Position numbers and translations under genes: made by a program
In this document: positions 1-4,488 of the stretch, piece after piece
How the letters are laid out: each line of letters opens with the position of its first letter
How positions within the stretch are numbered: the first letter of the stretch is position 1
Source: a virus
Taxonomy: Duplodnaviria > Heunggongvirae > Uroviricota > Caudoviricetes
Length of the DNA stretch: 4,488 nt
Virus record (IMG/VR): IMGVR_UViG_3300029512_000078
Direction: 5' to 3' (one strand)
Notes under the pieces: generated by a model
Told to the model about the DNA's origin: nothing
Seen by the model: only the letters and a program-made list of their open reading frames with translations
Database searches by the model: none

Positions 1-788
1 ATGGTATTGAAGTTCGTCGTGATGCTTATGGGCGTTACAGCCTGAACGATCTGCACAGGGCAGCCGGGGGAGAACAAAAAAACCGCCCGAAATACTGGAT
101 CTCCAATAAGCAAACCTGTGAATTGATTGAACAACTTTTCACCGAGGGTGGAATTCCGCCTCTGGAACAAAATCAACCAGTTAGCGTCATTAATGGCGGA
201 AATAACCAGGGGACGTATGTCTGCAAAGAACTGGTGTATGCCTATGCAATGTGGATCAGCCCGTCATTCCATCTGAAGGTGATCCGTACTTTCGACATGG
301 TAACCAGCGCACCGGAAAAATTATCCGGACAGGCTGCTGACAAGATGCAGGCTGGCGTGATCCTGCTGGACTTTATGCGCCGGGAATTAAATCTGTCTAA
401 CTCATCAGTGCTTGGAGCCTGTCAGAAGCTTCAGGAGGCTGTTGGCTTACCGAATCTGGCACCGCGCTATGCCATTGATGCTCCTGCTGATGCACACGAT
501 GGCTCAAGTCGCCCGACACTGTCACTGAGTGCACTGTTGAAACAGTATGGTATCCGCCTGACGGCTAATCAGGCATATCACCAGATGGTGAAGCTGGGGA
601 TCGTTGAACAACGCGAACGATACAGCCGTACCGCGATTAACAACATCAAAAAATTCTGGTCGCTGACCGCGAAAGGCTGCATGTTCGGCAAGAACATCAC
701 CAGTCCTGCAAATCCGCGCGAGACGCAGCCGCATTTCTTCGAATCCCGATTTCCTGAGCTGTTAAAGCTGCTCGATACCGTTCATTGA
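1..788 (+). CDS. KilA-N domain / phage antirepressor-like protein, 5'-partial (gene starts upstream of window)
   Basis: Frame beginning at nt 3 is open with no stop until TGA 786-788. The TTG at 123 used by the ORF track is probably internal, since the upstream in-frame translation (GIEVRRDAYGRYSLNDLHRAAGG...KYWISNKQTCELIEQL...GGNNQGTYVCKELVYAYAMWISPSFHLKV) matches the KilA-N core pattern (GG..QGTW/YV...A..FA.W.SP.F). The C-terminal half resembles KilA-C/antirepressor C-terminal regions. Family assignment is from memory of domain patterns. Confidence 0.7.
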   Translation, partial: GIEVRRDAYGRYSLNDLHRAAGGEQKNRPKYWISNKQTCELIEQLFTEGGIPPLEQNQPVSVINGGNNQGTYVCKELVYAYAMWISPSFHLKVIRTFDMVTSAPEKLSGQAADKMQAGVILLDFMRRELNLSNSSVLGACQKLQEAVGLPNLAPRYAIDAPADAHDGSSRPTLSLSALLKQYGIRLTANQAYHQMVKLGIVEQRERYSRTAINNIKKFWSLTAKGCMFGKNITSPANPRETQPHFFESRFPELLKLLDTVH

Positions 789-789
789 G

Positions 790-1785
790 GTGACTGTGAG
801 AGCACTACTGACCCCTGAAATTGCCCCGCGTATGGGGATCGTATTGTTCAGACCCGGTTCAGAGCTGATGCCCCTGTTTATGCAGGGGCGTGTCCTGCTG
901 GAGCCTGAGCCGGAGCGTTATTCATCTTTCGCCAGTGGTGCCGTTCCGGCGGCATCACAACCGCTGGCGGATGATCCTGCCGTTCGGGCCGTGTTCCGCA
1001 ATGAGGCAGTGATCCGTCGTGCTGGTGGTGTGGAATGTCTTGAAAGCTGGTTACTTCGTGAAAAGGGCTGTCAGTGGCCTCATTCCGGCTGGCACAGCGA
1101 GAACATGACAACAATGCGACACGCGCCGGGCGCAATCCGTCTGTGCTGGCACTGCGATAACCAGTTGCGCGATCAGTTCACGGAACGGCTGGAATCAATG
1201 GCAACGGATAACTGTGCCCGCTGGGTGTTGTCTGTTGTGCGTCGGGATCTCGGTTTTGATGACAGTCACGTTGTGACAATGCCTGAACTGTGCTGGTGGC
1301 TGATTCGTAATGATCTGGCGGATGCCTTACCGGAAAGTGCAGCCCGTAAGGCACTGAGATTACCGAAGCCTGTTGTGCCGTCTGTCACCCGGGAAAGTGA
1401 TCTTGTGCCTTCGGTTCCTGCCACCAGCATCATCCAGGATAAAGCGAAAAAGGTGCTGGCGCTGAAAGTGGATCCGGAGTCGCCGGAGTCTTTTATGTTA
1501 CGCCCAAAACGTCGCCGCTGGGTTAATGAAAAGTACACGCGCTGGGTTAAGACGCAGCCGTGCGCATGTTGCGGAAAGCCTGCTGATGATGCCCACCACC
1601 TGATTGGTCATGGTCAGGGTGGAATGGGTACAAAAGCGCATGACCTTTTTGTGTTGCCTTTGTGCAGAAAACACCATGACGAACTGCATGCGGATACCGT
1701 GGCATTTGAAGAGAAGTATGGTTCCCAACTGGAGCTGATATTTCGTTTTATCGATCGCGCGCTGGCGATTGGTGTGCTGTCCTGA
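790..1785 (+). CDS. DUF968-type prophage protein (YdfU-like) with C-terminal HNH-like Zn-finger/His-Me motif
   Basis: 331-codon ORF starting with GTG at 790, one nt after the upstream stop (possible translational coupling); the alternative ATG at 832 has no obvious SD. C-terminus [21 protein letters not shown]...[17 protein letters not shown] fits the HNH pattern CxxCG..HH..GG..N/H..LCxxH..H. Position between antirepressor-like gene and Q matches where DUF968 genes sit in lambdoid prophages (recalled, not searched). Confidence 0.7.
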
Positions 1786-1802
1786 TTTTGTGGAGAAAGT
1801 TG

Positions 1803-2186
1803 ATGCGTGATATTCAGATGGTTCTTGAACGCTGGGGTGCATGGGCGGCAAATAATCATGAGGATGTGACCTGGTCGTCCATTGCTGCCGGTTTTAAGGG
1901 ATTAATTCCTTCAAAAGTAAAATCTCGCCTGCAATGTTGTGACGATGACGCGATGATCATTTGCGGGTGCATGGCCCGTCTGAAAAAGAACAACAGCGAT
2001 TTACACGATTTATTAGTAGATTATTATGTATGTGGTATGACATTCATGTCACTGGCAAGTAAGCATTGCTGCTCGGATGGTTATATCGGGAAAAGGTTAC
2101 AGAAGGCTGAGGGCATAATTGAAGGGATGTTAATGACATTAGATATCCGGTTAGATATGGATATCGTTGCTAATAATTCTAATTGA
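1803..2186 (+). CDS. quuD: Late-gene transcription antiterminator Q (phage 82 / DLP12 QuuD-like family)
   Basis: 127-aa product [26 protein letters not shown]...[16 protein letters not shown]...[17 protein letters not shown], recognised as Q82-family antiterminator with Cys-rich Zn-binding motifs. ATG at 1803 is preceded by GGAG (1792-1795) at 7-nt spacing; the ORF-track start at 1788 is a TTG and less likely. Symbol is by resemblance to the E. coli K-12 DLP12 gene; the upstream genes differ from K-12 DLP12, so locus identity is uncertain. Confidence 0.8.
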
Positions 2187-2209
2187 TATGCAATTGTTTA
2201 CTAAAAGTT

Positions 2210-2237
2210 ATTAAAAATGGGGCGTGGAAACGCCCCC
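2210..2237 (-). terminator. Candidate intrinsic terminator for minus-strand transcripts (7-bp GC stem, GNRA-like loop, U-run)
   Basis: Plus strand GGGGCGT-GGAA-ACGCCCC (2219-2236); on the minus strand the hairpin is followed by ATTTTTAA (complement of 2211-2218). On the plus strand no T-run follows, so it is unidirectional for the minus strand. Lies about 150 nt downstream of the porin stop, across an N-gap. Confidence 0.45.
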
Positions 2238-2280
2238 AAAATAAAGGGTAATATATAACAGAAGGTTTATATAGTAAGAA

Positions 2281-2311
2281 NNNNNNNNNNNNNNNNNNNN
2301 NNNNNNNNNNN
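2281..2311. other. Run of 31 undetermined bases (N)
   Basis: Directly visible in sequence; content unknown. Confidence 1.
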
Positions 2312-2333
2312 AAGTGGCTTGAGGGCTCCACTT

Positions 2334-2374
2334 ATATGTTGCGGAGGCAAAGCCTCCCGCAACATATCTTTTTC
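2334..2374 (+). terminator. Rho-independent terminator for plus-strand transcripts (candidate tR'-like late terminator downstream of Q)
   Basis: ATATGTTGCGGAGGC-AAA-GCCTCCCGCAACATAT forms a roughly 15-bp stem with one bulged C, followed on the plus strand by CTTTTTC (2368-2374). On the minus strand the hairpin is preceded by an A-run and not followed by a T-run. A shorter hairpin AAGTGG...CCACTT (2312-2333) lies immediately upstream. Confidence 0.6.
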
Positions 2375-2384
2375 GTAAGTCAGA

Positions 2385-3467
2385 TTAGAACTGATAAACC
2401 AGACCTACAGCGGCGATGTCGTCGGTATCAATACCAGCTGTTTTGGTAAACTTACTATCGTCAATTAAGTTGATTTTGTAATCAACAAAAGTGGACATGT
2501 TTTTATTAAAGTAGTAAGTAGCACCGACATCGACATACTTGACTAAGTCTCGGTCACCATGAACACCAAGGTCTTTACCTTTTGACTGAAGGTAAGCAAC
2601 AGATGGGCGCAGACCGAAGTCAAACTGATATTGTGCTACTGCTTCAAAGTTTTGTGCTTTGTTTGCAATATGGTTATTACCAAAAACGGTCATATTCTGA
2701 GTTTCAGAATATGTGGTAGCCAGATAGATATTGTTCGCATCATATTTCAGGCCTGCAGCCCATACTTCCGCATTTTTGCCGGAGGCATTGAATTTGCTCT
2801 TACCATAGGCGACCTGACCGTCAGTGCGATCTGATTTAGCATAGGTTGCACCCACGCCGAATCCTTCATACTCATAAGTAGTGGAGAAACCGAAACCATC
2901 ACCATTGGCTTCAGTTACGTCAGTGCGGTCATTTTTACCCTGATACTGAGCAGCAAAGTTCAGGCCATCGACCAGACCAAAGAAGTCGTTGTTACGATAA
3001 GTTGCAACACCAGTTGCACGTTGAGTCATGAACACGTCGGTTTGAGTCCAAGTGTCACCACCGAATTCTGGCAGGACGTCAGTCCACGCACCGATGTCGT
3101 ATGCTACACCGTAGTTACGGCCGTAATCGATGGAGCCGTAGTCACCGAATTTCAGGCCAGCGAAGGCAAGACGGGTTTTATCTTTGGAGGAACCTTGAGA
3201 TTCAGCGCGGTTGCCTTTGAATTCATATTCCCACTGACCGAAACCAGTCAGTTGATCGTTGATTTGGGTTTCACCTTTGAAGCCAAGACGGGCATAAGTA
3301 GTATCACCATCATCTGCATCATTAGAGGAGAAGTAGTGCTTAGCATTAACTTTCCCGTACAGATCCAGCTTGTTACTGTCTTTATTATAAATTTCAGCTG
3401 CCTGAGCAGACATCGCCATCAGTACTGATGCAGCTACAGCAGAAATTGCCACTGTTAATTTTTTCAT
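2385..3467 (-). CDS. nmpC: Outer-membrane general porin (OmpC/OmpF/PhoE/NmpC family), prophage-encoded moron
   Basis: 360-aa product starting [23 protein letters not shown] (signal peptide, AQA-AE cleavage) then [17 protein letters not shown]..., contains the L3 constriction motif PEFGG and ends in the OMP beta-signal ...VGLVYQF. The ORF-track N-terminal extension to 3527 ([11 protein letters not shown]...) is rejected in favour of ATG 3465-3467. Symbol by analogy with the DLP12 porin located between quuD and essD; could equally be another prophage porin paralog. Confidence 0.9.
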
Positions 3468-3737
3468 CGTGAGCCCTTTTTTTGAACTATTATTAAAAAA
3501 TGATGTCACTGCGCGATAAATATTCATCTAATCAATGTGATTATTTCAAGATGTAAGTTTTGGTTTCTCGTTTGATTTGTGAAGTAGATCTCTATTTTTA
3601 TCTGAACTTTTTTCTATCGAATCCTATTCATGGCTCTTGGCTGAATAAAAATAAATCTATTAGCCAATTTATATTAATGTCTGTTATTTATAAGTGCTCT
3701 ATAATTTGAAGGTTCAATTTAAACCGGCTAAAAATAA
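3468..3737 (-). promoter_or_regulatory. AT-rich upstream region of porin gene (promoter/5'UTR; likely binding sites for nucleoid or porin regulators)
   Basis: About 270 bp of strongly AT-rich DNA with many A/T tracts immediately upstream of the porin start on the minus strand. Exact -35/-10 not assignable because too many near-consensus hexamers occur in such AT-rich DNA. Confidence 0.4.
3700..3705 (+). promoter_or_regulatory. Perfect TATAAT -10 hexamer on plus strand (candidate late promoter pR'-like or divergent promoter); weak -35
   Basis: TATAAT at 3700-3705; the best -35 at 17-bp spacing is poor (ATGTCT). A transcript starting near 3712 would end at the 3887-3919 terminator after about 200 nt, similar in length to lambda 6S RNA (194 nt). 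Chance occurrence in AT-rich DNA is quite possible. Confidence 0.25.
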
Positions 3738-3747
3738 NNNNNNNNNN
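3738..3747. other. Run of 10 undetermined bases (N)
   Basis: Directly visible in sequence. Confidence 1.
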
Positions 3748-3828
3748 GGTTATTTGTTGAGATTTGCTTATGTATTTGTAGTGGTGTTTTCAATACTCGG
3801 TAGCATTCTCGCAAATATCATTTAGTGG

Positions 3829-3842
3829 TTTACGTACGTAAA
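3829..3842. repeat. 14-bp perfect palindrome TTTACGTACGTAAA (candidate operator for a dimeric DNA-binding protein)
   Basis: Sequence 3829-3842 is its own reverse complement. It overlaps a weak plus-strand promoter-like arrangement (TTTACG, 16 bp, TATGCT at 3851-3856). Confidence 0.35.
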
Positions 3843-3886
3843 AAATTGGTTATGCTATTAAGAGTGGTCACTTCGTCACACAGCTT

Positions 3887-3919
3887 AAACCCGCCGTCGA
3901 GCGGGTTTTTCCATTTTTT
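3887..3919 (+). terminator. Rho-independent terminator on plus strand upstream of holin gene (second tR' candidate)
   Basis: AAACCCGC-CGTCGA-GCGGGTTT stem-loop (3887-3908) followed by TTCCATTTTTTG (T-run to 3919). Confidence 0.6.
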
Positions 3920-4031
3920 GAGTCTCGATATTAGCTGATAACCCAATACCTGAGTTATTCACTGACTCCGAGTCTGTTACGTTTCGTAGTATTCCCTCAA
4001 TTTACACCCGCTTTGTCTGCGAGGTGGGGTT

Positions 4032-4247
4032 ATGAAATCCATGGATAAGTTAACAACGGGTGTCGCCTATGGCACCTCAGCAGGTAGTGCCGGATACTGG
4101 TTTTTACAGCTGCTAGATAAAGTCACGCCCTCACAGTGGGCGGCAATTGGAGTGCTGGGTAGCCTGGTATTTGGCCTGCTGACGTACCTGACAAACCTTT
4201 ATTTCAAGATTAAAGAAGATAAGCGCAAGGCTGCGAGAGGTGGATAA
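4032..4247 (+). CDS. essD: Class II holin (phage 21 S21-type pinholin) with dual-start motif
   Basis: 71-aa product [71 protein letters not shown], with two TM segments and a charged C-terminus, closely resembling S21/EssD as recalled. Met1-Lys-Ser-Met4 gives starts at 4032 and 4041 (antiholin S71 / holin S68 arrangement). SD GAGGTG at 4021-4026. Confidence 0.9.
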
Positions 4248-4488
4248 TGCCTCCATCATTACGAAAAGCTGTTGCTGCTGCTATTGGTGGCGGGGCTATT
4301 GCTATAGCATCTGTGTTAATCACTGGCCCAAGTGGTAACGATGGTCTGGAAGGTGTCAGTTACATACCATACAAAGATATTGTTGGCGTATGGACTGTAT
4401 GTCACGGACACACCGGAAAAGACATTATGCTCGGTAAAACGTATACCGAAGCAGAATGCAAAGCCCTCCTGAATAAAGACCTTGCCAC
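4247..4488 (+). CDS. rrrD: SAR endolysin (phage 21 R21 / T4-lysozyme-type), 3'-partial, runs off window end
   Basis: ATG at 4247-4249 overlaps the holin stop (TAATG). Open frame to the window end encodes [59 protein letters not shown]..., with a Gly/Ala-rich signal-anchor-release helix followed by the catalytic E-x8-D-x5-T triad (E in LEG, D in KDI, T in WTV). Absent from the ORF track only because no stop falls in the window. Confidence 0.9.

Follow-up and report, generated by a model that had tools for sequence, protein, structure and literature searches.

A DUF968/YdfU/PdcB-family protein encoded directly upstream of Q combines a C-terminal HNH domain with a conserved putative zinc module in its N-terminal half

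The protein encoded directly upstream of the late antiterminator gene Q in the window (the whole stretch of DNA that was analysed, 4,488 nucleotides) contains two conserved Cys/His modules. The C-terminal module is a zinc-stabilised HNH/beta-beta-alpha-metal nuclease domain with a complete predicted active site, as profile searches, residue conservation and structure prediction show by computation. In our reading of the predicted model, the N-terminal Cys/His cluster is a conserved putative zinc site with a structural role, carried by a treble-clef scaffold that resembles HNH domains. We propose with moderate confidence that this member of the DUF968/YdfU/PdcB family is a zinc protein with two modules, a C-terminal HNH nuclease and an N-terminal zinc domain, and serves as an accessory nuclease for recombination or replication intermediates.

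The presence of a C-terminal HNH domain in DUF968 proteins is already known from the literature and databases. The zinc-finger HNH motif of these proteins has been described previously (Curtis et al., 2014; PMC4118853), and DUF968 and DUF1364, represented by YdfU and YbcO (PDB 3g27), respectively, constitute group 7 of the His-Me finger proteins (Jablonska et al., 2017; PMC5714182). The latter study also pointed out that RusA, Q, and antirepressors are encoded nearby and suggested a role in recombination or repair, and a nuclease function of YbcO was predicted as well (Kaur and Subramanian, 2016; PMC4999995). Some GenBank phage records already use "HNH endonuclease" or "HNH nuclease" as labels for the DUF968 gene. 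The conserved N-terminal zinc module is undescribed, as the published descriptions of DUF968 proteins do not mention it.

The window covers the place where early and late genes meet in a lambdoid E. coli prophage and contains the following genes:

<1-788, + strand: KilA-N domain protein, its 5' end cut by the window (Pfam KilA-N, 4.6e-13; RefSeq annotation)
796-1785, + strand: coding sequence of the DUF968/YdfU/PdcB family, 329 amino acids plus stop (open reading frame list, RefSeq homologue, Pfam, PHROG)
1803-2186, + strand: late antiterminator Q of the QuuD type (Pfam Phage_antitermQ, 2.9e-53; RefSeq quuD, 384 nt)
2385-3527, - strand: open reading frame of an OmpC/NmpC-like porin, with the porin domain from residue 49
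4032-4247, + strand: P21-type holin EssD
from about 4247, + strand: beginning of the next open reading frame; the lysozyme gene rrrD directly follows essD at the reference locus

The DUF968 gene has the same orientation as its lytic-operon neighbours and is tightly spaced with them, being separated by 7 nt from the stop codon of the KilA-N gene and by 17 nt from the start of Q. Positions 1-2280 of the window match 4,823 of 5,426 complete E. coli genomes by megablast, and the top matches, 96.9% identical, are annotated as "KilA-N / DUF968 domain-containing protein / quuD". In the best-matching genome, the genes a short way upstream encode RusA, a LexA-family protein, and an adenine methyltransferase, and the gene for the small terminase is located about 5.7 kb from the DUF968 gene with Q, the porin, and the lysis genes intervening. 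Rfam, promoter, and terminator scans inside the DUF968 gene returned nothing relevant. The early (nin-like) operon of the lambdoid prophage ends with the DUF968 gene.

The open reading frame described in the earlier note, from GTG 790 to TGA 1783-1785 (331 residues), is present together with both of its Cys/His clusters, but the preferred start differs. The RefSeq homologue, a 96.9%-identical gene labelled "DUF968 domain-containing protein", begins at the second GTG, giving 990 nt (positions 796-1785 of the window) and 329 residues, and this GTG at 796 is preceded at a distance of 5 nt by a GAGG (787-790). GTG 790 is thus an in-frame alternative start. We use the numbering of the 329-residue form throughout, in which the earlier 331-residue numbers are higher by two. 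The protein can be divided as follows:

796-1275, + strand: N-terminal domain, residues 1-160, family-specific (without a Pfam model; PHROG 11007 on residues 3-135)
1030-1170, + strand: N-terminal putative zinc module, residues 79-125 (helices 79-86 and 118-124, with the ligand loop and the hairpin 104-109/112-117 between them)
1069-1071, 1093-1095, 1144-1146, and 1153-1155, + strand: putative N-terminal ligands C92, H100, C117, and C120, respectively, the last followed by D121-N122 (1156-1161)
1276-1527, + strand: middle region, residues 161-244 (conserved ELCWW helix, then a linker; N-terminal part of the Pfam DUF968 model)
1528-1725, + strand: C-terminal HNH/His-Me finger, residues 245-310 (predicted zinc ligands C256, C259, C290, and H293; catalytic set H267, H268, D283, H294, and H298)
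1726-1782, + strand: C-terminal helix, residues 311-329, packed after the HNH core (AlphaFold2 helix 311-324 with pLDDT above 90; inside the Pfam DUF968 model)

The family assignment of the whole protein is unambiguous in profile searches. Pfam DUF968 (PF06147) matches residues 162-328 over model positions 2-171 of 171 with 271.7 bits against a gathering threshold of 27.8 (E 3.6e-81), and PHROG 96, annotated as HNH endonuclease, covers the whole protein at 6.5e-176; an NCBIfam search with the protein gave no match. Protein clusters comprising thousands of members share 98% identity with it. We mapped all 10 cysteines and 12 histidines of the protein and counted residues per column among 30-55 aligned homologues, reaching down to about 22-30% identity, for which the distant relatives were gathered by an exhaustive phmmer search of 1.84 billion cluster representatives with residues 1-160 as the query. 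The C-terminal string falls on residues 256-298 (nt 1561-1689), and the N-terminal strings on residues 91-103 and, as RLCWHCDNQ, on residues 115-123 (nt 1066-1164). Judged from the aligned sequences, both clusters are selected features and more than chance occurrences. Positions 100, 120, and 293 interchange between Cys and His, which is the expected signature of zinc (metal) ligands.

The claim of a C-terminal HNH/His-Me finger with pairs of zinc ligands held in every test. Besides the DUF968 and PHROG 96 matches, Pfam HNHc_6 (PF16784) scored 29.5 bits above its gathering threshold of 26.6 (E 6.9e-7), and PHROGs 96, 131, 22514, 7370, and 589, all annotated as HNH endonucleases, were found, several of those other than PHROG 96 matching residues 238-318. 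The zinc-ligand columns are highly conserved for C256 (32/33), C259 (31/34), and C290 (29/32), and position 293 is His in 13 and Cys in 14 of 31 sequences. The catalytic columns are equally well occupied, with H267 in 29 of 32, H268 in 29 of 31, D283 in all 29, H294 in 27 of 31, and H298 in 28 of 31 homologues. The full-length AlphaFold2 model, computed from a 55-sequence alignment, has a mean pLDDT of 88.3 and shows a helix at 245-252, strands at 265-268 and 286-289, and a helix at 291-299, i.e., a beta-beta-alpha unit at residues 265-299. Profile search and structure prediction, the check suggested in the earlier note, therefore gave a significant His-Me match and a predicted beta-beta-alpha fold at the C-terminus. 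The domain thus combines the predicted beta-beta-alpha-metal fold with a general-base histidine, metal-binding residues on the helix, and a match to a curated HNH profile. The motif has the spacing HH-x14-D-x10-H-x3-H, framed by CxxC...Cxx(H/C), and this spacing is like that of the colicin-type HH..N..H...H motif. From these features, the C-terminal module would be expected to have nuclease activity.

In the proposed mechanism, C256, C259, C290, and H293 of this module would hold a structural zinc, H268 at the end of the first beta-strand would act as the general base, and H267, H294, and H298 would bind the catalytic metal. D283 would replace the Asn of the HNH motif, and the module would nick or cut DNA with a divalent metal.

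The middle region connecting the two modules starts with the conserved helix and continues into a linker predicted with lower confidence (pLDDT 65-80 for residues 190-240 in the AlphaFold2 model). Short conserved motifs stand out in the linker, namely E200-x-D202, D226, and a basic RPKRRRW stretch (P237/K238) just before the HNH domain.

As for the N-terminal half, residues 1-160 gave no Pfam match at E<=10 and no NCBIfam or PADLOC match, and PHROG 11007 is annotated as having an unknown function. The phmmer search with these residues retrieved 184 representatives at E<=1e-3 among the 1.84 billion, all of which belong to the DUF968 family but one. The exception, P0184, is a 2,334-residue Cys-rich surface protein with HYR/Ig repeats, and we discarded it as spurious. 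Searching 5.8 billion proteins with a profile of the N-terminal module returned only fragments of the DUF968 family and no second domain architecture.

Within this domain, C92 (53/55) and the adjacent Q93 (54/55) are nearly invariant, and position 100 is His in 47 and Cys in 6 of 55 sequences. Further downstream, C117 is found in 49 of 53 homologues, position 120 is occupied by Cys in 33 and His in 17 of 53, and D121 and N122 follow with 44 and 39 of 53, respectively. The other histidines vary: H96 is present in 25 of 54, H109 in 22 of 54 (Tyr in 19 of 54, the rest mixed), and H119 in 34 of 53. Four of the seven Cys/His residues flagged in the earlier note (C92, H/C100, C117, and C/H120) are therefore conserved, whereas H96, H109, and H119 are not.

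AlphaFold2 prediction of residues 1-160 alone (pLDDT 89.3) gave a topology identical to that in the full-length model. The loop 87-103 bears C92 and H100, a tight hairpin ends at C117, the helix 118-124 carries C120-D121-N122, and a long helix (130-151) follows the zinc module. The modelled arrangement corresponds to the ligand layout of a treble clef, with two ligands on the loop before the hairpin, C117 at the strand end, and C/H120 in the helix. The core of the N-terminal domain would accordingly be built around a second structural zinc with C92, H/C100, C117, and C/H120 as ligands on a loop-hairpin-helix scaffold. Because the general-base histidine is not conserved, the N-terminal module is most likely non-catalytic, and we consider this very probable. 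D121 sits exactly at the position of the metal-binding residue of the HNH helix and is well conserved, so the module may retain metal binding or catalysis in the clade bearing H109.

The relation between the two modules was addressed at the level of sequence, profile, and fold. The earlier note regarded the N-terminal cluster as a degenerate copy of the HNH motif, and this idea is partly supported, namely at the level of the predicted fold only, where the conserved four-ligand site and the hairpin-helix topology resemble the C-terminal module; the sequence, Foldseek, and catalytic-histidine comparisons speak against it. BLASTP of the N-terminal against the C-terminal module detected no similarity (E 1.2). 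Profile-profile alignment by hhalign, run with three slicings of the profiles, gave a probability below 1% and a score of 16.7, which was reached by 12 of 300 column shuffles (4%) and 37 of 300 block shuffles (12%) and nearly equalled by the reversed profile (16.4). The best path aligned C92 with C256 and LCWHCDNQL with LCRKHHDEL. We rejected this expected register as evidence for a duplication since its score is at chance level. When 36 diverse N-module sequences were compared with Pfam at E<=10, only scattered single matches appeared, none of them recurrent and none to an HNH family. The PDB profile search with the N-module alignment produced noise without any HNH chain, its weak best match being the zinc ribbon of RPA12 (E 1.1), and Foldseek of the N-domain model against the PDB found nothing significant (best E 0.63). 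The catalytic histidine expected at the end of the first strand, position 109, is the variable column described above.

Common descent of the N-terminal module from the C-terminal HNH is possible, and two origins have to be weighed. Tentatively, the N-terminal module could be an independent treble-clef or zinc-knuckle finger unrelated to HNH, a DNA- or protein-binding adaptor fused to the DUF968 HNH core. The lack of any HNH signal in the hhalign, Pfam, and PDB profile comparisons, the confinement of the domain to the DUF968 family, the zinc ribbon as the best PDB profile match, and the exchange of the N-terminal part as a unit (see below) all point in this direction. Somewhat less probable to us is that the module is a true ancient HNH duplicate that lost catalysis, in which case a live and a dead His-Me finger would form a pseudo-dimer within one chain. 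The order of elements is indeed parallel in both modules, with a W-[LV] helix, a Cys-bearing loop, two beta-strands, and L-C-x-x-[C/H]-[D/H] at the N-terminus of a helix, so that W85-L86 corresponds to W250-V251, C92 to C256, L116-C117 to L289-C290, C120 to H293, and D121 to the metal-binding H294; the best hhalign path follows exactly this register. Against a duplication stand, besides the chance-level hhalign score and the null results of the other searches, the first ligand pair of the N-terminal module, which is C-x7-H and not CxxC, and its tight hairpin turn of two residues compared with a 17-residue loop in the C-terminal module. Treble clefs are, moreover, short, and independent origins are known (PMC4999995). 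A further, unlikely elaboration takes the protein as a tandem of His-Me/treble-clef zinc modules in a single chain, in which the N-terminal copy is dead and would recognise a DNA structure or a partner, while the C-terminal HNH is live. This pseudo-dimer would cleave a single strand in a branched or RecA-bound intermediate, and its N-terminal module would be functionally indispensable, as suggested by the persistence of this module and both zinc sites in the clade of P1 PdcB, where the HNH catalytic residues are eroded.

The exchange is exemplified by the homologue P0034, which shares 211 of 214 residues (98.6%) with the window protein over residues 116-329 but only 54 of 115 (47%) over residues 1-115. 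The junction lies at the conserved LCWHCDN motif. By this sequence comparison, the N-terminal 115 residues can be exchanged as a block.

By tblastn of phage genomes, we identified the protein in 191 records, from Stx-converting phages, SfII/SfIV, mEp390, and phages of Klebsiella, Salmonella, Pantoea, Edwardsiella, Providencia, and Vibrio; PdcB of P1/P7 was detected as well. PdcB of phage P1 (AAQ14185) aligns with 26.5% identity over 100% coverage (E 1e-32); the annotation of the P1 genome had noted that PdcB is 25% identical to P76162, "a putative E. coli protein". Compared with the window protein, PdcB lacks H267 and carries the replacements H294Q and H298E, and its relatives P0201 and P0216 are also devoid of H268. 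The P1-like clade retains all eight zinc-ligand positions as well as the D-N dipeptide of the N-terminal module. Because the catalytic residues of the C-terminal module have eroded in this clade, at least part of the DUF968 family may work without HNH catalysis.

The genomic position recurs among these phages, the gene consistently being the final early one ahead of the late regulator. It lies directly before Q in E. coli, directly before lpa in P1 and a P1-like contig, and directly before an antiterminator in Pantoea phage AH07, where the gene for RusA comes right ahead of it. In Vibrio phage Her, it closes the early genes, and the lysis region follows. A RusA gene is found either next to it or close by.

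For the function, we favour with moderate confidence, as stated at the outset, an accessory nuclease. Its substrate would most likely be recombination or replication intermediates of phage DNA, as suggested by RusA as a neighbour, by the nin-region position that Rap/NinG and YbcO also occupy, and by Ref and YbcO as the nearest structures. The N-terminal domain would probably recognise the substrate (DNA) structure or a partner, and the protein would be accessory and not essential. In P1, pdcB is nonessential for plaque formation: its CRISPRi knock-down gave an efficiency of plating of 0.68, and pdcB::kan lysogens were recoverable, whereas lpa was essential (PMC10695390). We found no experimental report on the activity of a DUF968, YdfU, or PdcB protein in the literature, in agreement with the earlier remark that the function of this family is essentially unknown.

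We regard direct participation in the early-to-late switch as less likely, and likewise a function in defence or packaging. The earlier note had suggested the switch, for which the position of the gene was the sole argument, and the nonessential pdcB speaks against it. Such a protein would act in the transcription switch rather than in recombination, for instance by modulating Q or Lpa or target DNA/RNA. We consider this improbable, even though the late activator is the next gene downstream in unrelated phage types (Q in lambdoids, Lpa in P1-like phages) and the P1-like clade keeps its zinc scaffolds while losing the catalytic residues. The end of the early operon is a position common to many unrelated nin genes, no similarity to a transcription factor family emerged from the Pfam, NCBIfam, and N-domain scans, and P1 lpa is served by a separate C1-controlled promoter located between the two genes pdcB and lpa, in addition to the different requirement for the two genes in plaque formation. 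Slightly more improbable still is a prophage nuclease for defence or superinfection exclusion, or a packaging-associated HNH protein like HK97 gp74. The structural neighbours do include the defence effectors Cap5 and McrA, and HNH proteins assist terminases in some phages. However, no PADLOC model matched at E<=1, and the gene resides in the early replication/recombination operon by RusA, away from the small terminase gene (the 5.7 kb mentioned above); it also runs in the direction of the adjoining lytic-operon genes, with short gaps between them.

Few uncharacterised prophage proteins of Enterobacteriaceae are as widespread as the DUF968/YdfU proteins, and relatives of the window protein are encoded by Stx-converting phages, SfII/SfIV, and P1. 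Beyond the published HNH motif, our analysis adds a residue map for mutagenesis, a second conserved putative zinc site with an HNH-like predicted fold in the unannotated N-terminal half, and the link to P1 PdcB, in which the catalytic residues decay and the zinc scaffolds persist. Together, these results lead to the testable question of how nin-region nucleases recognise their substrates. The current understanding of phage biology would change only if the protein turned out to have an unexpected activity.

Among the known systems, the window protein is a typical full-score member of DUF968 (PF06147), of which YdfU of the Qin prophage is a representative in His-Me group 7, and we found nothing in which it differs. 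It has in common with this group the C-terminal zinc-stabilised HNH and RusA, an antirepressor-like protein, and Q as neighbours (PMC5714182). The closest fold is that of P1 Ref (PDB 3plw), a RecA-dependent HNH nuclease, although the RecA_dep_nuc profile (PF16786) reached only 11.5 bits against a gathering threshold of 26.9 (E 0.35), and Ref has a disordered N-terminus in place of the folded 160-residue domain with its putative zinc. YbcO of DLP12 and phage 82 (DUF1364, PDB 3g27) is a 96-residue single domain without the N-terminal domain or middle region. Its sequence E-values against the window protein are only 0.17-0.64, and it was the sole hit of the PDB profile search with the full alignment, matching the C-terminal module at E 0.17.

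In lambda, the ninR region contains, shortly before Q, the gene for Rap/NinG, a nuclease of the HNH family with a role in the recombination of branched DNA (PMC4118853; PMC5714182). By analogy of position, it is a probable functional analogue of the window protein; the analogy is one of position only, as the domain architecture differs and NinG (PF05766) gave no Pfam match at E<=1. Curtis et al. (2014; PMC4118853) claimed an Orf-like N-terminal domain in "DUF968" proteins that Gram-positive phages encode. We considered a lambda Orf-like N-terminal domain for the window protein as well and rejected it, as neither the fold nor a profile matched Orf. The Orf-HNH proteins nevertheless embody the same idea of an N-terminal DNA-binding domain joined to a C-terminal HNH. 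The P1 protein PdcB, finally, is a full-length homologue that keeps both sets of zinc ligands and is likewise encoded directly upstream of a late activator, with its catalytic residues eroded.

Within the DUF968 gene, which encodes the 329-residue window protein, sequence identity to other family members changes abruptly. The homologue P0034 shares 54 of the first 115 residues with the window protein (47%, residues 1-115) and 211 of 214 (98.6%) from residue 116 onward. The breakpoint and the lower-confidence region further downstream are located as follows:

Window 1141-1161, plus strand: sharp mosaic junction inside the DUF968 gene (residues 116-122), found with the homologous proteins P0034, P0138 and P0144
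Window 1393-1527, plus strand: linker of the window protein (residues 200-244), predicted with lower confidence (pLDDT 65-80)

Because the identity to P0034 jumps at residue 116, phage alleles appear to recombine at LCWHCDN, a conserved motif; the N-terminal part of the protein behaves as an exchangeable block.

The linker carries three strongly conserved short motifs: E200-x-D202 within RESDLVP, D226 within VDPESPESF, and the basic stretch RPKRRRW, in which P237 and K238 are invariant. The motifs in residues 200-244 matched no recognised known motif, and they could serve as docking motifs or as a DNA-binding arm.

P0184, a surface protein of 2334 residues with 20 HYR_4C/Ig-like repeats encoded outside the window, matched the N-domain (residues 1-160) with an E-value of 3e-19 spread over 21 stretches; we rejected it as a relative of the N-domain, the match being a Cys-pattern artefact. 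The upstream KilA-N protein (window 123-788) weakly matched PDC-S22, a candidate defence-system model of PADLOC (E 9.6e-6, 36 residues), which probably reflects merely the common KilA-N motif.

Downstream of the DUF968 gene, the window contains a porin gene and two terminator-like hairpins, one per strand:

Window 2236-2219, minus strand: terminator-like hairpin, just 3' of the late antiterminator gene Q and past the porin gene's 3' terminus
Window 2385-3527, minus strand: OmpC/NmpC-like porin gene (Pfam Porin_1, 1.7e-151)
Window 3887-3908, plus strand: terminator-like hairpin AAACCCGCCGTCGAGCGGGTTT followed by a T-run, about 120 nt 5' of the holin gene

In the late operon, the terminator read through by Q may be the hairpin AAACCCGCCGTCGAGCGGGTTT. 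The porin gene, placed between Q and the lysis cassette on the strand opposite to theirs, looks like a moron that separates Q from the promoter and terminator presumed to be its targets. The intergenic stretches flanking it on both sides are partly masked by N runs, at window 2281-2311 (31 bases) and 3738-3747 (10 bases).

PdcB of phage P1 is homologous to the window protein over its full length, and its gene and counterpart lie at:

Phage P1 locus (L004) 3501-4544: pdcB
Loci L002 and L003, 6001-7044: pdcB counterpart

The HNH catalytic residues are eroded in the P1-like clade (H267 absent, H294Q, H298E), with H268 additionally missing from its members P0201 and P0216; the zinc-ligand sets of the N-terminal and C-terminal modules are both retained. 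In P1 itself, pdcB is nonessential, and the late promoter activator gene lpa lies directly downstream of it.

Follow-up and report, generated by a model that had tools for sequence, protein, structure and literature searches.

The window, a stretch of 4,488 nucleotides from a Caudoviricetes virus, contains a Q antiterminator gene and the beginning of a lysis cassette on the plus strand, with a porin gene between them on the minus strand. The Q gene (1803-2186) encodes a protein of 127 aa that belongs to the QuuD/Q933W clade (PF06530, E=2.6e-53). It is 94% identical to QuuD of DLP12 and 80-83% identical to Q of VT2-Sakai/Sp5 and other Stx phages, and distantly matches the Q21 structures (E=1.4e-6). 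The late lysis genes (4032-4488) are a gene for an S21-type (P21-type) holin with the dual start MKSM at 4032-4247 (PF04971, E=2e-35), and a gene for a SAR-type lysozyme (PF00959) that starts at 4247 and is cut by the window end. Their homologs in the 434B record are annotated as antiholin/holin and SAR endolysin, and QDLP12 is reported to control the S-R-Rz operon of DLP12 (PMC7918800). Apart from two chance-level matches (E 0.7-0.8), the permissive Rfam search and the tRNA scan of the window produced nothing relevant.

The minus-strand ORF 3467->2385 (stop codon at 2385-2387) encodes a complete porin of 360 aa. Its signal peptide of 23 residues, encoded by 3399-3467, is followed by the mature part starting with AEIYNK. 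The protein matches the Pfam family Porin_1 (PF00267) with residues 29-360 covering profile positions 1-337 of 337 (E=1.5e-151), and scores 521.8 bits against the NCBIfam OmpC subfamily of porins, where the cut-off is 484. The top matching solved structures are OmpC chains (E~1e-137), aligned from residue 24, which agrees with the length of the signal peptide. The L3 constriction motif PEFGG occupies residues 133-137, and the C-terminus ...VYQF ends with the aromatic Phe. A reading frame of 380 aa starting at 3527 is merely a mechanical first-ATG call, and the start of the 360-aa protein is preferred. Thus the claim of the sequence-only reading, that the interval between Q and the holin carries an intact general porin with a signal peptide and the PEFGG motif on the minus strand, holds.

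The porin is of the Lc/NmpC type, with 90% amino-acid identity to Lc of PA-2. The differences between these two proteins are clustered in blocks at residues ~181-190, 215-232, 263-268 and 335-351, which look like surface loops. Judging by the identity to Lc, the protein is probably a trimeric outer-membrane diffusion channel. It was found in ~2,390 of 5,426 complete E. coli genomes, and several sequenced E. coli chromosomes contain copies with more than 99% identity. It is an already known, ordinary and very widespread prophage cargo. Without induction, the nmpC copies in the prophages of CFT073 are detected both as RNA and as protein, and their level goes up at 37 C as that of ompC goes down (PMC12890032). 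This gives indirect support to the prediction of the sequence-only reading that the porin is expressed in the lysogen.

The position of the gene is also known. In PA-2 (lc) and in the DLP12 (qsr') prophage of K-12 (nmpC), porin genes of the same family lie between Q and S-R-Rz on the opposite strand, and 434B has the same layout. The earlier reading named DLP12 nmpC as the precedent, and both position and orientation agree. The flanking non-coding DNA of PA-2 and DLP12 is conserved at the level of 88-95% (four-way alignments). However, nmpC of K-12 is split by IS5, whereas the allele in the window is intact.

The region upstream of the porin gene (3468-3826, minus strand), characterized by composition, alignment with PA-2 and primer mapping, is AT-rich, with the GC content of 27% over 3451-3750. 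The CRP site annotated in PA-2 maps by alignment to ~3575-3595 (TGTGA-N6-TCTCT). No consensus sigma-70 promoter with 9/12 matches was found in 3468-3826 on either strand, just weak candidates and the CRP-like site.

Downstream of the porin gene there is a 3' untranslated tail (2212-2384, minus strand) homologous to the IpeX-encoding region of DLP12. In the four-way alignment with a 99.3%-identical E. coli prophage, DLP12 of K-12 and PA-2, its mean column identity is 88%. The IpeX RNA is reported to have 167 nt and to be processed out of the porin transcript (review PMC12197685), and the distance from the nmpC stop codon to the minus-strand terminator in K-12 is ~162-167 nt. The length of the homologous tail in the window, ~170 nt, fits that of the IpeX sRNA of DLP12 (Castillo-Keller, Vuong and Misra 2006), and the exact ends of the tail are predicted from this homology. 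The Rfam search with permissive thresholds gave no match to IpeX in the window. The tail is closed by an intrinsic terminator at 2219-2236 (minus strand; GGGGCGTTTCCACGCCCC then ATTTTT), supported by the terminator scan and by folding (-14.6 kcal/mol on the plus strand and -13.8 kcal/mol on the minus strand, z about -2 to -2.5). This terminator of the porin/IpeX transcript ends 26-33 nt short of the Q stop codon.

Another hairpin, with a 15-bp stem, is located at 2334-2372, just 3' of the porin stop codon. Its 2334-2367 part folds with -21.9 kcal/mol (plus strand) and -22.5 kcal/mol (minus strand), z=-5.5 and -4.8 respectively, and none of 200 shuffled sequences was equally stable. The T run CTTTTTCG follows it on the plus strand only, and thus the hairpin is a candidate for insulating the porin gene from early-operon transcription that continues past Q; it may also act as a 3' stabilizer of the porin mRNA. 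Hairpins were expected on both flanks of the porin gene by the sequence-only reading. The hairpins do exist, but both are on the Q side, and the first one on the holin side, at 3887-3908, lies beyond the interval 2201-3760 considered there. The runs of N on the flanks of the gene, also mentioned in that reading, are present as well; one of them, 2281-2311, falls within the tail. However, they are masking and have no biological meaning: in a 99.3%-identical chromosome of E. coli, the 31 N correspond to 21 ordinary bases, and the other 10 N to 18. This speaks against a promoter or a mobile element hidden under them. As the lengths of the runs differ from the numbers of real bases, the window coordinates across them are not collinear with the real genome.

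A module similar to the late promoter region of Stx phages was found at 3829-3920 on the plus strand. Its first part (3829-3856) is the probable late promoter PR' with a candidate Q-binding element, identified by homology to TTTACGATCGTAAAAATCTGCATATCAT of Sp5. It consists of the -35 box TTTACG (3829-3834), the palindrome TACGTACGTA (3831-3840) with an A tract, and the -10 box TATGCT (3851-3856), so that the promoter has the form TTTACG-N16-TATGCT. The second part, the PR' leader (3860-3920), starts with the -10-like hexamer AAGAGT (3860-3865), in which the key bases A and T occupy the second and sixth positions. The ten bases after it resemble the lambda pause region at the sequence level. 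Further downstream the terminator scan flagged the candidate tR' hairpin (3887-3908) followed by the T-rich tail TTTTTCCATTTTTT. In Sp5 the Q stop codon directly precedes the sequence TTTACGATCGTAAAAATCTGCATATCATGATA-AGAGTGGTTAC...hairpin-T7, which aligns with 3829-3920 of the window. Sy et al. mapped the PR' start of Sp5 with dRNA-seq and found it 258 nt before the 3' end determined by Term-seq (PMC7547250). Measured back from the T run of Sp5, this start falls on AGA of AGAGTGG, and transfer of this position by alignment predicts the start at A3861-A3863 in the window, which corresponds to ~577,227-577,229 on the plus strand of NC_000913.3. The predicted start is ~395 bp past the porin start codon, and S begins ~170 nt after the predicted start.

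The window contains a single copy of the promoter motif, where 0.02 copies would be expected by chance, and no second copy of the leader was found there. The hexamers coincide with the sigma-70 consensus in 8/12 positions, and the consensus promoter scan flagged neither PR' nor a porin promoter, both in the window and in an unmasked relative. Thus the assignment of PR' rests on homology, not on the strength of the consensus. The leader is nearly invariant across phages whose Q proteins are 46-49% identical. The PA-2 record of 1986 treats this conserved leader as the CRP site of the porin gene. This was rejected, since the leader is near-invariant in phages without a porin and only one half-site matches.

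The closest characterized analog is the PR'-tR' region of the Stx phages Sp5 and 933W, the source of the StxS sRNA, where the promoter, the palindrome, the +1 region and the first hairpin are homologous to those in the window. PR' of Sp5, mapped by dRNA-seq, is constitutively active, and the mapped end of its transcript is a second terminator located 258 nt downstream, the 258-nt RNA passing the first hairpin (PMC7547250). As the hairpin that is read through in Sp5 is the homolog of 3887-3908, the efficiency of the latter, the only terminator candidate before S in the window, is uncertain. There are further differences. The 258-nt leader of Sp5 contains the second terminator and the StxS-S sequence, and both are absent from the window. 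The module of Sp5 follows the Q stop codon immediately, whereas in the window the two are separated by the porin cassette of 1.64 kb. Finally, in Stx phages stx is situated downstream of PR', inside the late transcript, while the porin gene is upstream and outside.

The elements proposed for the window, namely a promoter, a Q site between the -35 and -10 boxes, a -10-like hexamer at +1 and a terminator, follow the pattern of the PR'/qut/tR' region of lambda and of the Q21 loading mechanism, which involves a Q-binding element and a sigma-70-dependent pause near the promoter. The leader AAGAGTGG-T(C/T)ACTTCG of the window resembles AACGATGGGTTAATTCG of lambda. Q21 is the distant relative of the Q protein considered here, and its binding element is also located between -35 and -10. 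However, that element is a direct repeat of TGAGCA, whereas the palindromic form of the candidate in the window suggests that Q binds it in a different geometry.

The spacing between the end of Q and the leader was compared in 120 IMG/VR loci carrying the leader. In six of them it is 63-64 bp, and the module directly follows Q with no cargo. In the remaining loci the distance is 535-2960 bp and the inserts are varied; the loci with the porin insert always have ~1673-1692 bp. No insert separates Q from the PR' module in Sp5, in these six loci, or in one phage each of Morganella and Klebsiella. Conversely, the Q stop codon and the cargo of SfII, cdtI and WGPS2 are just 4-25 bp apart, too close to accommodate a promoter, and the conserved module is found beyond the cargo. 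The arrangement seen in the window also occurs in the isolated phages Kati, PhiR49_1, 2G7b, ev207 and others, and is therefore compatible with viability. The scan of IMG/VR seeded with the Q protein returned only close (at least 91%) relatives of the porin type, and thus did not provide an unbiased sample; the sampling used instead relied on tblastn identity bands in a phage collection and on distant phages picked by hand.

The palindrome varies with the Q clade. In the QuuD/933W clade it has the form TACG[AT][AT]CGTA just upstream of the -10 box (TACAATCGTA in two cases). The cdtI clade has GCGGTCCGC, with GCGTTCCGC in one locus; the SfII/WGPS2 clade has GCGTACGC, and phiP27 has GGAATTCC. The type of the palindrome tracks the clade of Q in nearly every locus with a Q call, across ~22 cargo classes. 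The rule extends to the Morganella phage, to the Klebsiella phage, which has a palindrome of its own, and to the E. coli phage 1H12, where the palindrome is 1.9 kb after Q. The association could partly reflect linkage rather than function. Relatives share positions 1-1849 of the window at 92-96% identity and diverge from approximately codon 16 of Q to 3833/3858. As the divergence is confined to this segment, the body of Q, the cargo and the promoter travel as one unit. The interval 2187-2384, conserved with PA-2 and DLP12, is missing in the relatives that lack the porin.

These observations argue strongly for a cargo bay between Q and PR' that is occupied by the porin cassette, so that late transcription very probably starts beyond the porin gene. 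As it runs away from that gene, the porin would be insulated from Q-dependent transcription. The cassette, consisting of the porin gene and the ~170-nt tail with the IpeX region, would be a self-contained leftward unit of lysogenic conversion. In the lysogen it would be transcribed from the AT-rich upstream region, the transcript ending before Q at the hairpin and T run 2236-2213. By analogy with Lc of PA-2 and NmpC/IpeX of DLP12, it would supply an alternative porin while IpeX lowers both OmpC and OmpF, and such a swap is expected to change the permeability and the phage-receptor profile of the cell. Without Q, late transcription from PR' (-35 at 3829, -10 at 3851, predicted start ~3861-3863) should terminate at 3887-3920, where the hairpin is followed by a T run. 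The most likely binding site of Q is the clade-specific palindrome 3831-3840, from which Q would load onto the polymerase paused on the invariant leader and carry it through to S and R.

The sequence-only reading had the late RNA, antiterminated by Q, proceed antisense through the whole porin gene to reach the lysis genes. This followed from the assumption that PR' is adjacent to Q, and is not supported, since the single copy of the module is at 3829-3920, beyond the porin. Silencing of the porin by late transcription after induction, which was deduced from the same route, is similarly unsupported, as PR', whose homolog is mapped in Sp5, is on the far side of the gene. That reading itself noted that a separate lysis promoter downstream of the porin would speak against it, and the homolog of the mapped Sp5 PR' is most likely such a promoter.

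The only plus-strand transcription entering the porin gene would be that of the early operon continuing past Q, and the hairpin 2334-2372 is placed so that it may stop unmodified polymerase. However, polymerase modified by N ignores terminators. N-antiterminated early transcription could thus still cross the porin gene and, after induction, collide with its transcription, in addition to late transcription from the downstream PR'. Q and the genes upstream of it are co-oriented and aimed at the 3' end of the porin gene, and a strong terminator-like hairpin on the plus strand is what one would expect at this boundary if read-through were a real hazard. On the other hand, the window contains no N gene, nut site or early promoter, and the effect would be independent of Q. 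On balance, such antisense transcription seems rather unlikely.

A lower probability should be assigned to the lysis genes being expressed mainly from the RpoE-dependent promoter 'essDp' of the DLP12 literature, with Q cooperating with sigma-E. A sigma-E-like pair of boxes, -35 GAACTA (3484-3489) and -10 TCACT (3506-3510), is present on the plus strand at the right distance from +1 at ~3516, divergent from the porin gene and ~49 bp from its ATG. The location agrees with published constructs: the 'SRRz/Rz1 regulatory region' from -121 to +650, after Rueggeberg 2015, was cloned with primers that map to 3395 of the window and to essD of K-12, and the 771-bp amplicon implies +1 at ~3516; the same paper cites control of the operon by RpoE and Q (PMC7918800). 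However, this site is inside the porin cassette, and is missing in porin-less relatives with the same family of Q, although they too require a promoter that responds to Q. The +1 of 'essDp' precedes the Q-clade-specific palindrome by 315 bp, which does not fit promoter-proximal loading of Q as in the case of Q21. Further, no RpoE site at essD is reported in a genomic SELEX survey, which has just a peak of the RpoS holoenzyme in the insH-essD spacer. A text search of the literature retrieved no report of nmpC-essD intergenic transcripts. The transcript would have to cross the upstream region of the porin gene and the hairpin 3887-3908 before reaching S. 'essDp' may instead be a further promoter that responds to stress, and not the target of Q. 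It is in conflict with the assignment of PR', but not with the start of late transcription beyond the porin ORF.

The model in which PR' is at ~2187-2330, partly under the N run, with 2334-2372 as tR' and antisense reading that silences the porin after induction, is hardly tenable: it agrees with the usual position of Q genes directly before PR' (lambda, Sp5), with the very stable hairpin 2334-2367 and its plus-strand T run, and with the fact that the N run conceals 21 bases, but these bases are unremarkable and no promoter-like site was found in the Q-porin interval of the 99.3%-identical relative, in which nothing is masked, the region 2187-2384 belongs to the porin cassette, the Q-clade-specific motif and the leader are found solely at 3829-3920, and the cargo positions in SfII, cdtI and WGPS2 are incompatible with a promoter next to Q.

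If the lysis genes are transcribed from PR' beyond the porin, as we prefer, cargo that seems to be embedded antisense in the late operon is most likely outside it, with PR' displaced to the far side. For the interval from Q to the lysis genes this predicts that the genes preceding PR', for example those of the porin and defence systems, are expressed in the lysogen independently of Q, while the genes that follow PR', for example stx, depend on Q and induction. The Q-clade-specific palindromes provide a simple way to locate PR' when prophages are annotated, and are testable candidate binding sites for a Q family not yet characterized structurally. As for the porin itself, the observation that started this analysis adds little, and the cargo-bay architecture is its interesting by-product.

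The cassette has the properties of the lambdoid morons (Hendrix/Juhala), being an autonomous unit of lower GC content that has a terminator of its own, separates elements found side by side in relatives, and is probably expressed from the prophage. In relatives, the same slot contains Kiwa, PDC-S20, a methyltransferase with an OLD-like ATPase, and other defence genes, and in this respect it resembles the defence hotspots of P2/P4-type phages (Rousset et al. 2022). Unlike both, it is situated not between two genes, but between a regulator gene and the DNA target site of its product. A shallow literature search found no description of the Q-PR' slot as a defence hotspot. The generalization may be as follows, and we would give it about an even chance. 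The Q gene and its DNA site are split by a bay for swappable cargo, and the block of the Q body, the cargo and the palindrome/promoter is exchanged between two near-invariant anchors, the first ~16 codons of Q and the PR' leader that faces the host polymerase. At least 20 mostly antisense cargoes would use the bay, including Kiwa, PDC-S20, PDC-S42, an HNH effector, and the methyltransferase with the OLD-like ATPase. The porin with IpeX would be the commonest of them in E. coli, a receptor-swapping defence cargo outside the late transcript, switched on in the lysogen and untouched by Q. Finally, the invariant leader RNA of ~50 nt, whose synthesis in lysogens would be constitutive, might itself be functional, similarly to StxS.

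The window corresponds to the late-control region of a lambdoid prophage, with plus-strand genes for a KilA-N protein (123-788), a DUF968/HNH protein (790-1785), the Q antiterminator (1803-2186, PF06530), an S21-type holin (4032-4247) and a lysozyme (from 4247). Q and the holin gene are separated by a 1.85-kb gap whose sole gene is a minus-strand porin (3467→2385). The holin N-terminus MKSMDKL (4032-4043) has two Met codons three codons apart, the same arrangement as in the identical holin gene of 434B, annotated as a dual-start antiholin/holin. The N runs represent masking and do not preserve the true sequence length: in a 99.3%-identical chromosome the 31 N at 2281-2311 correspond to 21 ordinary bases (GTAAGGTAGTGCTTCTAAAGG, within a small hairpin), and the 10 N at 3738-3747 to 18 bases (CACTGGAAATTATTTGTT, in the short direct repeat TTATTTGTTG).

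The 360-aa porin begins with a signal peptide of 23 residues, carries the L3 motif PEFGG and ends in Phe. It matches Pfam Porin_1 (E=1.5e-151), scores above the cut-off of the NCBIfam OmpC-subfamily model, and aligns with OmpC structures from residue 24 (E~1e-137). The segment was matched in 4,628 of 5,426 complete E. coli genomes, and in 2,393 of these the match covers 80% or more of it; nine records reach at least 99% identity. It is present also in isolated, plaque-forming phages. The complete minus-strand porin noted in the sequence-only reading is thus confirmed, far beyond chance. It is 90% identical to Lc of phage PA-2, with the differences concentrated in a few blocks resembling surface loops. 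It is already known, as one of the Lc/NmpC porins at their classical position, described since the 1980s (GenBank J02580). The annotated layouts of PA-2, K-12 DLP12 (nmpC) and the 434B hybrid are the same as that of the window, the K-12 DLP12 nmpC being split by IS5.

When the porin-to-holin spacer was searched by blastn, a short piece, ~3828-3910, was the sole part common to porin-less phages (phiP27, SfII, SfIV, cdtI, several Stx phages). In these phages Q is followed by 1.3-1.6 kb of unrelated genes, then by this piece and, beyond it, the late genes. In the alignment, TTAAGAGTGGT(T/C)ACTTCG(C/T)CACACAGCTTAAACCCGCC…GGGTTTTT hardly varies, despite Q proteins with only 46-49% identity to the window Q; a TAnnnT hexamer precedes this leader segment. 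The window Q is 80-83% identical to Q of VT2-Sakai (Sp5), BP-4795 and many Stx1 and Stx2 phages. In Sp5, TTTACGATCGTAAAAATCTGCATATCATGATAAGAGTGGTTACATTGCCACGCAGTCGAACCCGCCGATGCGCGGGTTTTTTT directly follows the Q stop codon, and window 3829-3920 (TTTACGTACGTAAAAAATTGGTTATGCTATTAAGAGTGGTCACTTCG…) aligns base for base with the sequence after this stop. Sy et al. (PMC7547250) mapped the primary PR' start of Sp5 with dRNA-seq and, 258 nt further on, the 3' end of the transcript with Term-seq. The same distance, counted back from the T run of the Sp5 terminator, places the start on AGA of AGAGTGG. Homology to Sp5 then gives, on the plus strand, a -35 box TTTACG (3829-3834), a -10 box TATGCT (3851-3856) and a candidate late start at A3861-A3863. 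The two hexamers agree with the consensus at no more than 8 of 12 positions, and a consensus promoter scan did not flag the promoter. A single copy of the motif TTTACRWWCGTAAAAA is present in the window (0.02 expected by chance), no second leader copy was found there, and in an unmasked relative nothing promoter-like lies between Q and the porin.

Since PR' (3829-3856) lies beyond the porin ATG, with the start about 395 bp away, and would fire away from the gene, Q-dependent late transcription would not cross the porin. Without Q, transcripts would stop at 3887-3920; the holin gene S begins about 170 nt after the predicted start. The 258-nt Sp5 RNA reads through the hairpin homologous to 3887-3908, and therefore the efficiency of the only candidate tR' of the window is uncertain. 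In Sp5 (L129 1217-1243) a canonical-looking terminator, with a 6-8-bp GC-rich stem and T7, is situated ~27-55 nt after the mapped start; the published PR' transcript, of 258 nt, nevertheless ends past it, at a second terminator.

Another promoter proposed for the DLP12 lysis operon is the RpoE-type essDp. Primer mapping (PMC7918800) puts its +1 at ~3516, beside a sigma-E-like plus-strand GAACTA-N16-TCACT (3484-3516), which points away from the porin and is 20-50 bp from its start codon; the pair corresponds to the start implied for the DLP12 'SRRz promoter' fragment. A transcript from this site would run head-on through the porin upstream region. However, the site is situated within the porin cassette; porin-less relatives lack it but still need a Q-responsive promoter, and thus essDp is treated as a possible additional promoter and not as the target of Q. 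With either PR' or essDp, S is transcribed from a start beyond the porin ORF. The sequence-only reading took the late promoter to be adjacent to Q, its place in lambda, and had Q-antiterminated late RNA crossing the porin antisense and silencing it by interference. The crossing is not supported, given the unique PR' module on the far side of the porin, and the interference falls with it, the lysis genes most probably being driven from downstream of the porin, the arrangement which that reading itself had named as decisive against it. Its identification of the porin and the role in lysogenic conversion stand. The CRP-binding site annotated in the 1986 PA-2 record (J02580.1, 1067-1087; window ~3863-3883) is nearly invariant in porin-less phages and has only one good half-site, and is more likely a part of the PR' leader.

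The first leader bases, AAGAGTGG-TCACTTCG, resemble the lambda PR' +1 region AACGATGGGTTAATTCG, which bears a -10-like sigma-70 pause element. Within window 3860-3886, the first 16 leader bases compare with lambda (L212 138-156) as AAGAGT versus AACGAT followed by GG(G)TTA(A/C)TTCG; lambda 6S RNA also contains GGTCACTTCGAC, like window 3866-3877.

Of more interest than the porin are the architecture of the interval between Q and PR', a cargo bay, and the candidate Q-binding palindromes. An IMG/VR pattern scan for the leader yielded 120 loci. Six insert-free loci have 63-64 bp between the end of Q and the leader, and hence the canonical Q-then-PR' layout exists in the family of the window Q. 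With the porin as insert this distance is always ~1673-1692 bp; it is 535, 635, 866, 1122, 1198, ~1490-1724, 1960, 2326, 2481 or 2960 bp with other inserts. Thus the porin is one among many alternative inserts. The bay (2187-3826 in the window) accommodates at least 17-20 of them, 0.5-3 kb long, with 33-42% GC. A shallow literature search for a description of this slot found none.

The bay inserts were examined in loci L012, L014, L018, L025, L034, L040, L041, L065, L073, L074, L099, L100 and L117. The genes are nearly all on the minus strand, with one plus-strand exception in phiP27. PADLOC identified Kiwa KwaA/KwaB (L014), PDC-S20 (L065), PDC-S42 (L018), a PDC-M68A-like HNH protein (L034), and a C5 methyltransferase with an ATPase-Toprim/OLD-like protein (HEC-04; L099); several two-gene inserts had no PADLOC match. 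The porin and IpeX cassette would fit this defence company as receptor-swapping cargo.

Directly upstream of the -10 box, between -35 and -10, there is a short palindrome with an A tract, whose sequence depends on the Q clade: TACG[AT][AT]CGTA in the QuuD/933W clade (window 3831-3840; TACAATCGTA in two cases), GCGGTCCGC in the cdtI clade (GCGTTCCGC in one locus), GCGTACGC in the SfII/WGPS2 clade and GGAATTCC in phiP27. This association holds in nearly every locus with a Q call, across about 22 cargo classes, and therefore the palindrome is a candidate Q-binding element. The Q21 element is a direct repeat, whereas the candidate element is palindromic. The association extends to a Morganella phage with a 64% identical Q, which has the same palindrome immediately downstream of Q, and to a Klebsiella phage with a 42% identical Q, in which a palindrome of its own is followed by the same leader. 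It extends also to E. coli phage 1H12, where a lipocalin gene and a YbgA-like gene come between Q and the motif, which is 1.9 kb from Q. Among equivalents compared in L003-L006, L013, L041, L117, L129, L208, L209 and L211, the clade variants (TACGTACGTA, TACGATCGTA, GCGGTCCGC, GCGTACGC, GGAATTCC, ATTCGTTACGAAT) are kept regardless of cargo. The resemblance of the leader to the lambda pause region suggests a reason for this pattern: the leader may face the invariant host polymerase, and the palindrome the variable Q.

Relatives with a different Q clade match window 1-1849 at 92-96% and diverge from Q codon ~16 until 3833/3858, and thus the Q body, cargo, palindrome and promoter move together between conserved anchors. 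The mosaic joints are at 1849-1851 and 3833-3858, identity returning from the -10/+1 region of PR' onwards.

The porin with its ~170-nt tail would form an autonomous leftward unit, whose transcript would end just before Q, at a hairpin with a T run (2236-2213). The tail has its homologue in the part of DLP12 that is reported to be the source of the IpeX sRNA, a 167-nt part of the porin transcript that lowers OmpC and OmpF (review PMC12197685); in K-12 the stop codon is ~162-167 nt from the terminator. Expression of prophage nmpC genes without induction is supported by data on CFT073, where nmpC is expressed as RNA and protein, more strongly at 37 C, while ompC falls (PMC12890032). A hairpin with a plus-strand T run (-21.9 kcal/mol, z=-5.5) is located exactly at the Q/porin boundary. 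It would stand in the sole plus-strand route into the porin, that is, from the early operon through Q; an N-type antiterminated polymerase might ignore it. Within the porin coding sequence, on its sense (minus) strand, a scan flagged as terminator-like a perfect 10-bp inverted repeat with a 3-nt loop and a T-rich tail (CATATTCTGAAACTCAGAATATG ACCGTTTTTG; 2691-2713), which may be due to chance.

Follow-up and report, generated by a model that had tools for sequence, protein, structure and literature searches.

The quuD-porin locus

The window, a stretch of 4,488 nucleotides from the Caudoviricetes record IMGVR_UViG_3300029512_000078, is a lambdoid late region of the DLP12/PA-2 type, in which quuD on the plus strand is followed by a minus-strand lc/nmpC-type porin gene and then by essD and rrrD. 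This gene organisation, with the late switch located beyond the porin, is already known. The gene quuD (1803-2186, plus strand; RefSeq name quuD) encodes a Q antiterminator belonging to the Q21/933W family. Its product covers the full profile of Pfam family PF06530 (E 2.6e-53) and matches the Q21 structures 6p18/6jnx in the PDB (E 1.4e-6), and by these matches QuuD is a distant homolog of Q21. Over amino acids 1-120 it is 80% identical to the Q protein of phage Sp5. The likeness to the Q proteins of 933W and Sp5 stops at codon 120 (window position 2162), and the last seven quuD codons are therefore assigned to an inserted segment. With 127 amino acids against 144, QuuD has a C-terminus that was either truncated or replaced by the insertion.

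The porin gene (2385-3467, minus strand) was identified by Pfam Porin_1 (E 1.5e-151), carries the RefSeq name 'porin OmpC' and is homologous to lc of PA-2 and nmpC of DLP12. It is intact, whereas nmpC in the DLP12 prophage of K-12 is split by IS5. Its AT-rich upstream region (3468-3828, minus strand) makes up the right-hand end of the insertion and contains TTATTTGTTG direct repeats as well as a masked run at 3738-3747, in which 10 N stand for 18 real nucleotides. CRP sites are annotated in the porin upstream region of the PA-2 record. Likeness to phages without the porin begins only at about 3828-3833. The Q gene thus appears to have been separated from its late promoter by the insertion, in reverse orientation, of a moron of approximately 1.66 kb (about 2163-3828).

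Lambdoid morons are reportedly, after Hendrix and colleagues, cargo placed between phage genes and transcribed independently of them. The segment found here resembles them in being AT-rich, reversed cargo that lies at a gene boundary and brings along a promoter region and a terminator of its own, and also in that differing minus-strand cargo occupies the same junction between Q and pR' in other phages. Such cargo was found between Q and the pR' block in WGPS2, PhiR55_1, SfII and Klebsiella phi9.1, and in phage 569R4 a minus-strand gene lies just upstream of the block. The present insertion differs from such morons in that it alters the C-terminus of Q and in that the tail next to its terminator acts as a regulatory RNA.

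The spacer downstream of quuD

The spacer that separates quuD from the porin stop codon very probably represents the 3' tail of the inserted, backward-facing porin gene and encodes the known small RNA IpeX, with pR' placed beyond the porin. IpeX is a 167-nt RNA of DLP12/PA-2 that is made within the porin transcript (PMC12197685, PMC5069750, PMC8065619), and it represses OmpC and OmpF of the host (PMC12197685, PMC5069750, PMC8065619, PMC7177473). For this RNA, PMC12197685, PMC5069750 and PMC8065619 cite Castillo-Keller, Vuong and Misra 2006. In the window the ipeX region (2387-2211, porin strand) directly follows the lc/nmpC-type porin reading frame as the 3' untranslated tail of the mRNA, beginning with the stop codon (2387-2385) and ending in the U-tract of a minus-strand terminator. 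After replacement of a masked run by the real sequence (see below), its length from stop codon to U-tract is about 165-167 nt. The ends of IpeX on this locus are presumed, in part from EcoCyc and for the rest from secondary literature; we infer where precisely the RNA starts and stops, how it is processed and that it is expressed in the present strain.

Over its 188 nt the spacer shares 93.2% identity with the DNA downstream of lc in PA-2 (J02580), and a 271-nt query spanning it showed 92.5% identity to DLP12 of K-12 MG1655. Position after the lc/nmpC stop codon, strand and terminator are the same as in DLP12 (qsr') and PA-2, at a sequence identity of 92-95%. An alignment of eight alleles yielded a mean column identity of 95%, and the differences from known IpeX loci concern the bulge of the first stem-loop, the length of the second stem and the terminator loop. 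Of the records in the phage collection, 36 contain the spacer, and equally many contain 80% or more of the entire Q-porin-holin stretch; among complete E. coli genomes the spacer is present in 2501 of 5426 (~46%). Prophage remnants that have no Q still keep it beside the porin; across the sequences compared, the spacer occurs only with the porin.

The predicted minus-strand fold of IpeX (-47.9 kcal/mol, z -5.05) consists of several elements. SL1, the 5' stem-loop (2334-2374, minus strand), is a 15-bp bulged hairpin that begins 17 nt past the porin stop codon, and it is followed by SL2 (2312-2333, minus strand; AAGTGG ... CCACTT) and by a small internal hairpin in the masked region. Next comes a single-stranded core (2238-2272, minus strand) that is identical in all eight alleles. 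The 3' end is formed by SL3, the intrinsic terminator of the porin/IpeX transcript (2211-2236, minus strand), called as GGGGCGTTTCCACGCCCC + ATTTTTAATA at 2236-2219; its stem occupies 2236-2219 and runs into ATTTTTAA at 2218-2211 (the tract is also given as AUUUUUAA). The SL3 stem is invariant among the alleles and its loop is variable. This terminator, which the earlier note had missed, is the sole one called in the spacer by a consensus terminator scan of both the window and the unmasked sequence. Compensatory pairs were not detected among the eight alleles by RNAalifold (zero), which are too similar for covariation to be seen.

In a lysogen, transcription from the porin promoter would proceed through the porin stop codon and end at the minus-strand terminator with its U-tract. 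The last ~165 nt of this transcript would be freed by processing as IpeX, laid out as SL1 (2334-2367), the second hairpin, the small internal hairpin, the invariant core and the terminator. IpeX would then lower OmpC and OmpF, and the phage porin would take the place of the host porins.

Most annotation pipelines pass over this RNA: the K-12 RefSeq record consulted lists micC and not ipeX, Rfam contains no IpeX family, and no ipeX coordinates were found in publication supplements. A scan of the whole window against Rfam at E<=1 returned two sub-threshold chance matches, sau-19 at the hairpin 2334-2367 and Trp_leader at that of pR'; ARAGORN detected neither a tRNA nor a tmRNA.

The 31 N at 2281-2311, which the earlier note had recorded and wished to see unmasked, could be replaced by real sequence. 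Nine E. coli genomes match the query 1788-2420, which spans the run, at 100% of the non-N bases; in one of them (L001) the run corresponds to the 21 nt GTAAGGTAGTGCTTCTAAAGG. The mask consequently does not preserve length. The recovered bases are ordinary, promoter-free sequence, and the idea that a promoter is concealed under the N-run was rejected; the proposal that pR'/qut lies hidden there is not supported, given also that the spacer is dissimilar to the pR' regions of phages of the same Q clade. A promoter scan found no sigma-70-like -35/-10 pair on either strand of the masked spacer, and none in positions 2860-3130 of L001, where 1.0 was expected. The earlier note had seen no convincing -35/-10 pair between 2187 and 2280; the absence of a sigma-70 promoter from 2187-2330 holds for both strands in the window and in the unmasked copy. 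The -10-like hexamers TAATAT (2249-2254) and TATAGT (2270-2275) are indeed present and fall within the invariant core of IpeX, of which they represent the complement.

The late promoter

The late promoter pR' was located on the far side of the porin (3829-3856, plus strand), with a -35 element TTTACG (3829-3834), a 16-nt spacer and a -10 element TATGCT (3851-3856). Both hexamers match the consensus at four of six positions and stay under the scan threshold. The segment 3829-3917 aligns with PR' of the Stx2 phage Sp5 (VT2-Sakai), where the annotated 'putative late promoter' reads TTTACG-16-TATCAT and PR' directly follows Q; the start site of Sp5 PR' was mapped by dRNA-seq (PMC7547250). Since 3829-3917 is homologous to this mapped promoter, the second alternative of the earlier note, a displacement of pR'/qut beyond the porin, is correct. 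The same note had named a pR'/qut homolog at 3700-3880 as an outcome that would speak against a Q-proximal promoter, and this is essentially where the homolog lies. The pR' block occurs in 80 phage records, including porin-less ones, whose likeness starts at the -35 element.

The late transcript start region (3857-3917, plus strand), with an inferred start at about 3863, comprises a conserved initial transcribed region and a tR'-like, promoter-proximal hairpin (3887-3908, with a T-run to 3917; plus strand) that was called by the terminator scan. From the -10 element to the hairpin the block is nearly invariant in nine phages; the hairpin stem itself differs among the nine and is in each case self-complementary by eye. 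Judged by its sequence, the hairpin is a putative terminator of uncertain efficiency. The homologous hairpin of Sp5 is located at +27..+50, and the Sp5 transcript passes it and runs 258 nt to a second terminator (PMC7547250), which the window does not contain. No clear -10-like pause hexamer could be assigned in the pR' cassette. The first late gene downstream of pR' is essD (4032-4247, plus strand; RefSeq essD), which encodes a holin (PF04971, E 2e-35). The late switch of QuuD would accordingly consist of pR', the conserved initial transcribed region and the hairpin (3887-3917), followed by essD.

The cassette shares TTTACG, the 16-nt spacing and TATnnT with PR'-qut-tR' of the Stx phages 933W and Sp5, the source of the StxS sRNA (PMC7547250), and compared with Sp5 its initial transcribed region is nearly identical and its first hairpin homologous. 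In contrast, the Sp5 cassette abuts and overlaps the end of Q, whereas the present one lies 1.64 kb away from it beyond the porin. The body of StxS and the second terminator are also missing from the window, and essD consequently follows only 115 nt after the hairpin. The logic of a Q gene, a constitutive promoter and a promoter-proximal terminator is common to pR'/qut/tR' of lambda with its 6S RNA and to pR' of phage 21 (PMC6606751, bioRxiv 10.1101/651190), although in the present locus the cassette is not adjacent to Q. A Q-binding element between -35 and -10 is likewise common to these systems, and here only a candidate can be proposed: the palindrome TTTACGTACGTAAA (3829-3842, plus strand), the type of which co-varies with the Q clade. 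The Q21 element of phage 21 is a TGAGCA direct repeat spaced by 8 bp, while the candidate is a perfect 14-bp palindrome; the WGPS2-type palindrome is AACGCGTACGC. This change with the Q clade points to the palindrome as the element bound by Q proteins of the 933W/Stx-phage family, which are of medical relevance. For annotation, it follows that in DLP12/PA-2-type prophages, present in approximately 46% of complete E. coli genomes, the late switch should not be sought beside Q, and that the DNA behind Q is part of a porin cargo in reverse orientation and of a regulatory RNA.

Alternative readings of the spacer

The hairpin at 2334-2367 consists of ATATGTTGCGGAGGC-AAA-GCCTCCCGCAACATAT and is followed by C-TTTTT-C at 2368-2374. 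As a DNA palindrome it folds equally well on both strands, with -21.9 kcal/mol as plus-strand RNA (shuffled sequences -8.3 +/- 2.2 kcal/mol; z -6.25, 0 of 200) and -22.5 kcal/mol as minus-strand RNA (z -4.97). The earlier note had described 2334-2374 as a plus-strand terminator 150-190 nt downstream of Q. Hairpin and T-run are real; the distance is 148-188 nt as masked and, with 21 nt in place of 31 N, 138-178 nt past the Q stop codon. The identification as tR', however, was wrong, as the element is the 5' stem-loop of IpeX. The reading that pR'/qut resides in 2187-2330, partly under the N-run, and gives rise to a short 6S-like plus-strand transcript terminated at 2334-2374 is almost certainly incorrect. 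It was suggested by the lambda-like position just downstream of Q, the hairpin with its T-run and the two -10-like hexamers, yet these hexamers belong to the invariant anti-ompC core of IpeX and the unmasked sequence offers no -35/-10 pair. Examined as a late-control cassette, 2187-2374 had no plus-strand sigma-70 promoter and did not align with PR' of Sp5, the phage whose Q is 80% identical, whereas 3829-3917 is homologous to the PR' mapped for this Q clade and has its promoter followed by a plus-strand terminator upstream of the lysis genes. The record count of the spacer, equal to that of the Q-porin-holin stretch, also argues against a Q-linked control region. Little more can be said for the view that the palindromes are generic extragenic (REP-like) elements or recombination scars devoid of RNA function. 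One survey does list ipeX as REP-containing (PMC12306157) and covariation for the hairpins is absent, but a 30-nt pattern that runs from the 3' half of SL1 into the beginning of SL2, scanned against species-representative genomes, matched this locus only (three contigs from E. coli, plus one that is apparently a contaminant). The constant linkage of the spacer to the porin and the published phenotype of IpeX (PMC5069750, PMC3617542) likewise make this view highly improbable.

A second use of SL1 would be compatible with its role in IpeX. Because the hairpin folds equally well on both strands, it may have a plus-strand function, and it could weakly terminate transcription that reads through from Q. 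A stronger version, in which 2334-2374 serves as a plus-strand intrinsic terminator that stops unmodified RNA polymerase leaving quuD, appears possible though rather unlikely. Such a terminator would shield the porin from antisense read-through and would leave the Q mRNA with a 3' tail fully complementary to IpeX. The strong plus-strand hairpin with CUUUUUC behind it, the AU-rich stem base that together with the run gives about 7 U in 10 nt, and the lack of any other plus-strand terminator between quuD and the porin speak for this version. Set against the intrinsic-terminator criterion of a G+C-rich hairpin with a U-tract of ~7-8 nt directly behind it, on the other hand, the hairpin is strong and the tract is only C-U5-C, and it is not conserved, with 3-4 T in other alleles (CTTTTAG, CTTTGAG, GTTTTAG). 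The consensus scan did not call the plus-strand hairpin, as its stem is bulged and its run has only 5 T. Furthermore, all stem positions are explained equally well by the minus-strand RNA. In lambda, polymerase that arrives from pR during lytic growth is already termination-resistant, and by this analogy polymerase leaving quuD would be as well. A bidirectional terminator was rejected, since the minus strand continues with AAGUGG and has no U-tract. Should Q transcripts stop at SL1, one might speculate that their 3' tails would contain a perfect decoy for IpeX.

Relation of IpeX to ompC and MicC

The invariant core of IpeX is antisense to positions -32..-2 of the ompC mRNA, including the Shine-Dalgarno sequence, and contains a MicC-like seed. 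A duplex of 27 bp and -26.7 kcal/mol, spanning -32..-2, is predicted between the core and the ompC initiation region; one of 2000 dinucleotide shuffles equalled it. Full-length RNAduplex predictions of IpeX against 160-190-nt porin 5' regions produced whole-molecule duplexes and are meaningless, which is why local-window tests were used. Among 5582 local windows scanned across the locus, the core ranked first for pairing with ompC. The plus strand of the core aligns to the ompC leader, as did none of 500 shuffles. The match to ompF is weaker (-18.7 kcal/mol, equalled by 5% of shuffles) and did not rank first when the locus was scanned. The original abstract on IpeX reportedly states that Hfq is required only for ompF, and the weaker match might account for this need. 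For cross-species covariation of the IpeX-ompC pairing, the 30-nt pattern scan provided no sequences beyond E. coli and the one apparent contaminant contig.

The chances are about even, on these pairing predictions, that IpeX acts as a MicC-like antisense RNA whose core resembles an inverted copy of an ompC-type leader and forms the 27-bp duplex that includes the Shine-Dalgarno sequence. The core has the same seed, GUUAUAU..CCUUUAUU, as MicC (E. coli micC, b4427), and its predicted target overlaps the part of the ompC leader bound by MicC; beyond the seed there is no homology between the two RNAs. While the seed is located at the 5' end of MicC, it is internal in IpeX, where the predicted duplex extends over the Shine-Dalgarno sequence. 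IpeX also differs in being derived from a 3' UTR and borne by a phage, and reviews state that it does not base-pair with ompC (PMC3617542). If the antisense proposal is true, ordinary antisense control would replace the 'novel mechanism' of IpeX and would account for the exchange of host porins by the phage.

Identity of the spacer between quuD and the porin

The window is the Q-to-lysis part of a lambdoid prophage. On the plus strand it encodes a KilA-N protein (123-788), a DUF968/HNH protein (790-1785) and the 127-aa Q antiterminator QuuD (quuD, 1803-2186; Pfam PF06530, E 2.6e-53), followed by a complete minus-strand porin of the Gram-negative type (3467-2385; Porin_1, E 1.5e-151) and a plus-strand P21-type holin (4032-4247), after which the lysozyme gene starts. 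The non-N bases of positions 1788-2420 were matched at 100% in nine complete E. coli genomes, and RefSeq names the genes of the matching genomes quuD, 'porin OmpC', essD and rrrD. The gene organisation is shared with phage PA-2, which has lc as its porin, and with the cryptic K-12 prophage DLP12, whose nmpC is interrupted by IS5.

The 188-nt spacer between quuD and the porin is 93.2% identical to the DNA downstream of lc in PA-2, a 271-nt query across it is 92.5% identical to DLP12 of K-12 MG1655, and an alignment of eight spacer alleles has a mean column identity of 95%. Judged by these identities, the spacer is the gene of IpeX, a 167-nt RNA of DLP12 and PA-2 that arises within the porin transcript, driven by the porin promoter, is processed free and lowers both OmpC and OmpF (PMC12197685, PMC5069750, PMC8065619, PMC7177473). 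Between the porin stop codon and the U-tract, the unmasked RNA measures 165-167 nt, and the minus-strand RNA of the spacer folds with -47.9 kcal/mol (z -5.05). From its 5' end, this RNA consists of stem-loop SL1, 17 nt past the porin stop codon, SL2 (2312-2333), a small hairpin beneath the masked run, an AU-rich stretch and the terminator SL3. The only element of the spacer accepted by the terminator scan is GGGGCGTTTCCACGCCCC followed by ATTTTTAATA (minus strand, 2236-2219), which the earlier note had overlooked. The K-12 RefSeq record (NC_000913.3, 574340-574528) holds no ipeX feature, though ncRNAs such as micC are annotated in it, and Rfam 15 holds no IpeX family; the RNA therefore escapes annotation in almost half of E. 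coli genomes, the spacer being found in 2501 of 5426 complete ones.

The spacer was detected in 36 phage-collection records, PA-2 and 434B among them, and the same number contain 80% or more of the full Q-porin-holin stretch. It is also kept beside the porin in decayed remnants without an annotated Q gene; the spacer co-travels with the porin and not with Q. Two such remnants lie between ybcM and yedK: one (NZ_LR778142) retains the porin and the entire ipeX spacer, and in the other (NZ_CP148423) about half of the spacer is left and an IS3 element separates it from the porin. These remnants hint that the porin module is kept to the benefit of the host. The SL1/SL2 sequence of E. coli IpeX also occurs on a 442-bp contig assigned to 'Streptomyces alkaliterrae' (NZ_VJYK02000722.1), which is almost certainly contamination of that assembly.

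The masked runs and the hairpin downstream of quuD

The earlier note had read positions 2187-2374 as a control region next to Q, with a tR'-like terminator and with pR'/qut either partly hidden in an N-run or displaced past the porin. Its two -10-like hexamers and the N-run were located where it had placed them, and its failure to find a -35/-10 pair in the spacer was reproduced on both strands. The 31 N of 2281-2311 stand for 21 real nucleotides, GTAAGGTAGTGCTTCTAAAGG, in L001, an E. coli genome with 100% identity to the unmasked spacer and its flanking sequence, and the stretch has equal length in all eight alleles examined; the N-runs are thus not length-preserving. The second mask, 3738-3747, replaces 18 nucleotides by 10 N, and window distances that cross the masks are off by -10 and +8, respectively. 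Once unmasked, the spacer shows no promoter-like site, and the suggestion that pR'/qut is partly buried under the N-run has to be abandoned.

The hairpin itself (2334-2367, followed by CTTTTTC) is real: as plus-strand RNA it folds with -21.9 kcal/mol (z -6.25), and none of 200 shuffles did as well. Because it is a DNA palindrome, it folds equally well on either strand. It is not tR' but belongs to the porin-tail RNA as SL1 of IpeX. On the plus strand it might still halt unmodified polymerase on its way out of quuD, 10 nt short of the porin stop codon, and the stability of the fold would suit such a role; its T-tract, however, is short and unconserved, with five T here and only three or four in other alleles, and the terminator scan does not call it on the plus strand, so that a significant role of this kind appears rather unlikely. 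A minus-strand terminator was ruled out, as AAGUGG follows in that direction. The features reported in the earlier note are real but ordinary: with high confidence, the region is the ipeX/3' UTR end of the porin moron, the N-run hides nothing and the late promoter has been displaced to 3829-3917. The ipeX/porin-moron explanation is already known.

The late promoter beyond the porin

In Stx2 phage Sp5, the end of Q runs into the annotated late promoter (TTTACG, 16 nt, TATCAT), downstream of which lies a hairpin. According to dRNA-seq, the PR' start precedes the tR' 3' end by 258 nt (PMC7547250); counted back from the second terminator in the Sp5 sequence used here (L003; genome versions differ), this distance would place it 6-7 nt past TATCAT. 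The Sp5 late cassette aligns with window positions 3829-3917, giving a plus-strand -35 TTTACG (3829-3834), a 16-nt spacer, a -10 TATGCT (3851-3856) and, downstream of it, the nearly invariant block TTAAGAGTGGTnACTTCGnCACACAGCTTAAA, and then a hairpin (3887-3908, T-run to 3917) that the scan accepts as a plus-strand terminator. This bears out the displacement past the porin, an outcome which the earlier note had itself named as speaking against a late promoter next to Q. The pR' block is present in 80 phage records, porin-less ones included, and in porin-less phages similarity to the window starts at about 3828-3833, at the -35.

The Sp5 homolog of hairpin 3887-3908 lies at +27 to +50 and resembles a good terminator. 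The reported StxS precursor from Sp5 PR' is nevertheless 258 nt long and extends to a second terminator (PMC7547250). No second terminator precedes essD in the window. The promoter-proximal hairpin (window 3887-3917; Sp5 2983-3005) is conserved across phages with varying stems, each self-complementary by eye. In the old GenBank entry for PA-2, window 3863-3883 (J02580.1, 1067-1087) is marked as a CRP binding site; it falls on the conserved initial transcribed region of pR' (GTCAC-TTC-GTCAC), and this annotation may need reinterpretation. Direct repeats of TTATTTGTTG with 11-bp spacing, partly under the second mask, occupy window 3750-3759 and the masked bases that precede it (L001 4450-4470); two degenerate copies, ATTTGCTT and ATTTGTAG, extend to L001 4492. 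Relative to the pR' -35, the array is 40-90 bp upstream, and it precedes the porin start by about 280-320 bp.

The inserted segment and a candidate Q-binding element

QuuD is distantly homologous to Q21 (PDB 6p18, E 1.4e-6) and shares 80% identity with the Q of Sp5/VT2-Sakai/933W over residues 1-120. This similarity ends at codon 120 (window 2162), and similarity to porin-less phages resumes at the -35, which delimits an inserted segment of about 2163-3828. The last seven QuuD codons (2163-2186) are supplied by the porin segment; Sp5 Q has 144 aa as against 127 aa in QuuD. The Q of phage PhiR55_1 (121 aa) is cut at the same point. In WGPS2, PhiR55_1, SfII and Klebsiella phi9.1, unrelated minus-strand cargo genes separate Q from the conserved pR' block, and 569R4 carries a minus-strand gene just upstream of the block. 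From this varied cargo, the Q/pR' junction appears to be a recurrent slot for moron insertion.

A perfect 14-bp palindrome, TTTACGTACGTAAA, spans the pR' -35 and spacer (3829-3842). The palindrome varies by Q clade: it is TTTACG(TA/AT)CGTAAA in the QuuD/933W clade (window, K-12, Sp5 and, with one mismatch, PhiR55_1), AACGCGTACGC in WGPS2, SfII and Klebsiella phi9.1, whose Q proteins are 46-48% identical to QuuD, and GCGGAATTCC in phiP27 (Q 47% identical). Phage 569R4, classed here by its palindrome only, has one of the AACGCGTACGC type. An invariant AAAAA follows each type. In lambda and phage 21, the Q-binding element lies between -35 and -10 (PMC6606751), a position that makes the palindrome a candidate Q-binding element here; the symmetry differs, as the phage 21 element is a direct repeat of TGAGCA.

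Predicted pairing of the IpeX core with ompC

The minus-strand segment CTATATAAACCTTCTGTTATATATTACCCTTTATTTT (window 2238-2272), which includes the complements of the two -10-like hexamers, is identical in all eight alleles and has variable flanks. It is predicted to form a duplex with positions -32 to -2 of the K-12 ompC mRNA that covers the Shine-Dalgarno sequence (27 bp, one G-U, -26.7 kcal/mol). Only one of 2000 dinucleotide shuffles was as good, and the duplex ranked first among all 5582 windows of 42 nt taken from the two strands of the 5.6-kb locus (mean -11.9, sd 3.7). When the ompC leader was aligned to the spacer plus strand, none of 500 shuffles reached the score. The core also has the 5' seed of MicC in common (MicC, taken from the K-12 annotation, GTTATAT-GCCTTTATT; IpeX, GTTATATATTACCCTTTATT). 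Pairing with ompF was weaker (-18.7 kcal/mol; 5% of shuffles as good), no pairing was found with the phage porin's own leader, and the spacer has no sequence similarity to the ompA leader.

This complementarity contradicts the published description. The original IpeX abstract reportedly found no complementarity. Reviews state that IpeX does not base-pair with ompC or ompF (PMC3617542). Exact complementarity extends over no more than 10 nt at a stretch, which a BLAST search with the default word size of 11 would miss. The antisense pairing is a prediction and a lead, not a demonstrated mechanism.

Follow-up and report, generated by a model that had tools for sequence, protein, structure and literature searches.

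A palindrome overlapping the late promoter of a lambdoid Escherichia coli prophage is a probable binding element of its own Q antiterminator

What is the role of a perfect palindrome lying between the porin and holin genes of an Escherichia coli prophage? The palindrome, TTTACGTACGTAAA, occupies positions 3829-3842 of the stretch of DNA analysed here (4,488 nucleotides, called the window), which is the late-control region of a lambdoid E. coli prophage. Direct reading of the sequence confirms what the original prediction stated, a perfect 14-bp palindrome in the porin-holin intergenic region, and finds it in single copy in the window. It is placed within the 564-bp gap that runs from the start codon of the minus-strand porin gene (3467) to the holin gene (4032). 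The symmetry ends at 14 bp, the next pair outward being mismatched (G3828 versus A3843), and the palindrome is touched by neither of the masked runs of N (2281-2311 and 3738-3747). At the latter, K-12 reads AACACTGGAAATTATTTTTT where the window has AA followed by 10 N, and is 8 nt longer there. The genes of the window are:

123-788: KilA-N protein gene
790-1785: DUF968/HNH protein gene
1803-2186, plus strand: Q antiterminator gene, QuuD/DLP12 type, 127 aa (Pfam PF06530, E 2.6e-53)
2385-3467, minus strand: porin gene, lc/nmpC type, apparently cargo between the Q gene and the late promoter (Pfam Porin_1, E 1.5e-151)
4032-4247, plus strand: S21-type pinholin gene, 71 aa, the first late gene under the promoter module described below (PF04971, E 2e-35)
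from 4247, plus strand: SAR endolysin gene, start only

The porin is homologous to PA-2 lc and K-12 nmpC, and the pinholin gene carries the annotation essD in E. coli genomes. The porin-holin gap was found in 2,661 of 5,426 complete E. coli genomes; among its carriers are phage PA-2, one sequenced isolate of phage 434 and the K-12 prophage DLP12, which has an identical palindrome. On the minus strand, the porin gene is followed by a long 3' untranslated stretch (2187-2384) which ends at a minus-strand terminator (2236-2219) and includes the masked positions 2281-2311. This corresponds to the place where Castillo-Keller et al. (2006) reportedly located IpeX, a small RNA of DLP12/PA-2 that lowers OmpC. 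A scan of the window against Rfam returned nothing significant (best E ~0.7), and no match at 2187-2384 either.

The length of the palindrome had been considered unlikely to arise by chance in about 560 bp. Yet perfect palindromes of at least 14 bp appeared in 5.5% of the dinucleotide-preserving shuffles of 3468-4031 and in 25% of those of the whole window. Moreover, a second perfect 14-bp palindrome, CATCAGTACTGATG, is found at 3417-3430 within the signal-peptide coding sequence of the porin, which shows that such palindromes do arise by chance in this window. As a purely statistical event TTTACGTACGTAAA is weak, and its significance rests on comparative data, not on an argument from chance.

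The immediate context of the palindrome is a late promoter with a short, terminated transcript, both of which are supplied here and are unannotated in the K-12 and phage 434 records:

3829-3842, no strand: palindrome TTTACGTACGTAAA, candidate Q-binding element, at -34 to -21 with its centre at -27.5
3829-3834, plus strand: -35 hexamer TTTACG, 4/6 match to TTGACA with a 16-bp spacer; the left arm of the palindrome
3843-3850, plus strand: remaining promoter spacer AAATTGGT
3851-3856, plus strand: -10 hexamer TATGCT; TAnnnT is kept in nearly all aligned variants
3863, plus strand: transcription start A3863, predicted 7 nt downstream of the -10 and matching a Cappable-seq call
3863-3913, plus strand: leader RNA of about 50 nt (48-51) ending at tR' (RNA fold), conserved across all Q/dyad classes
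3887-3910, plus strand: intrinsic terminator tR', stem CCCGC/GCGGG plus A-U pairs, then a U-run (terminator scan)

The original prediction thus correctly placed the dyad over a candidate -35, since TTTACG stands 16 bp upstream of TATGCT, and rightly suggested a promoter on the plus strand ahead of the lysis genes. The promoter is of the sigma-70 type and has 8 of 12 consensus matches; a consensus promoter scan of 2150-4100, with a threshold of 9/12, found none. Among the variants the TAnnnT hexamer stands one base ahead of a conserved TTAAGAG, with one exception that reads CAGTAT. An A-tract, made up of the TAAA at the end of the palindrome and the first three A's of AAATTGGT, follows the dyad in most classes, and a T-tract does so in some. 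The RNA fold of tR', which sits upstream of the holin gene, has an energy of -12 to -14 kcal/mol (z -2.3).

The predicted start coincides with a plus-strand start of K-12 at U00096.2:576452, called by Cappable-seq with a relative read score of 1.7 and a log2 enrichment of 4.8 (Ettwiller 2016, PMC4782308). The call is weak, barely over the caller's threshold, and a 50-nt RNA is likely to be under-sampled in libraries of this type; the chance of a call at the predicted base is about 0.4% (34,724 called positions over 9.3 million strand-positions). The position was carried from U00096.2 to NC_000913.3:577229, then to position 4730 of locus L129 and to window 3863, with a 777-bp offset between the two genome versions which we presume from their known differences. 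This offset is supported by a strong start, 576081, that also lands exactly 7 nt after a hexamer, TATTAT. A start at A3863 puts the palindrome at the promoter positions given above.

The strong K-12 start (plus strand, U00096.2:576081, relative read score 90) corresponds to window ~3500, 7 nt past TATTAT (3488-3493) and about 30 nt upstream of the opposite-strand porin start codon. A transcript from there would cross the palindrome and run some 400 nt to tR'. The reporter primers of PMC7918800 ('-121' = window 3395) also place the essD '+1' of Rueggeberg 2015 near ~3500, and not at the pR'-like promoter. Within the leader, 3864-3879 (+2 to +17) form a small dyad or hairpin, GTGR-N7-8-YCAC, which is kept in all Q/dyad classes, its two arms changing together (GTGG/CCAC in E. 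coli types, GTGA/TCAC in Xenorhabdus types); it may serve as a pause hairpin or as another site for a protein. The mechanism of phage 21 Q requires a sigma-dependent pause element (TAnnnT). From +1 to +25 of the leader, AGTGGTCACTTCGTCACACAGCTTA, no clear case of TAnnnT was found, the nearest being TACTTC or TCACTT at +6 to +12. A reading in which the conserved TAnnnT is itself the pause element, with the true -10 in the A-tract, was rejected: the Cappable-seq start lies 7 nt past TATGCT, and an A-rich UP-element-like sequence stands at -40 to -46 from this mapped start.

The distribution of this region outside the porin-holin gap indicates to which gene it belongs. In searches with the gap, only about 80 nt (3833-3910) recurs in phages that lack both the window's porin and its holin. 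This module is present in Stx2a_1447, SfII, mEp460, PhiR40_1 and Stx1 phages, whose gene order is a PF06530 Q gene, variable minus-strand genes, the module and the plus-strand late genes. Scanning the viral collection with the conserved leader core produced 120 further loci, and a Q-like ORF (PF06530) lies upstream on the same strand in every one of the 101 with enough upstream DNA. Several loci are free of cargo, the dyad and the module beginning about 10 nt past the Q stop codon. As these loci are ordered like phage 21 and the module recurs with Q, the module is evidently the late promoter, leader and terminator (pR'/tR') of the PF06530 Q family, and the porin is evidently cargo lodged between Q and its promoter. 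This arrangement would explain how cargo such as the Lc/NmpC porin can stand between the two without breaking the switch. The palindrome had also been proposed to mark the boundary of the porin cassette, but the same dyad is found at the same distance from the -10 in cargo-free relatives, and the element appears to be independent of the cargo. The distance from the cargo boundary itself to the palindrome downstream is about 8 bp or more and falls within about 10 bp.

The short interval that separates the Q stop codon from position -36 or so of the late promoter is a hot spot for the insertion of minus-strand cargo. The insertions measure 0.6-2.9 kb, each has its own terminator, which abuts the Q stop, and elsewhere they consist of one to three hypothetical genes (L002, L004-L007, L013-L127). 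In two loci (L014 and L206) the Q ORF reads through the dyad and has its stop codon inside the -10. At the left cargo junction of the window, a sequence after the Q stop resembles a duplicated half-promoter (GTTTAC...TAAAAG); it was taken as a coincidence, being found only in the window's dyad class, with no counterpart in the other classes, and overlapping the T-run of the porin terminator.

PF06530 corresponds to the Q21 family (PMC9388147), and on this source its assignment to the phage 82 family was rejected. The Q of the window is a distant sequence match to the structures of phage 21 Q (6P18/6JNX, E 1.4e-6) and carries a C-terminal helix-turn-helix whose recognition helix is of the SDG[YH]IGK class. 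In order to compare Qs and promoters, the Qs of the viral loci were aligned along with 80 loci from other Enterobacterales found with the Q alignment (Citrobacter, Trabulsiella, Pantoea, Xenorhabdus, Photorhabdus, Yersinia, Kosakonia, Enterobacter and others). All loci were gathered through one leader family or one Q family. The evidence is limited to loci chosen by leader or by Q only; the within-class conservation profile, partly circular in that its loci were chosen for the palindrome, was kept out of it.

When the 62 nt preceding the -10 are searched for their longest palindrome, it proves to be centred at one fixed point (-27.5 or -28) in 37 of the 41 distinct promoter variants, 15 or 15.5 nt ahead of the TAnnnT hexamer. 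Almost all related modules are symmetric at this position, where nine dyad-symmetric sequences occur, one of them (TTTACAATCGTAAA) with an imperfect dyad (6/7 pairs). Across 156 Q/promoter pairs from several Enterobacterales genera, each of the nine dyad types goes with one type of Q recognition helix:

Helix SDG[YH]IGK[RK]LQ with dyad TTTACGTACGTAAA: 55 loci, several genera
Helix SDT[HY]IGKRLQ with dyad TTTACGATCGTAAA: 9 loci
Helix SDCWVGRLLQ with dyad TTTACAATCGTAAA: 4 loci
Helix SDGT[IV]RKxLQ with dyad GCGTACGC: about 46 loci
Helix [DS]EKxIRIE[IM]Q with dyad GCGG-T-CCGC: about 25 loci
Helix SLNQVVIRLQ with dyad TGTTATAACA: 5 loci
Helix SHN[EQ]V[AS]KRLQ with dyad GTAATTAC, flanked (T)...(A): 7 loci
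Helix SHT[HQ][VI]LKRLQ with dyad TGGAATTCCA: 2 loci
Helix SEGKIRQNLM with dyad TTTCGT-A-ACGAAA: 2 loci

The dyads of different classes differ symmetrically on both arms, and the leader downstream is nearly identical in all classes. Conservation across relatives, which had been put forward as a check on the palindrome, gave a clear answer: TTTACGTACGTAAA is intact in 55 of 55 loci whose Q has the SDG[YH]IGK helix, with diverged flanks. Escherichia, Shigella, Trabulsiella, Citrobacter, Pantoea and Xenorhabdus share all of its 14 bp while differing in the spacer, the -10 and the flank upstream. In 1.16 Mb of related DNA, no locus has more than one copy of its dyad. On the protein side, the variable helix positions are those expected to face the DNA in a sigma-region-4-like helix, and the structural ones (I/V, LQxAEG) are constant. 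Arg at helix position 6 seems to go with G/C-rich outer base pairs.

Co-inheritance could yield some association between helix and dyad, the helix-turn-helix coding region being the part of Q nearest to the promoter. Three dyad classes nevertheless share a Q N-terminal half whose distance from the helix-turn-helix is only about 150 bp, and this implies that recombination does happen within Q and that the N-terminal domain is uncoupled from the dyad. The cargo separating Q from its promoter comes in about ten lengths (0 to 2.9 kb) inside a single dyad class, and helix and dyad are never mismatched. Since recombination inside Q and swaps of cargo leave the two together, it seems unlikely that their pairing is mere linkage.

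Taken with the pairing, the context of the palindrome points to a function in antitermination. A PF06530 Q gene lies upstream on the same strand, the element is within the promoter and overlaps its -35, a leader and a terminator precede the lysis genes, and the sequence of the element covaries with the DNA-reading residues of Q (9 helix and 9 dyad types in the 156 pairs). There is a good likelihood that TTTACGTACGTAAA is the Q-binding element (QBE) of the prophage late promoter, for a Q of the QuuD/DLP12 type. No known regulator had been assigned to the dyad in the original prediction; its class tracks the recognition helix of the Q encoded at 1803-2186, and the regulator is probably this antiterminator of the prophage itself rather than an unknown repressor. 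We infer the binding of Q to the dyad, the number of protomers and the loading step from these comparisons. In the absence of Q, transcription from the promoter would end at the terminator at 3887-3910 and yield only the leader of about 50 nt. Once made, Q would read the dyad through its sigma-region-4-like helix-turn-helix, probably as two protomers related by two-fold symmetry, would then load on RNA polymerase started at the late promoter, and the Q-loaded polymerase would read past tR' into the holin, endolysin and spanin genes. Points against the palindrome being a QBE are the direct repeat and the clear pause element of phage 21, described below, the weakness of the start-site call, and the distance between the centres of the half-sites (4-7 bp), unusually close for two helix-turn-helix domains.

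Other explanations of the palindrome have to be weighed against its identification as a Q site. One possibility is that a separate dimeric regulator, a repressor or activator of the host or of a phage, uses it as an operator on the late promoter. The footprint of a dimeric helix-turn-helix protein was indeed the original interpretation, and it survives in part: the symmetry is kept through nine changing classes, but a classical repressor operator does not agree with loci that carry the dyad only once and have no repressor gene linked to it. The perfect dyad and the overlap with the -35 would suit a separate regulator, and RpoE and Hha have been reported to influence the lysis operon of DLP12 (PMC7918800). 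Yet the dyad occurs only once per locus in the 1.16 Mb of related DNA, Q alone is conserved beside the module while the cargo between them varies, and a host factor cannot explain how nine dyads change with the Q helix inside single host genera, all of which makes such a regulator improbable. Two specific candidates of this kind were rejected. An operator of the CI/Cro type is contradicted by the lack of several nearby sites and of a linked repressor gene, the neighbours other than Q being variable. A CRP site would have TGTGA-N6-TCACA half-sites, which the palindrome does not contain, and both of the CRP sites that the PA-2 record J02580 annotates fall off the palindrome, at ~3575-3595 and, at the start of the leader, 3863-3883. 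The site at ~3575-3595 (TTTGTGAAGTAGATCTCTATT) is upstream of the porin gene, a position that would agree with the catabolite control reported for the Lc porin.

Alternatively, the palindrome could be nothing more than a -35 with the upstream part of the spacer, or an A-tract element acting through DNA shape, kept for basal promoter strength and symmetric by accident. TTTACG can pass as a -35, and in many variants an A-tract follows the dyad and an A-rich UP-element-like sequence precedes it. Nonetheless, several of the dyads would make very poor -35s (TAACGC, TAGCGC), recognition by sigma-70 is equal in all these hosts and leaves nine sequences unexplained, and so are the preserved symmetry and the link with the Q helix; a plain promoter element appears quite improbable. 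The double changes that distinguish the classes, being symmetric, would leave base pairing intact as well, and a hairpin of RNA or single-stranded DNA might form, for example, in the long transcript from the strong plus-strand start at ~3500, which would pass across the palindrome. The predicted fold is only -3.5 kcal/mol (z -0.9 against shuffles), however, and cores such as ACGTACGT or GCGGTCCGC leave loops of 0-3 nt and no stable stem. A recombination site of the cargo cassettes would be congruent with a cargo boundary within about 10 bp upstream, but the other classes lack a second copy flanking the cargo. Loci that have neither cargo nor a plus-strand promoter further upstream carry the dyad too, and a hairpin or a recombination site is very improbable. 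A functionless chance event, for which the shuffles and the second palindrome in the porin coding sequence may be invoked, is extremely unlikely in view of 14 bp that are all invariant across genera between diverged flanks and of eight other dyads at the identical centre.

The system with which a Q site is best compared is that of phage 21, whose Q alone in the family has a structure and whose QBE consists of two direct 8-bp repeats, ATTGAGCA and AATGAGCA, at -27 to -12, each bound by one Q protomer (Yin, Kaelber and Ebright 2019, bioRxiv 10.1101/651190; Shi et al. 2019, PMC6606751; annotated in OL657228). The annotated order in phage 21 is Q stop, -35, QBE, -10, start, pause element and terminator, with a leader of about 50 nt (OL657228). 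The window shares with it a PF06530 Q, an element in the late promoter, a promoter after the Q gene, a leader of about 50 nt, an intrinsic terminator and an S21-type holin, and a reading of the dyad by two protomers through a sigma-R4-like helix-turn-helix, as in phage 21, is plausible by analogy. The differences are also substantial. Two direct 8-bp subsites were not found in the window, which has no TGAGCA-like repeat and bears instead an inverted repeat about 8 bp further upstream (-34 to -21), overlapping the -35. A pause element stands out clearly in phage 21 (TAAGCT, +2 to +7), in contrast to the window leader, in which none could be made out. The Q of the window is shorter (127 aa versus 162 aa), and its length together with a partial alignment (Q21 residues 20-100) suggests that it lacks the long loop of the HT[loop]H motif of Q21. 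The element is thus probably a Q-binding element of the Q21 family that differs in form from that of phage 21, and not a new type of system. In the literature searched, neither a palindromic QBE nor a DLP12 Q protein site was found; a prior description is possible, Rueggeberg 2013/2015 being outside this coverage.

More distant systems show partial resemblances. In lambda (qut/6S), a constitutive late promoter also produces a short terminated leader and the Q site lies between the -35 and the -10, but lambda Q belongs to an unrelated family (PF03589), needs a -35-like element and NusA, and the leader has 194 nt. AlpA of Pseudomonas aeruginosa, acting at PalpB, is likewise a helix-turn-helix antiterminator that uses an element between the -35 and the -10 and then loads on the polymerase; it differs by its protein family and by the loading of a single protomer, and a dyad is not described (PMC9371919). 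The CI/Cro operators of lambdoid phages (dyads of 14-17 bp bound by helix-turn-helix dimers) resemble the element in placing a dyad over a promoter element and in their phage-specific, immunity-like classes. They come, however, in tandem sets of three beside repressor genes and serve repression, in contrast to the single site at a late promoter, with an antiterminator, in the window. In Stx phages, the region upstream of the late genes or of stx is 89-94% identical to window 3858-3910. Matches to 3858-3910 include many Stx2a, Stx2d, cdtI, phiP27 and SfIV phages, in which the upstream sequence is different. The leader of the Sakai late promoter gives rise to StxS, an Hfq-binding small RNA (Sy et al. 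2020, PMC7547250). That leader has 258 nt and follows a 144-aa Q, as against about 50 nt in the window, whose leader may be a short relative of StxS; this comparison concerns the transcript and not the palindrome.

These contrasts with phage 21 leave room for a more speculative view, in which short Qs of the Q21 family may load unlike phage 21 Q. A symmetric pair of Q molecules on the dyad might overlap and functionally replace the -35 and engage a polymerase held at the promoter's own -10, so that Q may take the place of sigma region 4 instead of engaging a polymerase at a downstream pause element. The view may extend to the Qs of QuuD/DLP12, Stx1 and SfII types, among others, and includes a recognition code in which, for example, Arg at helix position 6 may correspond to G/C outer pairs and Gly/Thr at position 3 to a central TA/AT step. 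As a whole this view is tentative and somewhat unlikely.

Antitermination by Q is the switch that releases the lysis genes and, in Shiga-toxin phages, the toxin. The lysis cassette governed by QuuD in K-12 affects biofilm and vesicle formation. In the Q21 family, the DNA site has so far been defined only for phage 21, and the dyad provides a testable candidate for the much commoner short Qs, among them QuuD of K-12 and those of several Stx1, Stx2 and Shigella serotype-converting phages. For this widespread group, the candidate Q sites appear to be dyads that fall into nine specificity classes and suggest an apparent recognition code which, if true, could predict which Q drives which Shiga-toxin or lysis operon.
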